This document shows, piece by piece, positions 1 through 64,000 of a DNA stretch of 64,000 bases; positions within the stretch are counted from its first letter, which is position 1, and every line of letters starts with the position of its first letter. This DNA comes from Spirochaetia bacterium (GTDB lineage: Bacteria; Spirochaetota; Spirochaetia; DSM-2461), in assembly GCA_963668315.1 (NCBI GenBank), contig OY764216.1, positions 1,056,001-1,120,000 on the forward strand. The letters run 5' to 3'. The notes beneath the pieces were generated by a model that had not been told where the DNA came from, searched no databases, and was given only the letters and a program-made list of their open reading frames with translations. The translations under genes were made by a program, and so were the position numbers.

Positions 1-197
1 GCGAGGATCAGCGTGGTCCTGAGGGCGCTCATGATCGTCCTGTCATTGAAGAGGGCCGCGTACCAGCGCAGGGAGAAGCCGGTCCAGTTCAGGGCCGATT
101 TGGAATCGTTGAAGGAGTAGAGAATCAGAATCATGATGGGCAGGTAGAGAAAGACCAGGGCCAGCCCGATGAGGGAGCGGGATAAAAGGCGCTTCAT
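1..197 (-). CDS. potC: Spermidine/putrescine ABC permease PotC (5' part only; continues beyond window start)
   Basis: Manual translation from ATG at 197: MKRLLSRSLIGLALVFLYLPIMILILYSFNDSKSALNWTGFSLRWY..., the typical PotC N-terminus (FLYLP..YSFN..GFSLRWY). ATGA overlap with the potB stop. Confidence 0.9.
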   Translation of the reverse strand, partial: MKRLLSRSLIGLALVFLYLPIMILILYSFNDSKSALNWTGFSLRWYAALFNDRTIMSALRTTLIL

Positions 198-1024
198 CGG
201 ATATGCTCGCTTGACCTGTTCAGCCGGTTCATCAGGACCATGATCAGCATGATCACCGTGATGAGTATCAGGGAGATGGCGCTGCCGAAGGTTTCGTCGG
301 CTGTCTTGAGGAACTGCTGCTCCACCAGGTTGCCGATCATCATATCCTGCCCGCCTCCGAGGATCACGGGAATGAGAAAGGTGCTCACCGAGGGCATGAA
401 CGTCATGGTTATGCCCGAGAAGATTCCCGGAAGGGCCAGGGGGAGGATCACTTTCAGCTGAAGCCTGAGCTGGTGGGAACCCAGATCCCGCGCCGCCTCG
501 ATCAGCCTTTTATCGATTTTGATCAGGGAATTCAGGATGGGCAGGACCATGAAGGGGAGGAAATTGTACACCATTCCCAGAAGCACGGCCCCCCGGGTGT
601 AGAGAATCTCCACAGGCTGGGCGCCCAGGAAGGTCAGAATCCCGTTCAGAAGGCCGTCATGGCGCAGGATCGGTTTCCAGGCATAGGTTTTGATGAGGAA
701 ATTGATCCACATGGGAACCATGAGAAGGAGCATCAGAAGGTTTCTTGTCTCCTTCTGTTCTCTGCTCACCGCCAGAGCCAGCGGATAGGCGACGATCAGA
801 CAAATCAGCGTGGCCGCCGCAGCCATGGCCAGTGAGAAGCCCAGAATATTCAGATACAGGGGATCGAAAAACGTCCGGTATCCCCTCAGGGTAAGGACAA
901 ACTTTCCCGTCTCCTTGAGCGGTTCCGTCAGGCTGAAGAGAAGGATAAGAAGGAGGGGAAAGAGTATCAGAACGGCAGACCAGAGAACGTAGGGCAGGCC
1001 GTACCAGTGGTAACGGGTCTTCAA
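194..1024 (-). CDS. potB: Spermidine/putrescine ABC permease PotB
   Basis: Multi-TM protein with YNFLPFMVLPI and EAA loop (LIEAARDLG); lies between potA and potC. Confidence 0.9.
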   Translation of the reverse strand: MKTRYHWYGLPYVLWSAVLILFPLLLILLFSLTEPLKETGKFVLTLRGYRTFFDPLYLNILGFSLAMAAAATLICLIVAYPLALAVSREQKETRNLLMLLLMVPMWINFLIKTYAWKPILRHDGLLNGILTFLGAQPVEILYTRGAVLLGMVYNFLPFMVLPILNSLIKIDKRLIEAARDLGSHQLRLQLKVILPLALPGIFSGITMTFMPSVSTFLIPVILGGGQDMMIGNLVEQQFLKTADETFGSAISLILITVIMLIMVLMNRLNRSSEHIR

Positions 1025-1027
1025 TTC

Positions 1028-2092
1028 TCAGGTCTCCTCGAACATTACATGAATGGCATCCGGTTCAATGAGCATCTCCACATTCTCTCCCGGTTCCGCC
1101 TTGGCCGTACTGTGGATAAGCCATGTCCGGTCGCCCGATTCCACGGTCATTTCCCAGTGGACTCCCTTGAACAGGTTTGAAAGGACCCGCCCGGGGAGAA
1201 CATTCTCCCCCGGGGAGGAAGAGGAGGGAGACCTGAGGATTATATCCTCCGGCCGGATAACCACGCGGGGCTGGAAGTCTCCCTGTCTGAGGGTGTCGAC
1301 GCAGAGGAAATCCCGTCCGCAGAATTCCACCTGGCGATCGCCGGACATCCGGGCATCAAGTATATTGCTTTCTCCCACAAAGGAGGCCACGAAGGTATTC
1401 CGGGGCTCATTGTAGATATCCTCGGGGGTGCCCCACTGCTGCAGCCGGCCCTCGTTCATAACGGCGATACGGTCGGAGAGGGAGAGGGCTTCCTCCTGGT
1501 CGTGGGTGATATAGAGAAAGGTAATTCCCACCTGCTGCTGGATCCTTTTCAGCTCCCGCTGCATATTCTGGCGCAGCTTGAGGTCAAGAGCTCCGAGGGG
1601 CTCGTCAAGCAGGAGAAGGGAGGGATGGTTCACCAGGGCCCGGGCTATGGCCACACGCTGCTGCTGGCCGCCCGAAAGGGATTGAATCGGCCGCTTTTCT
1701 AGGCCGGGCAGATTGACCAGCTCCAGCATCTCCGACGTCATCCGCCGTATGTGCCTGCGGTCTTTCCCGGCGCATTCCATTCCGAAGGCAATGTTCTCGC
1801 CGACGGACAAATGGGGAAAGAGAGCGTATTGCTGAAAAACTGTATTGACCGGCCGCTTGTGGGGGGGGATCGGGTTCATGGACTTGCCTTCCATGATAAT
1901 GGCTCCGCCATCCGGTTCTTCGAAGCCGCCGATCATGCGCAGAGTCGTCGTCTTTCCGCAGCCGCTCGGTCCCAGGAGTGAAACGAAATCACCCTTCGCC
2001 AGGCTCAGGTTAAGAGAATCAACCGCTTTATTTTCACCGTCATAGGATTTGGTCAGGTTCTCCAGTTCTAGGAGAATCTTTTCTTCCCTCAA
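1028..2092 (-). CDS. potA: Spermidine/putrescine ABC ATP-binding protein PotA
   Basis: Walker [40 protein letters not shown]-terminal TOBE-like region. TTG start overlaps the upstream stop (TTGA). Confidence 0.93.
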
Positions 2093-2334
2093 GAATCCTC
2101 GTCTCCGTAGTCTTCGTCATCGGACGCCACCTCGACCAGATCTTCCTGTAGAGCCAGGGCCAGTTCGTCGGGGTATTCGCTTAATTCGTCAATGGGAATA
2201 TCGTATAGCTTGTATTTTTCAAGAGGATTCTCTTCTTTAAGATAGAAACGCTCTTCCTGAGCTCTGTCTCTGTCGGAAAAGACACAGATGGCTTCCCCGT
2301 TTTCAGAAATAAACCACAAGGATTCTTCGGTCAT
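2089..2334 (-). CDS. Small acidic hypothetical protein (81 aa), paralog A; first gene of the pot operon
   Basis: AAGGA upstream of the ATG; stop overlaps the potA start; ungapped similarity to the ORF at 2847-3053. Confidence 0.8.
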   Translation of the reverse strand: MTEESLWFISENGEAICVFSDRDRAQEERFYLKEENPLEKYKLYDIPIDELSEYPDELALALQEDLVEVASDDEDYGDEDS

Positions 2335-2580
2335 GACCCCGTCCTTATCGGAGCAGGGCAGGAAAGCTAACGGTCACTCGCATACGAGGGTGGTTCCCCC
2401 ATGAGGCGAAAATCCCGGGAACCCTGCTGTCGCATAGGATTCCGTGCTGCACAACTCCGAAACACACCGCCCGTAATCTTGTGTCCGGGCGCATAAGCAA
2501 AGAAGATGACAGCAGACTTCCGTTAGCATACAGGGTCCGTAGGTCTGCAGCTCACAATCGTCAACAACGATAAATGAGTT
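2335..2580 (-). ncRNA. Candidate structured cis-regulatory leader, copy A
   Basis: GCAGAC/GTCTGC hairpin (2512-2548) enclosing GGACCCTGTATGCTAAC, further stems and AGTTGTGCAG; the same motif occurs in copy B. Confidence 0.6.
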
Positions 2581-2589
2581 GAATTAGAT

Positions 2590-2676
2590 ATAGTACGTGG
2601 AACAACGTTCTGTCAAGGTTTTTATCTAAGAAAAATAGTGAACTTATTGACCTAGAGAGCGTTTTAAGGGTATAAG
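2590..2676. promoter_or_regulatory. Divergent sigma70-like promoters
   Basis: Minus strand: TTGACA (2616-2611) followed by TACTAT/TATATC with non-ideal spacing. Plus strand: TTGACC (2647-2652)-18 nt-TATAAG (2671-2676). Confidence 0.55.
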
Positions 2677-2684
2677 CCTCATAT

Positions 2685-2846
2685 ACAGAGCAGACAAAGG
2701 ACCCTCCATGCTAACAATGTCTGCTTATATCTTTTGTTCTTGGAAGGAAGAATCCCCTCGGGGCTTCAGAAAAGGTATAAGTGGTGCAGTGTGGTTCTCC
2801 CCGGTCCGGGTTTCCCCTCCCCCTCCATCCTTCCCGGGAGGACTTA
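2685..2846 (+). ncRNA. Candidate structured cis-regulatory leader, copy B
   Basis: AGCAGACA/TGTCTGCT hairpin (2689-2725) enclosing GGACCCTCCATGCTAAC; alternative duplex 2721-2735/2770-2784; AGTGGTGCAG; CCTCC anti-SD tracts. Confidence 0.6.
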
Positions 2847-3053
2847 ATGGCAAAAAAAGATTTCTGGTTTGTCTCCAACGGTATACAGGTTTTGAATGTA
2901 TTCACAAAAAAAGAGGAGGGTGAATCCTTTCTCAATAAGTATAAAGACGATCCTGATTTCGAATATTACTACCTTTATTCCCTGTTTGAGTCTGATCTGG
3001 ACGATTACCCGGATGAATATGAACTGCTCCTCTCCAGAGAGCTTCTAGAGTAG
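2847..3053 (+). CDS. Small acidic hypothetical protein (68 aa), paralog B
   Basis: GGAGG SD before ATG 2847 (MAKKDFWFVSNG...); 20/68 ungapped identities with the 2089-2334 product. Confidence 0.8.
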   Translation: MAKKDFWFVSNGIQVLNVFTKKEEGESFLNKYKDDPDFEYYYLYSLFESDLDDYPDEYELLLSRELLE

Positions 3054-3064
3054 TATTCCTCAAA

Positions 3065-3082
3065 TCCCCCTCCCCAGGGGGA
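3065..3082 (+). terminator. Hairpin after paralog B (possible terminator or stabiliser)
   Basis: TCCCCCT-cccc-AGGGGGA; no clear U-tract. Confidence 0.3.
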
Positions 3083-3193
3083 CGGCAATTCCATTCATCA
3101 TTTCTTTCTCGGAGATAATCTGCTTGAAAGGCCTGGCGGCCGGTTCCGCCGTGGGGATTTGCTTTTTTCGGCGCTTTCCCTTACTCTGGAACT

Positions 3194-4039
3194 ATGAACA
3201 GAGAATACAGAGAGATAAATACGTCCTCCGGACTGGCAGCCTACAGAAAAGAACTGGGAGAGAGGCAGATCGGGAAGATCGCCATGGATTTTGAAGCGGA
3301 ATTCAACCTGCACGTGTACGGAGAGCATCTCTGCCTTATACAGGTTTTTGACGGAAGGGATTATCTTCTCATAGATCCGGTGAAAATCGACCCGGCCGAA
3401 CTGAAGGCTTTTCTGGAGATGAAGAGCCCGGTCAAGCTCTTTTTCGGAGCCGATTCGGACAAGATGCTTGTCTATAAGCAGTACGGCATAAAGATCGCCT
3501 CCCTTTTTGATGTCCAGATTCTGGCGGAAGTACTGGAGCTTGAGAAAAAAGGCCTGGACAGCGTACTTTTCTCCCAGCTGGGGGTGGAAGTGGAAAAGAA
3601 AAAAAAGTTCCAGCAGTACAACTGGTTCAGACGTCCCCTGGAAGACGAGGCCAAGGCATACGCTCTGGGAGATGTGGAATATCTCTTCAATCTGAGCGAA
3701 GTGATGATGAAGAAGATCGTCGAGAAAAACCTGGTCGAAGAGATGGCTTTTCGTATAGCCTCAAGCCACCTGGATTACGACAGGAAGACGGTTCCCGGCA
3801 TTTTCAAAACCCCGGCCTATAAGAAAATGTCAAAAAAGGCGAAGGAAGCCTATGCCCGTGCTGTGGATATCAGGGAGGAGATTGCCAAAGAGGTGAACTG
3901 CCCTCCCAATACGGTTCTGACCAAGCAGGACCTGGCGGATATCGCCTATGACAGAGGAGCTATCCAGCGGATCCGTTTCAATAAGAGACTTCCCGAATCG
4001 GCCAGGAACAAGCTCAGGGAGAGGATCCTGGGGGATTAG
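3194..4039 (+). CDS. rnd: Ribonuclease D-like 3'-5' exonuclease with C-terminal HRDC domain
   Basis: DEDDy motifs: IAMDFEAE, LCLIQV, LFDVQI, W..RPL...YALGDV; HRDC-like tail (REEIAKEVNCPPNTVL). Confidence 0.8.
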   Translation: MNREYREINTSSGLAAYRKELGERQIGKIAMDFEAEFNLHVYGEHLCLIQVFDGRDYLLIDPVKIDPAELKAFLEMKSPVKLFFGADSDKMLVYKQYGIKIASLFDVQILAEVLELEKKGLDSVLFSQLGVEVEKKKKFQQYNWFRRPLEDEAKAYALGDVEYLFNLSEVMMKKIVEKNLVEEMAFRIASSHLDYDRKTVPGIFKTPAYKKMSKKAKEAYARAVDIREEIAKEVNCPPNTVLTKQDLADIAYDRGAIQRIRFNKRLPESARNKLRERILGD

Positions 4040-4041
4040 TC

Positions 4042-4071
4042 TTGACATGTGCATGGTAGTGCATGTATATT
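4042..4071 (+). promoter_or_regulatory. Promoter with overlapping candidate ArsR operator
   Basis: TTGACA(4042)-18-TATATT(4066); ATGTGCA-N5-GTGCAT at 4047-4064, repeated at 4438-4455. Confidence 0.55.
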
Positions 4072-4082
4072 TTGCGTTGTAA

Positions 4083-4421
4083 ATGAAAGACCCCGAACTG
4101 GTGCGGCAGCTGGAAAACCTCTTTGACTCCGATTTCTTTAAGGTTCTGTCCGAACCGGTACGCCTTGAGATCCTGCGGTTTCTGGCTATGAACGGTACCT
4201 GTTCCATCGGGGAAGTCTCCGAGGGGTTTCCACAGGATCGTTCGGTTATTTCCCGCCATTTGAAGCAAATGTCACAGGAGGGAATGGTTCTCACGGAAAA
4301 GCGGGGGCGCTATATTTATTACAGCATCAACGGAAGAGATCTGCTTCGCCGTTTGGAGAACATGACAGATAATCTGCGACTTTTCCTGCGGGAGAACTGT
4401 CCCGACTGTGGGGATGTGTAG
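4083..4421 (+). CDS. ArsR/SmtB-family transcriptional regulator
   Basis: FKVLSEPVRLEILRFL...SVISRHLKQM...EKRGRYIYYS winged HTH; C-terminal CPDC. Confidence 0.9.
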   Translation: MKDPELVRQLENLFDSDFFKVLSEPVRLEILRFLAMNGTCSIGEVSEGFPQDRSVISRHLKQMSQEGMVLTEKRGRYIYYSINGRDLLRRLENMTDNLRLFLRENCPDCGDV

Positions 4422-4488
4422 TTTTATTTATTTTTAAATGTGCAAATATGTGCATAAATGCCCTTTAAGGAGGGCTAAGGAGATGTTA

Positions 4489-5301
4489 ATGGATCAGGTT
4501 TATGATGGGATGGAGCTTTTTGTTTTTTCCGGAACGGGCAATTCGCTGGATATGGCCCGTAAGTTGCTGAATGGTTTGGGCGGGGGGAGAATCCGCATGA
4601 TCAACACCCGGCTGCTGGAGCAGGAAAAAATAGAGAGCCGGGCGTCGCTTGTGGGATTCGTCTTCCCCGTTTACTTTCTCGATCTTCCCGCTCCGGTGAA
4701 AGCCCTGCTGGACAGGATAGAATTGATACGCGAATGCAGAATCTTTGCTCTGGCGACTTGCGGACAGCTTGAAGGTCCCGTTCTGGAACGGGTCAGCGAA
4801 ATCCTGGAGAAAAGGGGACATACTTTGGAAAGCGGCTTCGTCCAGTATATGCCGGGGAACAGTATTGTTTTCCATGATTCCGATGGGCAGAAGGAAGAGA
4901 AGCTCCGGGAGGCGGACGGGCATGTGGAGGGTATTATCCGCAGTATAAGGGGAGGGGATGCGATCCATGAGGGAAAAAGCCGAAGATGGCATAGGGCCGC
5001 AGGAAAGCTGACCCGCTGGAGTTATGATAACCTCTATAAAGTGGGAGCAAAAAATGCGCTTCCCGGGGAATGCACCGGCTGCGGTCTCTGTGCCCGGGTC
5101 TGTCCTATGGAGAACATCAAGATGGAAACGGCGGCGGGGGAAGAAGCACCGTCTCCCCGCTGGAAGGAAAATTGCGCCGAATGCTTTGCCTGTATTCACT
5201 GGTGCCCTTCCCGGGCGGTGAGAGCGGGCCGTCTGAGGGTTGACGCCGGGACGCGCTATACCCATCCGCGGGTTAAGGCGAGTCAGTTGGGGTGTTCCTG
5301 A
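4489..5301 (+). CDS. EFR1-family flavodoxin/2x[4Fe-4S] ferredoxin protein
   Basis: FSGTGNS, GFVFPVY, CTGCGLCARVCP and CAECFACIHWCP, RYTHP. Start set at ATG 4489 behind the AAGGAG SD. Confidence 0.88.
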   Translation: MDQVYDGMELFVFSGTGNSLDMARKLLNGLGGGRIRMINTRLLEQEKIESRASLVGFVFPVYFLDLPAPVKALLDRIELIRECRIFALATCGQLEGPVLERVSEILEKRGHTLESGFVQYMPGNSIVFHDSDGQKEEKLREADGHVEGIIRSIRGGDAIHEGKSRRWHRAAGKLTRWSYDNLYKVGAKNALPGECTGCGLCARVCPMENIKMETAAGEEAPSPRWKENCAECFACIHWCPSRAVRAGRLRVDAGTRYTHPRVKASQLGCS

Positions 5302-5328
5302 GCAAAGGAATGCCGCTGGAGAATGGGA

Positions 5329-6381
5329 TCAGTTTTCCCGCCGGACCCTGGTTATGCCGTCGATCTCAGGGGAAAAATCGCCCAGGACAGCATCGTAAAG
5401 CGTGGTGGCACCCGTTATTTTTATCCAGCTGATTTCATCGAGGCTAACCGAATCAAAAGTATCGGGATCGACGGCCCAGGCTATATCGACGGCGTCGCCG
5501 CCGCCTGAGCCCGCATCGATAGTTCTGTCGCCCGGAGTATCTGGAGTCGTATAGAAGTAGACCGGATCTATTTCGGGGTAGTCCTCGCTATTGCGGATAC
5601 TGTTGTCGGTAGAACTGTCACCCGAAGCGCCAGACATATCGCCCAGGATCAGGGTAGGGGTGACATCGGCGTATCCTGTAGAAATTACCCCTTCTCCCGC
5701 ATAGGAGAAAAGGGAGTCGGGAAGGGTGAAGACCGAAGATAAGGTAAGAGGGGACGCGGCACCCTGCGGCCACCAGTTCTCTGCCAGGTCATCTGCCAGG
5801 TAGGTGATGTTCTCGGCGGAGTCGCTGGACGAGAGGTGAGAGCCGGGAATCAGATACCAGGTGTCATTCATCATCCCATCACCGTCCTCGTCCTTCATAA
5901 CCCATATAATTCCCGGTTCCTGCCAGGCTTTTGAAGAATTTCCCCCGTACCAGTAGGCATTCCCGAATACAATGAAATCGTACCCGCCTATGTTGTCGAC
6001 ATGGTTTTCGATGGGGGGATCGAACCTTACCGTGACAGAGCCGCCGGCCATGCCCAGGGAGACGACAGAGGAGTTGTCCGGGACGATGGTGCCTCCGCCG
6101 GAAGGAAAATTCAGTAGTTTGGCCGAATTCGCCGAGACGCTGTAGGTGGAACTGTTTACGAAAAGACCCGGCGCTGTAACGCTGTCATCCAGCAGGACAT
6201 CCGCCGGGTAGTATTCGCTGCGGTTATAGGCCAGTGACGGCTCTACCCAGCCGTCGGGGACGTATCCTGCCGGAAGATCTTCGCTTGAACTCTCGCCGCC
6301 GTCATCCCCCGAGTCCGGAGTCAGCCCGGAGCAGGAAATGAGGAGCCATAGCAGAAAGAACGGCAGAATACGCTTGATCAT
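5329..6381 (-). CDS. Lipoprotein resembling Bacteroidota B12-locus surface proteins (BtuH-like)
   Basis: Lipobox LLISC. SLGMAGGSVTVRFDPPIEN..GYDFIVFGNA..EPGIIWVMKDEDGDG..DTWY..GS and GGDAVDIAWAVD match, from memory, the cell-surface domain of Bacteroides btu loci. Lies downstream of the cobalamin riboswitch. Confidence 0.6.
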   Translation of the reverse strand: MIKRILPFFLLWLLISCSGLTPDSGDDGGESSSEDLPAGYVPDGWVEPSLAYNRSEYYPADVLLDDSVTAPGLFVNSSTYSVSANSAKLLNFPSGGGTIVPDNSSVVSLGMAGGSVTVRFDPPIENHVDNIGGYDFIVFGNAYWYGGNSSKAWQEPGIIWVMKDEDGDGMMNDTWYLIPGSHLSSSDSAENITYLADDLAENWWPQGAASPLTLSSVFTLPDSLFSYAGEGVISTGYADVTPTLILGDMSGASGDSSTDNSIRNSEDYPEIDPVYFYTTPDTPGDRTIDAGSGGGDAVDIAWAVDPDTFDSVSLDEISWIKITGATTLYDAVLGDFSPEIDGITRVRREN

Positions 6382-6395
6382 ACCTTTTTCCTTTG

Positions 6396-7151
6396 TTACT
6401 GCTTAACGCAGGACCCCGTATAGCTGTAAAAACTGGAAGTGGATACACTGTAATTGGCTACTGCTTCGGCGGCGGTAGGGGCGCCGTCAGTATAGCTGGA
6501 ATTATAGCCTTCGCTTATGTCTACCTGAGTCTCGCCATCGGCCGTGGAAAGATTTTTCCAGCGGTATACCACATAGCCGTCGGCATCGTCATTATAGGAA
6601 GGTGCCGTGGCGTATTTGACTACGGCGTAACCGCAGTCGCTGCTTTCCGTATCGCCCGCGTTGAACCCGTCATTGCTGTAATCTATGATGGTAAAGCTGT
6701 AGTCGGGAGTTGTTGAAGCAAGAGAACTGTGTTTCTCAATGGTTGTATCGGTTACAACCCATTTTTCCGGCCAATTAGCGTCTGCATGATACCAGGTTCC
6801 AATTACTTCCAACTCATCATTGACGTGGACATTGATAACGGCGCTTTTTGATCCCGCGGTTGCTGTTATCTGAGCTGTTCCGGTTCCTGTAGCGGAAACA
6901 ACACCATCAACAACCGTGGCAATCGTCTCATCCGAAGTGCTCCAGGTGACTGATTTGTCATCGGCATCGGAAGGAAGAACGGTTGCCGTTGCTGTGAATG
7001 TATCGTTAGTATTCAGCATTTGCAGATAACTGTCCAATGTGATGCTCGAAACGGCAACCTCATCATCGGTAAACATGTCGCAGCCGACGAACGAAAAGAG
7101 AAGAACGGCCGTAACAGCAGCGGCCCCAAAGAATTTACGTGCTTTTTTCAT
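6396..7151 (-). CDS. Ig-like (Big_2) domain lipoprotein under cobalamin riboswitch control
   Basis: Lipobox FSFVGC; Big_2 motif ATVLPSDADDKSVTWSTSDETIATV.DGVVSA...GTAQITATAG; GGAGG SD. Confidence 0.8.
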   Translation of the reverse strand: MKKARKFFGAAAVTAVLLFSFVGCDMFTDDEVAVSSITLDSYLQMLNTNDTFTATATVLPSDADDKSVTWSTSDETIATVVDGVVSATGTGTAQITATAGSKSAVINVHVNDELEVIGTWYHADANWPEKWVVTDTTIEKHSSLASTTPDYSFTIIDYSNDGFNAGDTESSDCGYAVVKYATAPSYNDDADGYVVYRWKNLSTADGETQVDISEGYNSSYTDGAPTAAEAVANYSVSTSSFYSYTGSCVKQ

Positions 7152-7245
7152 CATTTCCTCCATGAAAAAGTGCTTTCATTCGAGGAACTAAAAGGGAATT
7201 CACAGCGTGAAGATTCCGACTCAGTCCGCGAAGTCTGGATATCCT

Positions 7246-7340
7246 ACGGCAAGTGTGTGTATCTGGCTTAAGGAAGCTTTTTCCTATCACAGTGACGCGA
7301 TCGCGGAGGATTCTCACCTCCTTCCATTGACAGATGCCGT
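7246..7340 (-). ncRNA. Cobalamin riboswitch (short form)
   Basis: Minus strand reads ACGGCA...AATGGAAGGAGGTGAGAATCCTCCGCGATCGCGTCACTGTGA...AAGCCAGATAC...TGCCGT: P1 closure, GGTGnnAnTCC T-loop stem, CACTGTGA, AGCCAGA B12-box. A downstream hairpin (TTCCTC..ATGAAA/TTTCAT..GAGGAA) sequesters the SD of the 7151 gene. Adjacent to a BtuB-like gene. Confidence 0.85.
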
Positions 7341-7351
7341 TGTCGTGTCCA

Positions 7352-7402
7352 AGAATACCGGTATCCCGGGGGAGTGTCAAGTTTTCGGACATTATGTATA
7401 AT
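7352..7402. promoter_or_regulatory. Overlapping divergent promoters
   Basis: Minus: TTGACA(7380-7375)-17-TATTCT, placing the start site at the riboswitch 5' end. Plus: GTGTCA-17-TATAAT(7397-7402) ahead of btuB. Confidence 0.65.
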
Positions 7403-7429
7403 CAGCATAAAAGAGCATTGGGAGAATTC

Positions 7430-9451
7430 ATGCGTATCGACAGACCCGGTCTGTTATTTATTATGGTACTTTTATCCTCGAAAATCCTTATTACGGCGGA
7501 AGATGAGCCGGAGAGGATCGTTATAACCGCCGAGGCCGAACCGGCCGATCCCCGCTCCGTTTCTTCCCAGGTGACCGTGGTGACCGAAGAGGAAATCAAG
7601 GCTTCGGGCGCCCGGAACGCCGGAGAAGTGCTCGCCTCCGTAGTGGGGGTTCAGACCGTCCGTTACGGCGGCTTGACCCAGCCCGTTCTGGTTTCTATCC
7701 GAGGTTCGTCCCCTGAGCAGGTGCTGGTGCTGGTTGACGGCAAGCGGCTGAATTCCGCCCAGGGGGGCGGGGTGGATTTTTCCACGATCAATCCCGACGA
7801 TATCGAGAGGATCGAGGTCATAAGGGGGGGAGCCTCCGCCCTGTATGGCGAAAACGCCCTGGGAGGCGTGGTCAACATCATTATGAAGGACGGAGCGGGG
7901 GAAGACTTCGCCCTGGCCGTAAAGGGCTCCGTAGGTTCTCTGGAAACCTGTGAAGGGGGAGGGCAGATCCAGGGCGGCTTTAACGAAGGGAAGGGGAACT
8001 ATTTTTTCTCCCTTTCCGCTCTGAGAACCGGAGGCAGTTACACCTACGCCAACGAGCATGAGGACGACGGAACGGCCGAATTCGTCAATAGCGACGGCAG
8101 CAGCCTGAACGGTTCAATCAAAACAGGCTATCATATTTCCTCTTCTCTGCAGCTGAATCTGAACGGGCAGTACCATCTTGATGAGAAGGGAGTCCCCGGT
8201 ACGGTAGAGTTCCCCTCGGAGAACGCCCGCATGGCGGATCACCGGTTCGTCACGGGCGGCGGTGTTCTCTGGGATACGCCGATGGGCGCCTGGGAGGGAA
8301 GCCTTTCTATCATCAAGCAGACCCGCCATTATGAGGACCCCGATTTCTATCTGGGGGCGGTGGATGATTTCCACGACAACACAGCTTTGAGCGGGGAGTT
8401 GCTCTGGTCCCGGGAAGACGTTTTTTCCCGGTTCAGCCTCTCCCAGAACGCGGGCTACTCCCTGCGCGGAGACAGTCTGCAGTCATCCGCTCTGATCAAG
8501 TCATCCGGACTATCCGAAGGAGACGGAACCGTTTCCCGTATTCAGCATTCCCTGTATTACCGGTCCCAATGGGGATTCTTTCCCCGGGAGGAAGGGGAGC
8601 CCTCGGTTCTCTCCCTTTTTCCCGCCCTCCGCTACGACTGGAGCCGCGTCAGGTTTGACGATGAGGATCTGGTCAAGACAAGCGATGCTCCCTCCTGGAA
8701 TCTGGGAATCAATATCTCGGTGGATAGGCAGCAGAAAATTGTCCTGAAGGGGAACGGGGGGTACTCCTACCGGGCTCCTTCCTTTGATGACCTTTTCTGG
8801 CCCTCTTCTTCTTTCGCCGTGGGGAATCCCGATCTGGAACCGGAGGAGGCACTGATCTTTGACGGGGGTGTCCTTCTGAAGCCCCTGACCTGGATGTCCC
8901 TGGAGGCGGTCTATTTCTACCACGACGTGACCAACCTGATTCAGTGGAATCCCGGAGCATTCGGTCAGTGGCGGCCCCGTAATCTCGCTTCCGCCCGGAT
9001 TCAGGGTTTCGAGGGGGAGTGCTCCCTGCTGATTGACCTCTCCTTTATGAACTGTTATTCCGAAGTCAAAGGGAATATGACCCTGCTCTACGCTTTCGAT
9101 ACCACGGAAGACTCGGTCACTTACGGTATGTTCCTGCCCCGCCGGGCTCCCTATCAGTTCAACGGCATTGTCTCCCTGAATCACTATGACGGGCACTTCA
9201 TCCGCCTGGAGGGACGTGCTGTTTCCCCCCGGTATATAACCGCGCAGAATACGAAATATCTGGAGGGATATTTTATTCTGGATCTTAATGTGAACGCCCA
9301 GATAAGGGAGAACTGGTACGTCAATATGGCCGTAAAGAATCTATTGAACCAGTCCTATGTGGATATTCAGGATTACCCGGTGCCGGGAGTGGAATTTTAC
9401 GTGGGAACCGGCTGGAATTACAAGCCGGAATCGGGGGAAGGGAAAAAATGA
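7430..9451 (+). CDS. btuB: TonB-dependent receptor, BtuB-like corrinoid transporter
   Basis: TonB-box-like ERIVITA; plug (SIRGSSPEQVLVLVDG, IERIEVIRGGASALYGENALGGVVNI); YRAPSFDDL, GNPDLEPE, KNLLN. Next to the cobalamin riboswitch. Start set at ATG 7430. Confidence 0.85.
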   Translation: MRIDRPGLLFIMVLLSSKILITAEDEPERIVITAEAEPADPRSVSSQVTVVTEEEIKASGARNAGEVLASVVGVQTVRYGGLTQPVLVSIRGSSPEQVLVLVDGKRLNSAQGGGVDFSTINPDDIERIEVIRGGASALYGENALGGVVNIIMKDGAGEDFALAVKGSVGSLETCEGGGQIQGGFNEGKGNYFFSLSALRTGGSYTYANEHEDDGTAEFVNSDGSSLNGSIKTGYHISSSLQLNLNGQYHLDEKGVPGTVEFPSENARMADHRFVTGGGVLWDTPMGAWEGSLSIIKQTRHYEDPDFYLGAVDDFHDNTALSGELLWSREDVFSRFSLSQNAGYSLRGDSLQSSALIKSSGLSEGDGTVSRIQHSLYYRSQWGFFPREEGEPSVLSLFPALRYDWSRVRFDDEDLVKTSDAPSWNLGINISVDRQQKIVLKGNGGYSYRAPSFDDLFWPSSSFAVGNPDLEPEEALIFDGGVLLKPLTWMSLEAVYFYHDVTNLIQWNPGAFGQWRPRNLASARIQGFEGECSLLIDLSFMNCYSEVKGNMTLLYAFDTTEDSVTYGMFLPRRAPYQFNGIVSLNHYDGHFIRLEGRAVSPRYITAQNTKYLEGYFILDLNVNAQIRENWYVNMAVKNLLNQSYVDIQDYPVPGVEFYVGTGWNYKPESGEGKK

Positions 9452-10494
9452 AAATCCGATTCGTTTCTATTACGGCTGTGCTGCTCTTTTTCTCTTCCTG
9501 CTATCAAATTACCAGTATCAACACCGGTCGGTCTTTTCCCGATTACGAGCGGGAGTTTTTTGTCCTTAACGGATTGGCCGAGACCGTTTCCGTCCTGGAA
9601 CCCTCCTATCTGCGGCTCCATGATGACGCTTTTCTTACCGGAAGCGCCCCGAACCATATCCTTTACCGGAATGATTTGTTATATGTGACCAATTCGACAG
9701 ACAACAGCATTACCATTTATAATGAAACGACCCTGGAAAAGTCCGATGAGATTTATCTTGGCTCAAACCGTAATCCCTGGATGGTCATCGAGGCGGAAGG
9801 GACAGGCTGCGGGTATGTGCCGAACTTCGTCGCCGGCACCGTTTCCATCATCGATTTCGGGAGCGGCGATATCCTTGATGAAATTTCCGTGGGTAACGGA
9901 CCGGAAGGAGGCTGCTATATGAATGGCTATGTCTTTGTCGCCAATACCAATTACGACGCCGATACTTTTACCTTCGGGGAGGGTTCTGTCTCTATCATCG
10001 ATACTGCCGATAACAGTGTGATCGAAACGGTGTCCATGGGAGTGGGAAGTGATCCCCAGTCCATTCTGGCCTTTCCCGATAAGAATGAGGTCCATGTTAT
10101 CCTTACGGGAGAATATACCGAAGATGACGGGGCTGTCGTTGTTCTGGACGGGACCACATTTACCGAGAAAACCCGATTGGCCATTGGGGGTTCTCCCGTG
10201 GGTACACCGGGAAGCATTGACCGTGACAACTCACTGGTATATCTGTGCGGAACGGCGGGTATCATGTCTTACGATTATGAAAATCTGACGGTCGTCCATG
10301 GATCGGACGACTATATTCTGGCTTCGGGAGGAGACACGTACATGGATGCGGCCGTTGATCCTGTCAGCGGGATCATCCTGGTGGCGGACTTTTCCCAAAG
10401 CGAAATTATCGTGCTCGACAATACCGACTATTCTGAGATCGAAACGATTCAGGGGTCCGATGGTGTCCAGAAATTCTTCCTTGTTGCGGAATAG
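9448..10494 (+). CDS. YncE/YVTN-type beta-propeller lipoprotein (BtuG-like)
   Basis: Lipobox FFSSC; repeats LYVTNS..NSITI, GTVSIID, ISVGNGPEG, GSVSIIDT; ATGA-coupled to btuB. Confidence 0.75.
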   Translation: MKIRFVSITAVLLFFSSCYQITSINTGRSFPDYEREFFVLNGLAETVSVLEPSYLRLHDDAFLTGSAPNHILYRNDLLYVTNSTDNSITIYNETTLEKSDEIYLGSNRNPWMVIEAEGTGCGYVPNFVAGTVSIIDFGSGDILDEISVGNGPEGGCYMNGYVFVANTNYDADTFTFGEGSVSIIDTADNSVIETVSMGVGSDPQSILAFPDKNEVHVILTGEYTEDDGAVVVLDGTTFTEKTRLAIGGSPVGTPGSIDRDNSLVYLCGTAGIMSYDYENLTVVHGSDDYILASGGDTYMDAAVDPVSGIILVADFSQSEIIVLDNTDYSEIETIQGSDGVQKFFLVAE

Positions 10495-11212
10495 GGTTTT
10501 CCTGGCCTTTCTGGGGTCTTTGCTGTTTCATGCCGTGCTGTTGGGGTGTCTCGGTCTTATTCGGTCTTCCTCACCGGCTAACACCGCTGGGGGAATTCCT
10601 TCTCTGGTTGTCTCTCTGGCCGGAGATTCCCAGCCGGAACCGGCCGCGGATGTCGCCGTGGAGAGGCTTGACCCCGAGGTCCCCGAAGGGCGGCCGCAGG
10701 ATGCACCTGCCGGTGCCCTTCGCGGGGAAAAGCCCGGAGAAAGTCCTTCTTTGCCCGATGAAGCAGCTTCTGAAGCGGCAGACGGCGAAAAATATAACGA
10801 CCGTGAAGTCCTTGGGGAGACTATTGAAAAATCAACCCCCGTAAATGATAAGCCTGCTGGCAATTCTTCTGGAATCTCAGGGGGAGGAGCAGAACGGGAC
10901 GCGGTCCTTGAAGAGTATTCCGGTGAAGGAGAGGTTCAGGCTTATCCTTCTTTCGAGACCCTTTCCCGTGGACTGAATCTGCCTCCTCCTTCCTATCCGC
11001 CGCCTGCTAGAAAATGGGGGTATCAGGGGGAAGTCCTTGTCTCCATGACAATTAATGAAGCCGGGGAGCTCGATGATGTGGAGATCCTGGAATCCTCGGG
11101 CTATGACATACTGGATAAAGAGGTTATCCGTACTATTAAAAAGAAATGGCACTTTAATCCTCCCGGAGAGATCGTTGTGCTGGAAAAGCTTTTCGAATTC
11201 CGCCTTGAGTAA
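10460..11212 (+). CDS. tonB: Energy transducer TonB
   Basis: TM with SLLFH (SHLS-like) motif, Pro/acidic linker, C-terminal PSYPPPARKWGYQGEVLV...ESSGYDILDKEV...WHFNP. Start estimated at ATG 10460. Confidence 0.85.
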   Translation: MVSRNSSLLRNRVFLAFLGSLLFHAVLLGCLGLIRSSSPANTAGGIPSLVVSLAGDSQPEPAADVAVERLDPEVPEGRPQDAPAGALRGEKPGESPSLPDEAASEAADGEKYNDREVLGETIEKSTPVNDKPAGNSSGISGGGAERDAVLEEYSGEGEVQAYPSFETLSRGLNLPPPSYPPPARKWGYQGEVLVSMTINEAGELDDVEILESSGYDILDKEVIRTIKKKWHFNPPGEIVVLEKLFEFRLE

Positions 11213-11338
11213 TCCTCTGTTAGTGATTTATAAGAGAATTATTTGTTTTCTAACCCCCCTCCATAGAAATTATGATAAAATGAGTTAATATTTAGAGAAG
11301 GCTCTCTCTGAGCCCGAACTTTTTATTAAGGAGAAGCT

Positions 11339-12811
11339 ATGAAAAACAAAATGTGGTTTAAGGCAGGAGCGGTATTGCTGGTGCTGGCACTGGCTCTGGC
11401 CGGATGCGCCTCCGCCCCCAAGGTGGATTCCGCATCATTGACGGTAGTCCATACCAATGATACCCACGGAAGAATTCTGGAGGGGAAATATGACGGTATG
11501 GGATTTGCGAAAGTATCCTCTTACGTGAAAGGCCTGGAGGCCGAGGGTAAGGATGTTCTGCTGCTGGACGGCGGCGATACGACGCACGGAATGACCCTTG
11601 TCTCCCTCTCCGAGGGCGCCGCGGCCATCGAGATTATGAATACCATGGGATATGATGCCATGGTTCCCGGTAACCATGACTTCAACTACGGCTGGGAAAG
11701 GCTGGTTGAGCTGGCCGGTATGGCCAACTTCCCCATCGTCTGTGCCAATGTTGTCAACGATGAAACGGGAGAGACGATTCTTCCCCCCTATACCATTCTG
11801 GATGTGAACGGTATGAAAGTGGGTATTTTCGGACTTACCACCGAAGAGACCCTTTACAAATCCCATCCTAAAAATACGGCGGGGCTGACTTTCCTCGATC
11901 CTGTCGAAACTTCTGAAAAAATGGTCAAGGAACTGAGAAAGAAGGTAAATGTTCTTATCGCTCTGGGACACCTCGGACTGGATGAAGATACGAAAATAAC
12001 CAGTAAAGTCGTCATGGATTCCGTAGAGGGAATCGACCTGTTTATCGACGGCCACAGCCATACGCCCCTCCCCGAAGGACTTATGGCAAAATACGGTCTG
12101 ATAGCTCAGGCCGGCGAGTACGACAAATTCCTGGGTGTTGACACCATCAATGTAAACATGGGTGAAGTAACGGCCAAAGCCAGTCTTTATACCAAAGAAG
12201 AGTCTGCCTCCCTGGAAGATGACGCCGCTGTTATCTCTCAGCTGGAAGACATCAAAGTGGAAAATGACAAGATCACCGAAGTGGTCGTCGGTCATACCGA
12301 TGTCTATCTTGACGGCGAAAGAAATCATGTCAGAACCGGAGCCACCAATCTGGGCGATATGATCTGCGCGGCACTTATCGATGTTACCGGCGCCGATTTC
12401 TCTCTGCAGAACGGCGGAGGAATCCGGGCGTCCATTGAAGCGGGCGACGTAACCAAGGGCGATGTCATCACCGTTCTGCCCTTCGGCAATACCGTTACAG
12501 TTATCGAAGTCACCGGTGCCGATATCAAGGCGGCTATCGAGAACGGCATCAAAGCCTATCCCGAACCCTCCGGCGGTTTCTGCCACTTCGGCGGTTTGAC
12601 CTATACCTTCGATCAGTCCAAACCCGCCGGAAGCCGGGTAACGGAAATCCTTGTTAAGGGAAGCCCCATCGATCCTGCCAAGAACTACAGCCTGGCAACC
12701 AACGACTTTACCGCTGCCGGCGGTGATGAGTATACCATGCTCGCCGGAAAGAAAGTCCTGGGAGAGTACGGTACTCTGGACGATATTCTCGTTGCTTATA
12801 TGAATAAGTAG
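11339..12811 (+). CDS. 5'-nucleotidase/UDP-sugar hydrolase lipoprotein (UshA family)
   Basis: Lipobox LAGC; HTNDTHG, LLDGGD, GNHDF, DGHSH, QNGGGIRA, LPFGN. Confidence 0.92.
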   Translation: MKNKMWFKAGAVLLVLALALAGCASAPKVDSASLTVVHTNDTHGRILEGKYDGMGFAKVSSYVKGLEAEGKDVLLLDGGDTTHGMTLVSLSEGAAAIEIMNTMGYDAMVPGNHDFNYGWERLVELAGMANFPIVCANVVNDETGETILPPYTILDVNGMKVGIFGLTTEETLYKSHPKNTAGLTFLDPVETSEKMVKELRKKVNVLIALGHLGLDEDTKITSKVVMDSVEGIDLFIDGHSHTPLPEGLMAKYGLIAQAGEYDKFLGVDTINVNMGEVTAKASLYTKEESASLEDDAAVISQLEDIKVENDKITEVVVGHTDVYLDGERNHVRTGATNLGDMICAALIDVTGADFSLQNGGGIRASIEAGDVTKGDVITVLPFGNTVTVIEVTGADIKAAIENGIKAYPEPSGGFCHFGGLTYTFDQSKPAGSRVTEILVKGSPIDPAKNYSLATNDFTAAGGDEYTMLAGKKVLGEYGTLDDILVAYMNK

Positions 12812-12848
12812 ACACATCGTCTGAAGGGAGTATTCCTCTCTAGCTATG

Positions 12849-12879
12849 AGGCTGCCTGTTATACGGGCAGCCTTTTTTT
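12849..12879 (+). terminator. Intrinsic terminator
   Basis: AGGCTGCCTGT-tat-ACGGGCAGCCT followed by a T-run. Confidence 0.85.
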
Positions 12880-13034
12880 GTAAGTTTGTCAAACTTCGGC
12901 ATAGTGCATTTAGGCCTATTCCGGGGTGTCTTTACGTTTAAGGTCTTTTTCTCCTTGTTATTATATCTTATTTTGACTATTATAAAGAAAGTGTATATAA
13001 AAATACGATAAATCATTATCATAAGGGGAAATAT

Positions 13035-14468
13035 GTGGATTATCCAAGAATTATTCAAGGCGGTATGGGTATAGGCGTTTCCGGCTGGGAACTGGCGAAA
13101 GAGGTGGCCCGGAGCGGCCAGCTGGGTGTTGTCTCCGGCACGGCGCTCGATACCATGATAGCCCGGAAGCTTCAGGGGGGCGATACGGGCGGCCATATCC
13201 GCAGGGCTTTCGCCTCCTTTCCCGATCAGGAAATGACGGGAAGAATTCTGGACCGCTATTTCGTTAACCGGGGCATAAGAGACCGGTTTCAGTTTAAATC
13301 GGTACCCAAATATTCCATAGAGCCTTCCCGTGATCTGATAGAGCTGACCATTGCCGCCAACTTTGCCGAAGTTTTTCTGGCCAAGGAAGGGCATGAAGGC
13401 AAGGTGGGGATCAATCTCCTGGAGAAAGTGCAGATGCCTAACCTCTACTCCCTGTACGGCGCCATGCTGGCCGGAGTGGATTATGTGATCATGGGAGCGG
13501 GAATTCCCCTGGAGATTCCCGGTGTCCTCGATAAACTGGCGAATCATGAAGAAGCCCGGATCAAGCTGAATGTGGATGGCGCGGAAAACGGAGAAGAGTT
13601 TTTCATGACCTTTGATCCCCGGAATCTCTTTCCCTCCCTTGGGAAAAAGCTGAATAGACCGGCTTTTCTGCCCATCGTCTCCTCAAATGTTCTGGCCATG
13701 ATCATGCTGCAGAAGGCATCCGGCCGGGTGGACGGTCTGATCGTGGAAGATCACAGCGCCGGCGGACACAACGCCCCTCCCCGGGGACGAATGACTCTGA
13801 CCGACGAGGGCGAGCCGGTTTACGGCCCCAAGGACGGGGTTGATTACGGCCAGCTCGCCAAACTGGGGGTTCCCTTCTGGCTGGCAGGGAATTACGGTGA
13901 CGAAGAGCAGTTTCAGAAAGCTCTGTCCGTGGGAGCGGCGGGCGTTCAGGTCGGAACGGCCTTCCAGTTCTGCCGGGAATCCGGTCTGGCCCATGAGGTG
14001 AAAGCTAAAATCATGGACGCGATTAAAAGCGGCGTCGGCCGGGTTTTCACCGATCCCCTGGCTTCTCCCACCGGCTTTCCCTTCAAAGTGCTCTCCTATG
14101 CGGAGTCCCTCTCCGAAAAGCTGACTTTCCTCAGCCGTCCCCGCATCTGCGATCTGGGATACCTGAGGCAGATCTATAAAAGGGAAGACGGTCAGCTGGG
14201 CTACCGCTGTCCTGCCGAGCCGGCGAAAGCCTACGCGGCCAAAGGGGGAGATAGGGAGGAGACGAAGGGGCGGAAGTGCCTCTGCAATGCCCTGCTCGCC
14301 AATATATCCCTGCCCAAAATGCAGATTTCCGGTTATCTGGAGAAGCCCCTCGTTACCGCCGGCTCATGCCTGGACGTGATGAAGAAGTTCATCGACCGGG
14401 GAATGAGTTCCTACTCCGCCCGGGACGTGATCGCCCTGATACTGGGAGCCCAGCCGGGAATCGCGTAG
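13035..14468 (+). CDS. Nitronate monooxygenase/FabK-like FMN enzyme with Cys-rich C-terminus
   Basis: IIQGGMGIGVS, MGAGIP, AGGHN, GVQVGTAF, SPTGFPFK; Cys motifs RICDLGYL, YRCPAEP, KCLCN. GTG start. Confidence 0.82.
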   Translation: MDYPRIIQGGMGIGVSGWELAKEVARSGQLGVVSGTALDTMIARKLQGGDTGGHIRRAFASFPDQEMTGRILDRYFVNRGIRDRFQFKSVPKYSIEPSRDLIELTIAANFAEVFLAKEGHEGKVGINLLEKVQMPNLYSLYGAMLAGVDYVIMGAGIPLEIPGVLDKLANHEEARIKLNVDGAENGEEFFMTFDPRNLFPSLGKKLNRPAFLPIVSSNVLAMIMLQKASGRVDGLIVEDHSAGGHNAPPRGRMTLTDEGEPVYGPKDGVDYGQLAKLGVPFWLAGNYGDEEQFQKALSVGAAGVQVGTAFQFCRESGLAHEVKAKIMDAIKSGVGRVFTDPLASPTGFPFKVLSYAESLSEKLTFLSRPRICDLGYLRQIYKREDGQLGYRCPAEPAKAYAAKGGDREETKGRKCLCNALLANISLPKMQISGYLEKPLVTAGSCLDVMKKFIDRGMSSYSARDVIALILGAQPGIA

Positions 14469-14477
14469 ACGGGAAAA

Positions 14478-15224
14478 TTACGCTTCAAGGCCGGCCAGCA
14501 GTTTGGCGAACGTTTTCTCCGTCATGGGTGAGTGTCCGACCGGCCGGCCTTGGAACCAGATCCCCAAGGTCCCGAAGGGGCCGGCCAGTTCCCGTGACTG
14601 CTCTGCCGAGGTCAGTCTGATGACCTCTGTTTTGTAACCGGCCTCCCGGGCCCAGCCGGCCATAAGGGGGACGTACTCCCCGGTAAAGGGGCACTGGTCG
14701 GAATAGACGAAGCGGAAGCCCTCTGTTTCTCCGGGGATATTCTGTTTTGCCGCAGAGGAAAAACGGGGCTGGGACGTTTCGTCCTGAATTCTGTACGCCA
14801 GCAGTTCAAAGGAGGGGGGCGCTTCGTCAATCACCTCGAATCCTTTGTGGATGAAGAAAGACTTGTCCGTTAGGTAATGTTCTTTTTTTCCGGTAGAAAC
14901 ATAAAGAACGCCCGCCTTCCCCTGGTCCCGGGCATCTTTCAGGCATTCCTCCAGAAGCCGTGACGACCAGCCCTGTCCTTTAAATTTCCCCGAGACCCAC
15001 AGGCAGTTGATGATGAGCCAGTTTGCTCCCTCCACCGGCTTCCAGGCTGCCTCCACGGGCATATACTCTATGAATACTTTGCCCCTGTCGTCCAGCCGCT
15101 TGAAGACAAGTCCCTCGGCGAACCGTTCTTTCAGCCAGGCTTTCTTCGCCTGGTCTTTGCCCATGGCACAGCAGATGTGCTCCCCGTCTATGTTCTCTTT
15201 TGTTATATTGATAATCTGACTCAC
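14478..15224 (-). CDS. GNAT acetyltransferase with YoaP domain
   Basis: EHICCA, KKAWLKERF.EGL.F, RGKVFIEYMP, INCLWVSGKFKGQG, YSDQCPF. Confidence 0.88.
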   Translation of the reverse strand: MSQIINITKENIDGEHICCAMGKDQAKKAWLKERFAEGLVFKRLDDRGKVFIEYMPVEAAWKPVEGANWLIINCLWVSGKFKGQGWSSRLLEECLKDARDQGKAGVLYVSTGKKEHYLTDKSFFIHKGFEVIDEAPPSFELLAYRIQDETSQPRFSSAAKQNIPGETEGFRFVYSDQCPFTGEYVPLMAGWAREAGYKTEVIRLTSAEQSRELAGPFGTLGIWFQGRPVGHSPMTEKTFAKLLAGLEA

Positions 15225-15484
15225 TATTCTCCTCCCTATGGAGAATATAGCACATCCTATACGACAGCCCTGTGTCGTAAACGGGAAAATCCGTTAGGGA
15301 TTGGAGGGGAAATAGCCCCGGACGGCCCGGCGGCGGCGACAGAGCCGGAGAAGGCGGACGGATCGGGCTATTGGAACGGAAAGCCCGGCCCGGCGTCAGC
15401 CGGGGAACGGCCGTAATTTTTATCCCGGGACTTGCGTTTTCCCCCGATTTGTTGGAAGATGAATTTATCCACGGGAGGTGGACT

Positions 15485-16912
15485 ATGAAGATACTGCGGA
15501 TACTGGCGGTCGCCCTGATCATGACGGTCGGACTGGCGGCTCAGGATATTCCCGGCATGACCCACAGGGTTCTGGACAACGGTCTGGAGCTTTTCATGCT
15601 GGAGAATCATACGGTTCCTTTGACCACGGTGCAGATCACATTCCGCTGCGGCGCGCTCACTCAGACGCCCGAAACGGCCGGATTGTTTCATTTATACGAA
15701 CACATGCTGTTCAAGGGAAATCGCACATATAAGACGCAAACCGAGTTTATGGCGGCGATGAAATCCCTGGGCGTGGGGAACTGGAACGGGGGGACGAGCA
15801 CCGAATACGTTACCTATTACTTTACCATTCCCTCGGAAAAAACGGAGGAGGGCATCTCCTTCTGGAGCGAGGCGGTCCGATATCCCCTGTTCAACGAGTC
15901 CGAACTGGAGGTCGAGAAGGGCGTGGTGACGAATGAGATAAAGGGGTACCATAACGATCCTTCGGACAATTTCTCCCAGGCCGTGGCGGGGCGGCTCTTT
16001 TACGAGTATCCCTGGCGGAGGGACGTCTCCGGGCCGGTGGATGTGATTCAGAACTGCACGATCGACCAGCTCAGGGAGATGCAGAAGACCTTCTATACCC
16101 CGGACAACTGCGCCCTCTTCGTGGCGGGCGATATCGACCCGGAGCAGGTGGAGCCCATGGTGGAGAAGCTGATGGGCGGCTGGGAACGGAATCCCGACCC
16201 CTATGTGATCGAGAATCCCCATCCCCTGATGAAGGGCAATTCCCGGGCCGTTTTCCAGGAACCTTCCATGTATCCCGGGTTCGCCAAGATCGAGATGTAT
16301 ATGCGGGGGCCCGATGTCCTGGCCGATCCGGACGCGACCTATGCGGCGGACGTGCTGCTCACTCTGCTGGGAGACCCGGAGAGCCGCTTCCGCCGGTCGG
16401 TGTTTGAAAAAGTTCCCGGCCTGTACGCGCCGGAGTACATCTGGAAATCCTACTACACCCAGAAGGACGGCGGGCAGATTTTCATGGGGGCTTACGCGGT
16501 GATTCAGCCGGGCATCGATCCCTATGTGACGGCGGAGCTCTTCAAGGATGCCGTCCTCGAGGAGATCGAGGTTATGATCAGGGATCCGGACTACTTCGCC
16601 GAGGAGGACTACGGGGTGATGAAGAACATTCTGGAGGACCAGCGGCTCCTCGCCATGGAGGTTCCCTCTTCCTTTATCTCGGAGTTCTCCTTCTGGTGGG
16701 CTTCGGCCTCGACCGACTATTTCAAGGGGTATATCGATAACATGAAGAAGGTCGGCCACGGGGAGATTGCGTCCTATCTTGAGAAATACGTATCGGAGAA
16801 GCCCTGGCTTCTGACGGTGGAGATGAATCCCGATCTCTACGCCCAATATCCCGCGGCGGACAATTATGAAGAGATCACCCGGGACAGCGCCTACTGGTGG
16901 CAGAAGAGATAG
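15485..16912 (+). CDS. Secreted M16 (pitrilysin) zinc peptidase, catalytic subunit
   Basis: Signal peptide; GLFHLYEHMLFKG (HxxEH); EKGVVTNE; GGAGG SD before ATG 15485. Confidence 0.9.
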   Translation: MKILRILAVALIMTVGLAAQDIPGMTHRVLDNGLELFMLENHTVPLTTVQITFRCGALTQTPETAGLFHLYEHMLFKGNRTYKTQTEFMAAMKSLGVGNWNGGTSTEYVTYYFTIPSEKTEEGISFWSEAVRYPLFNESELEVEKGVVTNEIKGYHNDPSDNFSQAVAGRLFYEYPWRRDVSGPVDVIQNCTIDQLREMQKTFYTPDNCALFVAGDIDPEQVEPMVEKLMGGWERNPDPYVIENPHPLMKGNSRAVFQEPSMYPGFAKIEMYMRGPDVLADPDATYAADVLLTLLGDPESRFRRSVFEKVPGLYAPEYIWKSYYTQKDGGQIFMGAYAVIQPGIDPYVTAELFKDAVLEEIEVMIRDPDYFAEEDYGVMKNILEDQRLLAMEVPSSFISEFSFWWASASTDYFKGYIDNMKKVGHGEIASYLEKYVSEKPWLLTVEMNPDLYAQYPAADNYEEITRDSAYWWQKR

Positions 16913-16921
16913 GGGGAGAGG

Positions 16922-18328
16922 ATGAAAGGATTGATTAATATACTAACGAGAAAAGCGGCTCTGGCGGTTTTGCTCCTGGCTCTGGTTTCGGGCGCCGCCT
17001 ATTCCCTGGCCTCCGGAGAGACCGGACAGGGGTCATCTGACCGGGGGCCGGAGATCGTTTCCCTGACCCTGGATAACGGCATTCCCCTGTTCGTGCAGAA
17101 GAGCGAGACCAGCAGCGTGCGGGCCCTGAAGCTCTATCTCAAGGGACAGGCCCAGTACGGGATCGAGGGGAAAGAGGGTATTGAGAAGCTGACTCTGAGT
17201 CTCCTGGCCCACGGTTCGGAAAACTACAGCTGGGAAGAGGTCCAGACTATCCTCCATGAGAAAAGTTCCGCCGTGGGAGCCTTCGCCGACTATTTCGACT
17301 ACTCCGGTTTCTCCCTTATGACTCTGGATAAGTATTACGACGAAATTTACGATTTGTTTAAGGATGAGCTGCTGAATCCGTCCTGGGATGAGGACGAGTT
17401 CGGGAAAGTGAAAAACAGTCTGCTCATGGCCCGGACGCAAAAGGAGGCCGATCCCTACTCCCTGGCGTCCCAGGTGCTGTCCGACTCCTTTTTCGGTGAC
17501 CATCCCTATCAGACCGATATCGACGGGACTCTGGAAGATCTGGAGGGCATGACGCTGGATGACGTGAAAGACTATTACGCCACGTCCCTTTCGGCCAAGC
17601 GGATTTTCTTCGTGGCCGTGGGCGATTTCGATCCGGCGGCCCTTCGGGAACAGCTGAACGGCGATTTCGGCGGCCTTCCCATGACGGGGGAGGATTTTGT
17701 CCCGGCCGGCCCTCTGGCCCCCCTTGCGGAAACGACGGTGATGACCGAGCCCTTCGCCGATTCCCCCGGCCTGGCCTACGTGCGGGGCAACTGGGTTCTG
17801 CCCGAAATGTCCGCCCGGGACAAGGCGGCCCTGGAGCTGGGGCTGAGCCTTCTGGACGATATCCTTTTCCAGGTGGTGCGGACGGAAAACTCCGCCTGCT
17901 ACAGTGTCTGGGCCAATCTGTACGATTTCCAGGCCAAGTACGCCTGCTTCGGCGTCTATAAGACCCAGGTCCCCTACGAGGTGGATGAGATGATTATGGA
18001 AGGGGTGGATATTCTGGCTTCCGGCCGATGCATGTCCACGTCGCCCAGCGGGGACGATCCCTATGTTCCCATTGAGGACGCCCTGGAGTTCTACAAGGCC
18101 CAGTTCGTGACGAACTATTACACGAATCAGCAGACCAATGCCAGCGTGGCCGACCAGATAGGCAAGTCCTATCTGTACGACGGCGATCCGGCGGCTTACC
18201 GGAGCGAATCGGATCTGTGGGAGAAGGTGACCACCGAAGATATCGTCGACGCCATTAATGCCTACGTGGTGGATCAGCCGATTATGTGGATGGTTCTGGG
18301 AGGCGAAGACGTTATCCGGCAGAACTAG
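16922..18328 (+). CDS. Secreted M16-family non-catalytic subunit
   Basis: LTLDNGIPL, FGDHPY, FVAVGDFD (M16 fold motifs), but HxxEH is absent (GIEKLTLSLL). Confidence 0.82.
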   Translation: MKGLINILTRKAALAVLLLALVSGAAYSLASGETGQGSSDRGPEIVSLTLDNGIPLFVQKSETSSVRALKLYLKGQAQYGIEGKEGIEKLTLSLLAHGSENYSWEEVQTILHEKSSAVGAFADYFDYSGFSLMTLDKYYDEIYDLFKDELLNPSWDEDEFGKVKNSLLMARTQKEADPYSLASQVLSDSFFGDHPYQTDIDGTLEDLEGMTLDDVKDYYATSLSAKRIFFVAVGDFDPAALREQLNGDFGGLPMTGEDFVPAGPLAPLAETTVMTEPFADSPGLAYVRGNWVLPEMSARDKAALELGLSLLDDILFQVVRTENSACYSVWANLYDFQAKYACFGVYKTQVPYEVDEMIMEGVDILASGRCMSTSPSGDDPYVPIEDALEFYKAQFVTNYYTNQQTNASVADQIGKSYLYDGDPAAYRSESDLWEKVTTEDIVDAINAYVVDQPIMWMVLGGEDVIRQN

Positions 18329-18349
18329 CCGTTCCGATCCCGCTCCGGA

Positions 18350-18745
18350 TCAGGTACAAAGGTAGGGGGCGTATTTTCTGTCCGTTACCTGGATGTGTTC
18401 CAGAAGCCAGTCCCGAAGGAACACGAATATTTCCGCCGGAGCGGATTTTTTCCCCTTACGGATTTTCCTTTCCAGTTCGTCTATTTCGCCTATGAATTCT
18501 CTGTGTATCCCGCAGTGGTTTCTGAAGTCCGGATAACCCCTGCTTTCCATGAGGGCCTCTTCGAACTGGAAATGTTTTTCCGCATACTCCCGTAGCTCTT
18601 CCAGCTTTATGATAAAGTGCTCATTCTTGACAAATTTCATCATCATTTCATAGGTTTCATTGAGAATCTGCACCAGATAGCGGTGCTGTTCATCGATTTT
18701 CCCCCCATCCAGATTGAAGGCCGGCTGCCACTGTATATATTCCAT
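18350..18745 (-). CDS. Bacteriohemerythrin
   Basis: IDEQH, HFQFEE, YP...H..IH, WLLEHIQVTD di-iron ligand pattern. Confidence 0.92.
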   Translation of the reverse strand: MEYIQWQPAFNLDGGKIDEQHRYLVQILNETYEMMMKFVKNEHFIIKLEELREYAEKHFQFEEALMESRGYPDFRNHCGIHREFIGEIDELERKIRKGKKSAPAEIFVFLRDWLLEHIQVTDRKYAPYLCT

Positions 18746-18791
18746 GGGGCGAGTTTAGCATAGAAAAAACGGAAATTTAACAGACCGGTTC

Positions 18792-18841
18792 TTGACTTGG
18801 ACTCTTTTCTGTTTTAAATTACCGACAGACAGTCGGTCGGT
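18792..18841 (+). promoter_or_regulatory. Promoter and TetR operator palindrome
   Basis: TTGACT-17-TAAATT(18815-18820) immediately followed by ACCGACAGAC-A-GTCGGTCGGT (9/10 inverted repeat). Confidence 0.75.
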
Positions 18842-18851
18842 GAGGTTGTGG

Positions 18852-19496
18852 ATGAGAGTGGTCAAAGAGGCTGAAGAGAGGAAAAAAGAGATTATGGATG
18901 CGGCGGAGCGCCTTTTTATGGAGAAAGGTTTTGACGGGACCAGTACGAACGATATCCTGGCCGCTGTGGGCATCGCCCGGGGAACCTTGTACCATCATTT
19001 CCCCTCCAAGGAACATATTATGGACGGGATCATTGAGCGCCTGGGAGATAAGATTCTGGAAAATGCCCGCAAGGCCGCGGTCGAGAAGGACCTGCCCGTC
19101 TTCGAGCGGCTGGTTAAGACCATCATGGCCCTGAACGCGGGAGAGGCGGAAAACATCCGGCCCAGCGAGGAAATTATGGAATACATCCACCAGCCTCAGA
19201 ATGCTCTGATGCATCAGAAAATCCGAAAGCTGGTGATTACCGGTGTCCCTCCCATCCTGGCGGAAATAATCAAGGACGGCATCGAAGAGGGTGTGTTCCA
19301 AACCCCCTGGCCTCTGGAGACAATGGAGATGATCGTCACCTATGCGAATACCCTCTTCGACGAGGGACTTTTGGATCTGGATGGGGAGGAGATGATGGGC
19401 CGCATAAGGGCTTTCATCTATAACGCGGAACGGCTGCTCGGGGTGGAGGAGGGGAGCGTTCCCTTCGGCCCGGAGCTCTTTGCCGGCGGAGAATAA
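18852..19496 (+). CDS. TetR/AcrR-family regulator
   Basis: ERKKEIMDAAERLFMEKGFDGTSTNDI...IARGTLYHHFPSKE; ATG 18852. Confidence 0.93.
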   Translation: MRVVKEAEERKKEIMDAAERLFMEKGFDGTSTNDILAAVGIARGTLYHHFPSKEHIMDGIIERLGDKILENARKAAVEKDLPVFERLVKTIMALNAGEAENIRPSEEIMEYIHQPQNALMHQKIRKLVITGVPPILAEIIKDGIEEGVFQTPWPLETMEMIVTYANTLFDEGLLDLDGEEMMGRIRAFIYNAERLLGVEEGSVPFGPELFAGGE

Positions 19497-19500
19497 AATC

Positions 19501-20790
19501 ATGGAAAAGTCCTTTGGCAAGTTTATGATTATCTGGTCGGGGGAGCTGGTCTCCGCCGTGGGGACGGGGATTTCCGCCTTCGGGATCGGAATATTCGTGT
19601 ATAAGCTGACGGGCCGGGCATCGGCTACATCCCTGGCGGCTCTACTGGCTTTTCTTCCGGCCCTGCTGCTCAGCGTTCCCGCCGGTGTGCTGGCCGATCG
19701 TTTTGACAGAAGGCTGATTATGATTCTGGGAGACGGGCTTTCGGCCCTGGGATTGCTCTTTATCTATGCCTGTCTGAATCTGGGACATATCCGGCTCTGG
19801 CAGATCTACCTGGGGCTGGGAATCAGTTCGGTCTTCGCCTCTCTTATCGAACCGGCCTATAAGGCTACCGTTTCCGACCTCCTGAGCGAGGAGAATTACG
19901 CCCGGGCCAGCGGACTGGTTCAGGCAGCCGGTTCGGCGAAGTTTCTCATCTCCCCGGTCATCGCCGGATTTCTTCTGACCCGGACCGACCTGAGGCTGCT
20001 CCTCCTTATCGACATGGCCACGTTCTTCCTGACCATCCTCACCACCATGACCGTGCGGAAGGGACTCCCCGTAAAGGAGAGGCCCCATCAGGCAGGAATG
20101 AGGGAGGAAATCAAGGAGGGATGGGCCGCCCTTTCAGCTCAGAGGGGGATCATGGTTCTGCTTTTTCTGGGCTCGGCCATCACCTTCTTTCTGGGGTTTA
20201 TCCAGACTCTCTCCACCCCCATGGTCATTGTCTTTTCGGACAGCGCCTCCCTGGGCTTGATAGAGACGATAGCCGCCTCGGGAATGCTGGTTTCCAGCCT
20301 TGCCATCGGGATATTCCCCTTGAAAAGGAACTATGCCCCCATCCTGGCTTTTTCCCTTTTTCTGACGGGACTCTTCATGGTCCTTTTCGGATTACGGGAA
20401 AATCTCTTTCTCATAGGTCTGGGGGGATTCCTCTTCTTCGCCACCCTGCCCTTTGCCAATACCTGCCTGGACTTCCTGCTGAGAACCAACATCGAGAACT
20501 CCCTTCAGGGGAGGGCCTGGGGCATCATCGGCCTCATTTCCCAGTTCGGCTATGTGCTCTCCTTCGCTCTGGCAGGACCGCTGGCCGATTATCTCTTTAC
20601 CCCGCTTCTTCTGCCGGAGGGTCCTTTGGCTCCCTCGATCGGGCGGATTCTGGGGACCGGTCCGGGAAGGGGAACGGGATTGCTGATCGTGATCTCAGGC
20701 CTGCTTTTAAGCTTGACCGCCCTGGTCCTCTCCCGTATGAAATCCATAAACGCCCTGGAAGGGGATAAGGAAATGAAACATGCTTCATAA
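19501..20790 (+). CDS. MFS efflux transporter (DHA3/macrolide-like)
   Basis: About 12 TM; GVLADRFDRR motif A; QGRAWG. Confidence 0.88.
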   Translation: MEKSFGKFMIIWSGELVSAVGTGISAFGIGIFVYKLTGRASATSLAALLAFLPALLLSVPAGVLADRFDRRLIMILGDGLSALGLLFIYACLNLGHIRLWQIYLGLGISSVFASLIEPAYKATVSDLLSEENYARASGLVQAAGSAKFLISPVIAGFLLTRTDLRLLLLIDMATFFLTILTTMTVRKGLPVKERPHQAGMREEIKEGWAALSAQRGIMVLLFLGSAITFFLGFIQTLSTPMVIVFSDSASLGLIETIAASGMLVSSLAIGIFPLKRNYAPILAFSLFLTGLFMVLFGLRENLFLIGLGGFLFFATLPFANTCLDFLLRTNIENSLQGRAWGIIGLISQFGYVLSFALAGPLADYLFTPLLLPEGPLAPSIGRILGTGPGRGTGLLIVISGLLLSLTALVLSRMKSINALEGDKEMKHAS

Positions 20791-23095
20791 AATCATCCTG
20801 AACGATCTTCGGCGCAACGGTGTCGTCTCGGGAATCACGATTCTTTTCACCGCCGCCGCTGCCTTCCTCCTGGCCCTCTCGGTCCTGCTGGCGGTCAATC
20901 TATTCGGCGCCATCGACACTCTCATGGCCCGGGCCCGGACCCCTCACTTCATGCAGATGCACAGCGGGGGGATAGACCGGGACAGAATGGCCGCCTTTGC
21001 CGAAGAGGAGGGAAATGTGGAGGCCTGGCAGATTGGGGAGTTCCTGAACTGGGACAGCGCCGATCTGATTTTAGGAGATCTCTCTCTGGGCGGTTCCATA
21101 CAGGATAACGGCTTTACCGTGCAGAACGGCCGCTTCGATTATCTCCCGGCCATGGACGGTCCCCTCCCCTTTCCTGCTCCGGGAGAGGTCTATCTGCCCC
21201 TCAGTCTTATGAAGGAGGGGGCCGCCCGGGAGGGGGATACTCTCCGGGCGGGGGGAATGTCCTTTCGGGTGGCCGGTTTTATCCGCGATTCACAGATGAA
21301 CTCCACCCTGGCATCTTCCAAGCGCTTCCTTATAAATCCGGAGGATTTCGAAGCCCTCCGGCCGGGCGGAATCCTTGAGTATCTCATCGAGTTCCGCCTG
21401 AAGGATCCGGAGCTTCTTAACCAGTTCCAGAACGACTACCTGTACGCCGGTCTGGAAAATAACGGGCCGACAGTGACCTGGGGGCTCTTCCGCCTTATGA
21501 ACGCCCTCTCCGACGGGCTGATGATCGCCGTTCTCCTGCTCGTCAGCCTCTTGGTAACGGCGGTGGCTTTCCTGTGCATCCGCTTCTCCCTTCTGGCTAA
21601 AATTGAGGAGGACTACCGGGAGATCGGCATCATGAAAGCGGTGGGGCTGCCCTCTTCGCGGATCGGCGGAATCTTCCTGTCCAAATACCGGATCCTTCTT
21701 CTGCTGGGCTGCCTTGCCGGCTACGGCCTCTCCCTGCTGCTTCAGGATATCTTCCTCAGGAATATCCGGCTCTTCATGGGAGAGGGTGAAGGCTTTGGCG
21801 CATCCCTCTGGGGGATACTGGGCGGGGCCGCGGTTTATCTGGGGGTTATCCTTTATGTGAGGAAGCTGCTGGGAAGAATCAGAAACATTTCCCCCGCCCG
21901 GGCCCTCCGCTTTGGAACCTCCCCCGGGGGAGAAGGGAAGGGCCGGTCTTTGCGCCTTTCGGTCCGCTCCTTTCCCGGGGTGAATCTTTTCCTGGGAATC
22001 GGGAGTGTTCTGGCCGAGAAGAAGCTCTACCTGACCATGTTCCTCGTTTTTATCGCCGCTTCCTTTATCATGATCGTGCCCCAGAACCTCTCTTCCACCA
22101 TCGGCTCCCGGGATTTCGCCTCCTACATGGGAATCGGTCTGTGCGATATACGAATCGACATAAGGCAGACCGGCGATATCGGGGCGAAATCCTCGCTCCT
22201 GGCCGAACAGCTGGGCAAAGACCGGGATGTGGCCCGTTACGCCCTTCTTACCACCCGGGCCTACAAGGCGGAAACGGGAGAAGGGACCGGGAGCAATCTC
22301 AAGGTGGAACTGGGCGATCATACCCGGTTCCCCGTCCTCTACACCAGGGGAAAGGCGCCGGAAGGGCCGCAGGATATCGCCCTTTCCTCCCTTGAGGCGG
22401 AGGAGCTGGGCCTGGCGCCGGGGGATAGTCTTACCCTGTATATCCGGGGGAGAGCGGTACCCCTGAGAGTCTGCGGGACCTACTCGGATATAACGAACGG
22501 AGGCATGACGGCCAAGGCTTCCTTTACGGATGATTCGGCCGATATCATGTGGGCCCATCTGTGCGTGGATCTGAACGACAGGGCGATCATCCCCGGGAAA
22601 ATCGAGTCACTGGAAAAAGCCTATCCCTTTGCCAAGGTGACAGATCTGGAGGGCTACATCGCCCAGACCTTCGGTTCCACCATAGAACCGGTGCGCCGCG
22701 CTTCCCGCATGGCCGTACTGGCCGCACTGGTCATAGCGGCGGCCGTGACCGGTCTGTTCATGACCATGCTTACCGCCCGGGATTCCCGGTCCATCGCCGT
22801 TCTCCGGGCCATCGGCTTTACCGGCGGGGATATCCGCCTGCAGTACGCCGCCCGGACCGTCTTCGTCCTGCTTCTGGGGGGCGCGGCCGGAACGGTTCTG
22901 GCCAATACCCTGGGAGAGAGCCTGGCGGGGGCGATCATCTCCTCTCTGGGGGTAAGCGCTTTCCGGTTTACCGTCAATCCCGTCATGGCCTACCTGGTCT
23001 ATCCGCTTCTTCTGATTCTGACCGTCTGCCTGGCTACTCTCGGAGGAGCGGCCGGGACGGGTAAAATGAAAATATCCGACTACATAGGGGAGTAA
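20780..23095 (+). CDS. ABC transporter permease, double FtsX-like
   Basis: Two FtsX repeats (EDYREIGIMKAVGL; SIAVLRAIGF) with large extracytoplasmic loops. Confidence 0.88.
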   Translation: MLHKIILNDLRRNGVVSGITILFTAAAAFLLALSVLLAVNLFGAIDTLMARARTPHFMQMHSGGIDRDRMAAFAEEEGNVEAWQIGEFLNWDSADLILGDLSLGGSIQDNGFTVQNGRFDYLPAMDGPLPFPAPGEVYLPLSLMKEGAAREGDTLRAGGMSFRVAGFIRDSQMNSTLASSKRFLINPEDFEALRPGGILEYLIEFRLKDPELLNQFQNDYLYAGLENNGPTVTWGLFRLMNALSDGLMIAVLLLVSLLVTAVAFLCIRFSLLAKIEEDYREIGIMKAVGLPSSRIGGIFLSKYRILLLLGCLAGYGLSLLLQDIFLRNIRLFMGEGEGFGASLWGILGGAAVYLGVILYVRKLLGRIRNISPARALRFGTSPGGEGKGRSLRLSVRSFPGVNLFLGIGSVLAEKKLYLTMFLVFIAASFIMIVPQNLSSTIGSRDFASYMGIGLCDIRIDIRQTGDIGAKSSLLAEQLGKDRDVARYALLTTRAYKAETGEGTGSNLKVELGDHTRFPVLYTRGKAPEGPQDIALSSLEAEELGLAPGDSLTLYIRGRAVPLRVCGTYSDITNGGMTAKASFTDDSADIMWAHLCVDLNDRAIIPGKIESLEKAYPFAKVTDLEGYIAQTFGSTIEPVRRASRMAVLAALVIAAAVTGLFMTMLTARDSRSIAVLRAIGFTGGDIRLQYAARTVFVLLLGGAAGTVLANTLGESLAGAIISSLGVSAFRFTVNPVMAYLVYPLLLILTVCLATLGGAAGTGKMKISDYIGE

Positions 23096-23098
23096 ATT

Positions 23099-23851
23099 AT
23101 GGAAAATCTGATCAAAGCAGAGAATATTGTCAAATCCTTCGGGAAGAAGGAGCGTAATGTCATAGATGACCTGACCCTGGACATTGGAAAAGGGGAATTT
23201 ATCGCCGTAATGGGACCCTCCGGTTCGGGAAAATCCACCCTGCTCTATGCCTTGAGCGGAATGGATCCGGTTCAGAAGGGCCGGGTCAGTTTTATGGGGA
23301 AAGACCTCTCCCTTCTCTCTGAGAAGGAGAAGGCCGAAATGCTCCGCACGGGCATGGGATTTGTCTTCCAGCAGCCCACCCTGCTTAAGAATTTGAACAT
23401 TCTGGACAATATCATGCTTCCCGCCTGCCGCAGGGGCGGGGAGAAACGGGAGATAATTGCCCAAAGGGCCCGGGCCTACATGGAAAAGACCGGAATCGGC
23501 GGACTGGAAGACAGGGAGATCACCCAGGTCTCGGGGGGGCAGCTCCAGAGAGCCGGCCTCTGCCGGGCGCTTATGAACAACCCGCCCATCCTTTTCGGCG
23601 ACGAGCCTACCGGGGCCCTCAACTCCCGCACGGTGGAAGAGGTCATGGACCTCTTTTCCCTCATTCACGCAGAGGGCCGAACCGTCTTTCTCGTGACCCA
23701 CGATGCCCGCGTCGCCGCCCGGGCGGAGAGAGTTCTCTTCATGGCCGACGGAAAAATCGTCGAGGAGACGGCCCTGCCCGCAATGGGAGGGGGAACCCGC
23801 GAGGACAGGGTGGGACTCATAAGAAAAAAAATGGAAAAAATCGGCATATAA
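23099..23851 (+). CDS. ABC ATP-binding protein (LolD/MacB-like)
   Basis: GPSGSGKST, VSGGQLQR, DEPTGALN, VTHD. Confidence 0.92.
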   Translation: MENLIKAENIVKSFGKKERNVIDDLTLDIGKGEFIAVMGPSGSGKSTLLYALSGMDPVQKGRVSFMGKDLSLLSEKEKAEMLRTGMGFVFQQPTLLKNLNILDNIMLPACRRGGEKREIIAQRARAYMEKTGIGGLEDREITQVSGGQLQRAGLCRALMNNPPILFGDEPTGALNSRTVEEVMDLFSLIHAEGRTVFLVTHDARVAARAERVLFMADGKIVEETALPAMGGGTREDRVGLIRKKMEKIGI

Positions 23852-23920
23852 TAGGGCTGTTTTTTTCAGAAATATTTGAAACCGGAACAAATATCCCTTT
23901 AAATGAATTAAGGGGTATTT

Positions 23921-26173
23921 ATGAAGATCCGTTCAAAATTAATTTTATCCATTTTAATACCGGTTATTCTTTTTGTATTGGCCGGCATAGCTTTTATTGG
24001 AACCATGGCAACGAAAACGCTGAGGGAAGATGCCTTTCTTCTGGCGGAACAGTATTCCATCTCCGCCTCGGAAGAAATAGGGAATTCCATGGATCTGGCT
24101 GTCGGCGATATTCTGCAGCTGAGAAATATGGTGGAGCATCTAAAGGATAGCGGTTATACCGATAGGGATATACTTCCGGGGTTACTGGAATATAAACTGC
24201 AGACCCATGGGGATTTTTTCTCCTACTGGATTCTGTTCGAGCCTGACGGATGGGACGGAAGGGATGCCTTCTTCGCCAACAAAGATGACTATGACGAAAC
24301 GGGTAACTATGCGGTCTGGGCCTACCGGGACGAAGGGGCGGTCAATGTCACGACCGAAGCCTGGGGGGTGGAATCCTATGGGGAGGATTATTACGCCATT
24401 CCCAAGAGAACCGGAAAAATCTATATGGCCGAACCCTATGAGGAGGAAGTGGAAACGGGGGTCTGGGTCAGCATGATCTCCCTATCCATTCCTATGAGAG
24501 ATAAGGACGGCGTTATCTACGGGGTGACGGGGATTGATATATCCCTTGATTTTCTGAATAGCGTCATTGGCCAGACCGACAGCTATACCAAAGGTTTCGC
24601 CACCATTTCCAATAAGGAAGGACTCATCTATGCCGATTCGGACAAAACCCGTGTCGGAGGGTATATCTCCGATACCAGCACCACAGATGCTGTCAGCGCC
24701 GCGTCCCGGGCATTCAGTTCGGAAAGTCCGGTGAGGTTGACATCCTACTCCGAAATTTATCAGACCGATTATATTCAGCTTTATTCAGTTATCGAATTTG
24801 AAGCCAATATCGATGACTGGCTCTTTATCGTCTCCATTCCCGAGGAAATCATAATGGATGTCCCTCTGAGTATCATCAGGAATATCGGCCTGATCGGAAG
24901 CGGTGTCCTGATTATTCTCGCCGTCATTATCATTATGATTTCATCGGGATTATCCGGCAGGATCAATACTCTTCTGAATAATCTTGTCTCCGTCTCCCAG
25001 GGGAATCTTTGCGTTTCCATAGGCTGGAAAAGGGATGATGAAGTAGGCTATCTGGCGGCGGGATTGAACAGTCTGGTTGTCAATCTGAATGAGAACCTCA
25101 GGGAAGTGATGTCGCTCATCAGGAACCTTCAGGAAACGGCCATAGAGCTTTCCCGGTCTATCGGGGAGACGAACCTTCTTTTTGACAGCTCCGATAAATC
25201 CATTGAAAAGTCCATCTCCGCCGAAAGAGATATCAGGGGCAGTATCAATTCCACCATCTCTTCCATCAAGGATATCACCGAGAGCCTGCGGAGCCTGGAA
25301 GGAAATGTGAACTCCCAAACGGCGACGATCATGGAGTCGGTCGCTTCCATAGAACAGCTCCTGGTCAATATTAATTCCACCGCCGATCTGGTTTCCGAAT
25401 CCCGGGGCTACTATACGGCGCTTACCGATAAATCGGGAATAGGCGAAGGGCTTCTGAATGATGTGATTAAACAGATCGCCAGCATCCAAAGCCAGTCAAA
25501 CGATCTGCTGGAGACAAATACAATCATCGCGGGGATCGCGTCTCAGACAAATCTTCTCTCCATGAATGCCGCCATTGAAGCCGCCCACGCCGGGGAAGCG
25601 GGAAAGGGATTCGCCGTCGTCGCCGATGAGATCAGGAAACTTTCTGAAGAAACCGCCCATAATTCAAGGGACATAGATAAGATACTGAGCGGCATCGTTG
25701 AAACGATCGAGAACGTCGCCCGTTCATCCGAGAGGGTGGGGAGCAATTTCGTGGAGATTCTGGACCTTATCCATGCCGTTTCCGGCAAAGAACAGAAGAT
25801 CAATTCGACACTGCAGGAGGAGAGCACGGGAAGCAAGGTCCTGCTGGAATCGCTGAATGGCATGAAGGACAGCACGATTCAGCTTCAGAGGGAGACCAAA
25901 CAGATTTCAGATTTCGCGGAAAAAATCTTTTCGGAGACGGGTAACCTTCAGAAAAATACGGACAATGTGAAAGAGGCCATCGACGTCATTTACAAAAATA
26001 ACCGTGAAGTTCGGGCCGCGATAGGAACCGTGGACAATCTTACCGAAGAAAACAACCGCAAGGTGGATACGGTGGAGAAGGGACTGGCTTATTTTACCCT
26101 GAAAGATGAAGAGGACAATTGCGGGGAGGCGGCTCTCACGGAAGGGAAGCAGGAGAGCGATTCCCGGAAGTAG
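23921..26173 (+). CDS. Methyl-accepting chemotaxis protein (Cache, HAMP, MA domains)
   Basis: Two TM; Cache-like YY..P..TG....EPY; HAMP RDDEVG.L; IASQTNLLSMNAAIEAAHAGEAGKGFAVVADEIRKL. Confidence 0.95.
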   Translation: MKIRSKLILSILIPVILFVLAGIAFIGTMATKTLREDAFLLAEQYSISASEEIGNSMDLAVGDILQLRNMVEHLKDSGYTDRDILPGLLEYKLQTHGDFFSYWILFEPDGWDGRDAFFANKDDYDETGNYAVWAYRDEGAVNVTTEAWGVESYGEDYYAIPKRTGKIYMAEPYEEEVETGVWVSMISLSIPMRDKDGVIYGVTGIDISLDFLNSVIGQTDSYTKGFATISNKEGLIYADSDKTRVGGYISDTSTTDAVSAASRAFSSESPVRLTSYSEIYQTDYIQLYSVIEFEANIDDWLFIVSIPEEIIMDVPLSIIRNIGLIGSGVLIILAVIIIMISSGLSGRINTLLNNLVSVSQGNLCVSIGWKRDDEVGYLAAGLNSLVVNLNENLREVMSLIRNLQETAIELSRSIGETNLLFDSSDKSIEKSISAERDIRGSINSTISSIKDITESLRSLEGNVNSQTATIMESVASIEQLLVNINSTADLVSESRGYYTALTDKSGIGEGLLNDVIKQIASIQSQSNDLLETNTIIAGIASQTNLLSMNAAIEAAHAGEAGKGFAVVADEIRKLSEETAHNSRDIDKILSGIVETIENVARSSERVGSNFVEILDLIHAVSGKEQKINSTLQEESTGSKVLLESLNGMKDSTIQLQRETKQISDFAEKIFSETGNLQKNTDNVKEAIDVIYKNNREVRAAIGTVDNLTEENNRKVDTVEKGLAYFTLKDEEDNCGEAALTEGKQESDSRK

Positions 26174-26250
26174 TTCGTCCTGTTTATGCCAAACGGCATA
26201 TATCCGGCTCCCCCTTTTATGGGTAAACTTGAGTAAAAGGGGAGGATAAT

Positions 26251-26337
26251 ATGGCTATCATTCTAGTTGTTGTATTATGTGTTTTTTACGGGGTGTTTTT
26301 TGCCAACGAGGTTTTGACCCGTAAAAAGAGAAAGTAG
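26251..26337 (+). CDS. Small hydrophobic membrane peptide (28 aa), type I toxin-like
   Basis: Not in the ORF track. AAGGGGAGG-ataat-ATG; MAIILVVVLCVFYGVFFANEVLTRKKRK*; SD paired in hairpin 26208-26244. Confidence 0.6.
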   Translation: MAIILVVVLCVFYGVFFANEVLTRKKRK

Positions 26338-26358
26338 TCAGGCGTTGCTTCCCACGCT

Positions 26359-26380
26359 CCGGGAGACCCAAATCTCCCGG
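26359..26380. terminator. Hairpin between convergent genes
   Basis: CCGGGAGA-cccaaa-TCTCCCGG, 8-bp stem; no U-tract. Confidence 0.45.
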
Positions 26381-26396
26381 ATGACAGTGGTATCGA

Positions 26397-27749
26397 TCAG
26401 GAAGTGAGCTTGTCCCATCGGGAGAAAGCGACATTTCCCGCCGTATTGATAACATCCCATGTACGGGCGAAGGGAGGGGCGTAGCATAAATCCGCCATAG
26501 CCAGATCCTGTACCTTGGCCTTCATTTGAATCGCCATGGCCAGAACATCGATTCTGAGTACCGCCCCGTTTTTGCCGGCGCATTGAGCGGCCAGCAGCTC
26601 CTGTGTCTCTTCATCGAAAGTCAGCTTGATAAGGATGTCTTCCTGTCCCGGGTAATAATCGGTCTGGTTTTTGTCCTTGATTAATACGGATTTAACTCCC
26701 ATTCCGGCTGAATCTATCTCACGGGAAAGCAGACCGGTTCTACCCACTTCCAGATCAAAGATTTTGACGCAGGAGGAGTTCAGTGTGCCCGGATAGGGGC
26801 GTTCCTTTTTTCCCATATTTTCACCGATGATTCTGCCCAGTTTATTGGCTGCCGTCGCCAGGGGTGAGTAGACCGGCGATCCGGTTTTCATGTTCATCAC
26901 CGCCGCGCAGTCCCCCGCGGCGTAAATATCCTCCACGGACGTTTCGCCGTAGCCGTTCACGACAACCGCACCGTTGGGCAACCGCTCTATCTCCGTTTCC
27001 GCCAGGAATGAGGTATTGGGTCTGACTCCGGTGGACAGTACGACCAGATGGGCGGGATATTCGCCCTTATCGGTAACAACCGCCTCTACGCCGGTATCGC
27101 CCTTGAAGCCTGTGACTTTTTCGCCGGTGTTTAGTTTCACGCCGTGTAAGCCCATCTCCTCGGAGATCATTTCTGAGAAACTGCCGTCCAGCATATGCTT
27201 CATCAGCCGGTCTTCGAGCTCTATTACCCGGACGTTCTTATTCTGTTTTCTAAAAGCTTCCGCCAGCTCCAGGCCAATGAAACCTCCGCCGATAATAACG
27301 GCTTCCTCGCCGGTCCTGCTCAGGGCACCCTTTATTTTATCCCCGTCGGCAAGATTCCTCAGGAGGAAGATATTCTCAAGATCGATATTTTTCAGGGGGG
27401 GGGCAAGGGGAGACGCGCCCGTGGCGATAACAAGTTTATCGTAGTTGTCCGTGAAGGAGGGACCGTCGGAGGGCTGTATGGTCAGCTCCTTTCTGCCGAT
27501 GTCAAGCTTCGTGACTTTGTGATTGAGCTTGAGGTTGATTCCCGATTCAAGGATCTTGCCGGCCGGCCGGGCGACCATTCTTTCGGCGTCCTGGAAATGA
27601 CCTCCGATGTAATAGGGGAGTCCGCAGGAACCGAATGATACGGATTCCGTGGCTTCGTAAACGGTGACTTTACTGTCCTTGAGAGATCTCTGAGCCTTGG
27701 CCGCCGTACTCATTCCGGCCGCGTTGGCTCCAATAATAATGATGTGCAT
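26397..27749 (-). CDS. CoA-disulfide reductase/NADH oxidase-family flavoprotein
   Basis: IIGANAAG, SFGSCGLPY redox Cys, GGGFIGLE, IYAAGDC, YAPPF. Confidence 0.9.
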   Translation of the reverse strand: MHIIIIGANAAGMSTAAKAQRSLKDSKVTVYEATESVSFGSCGLPYYIGGHFQDAERMVARPAGKILESGINLKLNHKVTKLDIGRKELTIQPSDGPSFTDNYDKLVIATGASPLAPPLKNIDLENIFLLRNLADGDKIKGALSRTGEEAVIIGGGFIGLELAEAFRKQNKNVRVIELEDRLMKHMLDGSFSEMISEEMGLHGVKLNTGEKVTGFKGDTGVEAVVTDKGEYPAHLVVLSTGVRPNTSFLAETEIERLPNGAVVVNGYGETSVEDIYAAGDCAAVMNMKTGSPVYSPLATAANKLGRIIGENMGKKERPYPGTLNSSCVKIFDLEVGRTGLLSREIDSAGMGVKSVLIKDKNQTDYYPGQEDILIKLTFDEETQELLAAQCAGKNGAVLRIDVLAMAIQMKAKVQDLAMADLCYAPPFARTWDVINTAGNVAFSRWDKLTS

Positions 27750-27772
27750 ATTCTCTAAAACCTTATAGACGA

Positions 27773-28330
27773 TTAATGATGTGGTACGACGAAAAATATT
27801 ACTTCCGAAACGCTGTCATGGATATTTTTCGCCGAATGGGGGGCATCTGAAATCATGTTCAGAGAATCCCCCTTATTCAGTATATATGTTTCGTCTCCCA
27901 GCCTGGCTTCCACTTTGCCTTTGTTGACAAACATGACCTGGCTGCCGAAGCGTTTATAAGAGGATGAATCATCACCCGTATGAGCGCCGACCTCCAGTTC
28001 CACAATGGCCACTTCCATTATTTTGGAGAGGGCGCTGTTCGTGGCAAAGGAGATCTTCACGTTCTTGCTCAGAGAGGAGGCAAGCCTGCGGCTGTCCTTT
28101 CTGATGACGGGGGATACATCTTCCTGGGAGACTTCTTCGAAAAGTCCCTGGATTGTCGTATTCAATGAATTGGCAATTTTCACAAGAGACGAGAGCGACG
28201 GGGATACTTTCCCGTTTTCTATCTGGGAAATGTAGCTCGAAGACAACTGCGTCATCTGGGCAAGATTCTTCAGGCTGTAGCCGCAAAGCTCTCTGTTATG
28301 TTTAATCACTAATCCAATTTGTTTATTCAA
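27773..28330 (-). CDS. XRE-HTH + cupin transcriptional regulator
   Basis: SLKNLAQMTQLSSSYISQIENGKVSPSL; C-terminal cupin (LNKGDSL...PHSAKN). TTG start overlaps the upstream stop. Confidence 0.88.
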   Translation of the reverse strand: MNKQIGLVIKHNRELCGYSLKNLAQMTQLSSSYISQIENGKVSPSLSSLVKIANSLNTTIQGLFEEVSQEDVSPVIRKDSRRLASSLSKNVKISFATNSALSKIMEVAIVELEVGAHTGDDSSSYKRFGSQVMFVNKGKVEARLGDETYILNKGDSLNMISDAPHSAKNIHDSVSEVIFFVVPHH

Positions 28331-30210
28331 TCCACTGCTCCCCTGGCTTCTCTCATGTTACCGGCTATTACCTTATTAAAAATTGTATAAATGATCAATA
28401 AAGCGATGCTGACGATATTAAAGATAGTATTGGGAATAAGACCGGCCGCTCCGGCGATGAGGGCTATCACTATTTCCGGTGCGTTCAGTTCCTTAAGAAA
28501 CCATCGGGTCATGCCTCCGGATACGAAGATAATTCCTGTGATGATGGAGACGAATCTGAATATGCTGGTACCCAGGGAAGCCTGAAGCAGCATGGCCGGG
28601 TCAAAGAGCAAGATAAAGGGGATGAAATAGATGATGCAGGCAATTCTCATCGAAGTCAGTCCCACTTTTATCGGATCCTCATTGGAGATTTCGGCCGCCG
28701 CGAATGCCGCGATGGCGACGGGGGGAGTGATCATGGAAATAACGGCGTAATAGAAAACGAAGAGGTGGGAGGCAATGAGGGGAAGTCCCAGGTCCTGCAT
28801 GACCGGAACACCCAGGGTCGCCACCAGGATGTAAGCTACGGTGGTCGGCGTACCCGTTCCCATGATGATACAGCAGAGCATCATGAGGAGAAGCGCCGGC
28901 ACAATGTGCCCCCCCGAGAGGGAGAGAATCAGGCTGGAAAGGGAAAGTCCAAGGCCGGTCTGTGTGATAATGCCGATGATGATTCCCGCCGTTCCGCAGG
29001 CTATGGCTATCATGGCGGTTCTTTTCCCGCAGGTCGTGACAATATCCATTACGTTCTTCAGAGTCAGCTTGACATCGCTGTTGACAAAGGCCAGGACGAT
29101 TCCGACAAGAATGGAGTAGAATGAAGCGGAGTAGGGTGAGAACCCGGCGATCAGAAGAACGACGAGGGTCACGATCGGAAGAAGCAGATAAAGCTTGCCC
29201 CGTATCTCTTTCAGTTTGGGGATCTCCCCGGGATCCAGCCCGGAGATTCCCGTTCTTGCCGCTTCGAAGTCCAGGACGATCAGAAGGCCTGCGTAGAAAA
29301 ACAGGGCGGGCATCAGCGCCACTTTACAAATGGCGATATAGGGTATACCGATCAGTTCGGCCATAAGGAAGGCCGCCGCGCCCATAACGGGAGGCATGAT
29401 CTGGCCGCCCGTGGAGGCAACCGCCTCAATGGCTCCGGCCGTTTTCCCGTTGTATCCTATTTTTTTCATCATGGGAATGGTAAAGCTTCCGGTGGCGTAG
29501 ACGTTGGCAGCCGCACTGCCCGAAATGGAACCGAAAAAGGCCGAGGTGAGACAGGCTACCTTGGCGGGCCCCCCTCTGTATTTTCCGGTGGTGATCTTTC
29601 CCAGGTCCATGATGGTATCGCCGCTCTTAATGAACTCGAGGATAGTTCCCAGAATAACAAAAAGTACAACATAGGTGGCTGAGATGCTCAGCGGCATCGA
29701 ATATACCCCGTCCAGGCCCCATGTCTGATAATCGATCAGATCTTTCAGGGATATTCCCCGGTGTGCCAGGACGCCGGGCATATAGGGACCGAATAGGGCA
29801 TAAAGGGTACCGATGAGAGCGATGAGTGACATGACCAAGCCGACAGCTCTCCTGGCTATTTCCAGCAGCAGAACCACCACAAGAGCACCCATTACGTAAT
29901 CAAGGGGCGACAGGGGTGAAATGAGGGACTTTCTTAAGGCGATTTCCTCGTAGTTAAGCGCTATGTAGGAGAAGCAGATAAGGGAAAGCGCGAAAAAGAC
30001 GAAGTCAGCCCATTTCACCTTTTCGCCCTTTCCGGCCGAGGGGTAGAATAGATAACCCATCGAAGCGGTTAGTAGCAGGTGAATGCTTCGCTGCAATTGT
30101 GTGATGACACTCCCGAAGGCGGCAGTATACAGGTGGAACAACACGAGAATAAGAGAGAGAATAAAAACGATTATCCCCGCAATTTTCTGCGGCTTAGTCA
30201 TTTGGCTCAT
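28327..30210 (-). CDS. TRAP transporter fused 4TM/12TM permease (TAXI type)
   Basis: GGPAKVA, GSISGSAAANV.ATG.FTIPMMK, EAVASTGGQIMPPVMGAAAF, TPPVAIAAF. Confidence 0.93.
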   Translation of the reverse strand: MSQMTKPQKIAGIIVFILSLILVLFHLYTAAFGSVITQLQRSIHLLLTASMGYLFYPSAGKGEKVKWADFVFFALSLICFSYIALNYEEIALRKSLISPLSPLDYVMGALVVVLLLEIARRAVGLVMSLIALIGTLYALFGPYMPGVLAHRGISLKDLIDYQTWGLDGVYSMPLSISATYVVLFVILGTILEFIKSGDTIMDLGKITTGKYRGGPAKVACLTSAFFGSISGSAAANVYATGSFTIPMMKKIGYNGKTAGAIEAVASTGGQIMPPVMGAAAFLMAELIGIPYIAICKVALMPALFFYAGLLIVLDFEAARTGISGLDPGEIPKLKEIRGKLYLLLPIVTLVVLLIAGFSPYSASFYSILVGIVLAFVNSDVKLTLKNVMDIVTTCGKRTAMIAIACGTAGIIIGIITQTGLGLSLSSLILSLSGGHIVPALLLMMLCCIIMGTGTPTTVAYILVATLGVPVMQDLGLPLIASHLFVFYYAVISMITPPVAIAAFAAAEISNEDPIKVGLTSMRIACIIYFIPFILLFDPAMLLQASLGTSIFRFVSIITGIIFVSGGMTRWFLKELNAPEIVIALIAGAAGLIPNTIFNIVSIALLIIYTIFNKVIAGNMREARGAVD

Positions 30211-30214
30211 ATTT

Positions 30215-31237
30215 TTACTTAACCCATCCCATCTCTTGATAGTATTTCAACGCACCCGGATGGATCGGTCCGCCGCTGATCTGGCTTGCCAGTTCGGGAG
30301 TCCAGGTTTTATAGGTATTGCTGGAGCCCTGGATCTTTTCGGGGCTTTCGCAGATGGTTTTGGTGATCCTGTAGACCACTTCATCGGGCATATCCGATTT
30401 GATTACCAGTATGGGGTTTTCCGTAATGACATCCAGGTCTTCCTTGATGAAATCGTAGGTGCCCGCAGGGATCGTGCTTCTGCCGTACTTATAGGTATCG
30501 CACAGAGAGCTGATCGTATTCCGGGAAAGGGGGAGAGGTTTGAGATCCTTGGTGACCGCCAGCTCAATGGTGGCAGGCATGATGGGGCCGCAGTAGGCAT
30601 CGGCATGTCCGTCCTTCATCAGAGAGGTCGCTTCGGAATAGGAAACATAGGTAACGCTTCCTCCCCATTCTTTGATTTTTGCGGCGGAAATTCCATAGGT
30701 TTCCAATACTCTGTCCGTTGCCAGAGCAGGAGAGGAACCCTGTACGGCCGTAACGAGACGGACAGGCATTTCATTTTCGATGATCTGGTCGATGGATTCG
30801 TATTTGGAATTTTCCTCAACCAGGAAAACTGACATGTAGATTTCTCCCAGTCTTGCCAGGCCGGAGATATTAGCTATTTTGCCGTCTTCCGCGTACGGAC
30901 CGCTTCCCGAGAGAGCATCGGCATAGATGTTATCCTGCGTCGCGGCGATTTCCACTTTACCCATGGATACGCTCGTAGGATTGGAAACGCTTCCCCCGGT
31001 GGTTACCTTGACGTTGGAACCGGGAAAGACGGGTGTAAGCATTTCTGCAATTACACCGCAGAGAACATACCATCCTCCCCCCACGGAACCGCCCGCCAGG
31101 GAGATGAATTTCGGATCCTCGACTTTGGTCTCATTTGCTCCTGCAGCCGCCGCTGTATCAGCCTGCTTGCTGCACCCTGTGAAAGACAAAGCGATCAGCA
31201 TCAGACAGCTGATCAGTACTTTCTTCATTTCTTTCAT
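30215..31237 (-). CDS. TAXI-family TRAP solute-binding lipoprotein
   Basis: Lipobox FTGC; GGSVGGGWY, TTGGSVSN, IPAGTY, PIHPGALKYYQEMG. Confidence 0.92.
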   Translation of the reverse strand: MKEMKKVLISCLMLIALSFTGCSKQADTAAAAGANETKVEDPKFISLAGGSVGGGWYVLCGVIAEMLTPVFPGSNVKVTTGGSVSNPTSVSMGKVEIAATQDNIYADALSGSGPYAEDGKIANISGLARLGEIYMSVFLVEENSKYESIDQIIENEMPVRLVTAVQGSSPALATDRVLETYGISAAKIKEWGGSVTYVSYSEATSLMKDGHADAYCGPIMPATIELAVTKDLKPLPLSRNTISSLCDTYKYGRSTIPAGTYDFIKEDLDVITENPILVIKSDMPDEVVYRITKTICESPEKIQGSSNTYKTWTPELASQISGGPIHPGALKYYQEMGWVK

Positions 31238-31268
31238 TGATTACCCCTTTTTTTATTTTTTAGAACTG

Positions 31269-31631
31269 TCATGCTTCCGTGAGAAACACTTTCAATCCCT
31301 TGAAAACCGTTGCTTTCTGCATGCCTCCGCCGAAAACGGTGGCATCAACCTTTGAACCGGCCATGTGAATGTGTACGAACCATTCCCCGTCATCCTGTTT
31401 GCATACTTCTCCGCAGAAGGAGAGCATTTCAAAGGGACCGGGAATATCGGTATAATTTACTTCCGGCGGAATGGTCGTGGTGGCGGCGTTTCCGACCGTT
31501 ACATCGACAACCGAACCGAGAGCCCCGGTCACGACAGCCGATTCCCAGCCTTTTTTTTCGACAAAGTCGATGATTGACTGTTTTACCTTATCCCCTTTGA
31601 CCAGGTTGATAATTGAGAGCATTTTTTCCAT
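31269..31631 (-). CDS. PPC/DUF296 domain protein
   Basis: GALGSV, GPFEMLSFCGE, HIHM, VFGG motifs. Confidence 0.82.
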   Translation of the reverse strand: MEKMLSIINLVKGDKVKQSIIDFVEKKGWESAVVTGALGSVVDVTVGNAATTTIPPEVNYTDIPGPFEMLSFCGEVCKQDDGEWFVHIHMAGSKVDATVFGGGMQKATVFKGLKVFLTEA

Positions 31632-31633
31632 CC

Positions 31634-32548
31634 TTAGTTAACTCCGTATCTTTTGCGGATTTCGAACTCATCAAGAATCTCGTGGAGCTCCTGAAGTTTC
31701 TTTCCTTCCAAAGTGGGATTGGGGCTGCGCAGAGGTCCGCCGGGAAGTCCCATGTAATCCAGAGCGGGTTTGATGACAATGGGGTTGGAGAACCAGTAGA
31801 GAGCAGAGGTCAGGGGGTAGAATTTGAAGTAGAGTTCCCGTGTCTTCTTAACCTGCTCGATGCTTTCCCAGGGTTTGCACATCTCGGCCATATCGGCGGG
31901 AATGATGTTTCCTCCGATGTTGGCGGCACCGTCTCCGCCCATAGCCATGGTGGGGAGGATGATGGAGTATTTGGGGAAGTCACAGCAGAGTATACTCAGT
32001 TTGTCTCCCACTCTTCTTTTTACTTCGGCAAGCTGCTGAACGCTGCTGGTAGCCTCCTTGTCCGCCACGAAATGGGGGAATTCGTCGGCCAGTTTTTCAA
32101 TGGTTTCCGGTTTGATATTGATGACGACCCGGGACGGGTTGTTGTAGATGCCGACGGGAATGGAAACGGCGCCCATACAGGCTCTCAGATAAGCGTAAAG
32201 GGCCGTCTGGGTAAGGAGCAGGTAAGGGGGGCAGGTGAAGACAAGTCCGTCGGCACCTTCGGCCTCGGCAAACTGGGCGAACTCGATCGTCTGTTCCGTG
32301 GTGGGAAAAGAGGAGCCGAAGAAAACGGGAAGTTTTCCCTTGGCGTAAGCGGCAACATGGGTGACGATTTTTTTTCGCTCTTCCGCGGTGAGAAGAGTCA
32401 CTTCCCCTGCGGAGCCCATAACGAGAAGCATGGCAGTGCCGTGTTTGGCATGAAAGTCAATCAGTGTATTGAAGCCGCCCAGATCGACTGATCCGTCTTT
32501 ATTGAATGGCGTGGGAATGGCAACCCAGGAACCTTGAGGTTTGATCAT
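31634..32548 (-). CDS. DapA/NanA-family class I aldolase/lyase
   Basis: TPF...G.VD, GSAGE (variant of GTTGE), YNNPSR, Schiff-base Lys in ADKEA. GGAG SD before ATG 32548. Confidence 0.88.
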   Translation of the reverse strand: MIKPQGSWVAIPTPFNKDGSVDLGGFNTLIDFHAKHGTAMLLVMGSAGEVTLLTAEERKKIVTHVAAYAKGKLPVFFGSSFPTTEQTIEFAQFAEAEGADGLVFTCPPYLLLTQTALYAYLRACMGAVSIPVGIYNNPSRVVINIKPETIEKLADEFPHFVADKEATSSVQQLAEVKRRVGDKLSILCCDFPKYSIILPTMAMGGDGAANIGGNIIPADMAEMCKPWESIEQVKKTRELYFKFYPLTSALYWFSNPIVIKPALDYMGLPGGPLRSPNPTLEGKKLQELHEILDEFEIRKRYGVN

Positions 32549-32938
32549 GGTGTTTTCTCCTTCTGTTATCCCTGTTCTTCTGTATGGGGTGACCATAAGC
32601 GCTATTGATCCCGGTTTACAGGAAAACAGTAAATATAAATAATAATTTAAAAATACTTAATATTTATGTGGATGCCAGTATAGGAAAAAACAATTCGGTT
32701 GTAAAGCAAATATTAAACTATAATGAAATATATTTTGTATATACAAAACTATGTAAATGTGTATAGTCTGGTAAATAATTAATATAAAAGAAGATAAAGC
32801 AATATATGAAAATTTGTGTATATAAGTTATCCGTGACGATGTTCAGTATTTTTTAACGCAGGGGCCCCTCTCATCTGAGGAGTCACATCCGTATCCTACA
32901 CGAAAGAAGGTTGCTGCTATATTTATACATTAATGAAC

Positions 32939-32969
32939 AAAAAAAGAGGATGGCCTTAACCATCCTCTT
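32939..32969 (-). terminator. Intrinsic terminator of the ggu operon
   Basis: AAGAGGATGG/CCATCCTCTT stem with an A-run on the plus strand (U-tract on minus). Confidence 0.8.
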
Positions 32970-33011
32970 CCTCATTTTCAGGGTCTCTTTCCCTGACGAA
33001 ACTGATGTCCG

Positions 33012-34181
33012 TCAGGAATTGCTTTTTTTCTTAGTCGTTACGTCAAATACAACGGCCAGAAGAAGAACCAGTCCCTTAATGGCCTGCTGCCAGTCAACGC
33101 CCACGCCCATGATAGACATGCCGTTGTTCAAAACACCCATGACAAGGCCTCCGATTATGGCGCCCATAATGGTACCGATACCGCCCGAAGCAGAAGCTCC
33201 GCCGATGAAACAGGAGGCGATGGCGTCCAGCTCGAACATGTTGCCCGCCTTCGGTGTGGCCGCATTAAGGCGTCCGGCTACGACGATACCGGCGAGAGCC
33301 GAAAGAAGGCCCATATTCGTATAGACCAGAAACATGACGCGCTGGGTTTTGACTCCGGAGAGCATGGCCGCTTTCTCGTTGCCGCCCAACGCGTAGATAT
33401 GCCGGCCGAAGATCGTTTTCTGGGTAATGAACGTATAAAGAAGAATCAGGAAGGCCAGAAGAATCAGGACGATGGGAATACCGTTATAGTTCGCCAGTGA
33501 GAAGGCCAGGGCATTGATCGCCAGCACTATGAGAACAATCTTGAGCATCTCGGCCCAGAAGGGAGGCACTTCGAAGTTATACTTTACCTTGTCCCTTCTG
33601 GATTTGATCAGGAAGACAATGAAAAGAATAGAGACGAGGATACCAACGGCCACGGCGATGGTATTGAAACTGCCGATTCGGATCTCTCTGCCGGGGAGAT
33701 AGCCGGCGGCCAGGGCCTGGAAGCTTTTCTCAAAGGGAGCTTTCGTCTGCCCCTTGAGGATGACCATGGTAAGACCGCGCCAGATGAGCATTCCCGCCAG
33801 AGTGACAATAAAGGCGGGAATATGCATATAGGCGATGAAATAGCCATGGAAGGCGCCTATGGCAACTCCGATCAAAAGAGCCAGCAGAATGGTAAGTCCC
33901 ACGGGAAGACCCCAGTCCACCATCATAATAGCCGCGACGGCTCCCACAAAGGCCACCACGGAACCGACGGAGAGGTCGATATTCCCGGTTAGAATGCAGA
34001 GCAGCATACCTGTGGCCAGAATCAGAACATAGGCGTTCTGAAGGATAATATTATTCACGTTCATGGAACGGAACAGAATACCCCCCGTAAGGATCTGGAA
34101 CAGAACCATGATAAACACCAGGGCCAGGACCATTCCATTCTTCCTCACGTTGTTTTTGAATAGAGACGATAACTGATTCAT
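33012..34181 (-). CDS. gguB: Multiple-monosaccharide ABC permease GguB/MmsB
   Basis: [48 protein letters not shown] 34181 coupled to the gguA stop. Confidence 0.9.
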
Positions 34182-35731
34182 ACACTCTTCCTTAACTTGA
34201 TTTCTTTTTGATGGGTCATGATTGTTTTCATAATGCTTTCCTGGGATGCTTCCCTGCGGGCGAGGCATCCGGCCACTTCACCTTCGTTGATCACGTAGAT
34301 GCGGTCGCACATTCCCAGGAGTTCAGGCAGCTCCGAGCTGATCATCAGGACGGCCTTCCCCTGGGAGGCCAGCTGGTTGATAATCGTATAGATTTCATAT
34401 TTGGCGCCCACGTCGATTCCCCTAGTCGGTTCATCGAGAAGAAGAACGTCCGGTTCGGACATGAGCCATTTGCTTAGTACCACTTTCTGCTGATTCCCTC
34501 CTGAGAGGTTTTCCACGTTCTGGTTCAGCCCGCTGCAGCGTACGGCCAGTTTCTTCCTGAAATCGTCTGCCTGGACGATCTCCTCGTTCAGGTTCAGGAT
34601 GCCCTTGTCGGAAATCTTCTTCAGATTGGGGAGGCAGATATTGGTCTTGATGTCGTTGATCAGGACAAGGCCGTAGTTCTTCCGGTCTTCCGTCAGATAG
34701 ACGACTCCCTTTTCTATGGACTCGTTTACCGAATCCAGAGTGATCTCTTTGCCGTTTTTAAAGATTTTTCCCGAATGATTTTTTCCGTAGGATTTTCCGA
34801 AGAGACTCATGGCCAGTTCCGTCCGGCCCGCTCCCATCAGCCCGGCAAAACCTACCACTTCCCCCGCCTTGATATCAAAGGAAGCTTTGTTTACGATAAT
34901 TCTGCCGTCCTGAACGGGGTGATATACGGTCCAGTCTTCCACGCGGAAAACCTCGTCTCCGATGGGGGTGTCCCTCTCGGGCCACCGGTCGGTTATCTCA
35001 CGTCCGACCATGCTCTTGATGATCTGGTCTTCCTTGAAGGAGTTTTCACCCCTGACAAGGGTTTCGATGACCTGGCCGTCCCGGATGACGGTTATCTGAT
35101 CGGCGACCTGCTCCACTTCATTCAGTTTGTGGCTGATGAGGATGGATGTGACGCCGTGGGCTTTCAGGTCGATAAGCAGCTTCAGAAGCTTCTGGGATTC
35201 CTCGTCGTTGAGGGCGGCGGTCGGCTCGTCCAGAATAAGAAGCTTCACGTCTTTGGATAGGGCCTTGGCAATTTCCACGAGCTGCTGCTTGCCCACGCCG
35301 ATATCCCCGATAAGGGTCGTGGGATTTTCGTCCAGTCCCACTTTTCTGAGCAGTCCGTAGGCCCGGTCGATGGATTTATTCCAGTCGATAACCCCGCCGT
35401 GATGGACCTCGTTGCCCAGAAATATATTCTCCGCAATGGAGAGATAAGGGATCAGCGCCAATTCCTGGTGGATGATGACGATGCCCTCTTTTTCGCTGTC
35501 TTTAATGTCCTTAAAGGAACACTCCTTTCCCTTAAGGAGGATCTGCCCTCCGTAAGTGCCGTGGGGGTAGACGCCGGAAAGAACATTCATGAGCGTGGAT
35601 TTTCCGGCTCCGTTTTCACCGACAAGAGCGTGAATCTCATCATCCTCTACGGAAAGAGAAACGCCGTTCAATGCCTTTACCCCGGAAAACTCCTTTGTAA
35701 TCTGGCGCATTTCTAATATGGTCTGGCTCAT
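34178..35731 (-). CDS. gguA: Multiple-monosaccharide ABC ATP-binding protein GguA/MmsA
   Basis: [45 protein letters not shown]. Confidence 0.92.
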
Positions 35732-35755
35732 TTTTAATATCTCCCGATGGTGAAG

Positions 35756-35792
35756 AAAAACTGCCGGCTTCGGTATCTCCGCCGCCGGCAGT
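35756..35792 (-). terminator. Intercistronic hairpin between chvE and gguA (attenuator or stabiliser)
   Basis: ACTGCCGGC/GCCGGCAGT stem with a U-tract on the minus strand. Confidence 0.6.
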
Positions 35793-35823
35793 CCTCAAAA
35801 TCGTCGATGGAGGATTACTATTA

Positions 35824-36897
35824 CTATAATCCTAATTCATCTTTCGTGTAATATCCAGTGTCTACAAGAGCTTCTATTACATTGTTTTTATCAACGGAAA
35901 CGGGTACTTCCAGGAAGGAAGGCACAACGAATACGCCGTTGTCATAGGTTTTTGTGTCGTTGACTTCGGGGGTCTCGCCCTTCAGTACGGCATCTACCAT
36001 GTCGGAGGCTCTCTTGGCCAGGGTTCTGGTGTCCTTGAATACGGTGGAGTACTGCTCGCCGGCGAGGATCGATTTGACAGAAGGAATCTCCGCATCCTGT
36101 CCGGAAACCACGGGTATGGGCTTGGCGGAACCGTATCCCACGCTCTTGAGAGCGGAAAGAATACCGATGGAAAGACCGTCGTAGGGAGAAAGAACGGCAT
36201 CCACATTCTTGTCGGTGTAGTAAGCAGCCAGAAGGTTGTCCATTCTCTGCTGTGCCACAACTCCGTCCCAGCGCAGGGTGGCGCCCTGTTCAAAATTGGT
36301 CTGGCCGGAAGCGACAACGAGCTGTCCTTTGTCGATGTAGGGCTGAAGAACGCTCATGGCTCCGTCCCAGAAGTAGTAGGCGTTGGTGTCGTCGGGAGAT
36401 CCGCCGAAGAGCTCGATGTTGAAGGGGCCCGCATTGGATTTAAGGTTCAGTCCTTCCACGATGGAGGTAGCCTGGATAACGCCTACCTGGAAGTTGTCGA
36501 AGGTGGCGTAGTAGCTGACATGGGGGGTGTTGACGATAAGGCGGTCGTAGGAAATGATCTTTACGTCATTCTGGGCAGCCTGTTCGAGCACGTTGAAGAG
36601 AGCCGCACCGTCGATAGCGGCGATAACCAGACAGTCGGCGCCTTTCACGATCATGTTCTCGATCTGGTTGACCTGGGCATCGATGTTGTCTTCGGCATAC
36701 TGAAGATCAACTTTGTATCCTCTCTTTTCCAGAATGTCCTTCATGTAGCCGCCGTCCTGAATCCATCTCTGGGAGGACTGTGTAGGCATGGCGATTCCCA
36801 CGGTTTTGACATCACTTTCCGAACCGCCGTTGGCGAAAACGGGAAGGGCCGAAAGAGCCACGAGGCCGATCAGGGCCAGGGTTAGGATTTTTTTCAT
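35824..36897 (-). CDS. chvE: Multiple-monosaccharide ABC substrate-binding protein ChvE
   Basis: [45 protein letters not shown]. Confidence 0.92.
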
Positions 36898-36960
36898 ACT
36901 TTACTCCTTGGTACGCAGACGGAAAATTGCGGTACAATCGCCCGTCCTTTGAAAATGTTT

Positions 36961-37042
36961 GAAACAAACAAAAACGAAGCAAAACGTAATCATTGTGTTT
37001 CAAATGTGAATTTACGGTACACCCAGTACACCCTCCTGTCAA
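36961..37042 (-). promoter_or_regulatory. chvE promoter with 10-bp-period direct repeats (candidate DeoR operator)
   Basis: Minus-strand TTGACA(37042-37037)-17-TACCGT; GAAACAAACA/AAAACGAAGC/AAAACGTAAT at 36961-36990. Confidence 0.55.
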
Positions 37043-37144
37043 GAAAAAGTTTCGTTTTACTCTTTTTATGATCGAAACAAAGGGAGAATCAAATTGCCAA
37101 CTTCCCCCGGGCTGTGATAGTATTAATTCCGGAGGAAAGCCGCT

Positions 37145-37930
37145 TTGTATGCTATTGAACGAATACGAATCATCAAGCAATATCTGGAAGAGCATGGCCA
37201 GGCGCAGGTACAGGCGCTCAGTTCCCTCCTGGACGTTTCGGAAGTAACCGTAAGGAGAGATCTGGAGAGACTGGAAGCCGAAGGGTGGCTGACCCGTACC
37301 CATGGGGGGGCGATAATCAACCGGACCGAAAGTTCATTTTCCCTGGGTGAGCGGGGGCTTGATCTCCTTGAGGACGCCTACAGGGGAATCGCTTCCGTTG
37401 CCCTGCAAATGATTTCCGATGGGGATGTAATAATGCTTACCGGCGGGGAGGCGAACAATGTCATTGCCTCCCGTCTGGGGGAACGGTCCGGTTTGACCGT
37501 CCTGACCAATGATATAAGGATCGCCGCCCAGTTGGGAGAACAGGATTCCAACAAAACCGTCCTTCTGGGCGGGACTCTGGAAAAAGGGGAGCTGGCCCTG
37601 TACGGTTCACTGACCCTGTCCAATCTGGAACGCTTCTATGTAAATCTGCTCTTTTCCGAAGTGGACGGCATCAGCCGGGATCTTCAGTTTACCGTCAGGA
37701 GCCAGGAAAAGGCCGATCTTATCATGCAGGCGAAGAGAGTCGCCCGGAAAAATATCGTGGTCTGCCCCTCGGACAGGGCCGATCAGAACGCCTTCTACAG
37801 GCTGGGGGATATCCATTTCGCCGATCAGCTTATATCCACTTCCGACCTGTCGGGGGATTATAAGTCTTCCATATTCAGCGAGGGAGTCCCCCTCTACACG
37901 CCTATGGAAGCCTATGAGGGGAGCCGCTGA
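37145..37930 (+). CDS. DeoR/GlpR-family regulator
   Basis: VSEVTVRRDLERLE...RTHGGA, LTVLTND. TTG start with GGAGG. Confidence 0.92.
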   Translation: MYAIERIRIIKQYLEEHGQAQVQALSSLLDVSEVTVRRDLERLEAEGWLTRTHGGAIINRTESSFSLGERGLDLLEDAYRGIASVALQMISDGDVIMLTGGEANNVIASRLGERSGLTVLTNDIRIAAQLGEQDSNKTVLLGGTLEKGELALYGSLTLSNLERFYVNLLFSEVDGISRDLQFTVRSQEKADLIMQAKRVARKNIVVCPSDRADQNAFYRLGDIHFADQLISTSDLSGDYKSSIFSEGVPLYTPMEAYEGSR

Positions 37931-37932
37931 TA

Positions 37933-39432
37933 ATGTCACAATATGAACCTTGGCTGGAACTGGTAAATATAGAGAAGCAGTTTGACGGATTCGGACTCGG
38001 ACCGGTCAATTTATCTCTCAGTTCGGGCGAGGTTCATATGGTGGTCGGCGAAAACGGCTCGGGAAAGTCGACGTTGATGAAGCTGATAGCCGGGTGGTTT
38101 CCCCCCGATGAGGGGCAGCTCCTTCTTGAGGGAACACCGGTCCGTTTCAAGGATATCAGGGACGCCTATAAGCAGGGGGTCTTCTATCTTCATCAGGAAT
38201 TCCAGTGCTTTGAAAACTTATCCGTGGCGGAGAATCTTTTCCTGGGCAATCTGCCTTCCCTGAGCCGCTGCCCCCTGTTCTATAACAGGAATGAGATTTT
38301 CCATCGCGGCCGGGAGACCTTTAACGAGCTGGGGATCTCCCTCTCTGCCCAGACTCTTATCCGCAATCTGAATTATGCCGAAAGGCAGCTTGTCTCGGCG
38401 GTCCGCGGCTATCTGTCGCCGGCAAAAGTCGTCATTTTTGACGAGCCCTCCTCGGTTATGTCCCCCGCGGAAAGGGAGATCCTTTTTGATATCGTCACCC
38501 GTCTGAAGAAGCAGGGGAGGATCATTCTGTACATCTCCCACCGGCTGGACGAGATAACCCGGATCGGCGACCGTGTATCCGTCATGGACAAGGGCAAGCT
38601 GCTAATTCCCCAGGACTGCCGCCGGATCGATCAGAACCGTCTGGTGCGGATGATGACCGGGCAGGTTCACAAGGAGCGATATCCCCGGCTTGCCACCAAA
38701 AAGAAAAATGTGATTCTTTCCGTGGACGACCTGAAGTACGAGCCGATTCTCAAGGGGGTGAGCTTTGATCTGAGGGAAGGGGAGATTCTGGGCATTACGG
38801 GGCTGATGGGTTCGGGAAGGACCCTCCTCGCCAACTGCCTATTCGGGATCGTACCTCCCAGCGGGGGGAGAATCGCCGTAGACGGTGAGGATGTCCGATT
38901 CCGCCATCCCGAGGATGCCATGGCCCGCGGTATATCCCTCATTCCCGAAGACCGGGTGAAAAACGGGATTTTTACGAAGATGGATCTTCTGCGCAATATG
39001 ACAAGCGCTTCCCTGGACCGGTTCAAGAATCTCTTCTATCTGGACGAGACGTTCATGGATGAAATGACCCGCAGTTATGTGGACATCATGAAAATCAATC
39101 CGGGAAAGTGCAACGATATCATCGGCGGCTATTCCGGGGGGAATCAGCAGAAGGTCATGGTCTCCAAATGGCTTATGAGCCGGACGAAAATCTATATCAT
39201 GGACGAGCCGACCCGGGGGATAGACCAGGCGTCGCGCGTGGATATCTACAACACCATGAATGATCTGACGTCGAAGGGGGCCGGAATCATACTGATCTCC
39301 TCGGAGATAGAGGAGACTCTGGGCATGTCCGACAGGATTCTCGTCCTTTCAAACGGAGTTATCTCCCGGGAAATGACGAGGGAAGAAGCTTCCAAGGAAG
39401 TCATAATCGAAGCGGCCACTCTGGAGATTTAG
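37933..39432 (+). CDS. Sugar ABC ATP-binding protein (CUT2, two NBDs), no adjacent permease
   Basis: [35 protein letters not shown]. Confidence 0.88.
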   Translation: MSQYEPWLELVNIEKQFDGFGLGPVNLSLSSGEVHMVVGENGSGKSTLMKLIAGWFPPDEGQLLLEGTPVRFKDIRDAYKQGVFYLHQEFQCFENLSVAENLFLGNLPSLSRCPLFYNRNEIFHRGRETFNELGISLSAQTLIRNLNYAERQLVSAVRGYLSPAKVVIFDEPSSVMSPAEREILFDIVTRLKKQGRIILYISHRLDEITRIGDRVSVMDKGKLLIPQDCRRIDQNRLVRMMTGQVHKERYPRLATKKKNVILSVDDLKYEPILKGVSFDLREGEILGITGLMGSGRTLLANCLFGIVPPSGGRIAVDGEDVRFRHPEDAMARGISLIPEDRVKNGIFTKMDLLRNMTSASLDRFKNLFYLDETFMDEMTRSYVDIMKINPGKCNDIIGGYSGGNQQKVMVSKWLMSRTKIYIMDEPTRGIDQASRVDIYNTMNDLTSKGAGIILISSEIEETLGMSDRILVLSNGVISREMTREEASKEVIIEAATLEI

Positions 39433-42400
39433 CTTTCGGGGGTATCGAGGATGCGCCGGATCGTCAAAGCCAGCTCCCGGCTGGAAAAGGGTTTCTGTAT
39501 AAAGCGTATCCCCTCTTCGAGGATTCCGTGGCTGGCAATAATATCGTCGATGTAACCGCTCATGAACAGATATTTGATGCGGGGATGATCTGCGGTGATG
39601 ATTTTGATGAGCTCCTTGCCGTTCATCTCGGGCATCACGATATCGCTCAGTATCAGGTCCAGTTCATTCCCCTTCTCTTCGGCGACGCGCAGAGCCTCCC
39701 CCTTTGTCCCCGCCGTCAGAACGGAATAACCGTAGCGTTCAAGCATCCGGGCGGTCATATGCATGAGGGCCTCTTCGTCCTCTATCACCAGTATCTGTTC
39801 CTGACCCCCGGCGGCGGCCTTTTCCGTCTGCTCGGCTTTCTCTGTTTTTTCTCCCGTTTCACGGAGGAAGAAAACCTTGAATGTCGTACCTATCCCCGGT
39901 TCGCTGTAGACGCTTATACTGCCCTGGTTTTGTTTGACGATCCCGTAAACCGTGGAAAGCCCCAGCCCCGTGCCCTTTCCCCTGCTCTTGGTGGTGAAAA
40001 AGGGTTCGAATATCTGGGAAAGGGTCACTCCATCCATCCCTCTTCCGTCGTCGGAAACCGAAAGGCATATATATTCTCCCGGAGACACATCGGGATGAAA
40101 GGCGCAATAGGTCTCGTCCAGTACCTGATTGGACGTGCTGATGGTCATGGAGCCCGTTCCGTCAATCGCGTCACGGGCGTTGACACAGAGATTCGCCAGT
40201 ATCTGATCGATCTGAACGGGATCCATCAGTGTTTTCCACAGATCTCTGTCCGGTTTCCAGCTGAGTTCGATATATTCTCCGATCAGGCTTTTCAGCATCT
40301 TCAGCATCTTTTCCACCGTTGAGTTCAGGTCAAGCTGCTGCGGCCGGGCATTCTGCTTTCTGGCAAAAGCCAGCAACTGCCGGGTCAGATCGGCCGATCT
40401 CTCCGCTGCATTCATGATCTCATTAAGGTAGGAATCGTGTTCTGCATCTTTCCGGCGGCTGTTCAGGGCCATCTCGGTATATCCCATGATAATGCCCAGG
40501 ATGTTATTGAAATCATGGGCCACACCGCCGGCCAGCCGCCCGATGGATTCGACCTTCTGTATCTGCTGGAGCTGCTCCTCAAGGGTTTTCTGTTCCGTGA
40601 TATCGGTGGTGATGAATCCGATTCCCTCTCCCACGGGAAACACTTTGTGGCTGAGGTGCATCTCCCTGTTTTCACTCTGATGTCTTCGCTGGAACATATA
40701 GGTCCTGCCCGTTTCTCTGACCAGATCGAAGTACTTGATAATCTCTCTGCCGCTTTCGCTGTATCTCTCCTTAAAATCGGCAATATTCGAGCTTCTGACG
40801 CGGTCCCTGACAATTCCTTCGGGGTAGAGTTCAAGGGCCCTGTTATTGATAAGAACGATATAGCCGTTCTTATCGTAAATCGTTATGGCGTCGCTGGTGG
40901 ACTCCATAAAGGCCTGGAGCCAGGTACGCTTCTCATCAAGCTCCCGGGCGGCGGAGATTTTTTCCGTGATATCCTCTGACAGGCCAAGAAGATATTCCGG
41001 TTTCCCTTCGCTGTTCAGCAGGGGAATCTTCTGGGTATGAAGAATCCTCTCTTCCCCGTCCCGGGTCTCGACTCTCTCTTGGGGAATATCCAGCAAGGTC
41101 TTGGACTTCAGAATCTTCCGGTCCATTGAGTTGAAGAAATCGGCGATATCCCGGGGGAAAATATCTTCATCCCTTTTCCTCATTATTTCATCTCTTTTCC
41201 TTCCGATAAGCTCCTCTCCCGCTTTATTGATGCGGACGTATGTGAGTTCGGACGCCTCTTTGACAAATATCATGCTGGGAATATTCTCGAAGATATTGGT
41301 GATGAAATTCTCTTTTTCCTGGATATCTCTGTACATGAGAAGGTTGGTGAGGGAATCGGTTATACGGTTCCCTATCTCCTGGAAGAGCTCTTTCTCCCTC
41401 TCGGTCCATACTCTTTCATTCAGGCAGTGGTGAAGGACGAAAACCCAGGGCTTGCCCATTTTCGGGTGGAGGATTATCTGCATGATCGCTCGGGTTTTGT
41501 ACTTCTCCCAGTTCCCTTCATTCCCTTTTTCCGGTTCGTATCTTTCGTAGATTCTTCCCGTTTCGAGCATCTTGCGGTATGCGGCTGTCACAAAGGGGGA
41601 CATGGGTGTTTCCCGTCTCGTGTGGTCGGAATCGGGAACATCGGGAGTATGGCGGGAAAAGGGGACGCGCAGTATCGGGCTGTCCGGATCGCAGGGATAG
41701 ACAAAGTAGGCCCGGTGGCAATGAAATATGGAAAGCACGTCGTCGAGTATGTTGTTGAGGACTTCTTCCAGATCGGTACTTTTTTGTATGGTCTGATTAA
41801 TTCGGTCCAGGTTCCTGAAAAAGTCGATATGCTCCTGCCGTTCCCTTTCCGCTTCCTTGTGGGCGGTTATATCCCTGGCTATCCCAAGGACGCCGGTGAT
41901 TTCTCCGTTCCCCTGCAGAATGGGGGTTTTGATCGTTTCCAGTATTTCCCGGTGACCGTCGGAGGCGAAGGTCAGCTCTATCTCGTTCTTCACCTCTTCC
42001 CTGGTTTCCAGAACATGCCTATCCCTCTGATGGAAGGTTTCCGCCTGTTCTCTGCTGACAAGATCGTAATCAGTCTTTCCTATGATCTCCGAGCTGTCGG
42101 CCCCGAGGAAATTCTCCACCCGGGGATTGCAGTACAGGAAACGGCCTTCCTTGTCTTTCATCCAGAAAAGATCGGGCATGGTATTGATAAGGGTTCTCAG
42201 GTAGGACTCTTTTCTCTTCAGTTCATCCAACAGCTTCCTGTCCTTCTCCCTATGCCTGTTCAGTACATAATTCTGGTAGGCGATGGTGGAAAGCTGATCG
42301 GCCAGCAGGGTGAGAAACTGGACATCCTGCTCAAACCGTTCCCGCCTTATGGGGGTAATTTCGTTAAAGGCGGTGAGCAAATCTTCCTCGTCGGCGCCAA

Positions 42401-42818
42401 TCTTGCGGGCATACTGCCTGATATTGCTTTCCGGCTGGGAGTCGTCTCTTATCTGCCCGATCATCCAGAAGGCGATGGGCCGGCCGTTGATCCTTATGGC
42501 AGTGGCGGCATCCAGCATTCCCGCACTTAGGCAGGGATGTATAATCGGCTCCCCTTCGGTCATCTGGCCCAGGACGGCATCTGAATGGCGGCAGTTAATC
42601 AATCCGGCGGGCGTATCCCTTACCATCTGGCAGAACCGGGTAAAGCCCGATGCCCTGGTTATGGGAGCGCCTGAGGTCTCGACGATGATCGAAGCCGTCC
42701 CGGTGGTGAGTGAAAATTGATCCTGCAGCCGCTGTAAATCCTCCAACGCGAAGAGTTCGGTCAAAGAGAGGTCATCGTTTACTGAGCTATCCGTATCATT
42801 GTCATGACGTTTACCCAC
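39429..42818 (-). CDS. Hybrid sensor histidine kinase (PocR, PAS, GAF, PAS, PAS, HisKA, HATPase, REC)
   Basis: PocR FC..VR...C..SD; PAS/PAC motifs; GGVAHDFNN; NARDA; FEPFFTTK..GKGTGLGL; receiver DIVMPEMNG. Confidence 0.92.
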   Translation of the reverse strand: MGKRHDNDTDSSVNDDLSLTELFALEDLQRLQDQFSLTTGTASIIVETSGAPITRASGFTRFCQMVRDTPAGLINCRHSDAVLGQMTEGEPIIHPCLSAGMLDAATAIRINGRPIAFWMIGQIRDDSQPESNIRQYARKIGADEEDLLTAFNEITPIRRERFEQDVQFLTLLADQLSTIAYQNYVLNRHREKDRKLLDELKRKESYLRTLINTMPDLFWMKDKEGRFLYCNPRVENFLGADSSEIIGKTDYDLVSREQAETFHQRDRHVLETREEVKNEIELTFASDGHREILETIKTPILQGNGEITGVLGIARDITAHKEAERERQEHIDFFRNLDRINQTIQKSTDLEEVLNNILDDVLSIFHCHRAYFVYPCDPDSPILRVPFSRHTPDVPDSDHTRRETPMSPFVTAAYRKMLETGRIYERYEPEKGNEGNWEKYKTRAIMQIILHPKMGKPWVFVLHHCLNERVWTEREKELFQEIGNRITDSLTNLLMYRDIQEKENFITNIFENIPSMIFVKEASELTYVRINKAGEELIGRKRDEIMRKRDEDIFPRDIADFFNSMDRKILKSKTLLDIPQERVETRDGEERILHTQKIPLLNSEGKPEYLLGLSEDITEKISAARELDEKRTWLQAFMESTSDAITIYDKNGYIVLINNRALELYPEGIVRDRVRSSNIADFKERYSESGREIIKYFDLVRETGRTYMFQRRHQSENREMHLSHKVFPVGEGIGFITTDITEQKTLEEQLQQIQKVESIGRLAGGVAHDFNNILGIIMGYTEMALNSRRKDAEHDSYLNEIMNAAERSADLTRQLLAFARKQNARPQQLDLNSTVEKMLKMLKSLIGEYIELSWKPDRDLWKTLMDPVQIDQILANLCVNARDAIDGTGSMTISTSNQVLDETYCAFHPDVSPGEYICLSVSDDGRGMDGVTLSQIFEPFFTTKSRGKGTGLGLSTVYGIVKQNQGSISVYSEPGIGTTFKVFFLRETGEKTEKAEQTEKAAAGGQEQILVIEDEEALMHMTARMLERYGYSVLTAGTKGEALRVAEEKGNELDLILSDIVMPEMNGKELIKIITADHPRIKYLFMSGYIDDIIASHGILEEGIRFIQKPFSSRELALTIRRILDTPES

Positions 42819-42920
42819 GATAATAGAATAGCGTCGAAAAAGAGAAAAAGCAAATTGTTTTATCTATCGGATCCCGGGAACCCTATCTCCCTTCCGGGAG
42901 GGAGATTTCATTCAGGACGG

Positions 42921-44219
42921 CTATTCTCTCTCGTCCACTACCCTTATCGCTTTCCCTTCCTGCACCGGAAGCACGCCCGGTTCGTGAAGTTCTATCTGGG
43001 GATTGATCGTAATCGAGGCGCGGAGGTCATTTTTCAACCGTCCGATCAGGGCGTTCATTTTGCGTGAGTCATCGCTGAAAATGCCTTCATTCACTTCGGT
43101 CTGGATGATCAGCTGGTCCAGGGTCCCTTTCTTCCTGAGCAGAATGCGGTAGTTATTACCGATTTCGGGCATTTTCATGATGACTTCCTCAATCTGGCTG
43201 GGGAAGACATTCACACCGTTTATAATCATCATGTCGTCTGTCCGTCCGGTTATGCGGCTGATCCGTCTTCCCGTCCTCCCGCAGGGGCATTTCCCGGGGA
43301 TGATAGACGTCAGATCTTTGGTCCTGTAACGGAGGATCGGGGTGGCCGACCGGATGAGAATGGTAAGGACCAGTTCGCCTTCGGTCCCTTCCGGAACGGG
43401 CTGGAAGTTATGCCTGTCTATAATCTCCATGTAGTAGGAATCCTCCCAGAGGTGCATTCCGGTTTTTTCCTCACACTCGAAGGCCACGCTCGGGCCGTTC
43501 ATCTCTGAAAGGCCGTAGGAGTTGTAAGCCTGAATGCCCCAGAGCTCCTCTATTTTCTGGCGGACTTCCTCCGAATGGGGTTCCGCGCCTATCAGGGCTC
43601 TCTTCAGCTTGAAATCGGAGGGCTTATAACCGTATTCGGCCATCTTCCCGAACATATGCAGCATATAGCTGGGAGTGGCATGAACGACGGTCGTGCCGAA
43701 ATCCTTCATAAGTTTGTATTGACGGGCCGTGTTGCCGCTGGAAGCGGGAATAACCAGCATCCCCAGTTTTTCCGCCCCGTAATGAAGGCCGATACCCCCT
43801 GTAAAGAGACCGTAGGTCATCATATTCTGGAACACATCCCCCCTGTGGCAGCCTACGGCCATGAGGGAGCGGACCGTCATATCGGTCCAGTTGTCAAGGT
43901 CTTTCTGATTCAGATAGATGACCGTGGGATCTCCTGTCGTGCCGCTCGAAGCGTGCATCCGCACCACTTCGTCCATGGAACAGGAGAGCATTCCCGTCGG
44001 GTAGGCGTCGCGGAGATCATCTTTGGTGGTAAAGGGGATCTGCTCTATGTCTTTAAGGGACTTCAGATCTTCCGCAGAGGTCAGTCCGATTTTGCCCAGC
44101 CTTTCCCGGTAGAAAGGTGTCTTTAACGCATGGGATACGGTTCTTTTCAGCTGGAATAACTGAAGGGCCCGCAGTCCTTCTCTGTCCAGGGTTTCCAGTT
44201 CTTCGTTATGACATACCAT
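42921..44219 (-). CDS. paaK: Phenylacetate--CoA ligase family protein
   Basis: PFTTKDDLR, HASSGTTG, YGLFTGG, YGLSE, RYRTKD, GRTDDMMIINGVNVFPSQIE. Confidence 0.9.
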   Translation of the reverse strand: MVCHNEELETLDREGLRALQLFQLKRTVSHALKTPFYRERLGKIGLTSAEDLKSLKDIEQIPFTTKDDLRDAYPTGMLSCSMDEVVRMHASSGTTGDPTVIYLNQKDLDNWTDMTVRSLMAVGCHRGDVFQNMMTYGLFTGGIGLHYGAEKLGMLVIPASSGNTARQYKLMKDFGTTVVHATPSYMLHMFGKMAEYGYKPSDFKLKRALIGAEPHSEEVRQKIEELWGIQAYNSYGLSEMNGPSVAFECEEKTGMHLWEDSYYMEIIDRHNFQPVPEGTEGELVLTILIRSATPILRYRTKDLTSIIPGKCPCGRTGRRISRITGRTDDMMIINGVNVFPSQIEEVIMKMPEIGNNYRILLRKKGTLDQLIIQTEVNEGIFSDDSRKMNALIGRLKNDLRASITINPQIELHEPGVLPVQEGKAIRVVDERE

Positions 44220-44328
44220 ATTAATTCTCCTCCGGGAAACGGTTGATTTCTAAGGGATACGGAATAGGGACTTCTATAAAAAAAGAAGCTTTCCTGCCTG
44301 GGTCGGCGGGCTTCTGATTATATACCGA

Positions 44329-45153
44329 TTATCTCCAAAGGTAAAGCTTGTAAATACGATGAGAAAAAAGGATCGTCCCTGAGAGGAGGAGGATAAGTCC
44401 TCCCACGCAGCTGTAAAATGTCATGTAAAAAAGAAGCGTTTCCCCGGTTATACATAGAATGGTCGCCGTTGTCAAAATGAAATAGTCTATCGTTTTCCGC
44501 TGGTAGAAGAACCAGAGAAAATTAATGGGGATGATAAGTTTGATTATCAGGAAGAGGAAGAAAAGGCTCAGCTCGTTGACCGGCAGATAGGTGAGGGTAT
44601 TCTGGATGAAACGGCTGCTCACGGGGATTGTCGCTGCCAGGCCGAAGGAGACGACCAGAGCGAACGGGAAAAAGGGATCGCTTTTCTGGATTCGGTTGTC
44701 AAACACGGAAATTCCGGAAAGGAGGAGAAAAAGGAGGCCGCTGAACCGGAAGAATAAAACCGCCCGGCTTATCCGTACGGTTACACTGAAGGGAAGATGA
44801 TACCAGGCCGCCCCATAGCTGTAAAGCCGGATGGATATAAGGGAGAGGGAAAGAAGAAACAGCTGGAAATAGAAAATCTCCTGGGATGAGGAGTGACGGA
44901 AGCACAGAATAAGAACAAGAGAGGCAAGAAGGGGAAGGCTTGAGGACGCTCCATGGAGCAGCAGCAGCCGGCCGAAGGGAAGGGGAGAACCGTTGCCCGT
45001 GCCGAGCCATCTGCTCTGCCTTATAAGGGAGAGGGGATGGTATTGCTCCATTTCCTGAAGATGAACGGCGAGAAAATAGAGGATTATTCCATTAAGAATG
45101 ACGCTTAGAGCGAAGAGGCCCCAGATTGTTTTGTGTCTCGCCGAGAGAGTCAT
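44329..45153 (-). CDS. Hypothetical polytopic membrane protein
   Basis: About 7-8 hydrophobic segments; fills the gap between paaK and the divergent GGDEF-EAL gene. Confidence 0.7.
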   Translation of the reverse strand: MTLSARHKTIWGLFALSVILNGIILYFLAVHLQEMEQYHPLSLIRQSRWLGTGNGSPLPFGRLLLLHGASSSLPLLASLVLILCFRHSSSQEIFYFQLFLLSLSLISIRLYSYGAAWYHLPFSVTVRISRAVLFFRFSGLLFLLLSGISVFDNRIQKSDPFFPFALVVSFGLAATIPVSSRFIQNTLTYLPVNELSLFFLFLIIKLIIPINFLWFFYQRKTIDYFILTTATILCITGETLLFYMTFYSCVGGLILLLSGTILFSHRIYKLYLWR

Positions 45154-45233
45154 GCCCGGGATTATACCATAAAAATCAAAAAAATCCGACTTTTTTCAAT
45201 AGCGATGCCGATATAAAAAAGAGGGGAGTAGGA

Positions 45234-47756
45234 GTGAGTAATCTCAAGATAGTATCGTGGAAAAACGTCGCGGTCTTCATTCTTTTGACCGGGGCCGGAG
45301 CATGCCTGAATATGATGAGTCTGAGTTTTGAACTGGGGCAGACTTTTTTCCTCGGAGGCATCGCCGTACTTCTCATCTTCATGACTCTTCCTTTTCCCTT
45401 TGCCCTTATCAGTGTTCTGCTGATCAATCTCCCCCTCTTCGGCAGCTGGCTTTTTTTCTTTTTTCCGGTATTTTCCCTCGGCGAACTTTTCTTTCTGTGG
45501 TTTGCACGGAGGAAGGGGATCCGTAATCTGGTGGGCGTGGATGGCCTCTTCTGGCTGTTTCCCGGCCTGCCTCTTATTTTCGCCCTGACCTCCCGGATCT
45601 ACGGCTTTGAACCGGGACTCTCCTTTGCCTTCTTCGCCGGAATAGCCGTCAACGGCATTATCTGCGTCACATCGGCTTCCATGCTGTACTACGGCTGGAT
45701 CCTATGTATAGCCAGAATCCTCAACAGGCCCAATGGCGTCGTCTTTTCCCTGAGAACCATACTATTCAATACGGTCGCCCTGGGAATACTTGTGATTTCT
45801 CTTCTGTTCTATGCCCTGGATAATGGCCGGTTTACCCACCGTTTCATGAATGAAACCGGCAGTATACTGGAGAGGGAAGCCGACAGAATCCTCAGTCTTG
45901 GAAATGAAGGGGGAAACGCCTCCTTTGTGGAATTCACTCCCCGGCCGGCCGCCTACCTGGAGGAAGGGGGATCCGTCCTCCGTAACCGTCCGGGCGAAGA
46001 TGGGCCCCTGGGAAAGAATGATTTACTCTGGGAGAGCGTGGAATCGGGACAATCGCTTTTTCTCACCTACGGAGAGAGAGAACACGACCTGCTGCCCTGG
46101 ATAGGAGCTCATGTCGTCTTTAGTAAGGATGTCATAGGAGCCAGACAGGGGTATCTTTTTCTCTCCTACCCGCTTGCTTACTCGGAGACTCCCGTAAAGA
46201 TCCATTACATTCGTACTATGGCCGTTTTTCTCGTGATTCTTTACGGAGCCTTTCTTCTGGCCCTGATACTCTCCCCTCTGCTGGCCGGACCGATTACGGA
46301 ACTGACCCGCATCGCCGAAGCATTGAGCCGGGAGGAAACGGAGGGCCTGGGGAAAATCCGATGGCCCGACAGCACGGTGGAAGAGATACATAATCTGGTG
46401 GATTTTTCCCAGAAGTCCTACGGCAATATGATTGAGCGCAACGTCCAGCTGACCTCTCTCAACCGGTCGCTGGAGTATTCCGCCTATTATGACGGGCTGA
46501 CGAAGCTTCCGAACCGGAACCTGTTTATCGACAAACTGGAAGAGATGATCCATGACGGGATGCATTTTGTTCTTGTTTTTACGGATCTCGACGGCTTCAA
46601 GATGATAAACGATACCTATGGGCACAGAATCGGTGACGTCATACTCATCGAATACGCCTTCCGTTTTTCCAATCTGGGGAAGTGCGATTTTGCCGCCCGG
46701 CTGGGGGGAGATGAGTTCGCCCTTCTTATTCCCGATGTGGAGACGACAGAACAGATTGAAGCACGTATGAAAGGGATGATGGAGAGGCTTATCCGCCCGA
46801 TAGATGTGGAAGGGGAGCTGCATTCCATCCATTCCAGCATCGGAGTGGCCCTCTGCCCTGAGCACGGGATGTCCGTCTCGGCTCTCCTGCGGAATGCCGA
46901 TCTGGCCATGTACAAGGTCAAGTCGGAAGGGAAGAACAACTGGCTCTTATATAACGAAGAGCTGAATAACACCCTAACCCAGTATGAAATGGAGATCGGC
47001 ATATACAAGGCCTTCGAACAGAAGCAGTTCGAGCTTTACTACCAGCCCCAGGTGGATATACGGACGGGCTCGATCGTCAGCCTGGAGGCTCTGATCCGCT
47101 GGAATCATCCCGAGAAGGGATTTATCTCTCCTTCCCTTTTCATCCCCCTGGCCGAGAGGATGGATATTATGATCCCCATCGGCTACTGGGTCATTGAAGA
47201 AGCGGCGAAGAAAGGAAAGGATCTGATCGACAGGGGATTCAGGGGCGTTATCTCGGTAAACGTTTCCCCGCGGCAGTTTTCGGAGACGAACTTTTTTCAT
47301 GCGACCCGGGAGATCCTGGAGAGAATCGGCCTGGAGCCCTGTTATTTCGGCATAGAAGTGACCGAGACCATGGTCATGGGCAATGTGAGTTTTACCAGCA
47401 GAATCATTTCCCAGTTCATGAAATACGGGGTCCGTGTCTCCATCGATGACTTCGGAACCGGCTATACTTCTCTGAGCCTCCTCCAGGATTTGAATGTCCA
47501 TACATTGAAAATCGATCAGACCTTTGTGGGCAAGGTGGGGCAGAGCAAGAAGAATGAGATTGTTCTGAACAATATCATCAAACTGACGAAAGAGCTGGAA
47601 ATGGACATCGTGGTGGAAGGGGTCGAAACGGAAGAGCAGAACAGTTTTTTCCTTGACCGGGCCTGTTACACCTCCCAGGGGTTTCTCTACCATAAGCCCC
47701 TCCCCTATGGAGAGCTGAAAGAGGTTCTCAGGCAGTCTTCCGAATTCCTCGGATAG
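45234..47756 (+). CDS. Membrane-bound GGDEF-EAL diguanylate cyclase/phosphodiesterase
   Basis: N-terminal TM bundle, HAMP-like segment, RLGGDEF, EALIRW, DDFGTGY, VVEGVET. GTG start estimated at 45234. Confidence 0.92.
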   Translation: MSNLKIVSWKNVAVFILLTGAGACLNMMSLSFELGQTFFLGGIAVLLIFMTLPFPFALISVLLINLPLFGSWLFFFFPVFSLGELFFLWFARRKGIRNLVGVDGLFWLFPGLPLIFALTSRIYGFEPGLSFAFFAGIAVNGIICVTSASMLYYGWILCIARILNRPNGVVFSLRTILFNTVALGILVISLLFYALDNGRFTHRFMNETGSILEREADRILSLGNEGGNASFVEFTPRPAAYLEEGGSVLRNRPGEDGPLGKNDLLWESVESGQSLFLTYGEREHDLLPWIGAHVVFSKDVIGARQGYLFLSYPLAYSETPVKIHYIRTMAVFLVILYGAFLLALILSPLLAGPITELTRIAEALSREETEGLGKIRWPDSTVEEIHNLVDFSQKSYGNMIERNVQLTSLNRSLEYSAYYDGLTKLPNRNLFIDKLEEMIHDGMHFVLVFTDLDGFKMINDTYGHRIGDVILIEYAFRFSNLGKCDFAARLGGDEFALLIPDVETTEQIEARMKGMMERLIRPIDVEGELHSIHSSIGVALCPEHGMSVSALLRNADLAMYKVKSEGKNNWLLYNEELNNTLTQYEMEIGIYKAFEQKQFELYYQPQVDIRTGSIVSLEALIRWNHPEKGFISPSLFIPLAERMDIMIPIGYWVIEEAAKKGKDLIDRGFRGVISVNVSPRQFSETNFFHATREILERIGLEPCYFGIEVTETMVMGNVSFTSRIISQFMKYGVRVSIDDFGTGYTSLSLLQDLNVHTLKIDQTFVGKVGQSKKNEIVLNNIIKLTKELEMDIVVEGVETEEQNSFFLDRACYTSQGFLYHKPLPYGELKEVLRQSSEFLG

Positions 47757-47764
47757 GGCGCATC

Positions 47765-47791
47765 AAAAAAGGGAGCCCCGGAAGGCTCCCT
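47765..47791 (-). terminator. Intrinsic terminator (U-tract on minus strand)
   Basis: AAAAA-AGGGAGCC-ccggaa-GGCTCCCT. Confidence 0.75.
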
Positions 47792-47809
47792 CTGACTTCT
47801 TGCTGATAT

Positions 47810-50017
47810 CTAGTAGTGCAGTCTCACGTCCAGTGATACGGAATAGGTGGCATCCGGATTTCCCTTGGAATCGTAAACGAGGTCACCCGATGTATCCCTT
47901 TCCAGAGCCGATGCCAGAACAAGGGCTATGTTCAGATAATCGGAAACGGGATAGACCACTTCTCCCGAAAAGGTTGTCTTTTCATCTATGAAGGACAGCC
48001 CGCCCCGGCCGACCGCGTCGGCAAAACCGGTTCGGGCGTATCCGATCGTTCCATAAACGCCGATGACGGGGATGACATTGGGCTTGAGGCTCAGGCTCAT
48101 CTGAAGGTAGTCATTCTCCGGTTCAAATCCTTCGCTTGTCCATAACCAGTTATATCCTGCGGAAAAATAGAGAATCTGGGCCAGGGTCATGCCGGCCTTT
48201 CCGTAGATACCCTGGCGGGGATCCACTTCATCGGCAGTATCGATATTATCCACATATGTCAGGATTTCCTTGATTCTCTCGCCCCGCATTTTATCATAGG
48301 TGCTGTTGTAAAAGCCGTGGTAGAAAACTCCGTCGGCGTACTGATATTCCAGTTTGTAATCCAGAATCAGCAGATTGCCCATCACGCCGGCAGAAGCGCC
48401 GTAGTTTCTGGGGAAGCTGTCATCATCAAGAAAATATTCCGTGCAGGGATCTCCGTCCACTATGGGGAACATGGACGCCACATCCGTATAGAACAGCATG
48501 GTGAGGGCCGGCCGTTCAATCAGGGGGAAATCCAGGTCCAGGGCAAAGTTCACCAGCATGGGGTCTCTGTCTATAAAGGACTGATCCATATCGGGATCAA
48601 GATCCTGTGCCGGATCCAGATCGGCGGCAGCGGAAAATCCCAGGGAGAGGGGGCCGAACAGTTTGAAAGCCAGCCTGGTTCCGATCACCTGGTTGAGGGG
48701 GCGGGAAAAATCTTCTCCCACCAGCTCGAAATCCCTTCTCTCGCCGTAGGCGCCCAGGTTCAGTCCCACCTTTCTTACCGCGGGGAATTCGGAATTGTTG
48801 TTGTAGTCGTTCATGAGGATGCCATGTCCCAGATTCACCCCGTTGTAGTTCCCGAAGGCGAAGTAGAAGGGATCCCGCTGTCTGCCCCATTTGAGGTATC
48901 GGATTTTCAGGAAAAGGTCCCCGAAGGCGTCGCTTAGGATATCCAGGGTGTCGTCCTGGTCCGTACCGAATGACCACTCATTGTTTCCGGCCGGTTTATA
49001 CCAGTCGTCGGGATCGAAAAGATTCTGGTTGTAGATAAAGGGGAGATAAAGGCTGGCTTCCAGTCTTCCCGCCTGGAAAGTCGGCTGGAACAGGAGTTTG
49101 GAATAGGTAACCCCGTCCACGGAGAAGGAGCCTACTTCCATGGCCAGTACGCCTCCAAGTATTCTCATGAGAGGATCGTCGCCGGGTTCCCCGTTAAGGG
49201 CCGGGGATGCGTCCTGCGGATCTCCCTCGCCCGCGGCGGTTTCGGCGGCCGGAGCTCCCGTGTCAGAGCTCATCGTTTCTTCGGATGCGGGTTCTTCTTC
49301 AGGGGCTTCCGCTGCAGCCGCTTCCGGCTCTTCGGCGGCCGGTTCCGCTTCCACGACAGGAGCCGCGTGGCCCGGGACGTCGGCCGGATTCAGCTGAACG
49401 AACTGCACATTCGAATAGAATCGGTTCATTTCATCCTGGGTCAGCCGGGACAGGGCGAAAATCTCCGCCGCTCCGTTCACCATGTTTCCCGTGGTGACCC
49501 GGAGGGTTTCCTCGGTGGCGGTTCTGGTGAAGTCCACCGCGCCGTCGGCAACGGCCAGAACATCGTCGGCGCTTAGTACGAAGTCGGTGCCCCTTATGCC
49601 GCAGATCGTATTCCGCGAAAAGAAGCTGTACCGGTCCTCCCTGTCGGTCAGTCTGGCGATAACCGCGCGGATTTTCCCATTCTTCACAGAGATATTGCTG
49701 GAGCCGACCGATCCCTTCTGAAGGGTATCAATGGACATCAGCGTCTCCCGGGCAATTTTAAGAATGGAGCCGCTCGGTTCCAGCCGAAGTTCCGCCGAAG
49801 TGGCTCCCGTCCGCAGGGAGGAACCGGCGGGAATGTCCATTCCCAGATAGACATCGAGAAGATTGCCCGCCCCGTCGGTAACGGTCATGGCCGTCTCGTC
49901 GTCGGCATAGACCAGCACGCCCCGGGGATCGCCGGAGGTCAGATCCTGAGCCTGAATGAAGAAGAGAGAGAGGGCAAATAACAGCCCCGTCAGAACTAAT
50001 TTATTAGGAAATTTCAT
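47810..50017 (-). CDS. Exported protein: FecR-like N-domain, Ala/Glu/Pro linker, beta-rich C-domain (possible outer-membrane barrel)
   Basis: Signal peptide; FecR-like LRTG...AEL..GS....CGIRGTDF; low-complexity linker; amphipathic beta-rich C-domain ending in an aromatic residue (LHY). Confidence 0.7.
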   Translation of the reverse strand: MKFPNKLVLTGLLFALSLFFIQAQDLTSGDPRGVLVYADDETAMTVTDGAGNLLDVYLGMDIPAGSSLRTGATSAELRLEPSGSILKIARETLMSIDTLQKGSVGSSNISVKNGKIRAVIARLTDREDRYSFFSRNTICGIRGTDFVLSADDVLAVADGAVDFTRTATEETLRVTTGNMVNGAAEIFALSRLTQDEMNRFYSNVQFVQLNPADVPGHAAPVVEAEPAAEEPEAAAAEAPEEEPASEETMSSDTGAPAAETAAGEGDPQDASPALNGEPGDDPLMRILGGVLAMEVGSFSVDGVTYSKLLFQPTFQAGRLEASLYLPFIYNQNLFDPDDWYKPAGNNEWSFGTDQDDTLDILSDAFGDLFLKIRYLKWGRQRDPFYFAFGNYNGVNLGHGILMNDYNNNSEFPAVRKVGLNLGAYGERRDFELVGEDFSRPLNQVIGTRLAFKLFGPLSLGFSAAADLDPAQDLDPDMDQSFIDRDPMLVNFALDLDFPLIERPALTMLFYTDVASMFPIVDGDPCTEYFLDDDSFPRNYGASAGVMGNLLILDYKLEYQYADGVFYHGFYNSTYDKMRGERIKEILTYVDNIDTADEVDPRQGIYGKAGMTLAQILYFSAGYNWLWTSEGFEPENDYLQMSLSLKPNVIPVIGVYGTIGYARTGFADAVGRGGLSFIDEKTTFSGEVVYPVSDYLNIALVLASALERDTSGDLVYDSKGNPDATYSVSLDVRLHY

Positions 50018-50026
50018 GTCAGCCTC

Positions 50027-51448
50027 CTAGTTTGTTGCTATGGTCGTCATCAGCTTGGCCGATGTGTCGAATTCATCGGTAGACGGATTGTACCGGAAAT
50101 CGTATCCAAGGGTTATGACCGCCGGTCCGGTTCGGTAATTGACGGCGGCGCCGATGACGGCTCCCACCGGATGAAACGTATCCGGGAAGGAGGTAATGTA
50201 TTTCTTGTCGTAATAGGCATCCAGGGAGACATTGGGGATAATTCCCTCTCCCAGGGTGAACATCATGGCCACGTGGGGGAACTGGGCTTCGCTGTAGTTC
50301 AGCTTGTCCTCTTCGTCCGTGGTGGGTACTCCGTCGAAGGGGCCTTCAATCATGGCGTTGAAAACGATGGTATCCTGCAGCAGGGAGAATCCCGTGGAGG
50401 CCAGCCATCCCACCATGGCGGGAGAACCGCTGACGGCTCCGGAAAGAACGGCATATTTCTGGGCCCGGTAGAGGTCGTAGGATCGATCGAAATAGGTAGG
50501 AATGAAGTTTTCGCCCAGTATGCGAATCTGAGCGGTGTAGGGAATGACTTTGATCAGTCTTCCCCCGAATCCGATCATTTCTCCCGTGGCCGTGTCGCTG
50601 TTGTCCCCGGTCCCCGGCTGGGCGGCGAAGGCGGTAAAAGCGGCCAGATTGATAATCTCATTGGAAAGGAGGGGCTGAATCAGGTCGGCTCCCCATGTCA
50701 GGGCCGTATCGATGGGGGTCGTCAGCTTATCTCCGCTGACGGAGTAGATTGTATCGAGCTCGGTAAAATACTCCTCCCTGTAGGCCGGATCTCTGTCGGC
50801 GGCTATGGTAAAGCCCACTTCCAGGTTCTGGAGCAGCCGGTTCTCCGACAGAATGAGAGGTCTCAGGAAAAGGCGTGATCCCACCACATCCATGGCGGCC
50901 ATGTTTCCCACGAAGGTTTCGATTCCCAGCAGGGGAAAGTTGACCAGAGCCCCGTCAAAGTCAAGGGCCAGTCCCAGGAGGCGGCTATCGGGCAGAAACA
51001 TGGTATTGGCGTAGTTTCCCATAATGAAGCCCGTTCCCAGGGTCCCGTTGTTTATGGAGCCGAACTGGGCATAGAGGGGATCTCCCTTCCGGCCGTATCT
51101 CACATAGGCGAATTTGGAGAGGTAGAGCTCCAGCCAGGCGCTCAGGGTATCGTCCTCAGGCACCCAGTCCTCGTCTCTGAAGTAAAGAAACTCACCCCCG
51201 GAGCCTGAACGGACATGGAAAGAGAGGTCAAGGGCCACGCCCCATTTCCCTATGGAAAATTCCGGGAGAACTCCGATCTTCTGATAGGATATCTCCTCCC
51301 CGTCTGCGCCGTCGTTGAATGTCTGGACTCCCAGCCCGATTCCCATATTGAAAGCAAAGGCTGAGTCTTCCCCTTCCTGTGCCGAGAGAACCGGGGGAGC
51401 TAAAAAGAGGGCTGTTATGATGATTAACCAAGTGTGCCTTATTTTCAT
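50027..51448 (-). CDS. Exported beta-rich protein paralogous to the C-domain of the downstream gene
   Basis: Signal peptide; KFAYVRYGRKGDPLYAQFG...TLGTGFIMGNYAN aligns with KIRYLKWGRQRDPFYFAFG...NLGHGILMNDYNN. Confidence 0.72.
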   Translation of the reverse strand: MKIRHTWLIIITALFLAPPVLSAQEGEDSAFAFNMGIGLGVQTFNDGADGEEISYQKIGVLPEFSIGKWGVALDLSFHVRSGSGGEFLYFRDEDWVPEDDTLSAWLELYLSKFAYVRYGRKGDPLYAQFGSINNGTLGTGFIMGNYANTMFLPDSRLLGLALDFDGALVNFPLLGIETFVGNMAAMDVVGSRLFLRPLILSENRLLQNLEVGFTIAADRDPAYREEYFTELDTIYSVSGDKLTTPIDTALTWGADLIQPLLSNEIINLAAFTAFAAQPGTGDNSDTATGEMIGFGGRLIKVIPYTAQIRILGENFIPTYFDRSYDLYRAQKYAVLSGAVSGSPAMVGWLASTGFSLLQDTIVFNAMIEGPFDGVPTTDEEDKLNYSEAQFPHVAMMFTLGEGIIPNVSLDAYYDKKYITSFPDTFHPVGAVIGAAVNYRTGPAVITLGYDFRYNPSTDEFDTSAKLMTTIATN

Positions 51449-51601
51449 TATCTATCTCCTGTCACTACCTATTATAGAGTAATTTTCCCGTGAGAACCAT
51501 ATTTCGGGAAGTTCCTTTATGAAACGCCCTTATATTTCAGGGAAAATACCGTTTTCTTTTGCCAAAATAAGGATTTAGCTGTATATTATTGAGGGAGGGG
51601 G

Positions 51602-53704
51602 ATGCCGTTAACGATGCAGTCGTTGAGCGAGGCTATTCAGGAAAGGGATGATCTCATCGGCAAAGTCGATTATTATAATCGGTATTTTGCAGAGAGACGT
51701 GTCGAGTACCCCCTTGAAGTCCTTGATCTGTCGGAAGATGCTCTGCGCTGCGGCCATCGCATCGCCTACAGCCAGGGCGTTTTCCAGACGCTGATTCACA
51801 GAGCCTATTCCTATATTCAGATCTCCGAAATGAACCAGGCCGAAGAGGAGATAGGCAAGTTGAAGCAGCTCTTTTCCGAAGAGGCCGCCTGGGACAGAAG
51901 CAACATGTATTTTTATCATCTGCTCTGCCTTTACTACTGCGGCAAAACCTACCACGGGCTCTGCTATGACTATGCCTACCGCTGTCTGGCCCTGGCCCGT
52001 AAGCTTTCTGAACACAGAATCAGCGCTTCGGTCCTGGATGTTCTGGGGCAGATTAACGGAAAAATGAAAATCTACGACAAGGCCCTGTCCTTCTTTGATG
52101 AGGCCCGGGAGTCCCTGGCCGCAGAGGAGGATATCTACCTCTCCAGTATAATCAACTGTCACCGGGGGGAGATTTTCGCCCTTATGGGGAATGTATCCCG
52201 GGCACGCTGCAGCTTTCATGACGGCTACCGCCTCATCAAGAAGGAATCGGTCGGATCACGGGGGTATGCCTGGGTCTTGAAAAAGTTCGCCGCCTTTGAG
52301 GAAGGGGCGGGAAATCTGGCCACCGCGGAATATCTCTACGAGGAAGCTCTCAATACCCTTGAGAGCAACGGCTATAACGATCTGGCGGCCGAGTTCCGGC
52401 TGAATCTGGGACGGCTTCTGCTGAAAAGGGGGGAGGAGAAAGGGGTTAAGCTGCTTCTTGATCAGCGGACATCCCTTCTGGGAAAGGGGCGCTACGAGGA
52501 TGTCCTTTCCCTCGGCGATCTGATTGCTAAGCATTATATGGAAAAGGGTGATTATCGTGTCGCCGCCGATGAGCTCAAGCTGCTCCGGGAGATTTCGAAA
52601 AAAATGCAGCATATTCGGGAAAAGGAGGATCACAACTCCTGCGAAAGGGACTTGTGGGCGGTGAGCCGGGAGTACATGAAGCGAGTCAGCGAGCTGGGAA
52701 GCCGCCTGGTCGCCTGCCGGAACAGGGAGGATATTTTCCGGGTTTTGACGGAGGCCCTGGGGTTTCTCAAGGACGAGGACGGGCTGTTTGTTGTGGAAGA
52801 GAAGTCCGCTTCCCAGCTGGAGCTGATCTACGGACGGATGGGCGGCGTCACAGTGGAACCCCGTCTTTACGGGTATGATCCGGAGACGGATCTTGCCGCG
52901 TATTGCCTTAGAAAAGATCAATCTCTGCTCATAGACGATTTCAATGAGGAGAAGGGGTTCTTCTTGTCCCGTAAGGTGATGGGAATTATGTTCGATGAGG
53001 ATTTCCCTCCCTCCCGCTCCCTTCTGAACATTGTCTTCAAACGGGAGGAGACCCGGTGCGTTATCTCTCTGCAGAGCAGAGAAAGGAAGGCCTTCCGTTT
53101 TCATCAGCTGGAATTTCTGAAATCCCTTTTGCCCTTTGTGTCGGTCGCTCTGGATAACGAGCAGAAAACCGGAGTGATTCTGAAGCTTTCTTCCCTGGAC
53201 AGTCTGACTGAATTGTGCAACCGCCGGGAGTTCATGAGGCTGCTCAATAACAGCTGGTGCGCTCACAGCCGCAGTGGAGATCCGCTGTCCCTGCTTATGA
53301 TCGATATTGATTATTTCAAATCCATTAACGACGCCTATGGCCATAAGGCAGGAGACGAGGGACTTAAAAGTCTTTCCCGTCTGCTGGAAAGCCATTTTAA
53401 GCGGACGACCGATGTCTGCTGCCGATATGGGGGAGAGGAGTTCATCATACTTTCCGGCTATACGGATGAAGAAACCTGTCAGTTGAAAGCGGAGAAGATG
53501 AGAAGAGATGTGGAAGAGCATATCTTTCAGGTCGAAGAGCATAAATTGTCATTCACCGTAAGCATCGGAACGGTAACGATAGTTCCCACAGAAGAAGTAA
53601 ATGTGGAAAAAATTATCCGTGATGCCGACGTATCACTTTATGAAGCAAAGAATAATGGGCGAAACTGCGTCGTCAGCTGCAAGGGCGTATCCCTCTCCGC
53701 ATAA
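51602..53704 (+). CDS. TPR-GAF-GGDEF diguanylate cyclase
   Basis: TPR-like helical N-terminus, GAF-like middle, DIDYFKSIND.YGH..GD, RTTD I-site, RYGGEEF. Confidence 0.9.
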   Translation: MPLTMQSLSEAIQERDDLIGKVDYYNRYFAERRVEYPLEVLDLSEDALRCGHRIAYSQGVFQTLIHRAYSYIQISEMNQAEEEIGKLKQLFSEEAAWDRSNMYFYHLLCLYYCGKTYHGLCYDYAYRCLALARKLSEHRISASVLDVLGQINGKMKIYDKALSFFDEARESLAAEEDIYLSSIINCHRGEIFALMGNVSRARCSFHDGYRLIKKESVGSRGYAWVLKKFAAFEEGAGNLATAEYLYEEALNTLESNGYNDLAAEFRLNLGRLLLKRGEEKGVKLLLDQRTSLLGKGRYEDVLSLGDLIAKHYMEKGDYRVAADELKLLREISKKMQHIREKEDHNSCERDLWAVSREYMKRVSELGSRLVACRNREDIFRVLTEALGFLKDEDGLFVVEEKSASQLELIYGRMGGVTVEPRLYGYDPETDLAAYCLRKDQSLLIDDFNEEKGFFLSRKVMGIMFDEDFPPSRSLLNIVFKREETRCVISLQSRERKAFRFHQLEFLKSLLPFVSVALDNEQKTGVILKLSSLDSLTELCNRREFMRLLNNSWCAHSRSGDPLSLLMIDIDYFKSINDAYGHKAGDEGLKSLSRLLESHFKRTTDVCCRYGGEEFIILSGYTDEETCQLKAEKMRRDVEEHIFQVEEHKLSFTVSIGTVTIVPTEEVNVEKIIRDADVSLYEAKNNGRNCVVSCKGVSLSA

Positions 53705-53734
53705 GAAAATATAGGAAAAACTATATATTTTTGC

Positions 53735-53789
53735 TTGAAATTTCCGTGAGCATACATTATACTCGTAATATATTATAATCCTAATATAT
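53735..53789 (+). promoter_or_regulatory. Promoter and palindromic operator upstream of the persulfide reductase gene
   Basis: TTGAAA-17-TATACT, then ATATATTA-N6-TAATATAT (53768-53789). Confidence 0.6.
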
Positions 53790-53820
53790 CGATATTAAAT
53801 TATATAAACGGGAGTAACGG

Positions 53821-56313
53821 ATGAAAGTTGTTATCATAGGAGGAGTGGCAGGCGGTGCTACTGCGGCTGCCCGGTTACGGCGGCAGGATGAGAAAGCGGA
53901 AATTATCATGTATGAGAAGGGCGAGTATATCAGCTATGCCAACTGCGGCCTTCCCTATTACATCGGAGATACCATTTCGGAGCGGGAGCGCCTTTTTGTT
54001 CAGACTCCGGAGAGCTTCAACGGTATCCTGAATGTTAATGTGAAAACCCGTCACGAAGTTTTAAAAATCAATCGGGAAGCAAAAAGCGTTACCCTTAAGA
54101 ATCTTGCTACAGGTGACACCTATGATGACAGCTATGATAAGCTGATCCTTTCTCCCGGGGCGGAACCCATCAAACCGCCCATTCCCGGAATCGACTCAAA
54201 ACGGGTCTACACCATGCGCAATGTTACCGATACGGATGCCATTAAAACAGCGGTGGAAGAGGGGAAACCCAAAAGAGCCGTTGTCATAGGCGCCGGTTTC
54301 ATCGGGCTGGAAATGGCGGAGAACCTTCATGAAAAGGGGATTTTCGTCACCGTCGTCGAGGCGGTTGACCAGGTCATGGGCATTCTCGATTATGAGATGG
54401 CCGCTGAGGTCCACTCCCAGCTGAAACAGAAGGGCGTTGAGCTCTACCTGAGCGACGGGGTCACCAAATTCGAGGATACGGACAACCTGGTCAGGCTGAC
54501 TCTGCAGAGCGGCAAGGTCCTGGATGCGGATATGGTCATCCTTTCCATCGGAGTCAAGCCGGACACGAAACTGGCTTCCGAAGCAGGATTGACCATAGGG
54601 AAATTCGGCGGCATCTGGGTCAACGACAAGATGCAGACCAGTGATCCCGATATTTTCTCCCTGGGTGATGCCATTGAATTCCCCAGTCCTCTGACCGGTG
54701 ACTCTCTTCGTACTCCCCTGGCCGGACCGGCCAACAAGCAGGGACGCATCGTGGCGGATAACGTCATCAAGGCCATGGCGGGGGAGGAACTTATTTCGTT
54801 CAAGGGTTCCCTCGGAACGGGTATCGCCAAGGTTTTTGACCTGACGGTGGCCTCTACGGGACTTTCGGAGAAGCAGCTGGCCCGCCTTGGAAAGACCGAT
54901 GTCAAGTCACTCATTATTCACGGCAGCTCCCATGCGGGATACTATCCCGATGCCCACCCGCTGACCGTAAAAATCGTATACGACAGGGAGGGAAAGCTTT
55001 ACGGGGCCCAGGCCGTGGGATACGACGGTGTGGATAAGCGAATTGATATGATTGCCGCGGTTATGGGGATGGGCGGCACGGTTTATGATCTTCAGGAAAT
55101 AGAGCATGCCTACGCGCCGCCCTTTTCCAGCGCCAAAGACCCGGTGAATATCGCCGGTTTTACCGCGGAGAATATTCTTAAGGGCCGGTCCACCCATATC
55201 ACCTGGAGAGAGCTGAGAGATCTTCCCGAGGAGGAGAGGTTCATCCTGGATGTGAGAACCCCCGATGAGTTCGGACTGGGAACCATATCGGGAGCCTACA
55301 ATATTCCCCAGCCGGAAGTTCGGAGCCGTCTGGGAGAGATCCCGCGGGACAGAAAGATTGTCCTGCTCTGCGGAGTGGGCAAGCGTGCCTACATGGTGGA
55401 ACGTATACTTAAGCAGGAAGGTTTTGACGCCTGTATTCTCTCCGGCGGGCTCAAGATCTATTCGGCGGCCACGGCCGTTCAGAGTAATGAAAACCTCTGG
55501 GAAAGCCAGCAGGTCATCAGGCCTCTGAAACAGGGAGAGGCGACCAACGAGAGTCTGCCCCTTTCCATTGACGTACAGACCATCGAAGTGGATGCATGCG
55601 GTCTTCAGTGCCCCGGCCCCATTCTCAAGCTGAAAACCGAAATTGAAAAGCTTCATCCCGGAGAAATGCTCAGGGAAGTGGCTACCGATCCGGGATTCGC
55701 CAAGGATGTGTACGCCTGGGCCAAGATGACCGGCAACCATGTCATTTCCGTTGAACAGAAAGGCCCGAAAGTTTCGGCCCTCGTGCAGAGAGGCAAACCC
55801 AAAGGGGCCGCCCCTGCCGCGGGCCAGGCTGCCAATCTGCCTCAGGACGGAACCAGCATGGTCGTCTTTTCCGATGATATGGACAAAGCCCTCGCCTCCT
55901 TTGTTATTGCCAACGGGGCTGCGGCTGCGGGAAAAAAAGTAACCCTTTTCTTTACCTTTTGGGGTTTATCGATTATAAAGAAAGTAGGACCTGTTCGTGT
56001 TAAGAAGGATTTCATGGGAAAGATGTTCGGTATGATGCTTCCCAATCACAGCAAAAAGCTGGGCCTTTCCAAGATGAACATGGGCGGCCTGGGGGCTGTC
56101 ATGATGAGGTCCCGTATGAAGGCCCAGGGAGTTGACTCCCTTGAGACGATGATTCAGACAGCGGTGGATGCCGGCGTCAAGCTGGTCGCCTGCCAGATGT
56201 CTATGGATGTTATGGGTGTTAAGAAGGAAGAGTTGTTGGATTGCGTGGAGATTGGCGGAGTCGCCAGTTTCCTCGAATCCACCGATGACGCACAGGCAAC
56301 TTTGTTCATTTAA
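53821..56313 (+). CDS. CoA-disulfide/persulfide reductase fused to rhodanese, TusA/SirA and DsrE domains
   Basis: GGVAGG, SYANCGLPY, YAPPF; rhodanese LDVRTPDEF..LCGVGKRA; TusA DACGLQCPGP; DsrE FFTFWGL..ACQMSMDVMG. Confidence 0.92.
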   Translation: MKVVIIGGVAGGATAAARLRRQDEKAEIIMYEKGEYISYANCGLPYYIGDTISERERLFVQTPESFNGILNVNVKTRHEVLKINREAKSVTLKNLATGDTYDDSYDKLILSPGAEPIKPPIPGIDSKRVYTMRNVTDTDAIKTAVEEGKPKRAVVIGAGFIGLEMAENLHEKGIFVTVVEAVDQVMGILDYEMAAEVHSQLKQKGVELYLSDGVTKFEDTDNLVRLTLQSGKVLDADMVILSIGVKPDTKLASEAGLTIGKFGGIWVNDKMQTSDPDIFSLGDAIEFPSPLTGDSLRTPLAGPANKQGRIVADNVIKAMAGEELISFKGSLGTGIAKVFDLTVASTGLSEKQLARLGKTDVKSLIIHGSSHAGYYPDAHPLTVKIVYDREGKLYGAQAVGYDGVDKRIDMIAAVMGMGGTVYDLQEIEHAYAPPFSSAKDPVNIAGFTAENILKGRSTHITWRELRDLPEEERFILDVRTPDEFGLGTISGAYNIPQPEVRSRLGEIPRDRKIVLLCGVGKRAYMVERILKQEGFDACILSGGLKIYSAATAVQSNENLWESQQVIRPLKQGEATNESLPLSIDVQTIEVDACGLQCPGPILKLKTEIEKLHPGEMLREVATDPGFAKDVYAWAKMTGNHVISVEQKGPKVSALVQRGKPKGAAPAAGQAANLPQDGTSMVVFSDDMDKALASFVIANGAAAAGKKVTLFFTFWGLSIIKKVGPVRVKKDFMGKMFGMMLPNHSKKLGLSKMNMGGLGAVMMRSRMKAQGVDSLETMIQTAVDAGVKLVACQMSMDVMGVKKEELLDCVEIGGVASFLESTDDAQATLFI

Positions 56314-56333
56314 AAAGAACCCCATGTAAAAAG

Positions 56334-56371
56334 AAAAAACGCCCCGGACCAAGTTCACGGGGCGTTTTTTT
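56334..56371. terminator. Bidirectional intrinsic terminator
   Basis: AAAAAACGCCCCG...CGGGGCGTTTTTT between convergent genes; overlaps the capA-like stop. Confidence 0.85.
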
Positions 56372-57311
56372 GGGGCTCCTCCTCTACGGTTGTCCCATCC
56401 GGCTTCAAGCTGACAAAGCTTTCCCGGTACTTTACCCGCCGTCCCCTTACTCCGAATTCCGCTTCCAGAAGGAGTCCTCTGCGGGTCTCCGGGGAAAAGT
56501 ATTGATCGAAGATGAAATTCCCCAGGGAGTAATACACCGGGACTCCGCCGATAATCTCGCGGGGCTGTATGACATGGGGATGGCTCCCGACAACGAGATC
56601 CGCTCCGGCCTCGATGAATGTTTTTGCCAGGGTCCTCTGCCGTACCGAAGGTTCCGTCCTGTACTCCTCCCCCCAGTGGCAGTACATAATCTGGATATCG
56701 CTCCGGTGAACTTTCTCCTTAAGCGTCTCAAGGGCGGTCTCCTCTCCCCCTTGTGTGAATTGGTTGTAATTGATGAAGCACAGCCTTATACCGCCTTTTT
56801 CCAGAAGGAGATAATTTTTTCCTTCGTCCTTCCCGTTATCTCCGAACCAGCGCAGACCGTATTTTTCAAGGTACCGGTAAGTCTCCTCTCTCTCTTCCTT
56901 TCCGAAAGCACCCATATGGTTGTTTCCCGTGTTGAGAATGGCAATCCCGTTTCTCCTGAGCAGTTCCAGAGCCGCCGGTTCCATTCGGAGAAGAAAATTT
57001 TCCCGACTGCCGTAGGCCGTGCCGCGGCTCAGGGAGGGATTTGTGCTGACGGGAGCTTCCAGGTTGGCGATGATGAAGTCCGCATCGGCGAGGGAGGGGA
57101 GAGGGAGGGGCAGAATGAAACCGTAGGGATTCTCATCATCCGGGGAGTATTCGGCCCGTGTTCTGAAGTACCGGTCCATCATAATGTCACCGGCGAAGAC
57201 AATTTTTACTTTTCTGCCGGTTATCCCCCGGGGGATAAGCAGACCGGCGGCGAGAAAGGGTATAATAAAAAGGGCGTAAAAAAGGTATCTCTTGCGTAAT
57301 TCTACTTTCAT
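56355..57311 (-). CDS. CapA/PGA_cap-family metallophosphoesterase, membrane-anchored
   Basis: N-terminal TM; FAGDIM, ANLEAP, GNNH, HWGEEY, GSHPHV, YSLGNFIFDQ. Confidence 0.9.
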   Translation of the reverse strand: MKVELRKRYLFYALFIIPFLAAGLLIPRGITGRKVKIVFAGDIMMDRYFRTRAEYSPDDENPYGFILPLPLPSLADADFIIANLEAPVSTNPSLSRGTAYGSRENFLLRMEPAALELLRRNGIAILNTGNNHMGAFGKEEREETYRYLEKYGLRWFGDNGKDEGKNYLLLEKGGIRLCFINYNQFTQGGEETALETLKEKVHRSDIQIMYCHWGEEYRTEPSVRQRTLAKTFIEAGADLVVGSHPHVIQPREIIGGVPVYYSLGNFIFDQYFSPETRRGLLLEAEFGVRGRRVKYRESFVSLKPDGTTVEEEPQKNAP

Positions 57312-57356
57312 GTTTATTATTCCCAGATTGTATCAGAATCATGGGGGGAGAGAGAA

Positions 57357-60083
57357 TTGGATAAGAGTCGATTTATCGTACTATGCTTTTTTGTTGTCCT
57401 GTTAGGGGCATGCGGAGTCCAGGAGAAGGAAACGTCCGCGGATGTAAGGGAGAATGCTGTCGTCGAGGGACCTGCTTTGCCTCCCCCGACTCCCGCGGCA
57501 GAGGAGCAGGAAGCCGCCCCCGCACCGGAAGAGGCTGAGACCGTTTCCTTTGATCTTGCCCTTGTCGGTGCCGACGGAGGCCGGGGAGATGCGGCCGAGG
57601 CCCACGCCGGTTATCTTGATGACGATATGACCTTTATGAATCTGGCCACCGAATGGGAAGGCGATACGGCGGTGGTGGGAAGCAAGGTCGCGCGGTTCTA
57701 TCCCGGTGTGCGGGTGGAAAAGGATGAGGATCTGCCGGCACTTCCCGAGGGAATTCCTCTCCCCTTTGCCGCTCTGATACCCATTAGGGAGAGACTGTCC
57801 AATCCTGAGGGGGATTATTACGGATTTTTCGAATTTGAGGATAACTACAACTATTTTTATTTGACCGAATGGGAAGGGCAGCAGGGAATCGTCTTCGGGG
57901 CGGATCTGGCGGGGCTGAATGCTTCGACAGAGAAAAATCTCCTGACCGCTTCCATGTATGCCGGCGGAAGCCGTTATGAGGAGTTTCCCCCCTATGCGGG
58001 TTATTATCCCCTGGCGGATAATGAGATTGATACTCTGGAGAAAAATCGTTTGGCCCTTCAGCGTGTCCGCAAGAAGGAGTATTACCTTAGCCTGGAAAGG
58101 CCTGACGATATGATTTCCCTTTATATGAATACGGCCCGGGACAAGTATACGCCCCTGTTCATCACCACCGACCTTGTCTCCCAGGGACTGCATCTTTTCT
58201 TCGATCAGTTTCTGCAGCAGACGGAGGAGAAAATCTTCATTCCCCGATTAGGCCGGCTGACCGGAGTCTTTCTTGACCGTCTGGAAGAATCGGATGTGAC
58301 GGAGGACGCCGATGATGCCTATGGTAAGGCCGTGAATACCCTCATAACCTATTTTCAGGTCGCCGACTGTCTCATCAAACTGGCTCCGGAAATCCATATT
58401 GCCAAAGAGGACTGGGGGGAGGAGAAGATCGAATATACTGAACCTGACCGGGACACGGTGCTGGCCCTTTATCCCGAAAAGGTACGGGAGGAGGTGGAGC
58501 TTATCTGCAACGCCGCCGGTTCGGCCCTTTCTCCTTCGTTTCAGTACGAGGAGGATTATTCCCAATACAAACCAAGAGGACATTATACCAAAAACGGCGT
58601 ACTCGAGGCTTACTTCAGGACAATGATGTGGTTCGGACGGATTCATTTCTATATGAGCGACGGACAGGAGGCCGTCATATCCGATGACAGCGAGGCCATG
58701 ACTCAGGGAAGTGCCGCCTCTCTCTCTCTGGACACTCTTCCCATGGTGGCGGTGGCAACGGATATCGCCGTGAAAAATCCCGACCTCTTTCAGGACTGGA
58801 AGCTGTTGTTCGATCCCATAACCGACCTGATCGGGATGAGCGATGATCTCTCCTTCTATGAGGCCATGCCCTTTTTCGAGGGGCTGCATATCGAGGACCT
58901 GAGAGCCTGGACCAACGATGTGGAACAGGTTTCTGTGGCGATTCTCAAGGCCCGGGAAGAACTCCGGTCTCCTCTTATCGCCGGTAATTCTGTCTGGGAG
59001 GCGCCGTCGGGGGAGGGGCGCACACCGCCGATGGGGTGGCGTCTTTTCGGCCAGCGTTTTACCTGGGATTCCTATGTCCACCAGCTTGTCTCGCCCCCCC
59101 GGCTGATGAGCCGGGATATCGTACGGGGGCTGGACATCATGAAGGCCTTCGGTTCCCGTACGGCGGACAATCTGCTACGGATTTCCGATTATCCGGAAAT
59201 GGCGGGACTGGAAGAGACTCTGGGAAAAATAGAGGAGGAATTTGAGGCGAAGGATGAAGCCTTCTGGAAGGAAAGCTACTACAACAGCACCCTGGCCATG
59301 ATCCGTGCCCAGGCCTGTTTCGAGCCGGGAGCGGGGTTCTACTTTACCGAGTCCCCCCTCTGGGGAATTAAATCCCAGATTTCGGCCCACGGCACATGGG
59401 CCGCTCTCCGTCATGATACCATTCTTTATGTCAAGCAGGTCTATGCCGAAAGAGCGGGAGACGGCGACTTCAACCCCACATTCCGTACCGAACCCTTGCC
59501 GCTTCCGGTTCACTATATTGAACCGAACCTTCCCTTTTTCGACGCGGCTCTGTCTGCGGTCAGGGAAATTCGGGAATCGGGGAGGAAATACGGGTTTATC
59601 GGTGAGGATTACGAAGAGAAGCTTGCTTCCTGGGATAAGCTGCTCGCGCGGATGACCGATATCGCCTATCTGGAATATAAGGACGAAGAGGTGGCTCCGA
59701 ATGATGTGGAATGGATAAGGACCATTCCCCAGCAGCTGGTTCCTCTGGTTCTCGCCCCCGAAATGAACTACGCATCCTACGTGGAGGACGAGGACATTCT
59801 CAAGAGCGCCATCGTGGCCGATGTTTTTACGAATGCGGAGCAGGGTGTCGCCCTGGAAGTGGGAACGGGAATTCCCTACCGCTTGCTGGTGGCTTTGAAC
59901 GACGGTCAGGGAAGGAAGAGGATCGCCGTGGGATTCACCTTCAGTTACTTTGAGTTTCTTGTGGGACAGTCGGAGCGTATGACCAATGAAGAGTGGAGGG
60001 AAATCGTCTATCCCGGAGATGAAAATATGGATGAGTACCTTCCGTTCTGGAGCAAGGGGCTCATGCTGGAAGCCCGTCCGTAA
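57357..60083 (+). CDS. DUF3160-domain lipoprotein
   Basis: Lipobox LLGAC; PLFITTD, EDYSQYKPRGHYT, YFRTMMWFGR, GQRFT.DS, WAALRHDTILYVKQ, VADVFT, FSYFEF, RMTNEEWR. Confidence 0.85.
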   Translation: MDKSRFIVLCFFVVLLGACGVQEKETSADVRENAVVEGPALPPPTPAAEEQEAAPAPEEAETVSFDLALVGADGGRGDAAEAHAGYLDDDMTFMNLATEWEGDTAVVGSKVARFYPGVRVEKDEDLPALPEGIPLPFAALIPIRERLSNPEGDYYGFFEFEDNYNYFYLTEWEGQQGIVFGADLAGLNASTEKNLLTASMYAGGSRYEEFPPYAGYYPLADNEIDTLEKNRLALQRVRKKEYYLSLERPDDMISLYMNTARDKYTPLFITTDLVSQGLHLFFDQFLQQTEEKIFIPRLGRLTGVFLDRLEESDVTEDADDAYGKAVNTLITYFQVADCLIKLAPEIHIAKEDWGEEKIEYTEPDRDTVLALYPEKVREEVELICNAAGSALSPSFQYEEDYSQYKPRGHYTKNGVLEAYFRTMMWFGRIHFYMSDGQEAVISDDSEAMTQGSAASLSLDTLPMVAVATDIAVKNPDLFQDWKLLFDPITDLIGMSDDLSFYEAMPFFEGLHIEDLRAWTNDVEQVSVAILKAREELRSPLIAGNSVWEAPSGEGRTPPMGWRLFGQRFTWDSYVHQLVSPPRLMSRDIVRGLDIMKAFGSRTADNLLRISDYPEMAGLEETLGKIEEEFEAKDEAFWKESYYNSTLAMIRAQACFEPGAGFYFTESPLWGIKSQISAHGTWAALRHDTILYVKQVYAERAGDGDFNPTFRTEPLPLPVHYIEPNLPFFDAALSAVREIRESGRKYGFIGEDYEEKLASWDKLLARMTDIAYLEYKDEEVAPNDVEWIRTIPQQLVPLVLAPEMNYASYVEDEDILKSAIVADVFTNAEQGVALEVGTGIPYRLLVALNDGQGRKRIAVGFTFSYFEFLVGQSERMTNEEWREIVYPGDENMDEYLPFWSKGLMLEARP

Positions 60084-60974
60084 ATGATGAGAGTAAAAGA
60101 GCTGCTGCTCTGCTTCTCCCTTTTGCTCCTGGCCGGATGCCGGGAGGAAGGGATAGGGGCCGCGGAAGACCCCTACCTTACCTGGGACCTCAAGGGGGAT
60201 TCCTATCCCTCCTTGCCGGACGTGGAGATGGGACGTCTTCCCGAGGGGGAAGCTTTTCCTGTCGCAGGCATCGTTAGCCACCACCTTCTGGCGGGGGAGC
60301 TGATCGATGACTGGTTCCGTGAGCTGGCCCGCAGGCGGAAGGTCGAGCGTTTTTTCATCCTCTCTCCCCGGCACTGGGATCTCGGGACGGGAGACTACTC
60401 CCTGACCGCCGAAAGCTGGCTGACCGCACGGGGCAAAGTGAAAGCCGATGGGGACGTGGTCGATCGGCTCGCGGAGGAACTTGACTGTGAAGTGGACAGG
60501 GAGGTCTTTGTCATGGAGCACGGAATCGAGACTCTCATCCCCTTTATCAAGAAATATTTCCCCGATGCGAAGGTTGTTCCCCTCAACTACCGGGGGGAGG
60601 CCCCTGTCAATATGCCCGTGGTCAACCGGCTGTGGAAAAGCCTTTCCCCCTATTTTGAAGGGGCCGGGGCAGAGGAGAATTTTCTTCTTATCTCCAGTGA
60701 TTTCGCCCATCATGGGGATTTTGAAGGCACCCGCATAAAGGATGAGCGGACGGATCGGTTTATGGAGAATCCGGGCCGTACAAACTGGATTTTCGCCGGC
60801 TGTGATAACCGCCCCGGCATTTATCTCCTGGCTTCCCTGGCCGATCGGATGACATCCCCCGAAATGGGCATTCTCTACCACAGTAATTCCTACGAATTGT
60901 CCGGAAAGGATGCCCGGGACATCACCAGTTATTTTTTTACTTTTCTCTTTGAGAGACAGGAAGGCGCACTCTGA
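60084..60974 (+). CDS. Memo-family (AmmeMemoRadiSam protein B-like) lipoprotein
   Basis: Lipobox LLAGC; AGIVSHH, LSPRH, EHGIE, ISSDFAH, GCD, TSYF Memo/LigB-fold motifs. Confidence 0.82.
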   Translation: MMRVKELLLCFSLLLLAGCREEGIGAAEDPYLTWDLKGDSYPSLPDVEMGRLPEGEAFPVAGIVSHHLLAGELIDDWFRELARRRKVERFFILSPRHWDLGTGDYSLTAESWLTARGKVKADGDVVDRLAEELDCEVDREVFVMEHGIETLIPFIKKYFPDAKVVPLNYRGEAPVNMPVVNRLWKSLSPYFEGAGAEENFLLISSDFAHHGDFEGTRIKDERTDRFMENPGRTNWIFAGCDNRPGIYLLASLADRMTSPEMGILYHSNSYELSGKDARDITSYFFTFLFERQEGAL

Positions 60975-62421
60975 CGGAGGGAGCCCGGTAGAACCTGACT
61001 CCCGGCTGTTTCCATCCTTCTTCTCCCAGTCCGCTTTTCCTTGAGAGTGTACGGAGAAACTGACGGCGGGAGAGATTCCTTTCCTGGGCCAGAGAGGCCT
61101 GAAGGAGGGTCCGCTCTCCCTCGTATTCCAGTATAAGGCTGTCCAGAGAGGGTATGAAGTCTTCCGGGGAGTCAAGGGGAGTAAAATCTCCGAAGAGAGT
61201 TACTTCCACGTCCAGATCCTCCAGCTCATCGGCTCTGACAGGTTCATAGCGGGGATCATGGAACGCCGCCTCGGCTACGGCCGTGCCTATCATGGCCGAC
61301 GGGTTTTCAATACCCCGGTAGTAGGCAATACAGCCCCGGTCCTCATAACGTGAGATAAACCGCACGGCCAGCCCCCGTTCCGCTCCGGAAAGGGCAGGCC
61401 CGGAATCGGGTTCACCGCTTTTCATTCCGGATAAATCTTCCGTGAGAATTTGGGCGGCCTGCCGGGCCAGTTTCTCAAGCTGCTTTTCGGGAAACTCCCG
61501 GCGAAGTTCTTCATTCTCCCTCCGGGCCCGCAGCATATTCCCGGTGATCTCCGCCATCGTATCATCGGTGGGAATCAACGGAAGGGAGATAAGTTCCTGC
61601 CAGAAAAGGGCGGGGGCCATATCCCAGAGGGCTGCTCCGGGTGCGAAAAAAGCGGAGAAGTCCGTTTTTATTCCCCTTTCCTTCCACTCTGACCATCGGC
61701 GTAACTCCTCATTTCCCTCCGGCCGGGGGCTCATTTCACCTCCGGCCATTAGAATCCTGCGATTACTGCCGAGCCTTTTCAGCGAGTGGGCGAACCACTT
61801 CCAGGCCAGAGAGGCTTCCGGCTGATAGGCGGCCGAAAAGGCCACGGTCAGGACAGGGGGATTCAGTTTATCGATAAAATCCAGCATTTCATCAAGAAAA
61901 TCCTCGGGAGAGTCTCCCGGATCGACGGTCAGAATATCCAGATCCAGACTCAGAGCCACCGGGCCAGAGAATTGTCCCGCAGCGTAAAGATCATTCAGGT
62001 CGGACCAGTCTATGATGTGCACGGCCTCTCTTTTTCTCGCCCCTATGTGGGGGGGATCCTCTCCGGTTTTTCGGTTGAGCCAGGCCAGCCGGGCATTGCG
62101 GTTGGGGAGAAGGAGATCCCGCCCCGAGACCCAGTACACGTCTCCTATCATTCCCCCGTCGACCAGCCCTCCCAGCCAGTTAAAGCTCGTAACGTCCCAT
62201 TCCCCGGGGGGAAGATAAAGGGAAGAGGGGCCGGGGCCCATATCGTGGTGATAATCGAGGAGGATCAGGGTCGCCGGGGCCTCCTTTTCCAGATGGCTGA
62301 GCAGATAGGGGTAGGAGCCGGAATGCCTGTCGCTGACGAAAACTTCTCCCCCGGGTCGGCAGGAGAGAAGCAGTACAAGGGGAAGAAGGATTAGTATTTT
62401 TTGAGTCATGGATAATTTCAA
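60937..62421 (-). CDS. Lipoprotein: arginase/UPF0489-like metallo domain fused to a C-terminal AMMECR1 domain
   Basis: Lipobox LLLSC (start 62421 TTG or 62409 ATG); LLDYHHD and SLDLD; AMMECR1 motifs RGCI, AAFHDPRY.PV...EL.DL.VEVT, FL..L.RKSGL. Confidence 0.78.
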   Translation of the reverse strand: MKLSMTQKILILLPLVLLLSCRPGGEVFVSDRHSGSYPYLLSHLEKEAPATLILLDYHHDMGPGPSSLYLPPGEWDVTSFNWLGGLVDGGMIGDVYWVSGRDLLLPNRNARLAWLNRKTGEDPPHIGARKREAVHIIDWSDLNDLYAAGQFSGPVALSLDLDILTVDPGDSPEDFLDEMLDFIDKLNPPVLTVAFSAAYQPEASLAWKWFAHSLKRLGSNRRILMAGGEMSPRPEGNEELRRWSEWKERGIKTDFSAFFAPGAALWDMAPALFWQELISLPLIPTDDTMAEITGNMLRARRENEELRREFPEKQLEKLARQAAQILTEDLSGMKSGEPDSGPALSGAERGLAVRFISRYEDRGCIAYYRGIENPSAMIGTAVAEAAFHDPRYEPVRADELEDLDVEVTLFGDFTPLDSPEDFIPSLDSLILEYEGERTLLQASLAQERNLSRRQFLRTLSRKSGLGEEGWKQPGVRFYRAPSVRVRLPVSQREK

Positions 62422-62436
62422 CGGGTTGTAAGATTC

Positions 62437-64000
62437 CTAAACAGAGATCCGCAGTCCTTTGTTCTGCCTGTGCTTCTCCATCGCCCGGTTTAAGAGATAG
62501 TAGACCGCGGGCACGACGAAAAGAGTCATGAACGTGCTGGAAAGAAGGCCTCCCACCATGGTCTGCCCTATGGGCTGTATCTGTTCGGCCCCTTCCCCGG
62601 GGAAAAAGGCCATGGGAACCATTCCCAGAATGGTGGTAAGACTGGTCATGAGAATGGGCCGCATGCGATGGGCTCCCGCGTCCAGGCAGGCCTTTCTGAG
62701 AGGTGTGCCCCGTCTTCTGAGGATGTTGGTATAGTCCACCAGTACGATGGCATTGTTGACGACAATCCCCACCAGGGCCACAATTCCCACCGCCGCATAG
62801 GTGCTGAAAGGCTGTGCGGTTATGGCATACATAGCCGATACGCCGATGAGCAGCAGGGGTATGGAAAAAAGGATGATGAAAGGATCCAGAAGCGACTCGA
62901 ACTGACCAGCCATGACGCCGAAAACGAGAAATACGGCAACGGCTACGATGAGAAGAATGGACGAGTTGAATTCCTGCATCTGACGATATTCTCCCCCCAT
63001 CTCTATGGTGACCCCCTCGGGAAGGATGAGCCGTTCATCCAGAATGGAACGGACCAGGGGAGAGAGGTCCGATACGGCTGCGTTCGCCGAGGCATCCGCC
63101 GTGACATGAATGATGCGGGTTCTGTTTTCCCGGGAGATGGAGCTGGGCGAACGGCTTTCGACCAGTTCCGCCACGTTGGACAGGGGAATCCGGCCGCTTC
63201 CTCCGGTGATATAGAAGGAACTCAGATCCGTCAGATTGGAGCGATCCTCTTCCTTCAGGGAGAGGCTGATATTCATCTCCTCGCCTTTCATGCGGAAAGT
63301 CGTGGCCGTTAGTCCGTTGAGAAGGGCTCCGATCTCGTTGCCCAGTGTTGTGATAGAGATGCCGAGAGCGGCGGCCCTGTCCCTGTCTACGGAGATCTGA
63401 AGTTCGGGGCCGCCCGCCTCGAGGCTGGAGACGGGATCCAGCACGTCGGGGACGGTTCTGAGGATTTCCACGATCTCGTCGGCGACCTGCTCGGTCAAAT
63501 CCACATCTTCGGAGAGGACGGATATGTCCACGGCGGAACGGTTCCCGAAACGCCTGCCTGCAGAGAAAGTGAAATTCGCCGAGGGGAACTCCTTCAGATA
63601 ACCCCTGAGAATCGTCATAATCTCTTCGGTGGACTGGGTCTGGAATTCGGGATCGGGAAGGCTTATCTCAATGCTTCCCGAGCTGCCGCCCACCCGGATG
63701 ATGATGTTTTCGTACTCCTTCACCTCCTGCTCAATAATATCCGCCATGGCGAAAAGGTTATCCCTGGTTATATCGGTATTGGTTCCTTCGGGCATGGACA
63801 GACTGATGGTGACCTTGTCGTCGGTGGTCGATCTCATGCTCATATTCATTCCCAGGCCGGTAAAGCTCCGCAGGGCAATGGCGAACAGGACCGATACCAG
63901 AACCAGAACCAGGAATTTGTTATTCAGCACCAGATCCAGGATATTGCGGTATCCGTCTTCAAGGCCGGTGAGGAGCTTCTCGGCCCCGTCGTCTATTCTC
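62437..64000 (-). CDS. RND (AcrB/AcrD/AcrF family) efflux permease, C-terminal part; starts beyond window end
   Basis: QFES..DPFII..SIP, GIVVNNAIVLVD, RMRPILMTSLTTILG..P, GGL; frame is open to position 64000. Confidence 0.93.
   Translation of the reverse strand, partial: RIDDGAEKLLTGLEDGYRNILDLVLNNKFLVLVLVSVLFAIALRSFTGLGMNMSMRSTTDDKVTISLSMPEGTNTDITRDNLFAMADIIEQEVKEYENIIIRVGGSSGSIEISLPDPEFQTQSTEEIMTILRGYLKEFPSANFTFSAGRRFGNRSAVDISVLSEDVDLTEQVADEIVEILRTVPDVLDPVSSLEAGGPELQISVDRDRAAALGISITTLGNEIGALLNGLTATTFRMKGEEMNISLSLKEEDRSNLTDLSSFYITGGSGRIPLSNVAELVESRSPSSISRENRTRIIHVTADASANAAVSDLSPLVRSILDERLILPEGVTIEMGGEYRQMQEFNSSILLIVAVAVFLVFGVMAGQFESLLDPFIILFSIPLLLIGVSAMYAITAQPFSTYAAVGIVALVGIVVNNAIVLVDYTNILRRRGTPLRKACLDAGAHRMRPILMTSLTTILGMVPMAFFPGEGAEQIQPIGQTMVGGLLSSTFMTLFVVPAVYYLLNRAMEKHRQNKGLRISV

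Follow-up and report, generated by a model that had tools for sequence, protein, structure and literature searches.

Cis-acting RNAs placed before polyamine genes have been described in several forms. The spermidine riboswitch, which resembles the leaders studied here as a cis-acting RNA before polyamine genes, is described as having the SAM-I fold, a transcription terminator and an OFF mode of action (PMC10853860). The odc1 and potE motifs are presented as candidate leaders of polyamine genes, and odc1 as a large-loop hairpin acting at the translation start (PMC8632094). PMC5737381 reports the ldcC RNA (RF02440, SpF59_sRNA) from two spirochaete species; it is a short hairpin upstream of genes for arginine/ornithine decarboxylases and of potA. 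For the c-di-AMP riboswitch (RF00379), PMC11963983 describes that it can act at translation and that its ligand site 1 requires helices P3 and P5. New classes of riboswitch seldom come to light; those known from spirochaetes are few, as are those that control polyamines.

We analysed a window of 64,000 nucleotides from a Spirochaetia bacterium (assembly GCA_963668315.1, contig OY764216.1, positions 1,056,001 to 1,120,000), in which an earlier, sequence-only reading had noticed twin structured leaders facing outward from a shared promoter region. Comparison across genomes indicates that these leaders belong to a real, undescribed family of cis-regulatory RNAs of free-living Spirochaetia, whose switch is comparatively supported.

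Results

Twin leaders and their genes

The features of the locus are given in Table 1. The TTGAC −35 boxes of the two predicted promoters lie back to back, at 2616 and 2647; a consensus promoter scan did not list the plus promoter. All the blocks that the sequence-only reading had seen in both leaders were located, namely GCAGAC (2690-2695), GGACCC (2699-2704), GCTAAC (2710-2715) and GTCTGC (2719-2724) in the plus copy, and GCAGAC (2548-2543) and GTCTGC (2517-2512) in the minus copy. Its alternative pairings were recovered as well: 15 pairs in the plus leader, overlapping the 3′ arm of the hairpin by 4 nt, and in the minus leader a 2513-2502/2458-2446 stem enclosing 2491-2486/2473-2468. Chance does not explain the shared blocks, as the 17-nt loop pattern GGACCCT-NN-ATGCTAAC has two matches in the 5.6-Mb genome, both at the window leaders. 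P0001 and P0002 are paralogues (29% identity, E 3e-10), and the shared blocks therefore reflect duplication of a leader together with its gene. One leader had been said to head potABC; the pot genes are indeed there, but they follow P0002, a small acidic ORF that directly precedes potA. The small paralogous ORFs had been missed, as had the long-range anti-anti-Shine-Dalgarno (anti-anti-SD) helix described below.

In a tree of 40 small proteins, built on few columns and including kin that are not independent, leader subtype tracks protein clade (four changes, against a minimum of three and a shuffled mean of 15.8), and the two proteins of the window sit either side of a supported branch. This indicates that the twins are an old duplication of leader together with gene. 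The back-to-back layout is also present in two genomes of the same genus (G002 and G003). The best NCBIfam matches of the potA-like gene are spermidine/putrescine ATPases, each slightly below its cut-off, and potD follows potC beyond the window edge (G000:1055419-1054370, where G000 is the source genome). On the other side, the RNase D-like gene may be transcribed separately from P0001. Further along the plus strand, an ArsR-type regulator and a flavodoxin-like 4Fe-4S protein are encoded at 4083-5301, and the same pair lies near the orthologous locus of G003; genes labelled by eye as TonB-dependent receptor-like, beta-propeller-like and TonB-like occupy 7334-11212. No cobalamin riboswitch scored above the Rfam cut-off anywhere in the window.

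Table 1. Features of the divergent locus (window coordinates)
Position	Strand	Feature	Details	Basis
1..1024	-	potB-like permease and start of potC	potB-like at 1024-194	
1028..2092	-	potA-like polyamine ABC ATPase	behind P0002	NCBIfam
2089..2334	-	small acidic protein P0002, 81 aa	P0001 paralogue; stop overlaps potA start	
2335..2358	-	hairpin over P0002 Shine-Dalgarno	Shine-Dalgarno 2346-2342	
2446..2513	-	competing stem P2	2513-2502 with 2458-2446, enclosing 2491-2468 stem	
2512..2548	-	aptamer-like hairpin P1, subtype B	two inner pairs; model R2 58.3 bits	
2557..2571	-	extra small 5′ hairpin P0	UGUUG loop; seen in long-spacing (class II) copies	fold
2585..2616	-	predicted promoter of minus leader	−35 TTGACA 2616-2611; −10 region 2595-2585, register unsure	
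2647..2676	+	predicted promoter of plus leader	−35 TTGACC 2647-2652; −10 TATAAG 2671-2676	
2690..2724	+	aptamer-like hairpin P1, subtype A	near-invariant loop; inner G2699-C2715 pair; model R2 69.9 bits	
2721..2784	+	competing stem P2	2721-2735 with 2770-2784; invades P1 3′ arm	
2742..2748	+	purine tract GGAAGGA inside P2 insert	anti-anti-SD	
2828..2842	+	anti-SD tract and Shine-Dalgarno hairpin	anti-SD 2828-2834; Shine-Dalgarno 2837-2842	
2847..3053	+	small acidic protein P0001, 68 aa	rare family	
3194..4039	+	RNase D-like 3′-5′ exonuclease	behind P0001; Pfam DNA_pol_A_exo1 E 1e-24, weak HRDC	

A hairpin family of Spirochaetia

The motif recurs in related leaders with its stem pairing retained, and the family now comprises 56 distinct copies, all in Spirochaetia or bearing Spirochaetia genes. 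Two covariance models returned the same three strong copies in the source genome, the third of which lies at G000:4983969 before a SET-domain gene. Loosening the pattern brought 25 matches, spread over 16 of 41 related genomes, against 3 for its reversed control, and a further loosened one matched in 34 of 401 genomes; model R1 had matches in 21 of 38 genomes from the taxonomic family and in 18 of 151 from the class, a few of these matches being weak. An exact scan of a species-level genome collection yielded 20 stretches, every one titled Spirochaetia. Among metagenomes the stem was present in 5 of 61 matches to a stem-free pattern, all five with Spirochaetia-type genes, and among viral contigs in none of 11 pattern matches. 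Outside the class, a 151-genome sample of the phylum held nothing credible (R2 matched five of the 151, four weakly and without the loop). These searches used patterns with fixed parts or fixed spacing, so distant variants may have been missed. The 56 copies exclude a degenerate one for which no start was found (L095), duplicates (L098, L190), loop words without the stem (L102, L126, L127, L131, L133, L138), weak model matches without loop words (L075, L099, L135-L137) and the other 56 of the 61 metagenome matches. Rfam 15 has no family that matched the motif, either at the leaders of the window or at 20 related loci, in keeping with the earlier view that it is not a known riboswitch class. 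In the literature searched there was no description of it, and supplements or motif surveys outside Rfam might contain one.

The core of the RNA is a 35-nt hairpin, P1, whose conserved stem closes the loop G-GA(C/A)CC-N5-GCUAA-C. Leaving out L097, the other 55 of the 56 cores pair at each of the six P1 positions, and their substitutions comprise one C-G to U-A, three A-U to G-U and seven G-C to A-U. Across the 53 distinct cores, 99.5% of P1 cells are paired, compared with at most 42% in slid controls; two-sided changes occur at three pairs, in nine cells, seven of which fall at one pair in close kin. RNAalifold recovered the same stem. It did not predict the inner G-C that flanks the loop, a pair supported by its single swap to C-G, in L132, and an additional C-G pair is found in all 15 copies having a 4-nt 5′ linker. 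The invariance of the loop, like the pairing of P2 below, is partly built in by the search patterns. Upstream, TTGAC is present in 55 of the 56 copies, mostly 42-47 or 64-72 nt before the stem, two tight distances that would place the hairpin at the 5′ end of the transcript. In seven long-spacing copies (L062, L067, L069, L072, L073, L077 and L082) an extra 5′ hairpin with a UGUNN loop was seen by eye before P1, and it may be a second element.

Expression platform

Behind P1, a competing stem P2 extends 2-4 nt into it in the 31 subtype-A leaders. Its columns 5-13, nine in number, are fully paired in all 31, which had been chosen by both P2 arms, and one-sided changes retain pairing through G-U. 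Within the P2 insert lies a purine tract complementary to the pyrimidines that precede the Shine-Dalgarno sequence (SD), and the two tracts vary in sequence between genera. In the 22 of 30 subtype-A leaders long enough to test, this purine/anti-SD helix reaches −13.4 kcal/mol with the leader's own partner against −9.1 kcal/mol with the others. None of 10,000 permutations equalled this preference, whose mean z against shuffled partners is −2.5. The preference persists when each genus or metagenome source is represented by a single leader (n=13). In the short leaders L030, L074 and L204 the SD itself is held by the competing strand.

Folding calculations suggest an order of events. The median probability of P1 is 1.00 at +20 nt, 0.94 at +40 and 0.02 at +60 (n=54), and full-length leaders disfavour P1 by a median of 8 kcal/mol, with the loop left unstructured, so that control must be kinetic. 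When P1 was forced, the SD became more open in 29 of 50 leaders, less open in 9 and stayed the same in 12; five leaders with an uncertain start or no SD had been excluded, and in some cases forcing placed the stem one pair out of register. Control by a transcription terminator was rejected, since terminator-like sites occur in only 2 of 55 leaders. Taken together, the early dominance and later loss of P1, the pairing of purine and anti-SD tracts within their own leader, the opening of the SD by forced P1 and the scarcity of terminators lead us to predict a kinetically controlled translational ON switch. That the two folds are mutually exclusive and act at translation, as the sequence-only reading had proposed, agrees with the pairing kept in the 53 distinct cores and with the few terminator-like sites. 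Its further suggestion, that loop bases pair directly before the ATG, does not describe a feature common to the compared leaders.

In the plus copy of the window, P1 combined with the long-range helix lies at most 1.9 kcal/mol from the best P1 fold, in which the SD is still closed. The SD of the minus (potABCD) copy is equally closed in both folds (0.28 vs 0.25), which favours neither direction of switching for this copy; a freeing helix proposed for it costs 10 kcal/mol and was dropped as unsupported. The folding energies of the two whole leaders are not unusual (z +0.5 and −1.6), and the structural support thus comes from the comparison between genomes.

Downstream genes

The first gene behind the 56 copies encodes a small acidic protein in 41 cases, SpeA in 3, the pyruvoyl arginine decarboxylase PvlArgDC in 1, a ThrC-like protein in 2, an uncharacterised 341-aa protein in 4, the rpsU product in 3, and a RimK-type and a SET protein in 1 each. 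The small acidic gene is followed by potA seven times and by a speA operon twice, and in one to three cases each by ThrC-like-DUF1611, Ddl-like, RimK, MscS, RRM, RNase D-like, TrkH-TrkA or DHH-DHHA1 genes, so that MscS, TrkH-TrkA and DHH-DHHA1 stand as second genes; the domain scan took in 45 of the 100 listed ORFs or their like. The speA operons include a carboxyspermidine synthase-like gene, nspC and agmatinase, and the PvlArgDC gene is paired with agmatinase. Tabulated in this way, 13 of the 56 copies head polyamine operons (speA-nspC, PvlArgDC and potABCD; families f1, f12 and f21) and 43 head other genes. The three polyamine gene sets are non-homologous and comprise two unrelated arginine decarboxylases and PotABCD, which bears out the polyamine link read from the window. 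ATP-grasp genes and ThrC-like-DUF1611-epimerase are among the sets headed by the same core, and the RNA groups the small acidic family, ThrC-like-DUF1611-epimerase and ATP-grasp ligases with polyamine metabolism. In the source genome, no motif was found at the speA operon, the ThrC-like operon or either rpsU gene.

Some loci showed further particulars. One motif-free rpsU of the source genome lies directly behind an ABC operon that resembles, by eye, glycine-betaine uptake (G000:C1:1733031-1734981). The 341-aa protein (L253:185-1207, L058, L078, L121) is followed by a GNAT gene and has no Pfam or NCBIfam match; its nearest atlas clusters are unnamed (0.99), and DUF1611 appears on 16% of one neighbour cluster. 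In L264 (G025), the ThrC-like and epimerase-like genes behind the small gene are present only as short fragments.

The small acidic proteins form a rare family, with 39 clusters among 1.84 billion representatives, and a single-sequence search found one relative. The fold, a small beta-alpha domain, is confidently predicted (pLDDT 85.8); Foldseek gave no structural match at E<=0.001, and the best VIA Z was 5.3. NCBIfam has no family for the protein (best atlas score 0.85). DUF7336 (PF24024) matches 16 of 40 members at E<=0.1, at best 1.3e-6, and P0001 reaches 16.3 bits against a Pfam cut-off of 25. Searching by the small protein gave 26 places in 22 of 151 genomes. Twelve of these loci were new; one carries a loop variant and 11 are without the motif, most with a promoter-like box near the start. 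In several of the RNA-less loci (L238-L245, L247-L249) the small acidic gene still precedes ThrC-like-DUF1611, Ddl-like or MscS-like genes, which suggests that the protein is tied to this gene set independently of the RNA. Tandem pairs of small acidic paralogues stand behind one leader in L080 and L122.

Discussion

A riboswitch is generally marked by a conserved, structured 5′ element joined to an expression platform, both of which are found here, and by direct, selective binding of a ligand without a protein, which the family would share on our favoured reading. We favour a riboswitch-type translational ON switch in which a small effector binds the P1 loop, and give this reading about an even chance. 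The 35-nt P1 hairpin would be transcribed first and fold immediately. With an effector on the conserved loop, P1 would persist and P2 could not fully close, so that the purine tract of the P2 insert would capture the anti-SD tract and free the ribosome-binding site. Without the effector, the strand made 40-60 nt later would invade P1 and zip up the loop, and the SD would be covered by the anti-SD tract. As only the P1 state leaves the conserved bases exposed, the effector should bind that state and switch the genes on. The candidate is small, its platform is comparatively supported and its gene set is varied, which makes it testable at once with a short ligand panel.

The same RNA switch could instead be worked by a protein (CsrA, an RRM protein or a ribosomal component) that binds the loop and holds P1, an alternative that we take seriously while thinking it unlikely. 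The CsrA site is a single-stranded ANGGA in a hairpin loop; most loops of the family start with the similar A(A/C)GGA, and a small hairpin with a conserved loop suits recognition by a protein. Translation-related genes also belong to the set, with rpsU first in 3 of 56 copies besides the RRM, RimK and RNase D-like genes. However, GGA is lost in L132 and L235, its first G appears paired, and, unlike an RNA binder, the protein that the first gene usually encodes is strongly acidic.

We find it rather doubtful that the RNA senses the polyamine pathway itself, be it through spermidine, putrescine or a precursor such as arginine or agmatine. The 13 polyamine operons speak for such a role, and a precursor as ON signal would suit the predicted direction. 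Sensing of an end product, in contrast, needs an OFF switch, as in the spermidine riboswitch described in PMC10853860, whereas the prediction is ON in 29 of 50 leaders and OFF in 9. Of the polyamine sensing that the sequence-only reading had thought plausible, sensing of spermidine is unsupported as stated: the predicted ON response includes synthesis genes, the other 43 copies stand before other genes, and the speA operon of the source genome lacks the motif. 

In the favoured reading synthesis and uptake would both be switched on, which fits sensing of spermidine excess poorly; what the effector signals is most probably the ionic or osmotic state and not a surplus of polyamines. The ON logic would fit a signal of need, such as low osmolarity, or a precursor. 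At low osmolarity, polyamines replace K+ and mechanosensitive channels matter.

A ribosome-mediated attenuator, in which the loop would contain an SD-like GGA and the start codon of a leader peptide (the AUG of AUGCUAAC), seems highly improbable to us. AUG is present in 36 of 55 copies and GUG or UUG in five more, about 6 nt behind A(A/C)GGA, but 14 of the 55 have AAG, ACG or AGG at this place, the peptides range from 3 to at least 200 residues and, relative to the main gene, occupy all three frames, and CUA never changes synonymously. A leader peptide was rejected on these grounds. Least credible of all is a DNA operator, a GCAGAC-N23-25-GTCTGC inverted repeat bound by a repressor directly behind the promoter: the repeat is near-invariant and near the predicted start, but its changes keep sense-strand G-U pairs with no A-C in the P2 core, the conserved loop is asymmetric, the spacing is variable and there is long-range pairing with the SD region.

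Comparison with known RNAs

The described polyamine leaders differ from the family. The ldcC RNA has an unrelated consensus, and RF02440 had no match at the site, while its positive control worked, scoring 56 bits at 2 of the 5 loci that precede genes for OKR decarboxylases; conversely, model R1 matched no ldcC leader in 10 loci. The ldcC RNA is widespread in Firmicutes, whereas the exact genome matches of the new family are all Spirochaetia. In two genomes from another class of the phylum (L222:388-447, L223:389-448), the ldcC RNA itself was seen upstream of a gene for an OKR decarboxylase of 491 aa. The SAM-I fold, terminator and OFF mode of the spermidine riboswitch do not apply to the new family, and no SAM family matched at the site at E<=10. 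PMC8632094 describes odc1 as alphaproteobacterial, with a uORF of constant length (11 residues), and potE as coming from Veillonella; a uORF of the odc1 type, with conserved start codon and fixed peptide length, was not found in our family.

The closest likeness of the loop is to the c-di-AMP riboswitch. In the RF00379 consensus the last P3 pair is G-C, with GAaCC inside its 5′ side and GCUAA inside its 3′ side, and the family loop has GA(A/C)CC and GCUAA in the same register inside a closing G-C, down to the A/C position. Some osmotic and K+ genes downstream add to the likeness. The linkers differ, with 5 nt ending in AU in the family and GuCA in RF00379, and so do the sizes, with a 35-nt core against 134 model positions. 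The family is without P4-P7, the second junction and the pseudoknot, and its CCC has no upstream GGG partner. As the pocket-forming P5 is absent, it is not a member of RF00379; that model had no match at the site, and the canonical riboswitch was found in 0 of 151 class genomes. Rough arithmetic puts the chance of the loop match, which was noticed after the fact, at about 3e-7 per helix end, 1e-4 over riboswitch classes and 1e-2 over all Rfam, and we regard the match to the P3 junction as a lead, not a proof. The source genome encodes a diadenylate cyclase, but one was also detected in 11 of 14 control genomes, so its presence does not discriminate. The family is predicted to act as an ON switch, unlike the c-di-AMP riboswitch, and an account of c-di-AMP as normally repressing K+ uptake genes (PMC7288161) counts against c-di-AMP in this direction.

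The recurrence of the P3 junction strands in the loop nevertheless makes c-di-AMP, or else a related nucleotide, our leading named candidate for the effector of the favoured riboswitch-type switch, a tentative one that is improbable overall; ions or other nucleotides take the remainder of what we allow that reading. One could thus imagine, equally tentatively, a new class in which a 35-nt aptamer corresponds to the P3 junction of the c-di-AMP riboswitch, either with the rest deleted or as its stand-alone ancestor, and senses c-di-AMP or an altered ligand, switching on polyamine synthesis, uptake and the rare acidic proteins. Were it descended from the c-di-AMP riboswitch, the family would show a large aptamer shrinking to one module and would link nucleotide signalling to polyamine supply.

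Follow-up and report, generated by a model that had tools for sequence, protein, structure and literature searches.

Gene content and boundaries of the locus

The window, i.e. the complete stretch of 64,000 nucleotides of spirochaete DNA that was analysed, contains four adjacent open reading frames at positions 56355-57311 (-), 57357-60083 (+), 60084-60974 (+) and 60937-62421 (-). Their products belong to the Pfam families PGA_cap (CapA; PF09587, 176.7 bits, cut-off 27), DUF3160 (PF11369, 552.3 bits, cut-off 25), Memo (58 bits) and AMMECR1 (75.1 bits, cut-off 25), and all four scores exceed the respective cut-off. The capA gene is divergent from the DUF3160 gene with 45 bp from start to start, the Memo gene begins immediately 3' of the DUF3160 stop codon, and the AMMECR1 gene is convergent (tail-to-tail) with the Memo gene, with an overlap of 38 bp at the 3' ends. 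Because they are spread over two strands, the four genes do not form one transcript or operon, and their placement therefore does not imply co-expression. A promoter scan was at chance level (3 found, 3.2 expected).

A hairpin at 56334..56370 (no strand assigned), with runs of A and T on either side, lies between capA and a convergent CoA-disulfide-reductase-like gene. The fold of positions 56320-56380 has an energy of -28.1 kcal/mol (z -4.08; 0 of 200 shuffles). The hairpin is likely a bidirectional terminator that marks the left edge of the module. Next door in the window are a gene for an RND pump and the reductase-like gene. A functional link with the pump was rejected, because the pump is not conserved beside other loci; among related loci, a similar reductase flanks only L171.

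Export signals were assigned by our own hydropathy and lipobox rule, which is not a trained predictor. Lipoboxes are present in the DUF3160 protein (LGAC, Cys19), in Memo (LAGC, Cys19) and in the AMMECR1 protein (LLSC, Cys21), and the N-terminus of CapA carries a hydrophobic stretch. The four families and export motifs described in the initial annotation are real. By the same rule, a lipobox was called in 107 of 120 DUF3160 homologues and in 29 of 36 homologues of the AMMECR1 protein (the six without a signal look N-terminally cut), compared to a background of 195 of the 3124 long open reading frames in the genome. Among 150 Memo representatives, 49 have a lipobox, 75 more a hydrophobic N-terminus and 26 neither. 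The DUF3160, Memo and AMMECR1 proteins are predicted to be exported lipoproteins.

Domain architecture and predicted active sites

The DUF3160 lipoprotein (57357..60083, +) comprises 908 amino acids. Residues ~101-193 (57657..57935, +) are modelled as an SH3b-like beta domain with a pLDDT of 87, and VIA matched this part to the SH3b domains of NlpC/P60, LytB and endolysins with middling Z scores of 5.0-6.2. The domain is predicted to bind the cell wall. It is followed by the mostly helical DUF3160 domain proper (residues 221-889; 58017..60023, +), whose conserved polar residues include D400, Q403, R407, H409, Y410, R567, D571, H686, Q694 and E722. With the model as query, a wide structure search turned up nothing beyond small SH3-like and generic helical matches. 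At E 0.001, Foldseek gave no match to the whole, uncut 908-residue model, which does not in itself establish a new fold.

The Memo protein (60084..60974, +) scores 74.4 bits with TIGR04336 (cut-off 26). A profile from a broad alignment matched human MEMO1 with E 2.9e-22; with the sequence alone or with a 15-row alignment, no MEMO1 match was obtained among PDB sequences. Human MEMO1 binds Fe or Cu via H49, H81 and C244 (PMC11081632). Equivalents of the two histidines are retained as His66 and His97, and a gap-free extension of the anchored alignment places Asp241 at the position of Cys244. The metal site of the MEMO1 type is thus not preserved, and a site consisting of His66, His97 and Asp241 is predicted instead. 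This substitution is typical: the Cys244 position is Asp in 147 of 150 Memo representatives, and the neighbouring Cys240 occurs in only 44 of them. The exported Memos form a clade of their own, separate from the canonical ones (FastTree support 99).

The fourth gene (60937..62421, -) codes for a fusion protein, whose C-terminal part is the AMMECR1 domain (residues 322-479; 60985..61458, -). With TIGR04335 this domain reaches 70 bits, below the cut-off of 99. The motifs of the AMMECR1 family are RGChG and DxRa (PMC2034487). Both are recognizable as R362-G363-C364 and D389-P-R391-Y392, which do not vary among the 36 fusion homologues; the final Gly of the first motif is Ala or Ser in the fusions. 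As with Memo, the AMMECR1 domains of the fusions constitute their own clade apart from the canonical proteins (FastTree support 99). A complex prediction for Memo and the fusion gave a score of 0.00, which is no answer and speaks neither for nor against.

The other half of the fusion (residues ~23-291; 61549..62355, -) was left unassigned in the initial annotation, which did not state the two-strand layout of the genes either. On the basis of sequence and fold comparison it is a ureohydrolase-fold domain of the OspR/UPF0489 peptide-arginase type with a complete set of six predicted metal ligands. VIA matched it to OspR with Z 14.4 over 190 residues, and the profile comparison gave E 2.2e-5. 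The putative ligands H33, D56, H58, D60, D160 and D162 align to the three OspR motifs, are invariant in 10 of 10 sequences and are kept in 49-55 of 55 fusions. There is no PF12640 match for the fusion of the window (cut-off 27 bits), and the best unfused relative scores 22 bits; Atlas features place the domain with UPF0489 at 0.89-0.90. At the position of OspR Glu11, the proposed holder of the guanidino group directly before the first His, the domain contains Arg32. An Arg is found there in 48 of 55 fusions, preceded by an Asp in 50 of 55, which argues against arginine as substrate. An unfused arginase-fold gene adjoins the DUF3160 gene in loci L047 and L167-L169, and the module is absent from 4 of 14 arginase-fold loci.

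For the calcineurin-fold protein CapA (56355..57311, -), which carries an N-terminal membrane anchor, the peptide epimerase MslH (PMC10406935, PMC8179263) is the only sequence relative with a solved structure. Six of the eight named active-site residues of MslH are kept: D11, E44, N87, H88, H259 and H295 correspond to D42, E85, N131, H132, H212 and H246. Non-matching is the position of Asp91, which contains Ala135 instead of the D or N seen in 35 of 37 other rows, and that of His261, which is Gly in 15 of 15 aligned CapAs. Accordingly, only the H295/D11 dyad is complete, as the partner of H88 is replaced by Ala, and the CapA of the window may be impaired. With the MslH model NF038314 it scores 37.8 bits (cut-off 700). 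A role in poly-gamma-glutamate synthesis (CapBCA) was rejected, because capB and capC were not found in the 97% complete genome (no PF14102 or TIGR04012 match).

Conservation of the module and its relation to radical SAM genes

DUF3160 followed by Memo, together with AMMECR1, was found in 32 of 39 Memo-bearing loci, and CapA in 8 of 39. DUF3160, Memo and AMMECR1 are thus core components and CapA is accessory. In the remaining seven loci AMMECR1 is not beside DUF3160-Memo; five genomes with such a locus hold a single AMMECR1, which is of the canonical type. In no module locus is AMMECR1 a separate co-directional gene. Among the 32 core loci it is divergent in four and fused in one (L047, coding for a Memo-AMMECR1 lipoprotein). 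Conversely, DUF3160 and Memo accompany the AMMECR1 fusion in 12 of its 13 loci, with two kinds of arrangement. In a sample drawn evenly from the phylum (20 DUF3160 loci from 19 genomes), Memo is directly downstream in 13 loci, AMMECR1 is present in 7 and CapA in 2; seven loci have no partner. Of 261 genomes of the phylum, 25 contain DUF3160, and the three other genomes of the genus all lack it. Such a patchy spread is unlike that of a core cell-wall step.

CapA is tied to the module from other lineages by Memo-CapA fusions and DUF3160-CapA pairs. Of 26 long Memo representatives, 15 are fusions of Memo with CapA, and each of these 15 carries a hydrophobic stretch at its N-terminus. In metagenomes, DUF3160 directly precedes CapA in 18 of 80 CapA loci, a count without base-rate control; the scan, which was seeded by a Memo-CapA fusion, returned 0 fusions in 80, the matches being CapA-only. 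The nearest relative of the window's CapA among 401 genomes of the class lies in another module locus. A quick tree with long branches groups this CapA with the Memo-CapA fusions and suggests that CapA joined the module from at least two separate lineages. The genes flanking module loci vary. C39-like peptidase or transglutaminase-like genes flank six of them (L047, L059, L060, L063, L168, L169), with three C39 matches below the cut-off, and no conserved transporter or regulator was found among 56 flanking proteins scanned.

In agreement with the initial annotation, no CxxxCxxC motif is present in any open reading frame of at least 100 amino acids in the window. Neither the window nor any of 51 related loci yielded a radical SAM gene (TIGR04337); the motif occurs in open reading frames of six of the related loci, and the three that were scanned gave no radical SAM match. 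The genome does, however, contain a separate, intact amrA-amrS-amrB set of the cytoplasmic type, with amrS 2.8 Mb away. Of 30 related genomes, 25 likewise encode AmrS away from the module (12 of 12 of those rated high quality). These findings, together with the accessory status of CapA, leave without support the idea that the radical SAM enzyme has given way to CapA and DUF3160. In contrast, the notion of a distinct, presumably exported Memo-AMMECR1 partnership was borne out, as the pair recurs with DUF3160 across spirochaete families, in its own clades and with no adjacent radical SAM gene. That the triad with AmrS is normally cytoplasmic needs one caveat: in L181 and L182, Memo-AMMECR1 fusions with a twin-arginine-like N-terminal signal lie beside AmrS. 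The module was not found described in the literature searched; Burroughs et al. 2019, cited for Memo-AMMECR1 systems in PMC7159879, may list exported Memo contexts.

Possible function and comparison with known systems

We tentatively propose that the module codes for a membrane-tethered set of exported enzymes acting together on a cell-envelope peptide, with the stem peptides of peptidoglycan, or a peptide attached to these, as the most likely target. The DUF3160, Memo and AMMECR1 fusion proteins would be exported and lipid-anchored, as their conserved lipoboxes predict, and the SH3b-like domain would keep the set at the cell wall, as the middling fold match suggests. The aligned metal site of Memo and the conserved Cys364 of AMMECR1 would then catalyze linked steps on one substrate without radical SAM chemistry, consistent with their near-constant adjacency and with the fusion in one locus. 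In some lineages, the two-metal OspR-type hydrolase might strip a side chain of an amidino, amide or acyl group, and the CapA/MslH-type enzyme might work on the C-terminal residue. A peptide target is favoured because the nearest characterised relatives of the accessory families, OspR and MslH, both modify peptides.

A more far-reaching version, which we consider somewhat unlikely, is an undescribed periplasmic peptide-tailoring pathway in which OspR-type side-chain hydrolysis, MslH-type C-terminal epimerisation, an Asp-type Memo and the AMMECR1 cysteine are assembled on wall-bound DUF3160, with the Memo-CapA fusion and DUF3160-CapA as reduced forms in candidate-phyla bacteria. If true, this would be the first setting with Memo and AMMECR1 on a soluble, assayable substrate and no radical SAM enzyme, and DUF3160, as a fold lacking a solved counterpart, would become a catalytic component.

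Rather unlikely, too, is that the exported enzymes scavenge, degrading an external modified peptide, nucleoside, aromatic or guanidino compound; the cell would take up the product, and the cytoplasmic AmrABS might complete its conversion. The patchy spread and the frequent presence of AmrS elsewhere in the genome would fit, Asp241 would create a LigB-like site of two His and one carboxylate, and many ureohydrolase and dioxygenase-related folds serve catabolism. However, the flanking proteins scanned offered no conserved transporter or regulator, AMMECR1 is common anyway in the order (32 of 38 genomes), so that co-presence says little, and the hosts are mostly anaerobic, which fits an O2-using dioxygenase poorly. 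The complete ligand set of the OspR-like domain, the MslH-like CapA and the C39-like peptidases at some loci would also suit a periplasmic RiPP-like maturase set whose substrate, a secreted peptide or a surface protein, is encoded at another site and undergoes Arg-to-ornithine conversion and C-terminal epimerisation. We regard this as improbable: with gaps of at most 45 bp a precursor gene cannot fit in the window's cluster, Arg replaces the Glu11 of OspR and Gly the His261 of MslH, and both relevant parts are accessory. Quite improbable is that DUF3160-Memo is the sole functional unit, the other parts (AMMECR1, the arginase fold and CapA) being passengers on a co-inherited block. The genes do lie on two strands, their overlapping 3' ends could lock them together, and related genomes are not independent; yet the linkage outlasts rearrangement to divergent or fused forms, and CapA seems to have been recruited more than once and also occurs in fusions with Memo. 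A role outside the cytoplasm in redox protection or in the handling of iron or copper, where Memo would bind the metal, might be suggested by the metal binding of human MEMO1 and by the pump and reductase-like genes next door. It is likewise improbable, since these neighbours are not shared by other loci except for the reductase of L171, Asp replaces the cysteine ligand, and AMMECR1, the arginase fold and CapA are left unexplained.

To our knowledge, the conserved human proteins MEMO1, AMMECR1 and C5orf22 (UPF0489) have no settled molecular function. Relatives of all three come together in a single bacterial module, where two of them belong to the same polypeptide chain; the residues predicted to be catalytic are preserved, and an oxygen-sensitive radical SAM enzyme is not among the partners. 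Signal-less soluble forms should be purifiable, which would make the Memo/AMMECR1 question testable and might yield a function for DUF3160.

Compared to AmmeMemoRadiSam (TIGR04335 AmrA, TIGR04336 AmrB, TIGR04337 AmrS; PMC2034487), Memo and AMMECR1 are likewise adjacent or fused, and the RGC and DxR-aromatic motifs and the equivalents of His49 and His81 are kept. The module differs in its lipoboxes, the lack of AmrS in 51 loci, the separate clades, the Asp for Cys244, the tail-to-tail arrangement, the partners DUF3160, arginase fold and CapA, and its coexistence with a canonical copy. With human MEMO1 (PDB 7KQ8) and LigB-type extradiol dioxygenases, Memo shares the two His ligands and equivalents of H131, D189 and H192; it is predicted to be exported, and its third ligand Asp is nearer to the Glu of LigB than to the Cys of MEMO1. 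OspR/UPF0489 (PF12640, C5orf22; PDB 8BRP; PMC10028609), of which OspR is a peptide arginase, has the same fold, three motifs and six metal ligands, whereas the domain of the window is exported by prediction, fused to AMMECR1, below the Pfam cut-off and altered at Glu11, with no precursor peptide seen at the locus. Finally, MslH and CapA/PgsA (PF09587; PDB 8GQ9) belong to the same family as the window's CapA, which keeps six of the eight MslH active-site residues but carries Ala at Asp91 and Gly at His261 and scores far below the MslH model cut-off.

Gene layout and export signals

All four adjacent genes claimed by the initial annotation are present as ORFs: CapA (56355-57311, minus strand), DUF3160 (57357-60083, plus), Memo (60084-60974, plus) and the AMMECR1 fusion (60937-62421, minus). 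CapA, DUF3160, Memo and AMMECR1 exceed their Pfam cut-offs, which supports the family assignments. DUF3160 and Memo abut on the same strand. The CapA gene is divergent from DUF3160 with the starts 45 bp apart, and the fusion lies tail-to-tail with Memo, overlapping it by 38 bp (60937-60974). The gene set, closed on its left side by a strong hairpin, thus uses two strands and is no single operon. The claimed export signals were found in the sequence, as lipoboxes in DUF3160, Memo and the AMMECR1 fusion and as a hydrophobic N-terminus in CapA. According to our own lipobox rule, which is not a trained predictor and is positive for 195 of 3124 long ORFs of the genome, 29 of the 36 full-length homologues of the fusion and 107/120 DUF3160 homologues carry a lipobox; among 150 exported-Memo representatives, 49 carry one, a further 75 have a hydrophobic N-terminus and 26 have neither.

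The radical SAM motif CxxxCxxC occurs in none of the window's ORFs (100 residues or longer), as claimed. AmrS, the radical SAM protein of the canonical triad, was found in 0 of 51 related loci, and elsewhere in the genome in 25 of 30 genomes tested (12/12 of those rated high quality). The separate canonical triad, left to be checked by the initial annotation, does exist: an intact amrA-amrS-amrB, whose products have no signal peptides, lies at 3.894-3.896 Mb of the same contig (C1). A third Memo is located at C1:333784-334632 (L045:7784-8632, 0.334 Mb); it is cytoplasmic, lacks AMMECR1, has degenerate metal motifs and follows a MYG1-like gene. DUF3160 is single-copy in the genome, and neither capB nor capC was found there.

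Two further observations concern the neighborhood. The plus-strand gene at 53821-56313 encodes a CoA-disulfide-reductase-like protein that combines rhodanese, TusA and DsrE domains; only in L171 does a similar reductase adjoin the module. Two neighboring exported proteins of 735 and 473 residues (47810-51448, minus) share similar beta-rich C-terminal parts, appear outer-membrane-like and have no Pfam match.

Conservation of the gene set

Named relatives of the module belong to Spirochaetota. The 51 related loci were compared in four sets. Set A, 13 genome loci retrieved via the fusion, contains DUF3160 and Memo in 12 and CapA in 5. Set B, the least biased, comprises 20 DUF3160 loci, taken from 19 of the 24 further genomes that have DUF3160 (four genomes of an already sampled genus and one fragment were omitted); Memo lies directly downstream of DUF3160 in 13, AMMECR1 occurs in 7, CapA in 2 and the arginase fold in none. 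Set C consists of 14 loci from 13 of 15 other genomes matching the arginase-fold profile (401 searched; two apparent repeats of set A were omitted), with Memo in 10, DUF3160 and AMMECR1 in 9 each, CapA in 1 and no module in 4. Set D adds four short contigs of the same family. Memo is borne by 39 of the 51 loci, 32 of which contain AMMECR1 and 23 the arginase fold, a number inflated by how sets A and C were found. CapA is present in only 8 of the 39 Memo-bearing loci, which marks it as an accessory part. These counts overstate the support because kin are not independent.

AMMECR1 and Memo are tail-to-tail in 27/32 loci across many families, and the 3' ends overlap by 7-74 bp in 23 of these 27. 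In four loci AMMECR1 lies on the side of DUF3160 in divergent orientation, in one it is fused to Memo, and in none of the 32 is it a separate co-directional gene. The conserved layout could allow antisense coupling. Flanking genes differ between loci (56 of 127 listed flanks in the main scan; further flanks were scanned separately). The distribution of the module is patchy; an even sampling of the phylum (261 genomes) yielded DUF3160 in 25, and three other genomes of the genus lack it. Genes for a transglutaminase-like lipoprotein and C39-like peptidases adjoin the module in several families (L059:2385-4333, L060:9307-11246, L063:3265-4122, L047, L168, L169).

Predicted folds and active sites

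Residues 23-291 of the fusion (structure model, pLDDT 90) are predicted to adopt a ureohydrolase fold that best matches the peptide arginase OspR (Z 14.4, 190 residues), followed by arginases (Z 10.4). A profile including unfused relatives matches OspR by sequence (E 2.2e-5) with all three OspR motifs aligned, and Atlas features indicate UPF0489. The six Mn ligands named for OspR (PMC10028609) correspond to H33, D56, H58, D60, D160 and D162; the fusions retain them in 49-55 of 55 cases, and 48/55 have Arg at the place of OspR Glu11. The AMMECR1 part retains RGC and DPRY, described as its predicted active site (PMC2034487), and scores below NCBIfam TIGR04335 (70 versus 99). Module AMMECR1s form a single clade of 33 rows (FastTree 99), with one short-aligned row outside. 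In one module locus, an 835-residue frame (L062:2798-5305) ends in a divergent AMMECR1 domain, and no match to the arginase fold was detected in it. Unfused exported UPF0489/OspR-like proteins occur in L047:2499-3398, L167-L169, L176, L177, L179 and L180; four such unfused genes lie outside the module, three of them after a similar-sized gene, which in two cases gives a weak DUF4139 match.

Memo scores above NCBIfam TIGR04336 (74.4 versus 26). Of the MEMO1 metal ligands His49, His81 and Cys244 (PMC11081632), the first two align with His66 and His97 and the third with Asp241; Asp occupies this place in 147/150 representatives. These residues would form a LigB-like two-His-one-carboxylate site. 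In the tree, 13 canonical Memos stand apart from the exported ones, whether these belong to the module, are fused to CapA or come from other loci (FastTree 99, with a long-branch warning). The exported-Memo profile retrieved 4690 representatives; the best 150 include 26 long sequences, among them 15 Memo-CapA fusions, all with a hydrophobic N-terminus and one named from Candidatus Uhrbacteria, and one Memo-AMMECR1 fusion.

The DUF3160 protein (pLDDT 87) has a predicted SH3b-like domain at residues 101-193 (Z 5-6.2). Across spirochaete, distant and metagenome sets 40 positions, many polar, are conserved, a pattern that would fit an enzyme; DUF3160 has been termed a "secreted enzyme", without detail (PMC4158269). 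It lies directly upstream of CapA in 18/80 metagenome CapA loci, a raw count with no base-rate control. Together with the Memo-CapA fusions, this neighborhood therefore links DUF3160, exported Memo and CapA pairwise in other lineages. In metagenome contigs lacking Memo, DUF3160 precedes a CapA with a C-terminal extension (L076, L083, L090, L094, L096, L114, L123, L131), FG-GAP-like in four of the eight.

The only solved sequence relative of the window CapA is MslH, a Ca-dependent C-terminal peptide epimerase (PMC10406935) whose role has been proposed for CapA (PMC8179263). Six of the eight named MslH residues are retained; the Asp91 place is Ala in this copy, and the His261 place is Gly in all aligned CapAs. 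The four best BLAST matches in the comparison set are Memo-CapA fusions, and the closest relative among 401 genomes sits in module locus L175. Other module CapAs form a group apart in a quick tree, which suggests that CapA joined the module more than once.

Proposed role and comparison with AmmeMemoRadiSam

With the gene layout, families, conserved residues, co-occurrence and fusions of the module established, we tentatively favor a role in which its parts, with their predicted export, folds and metal sites, would share one substrate, and this substrate would be an envelope peptide. It is favored because the DUF3160 anchor has a cell-wall-binding-type domain, the nearest relatives of both accessory enzymes modify peptides, six loci have peptidase-like genes beside them, and the flanks share no conserved transporter. 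Ornithine is a constituent of spirochaete peptidoglycan, but it is incorporated in the cytoplasm, and Arg32 at the OspR Glu11 place argues against a simple Arg-to-Orn reaction. Scavenging, in which the exported enzymes would break down an external compound, appears rather unlikely. RiPP-like maturation of a secreted peptide or surface protein is improbable. Hitch-hiking, whereby AMMECR1, the arginase fold and CapA would be co-inherited with a DUF3160-Memo unit, is about as improbable, and metal handling outside the cytoplasm is the least probable role.

Literature searches, with Burroughs et al. 2019 outside their reach, found no published description of the module. Judging from predicted signals, export by itself is not unique to it among Memo-AMMECR1 systems. 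Cys-type Memo-AMMECR1 fusions beside AmrS occur in L181:1192-3890, L182:778-3430 and L185:464-3053 (10 other AMMECR1 loci were fetched); their signal peptides are clear in L181 and L182, and the neighboring AmrS N-termini are twin-arginine-like (motif by eye). These three loci apparently encode a fully exported AmmeMemoRadiSam triad including the radical SAM protein. The module resembles AmmeMemoRadiSam in keeping Memo together with AMMECR1, but it falls outside this system in that it lacks AmrS, its AMMECR1 misses TIGR04335 and its Memo has replaced the Cys by Asp.
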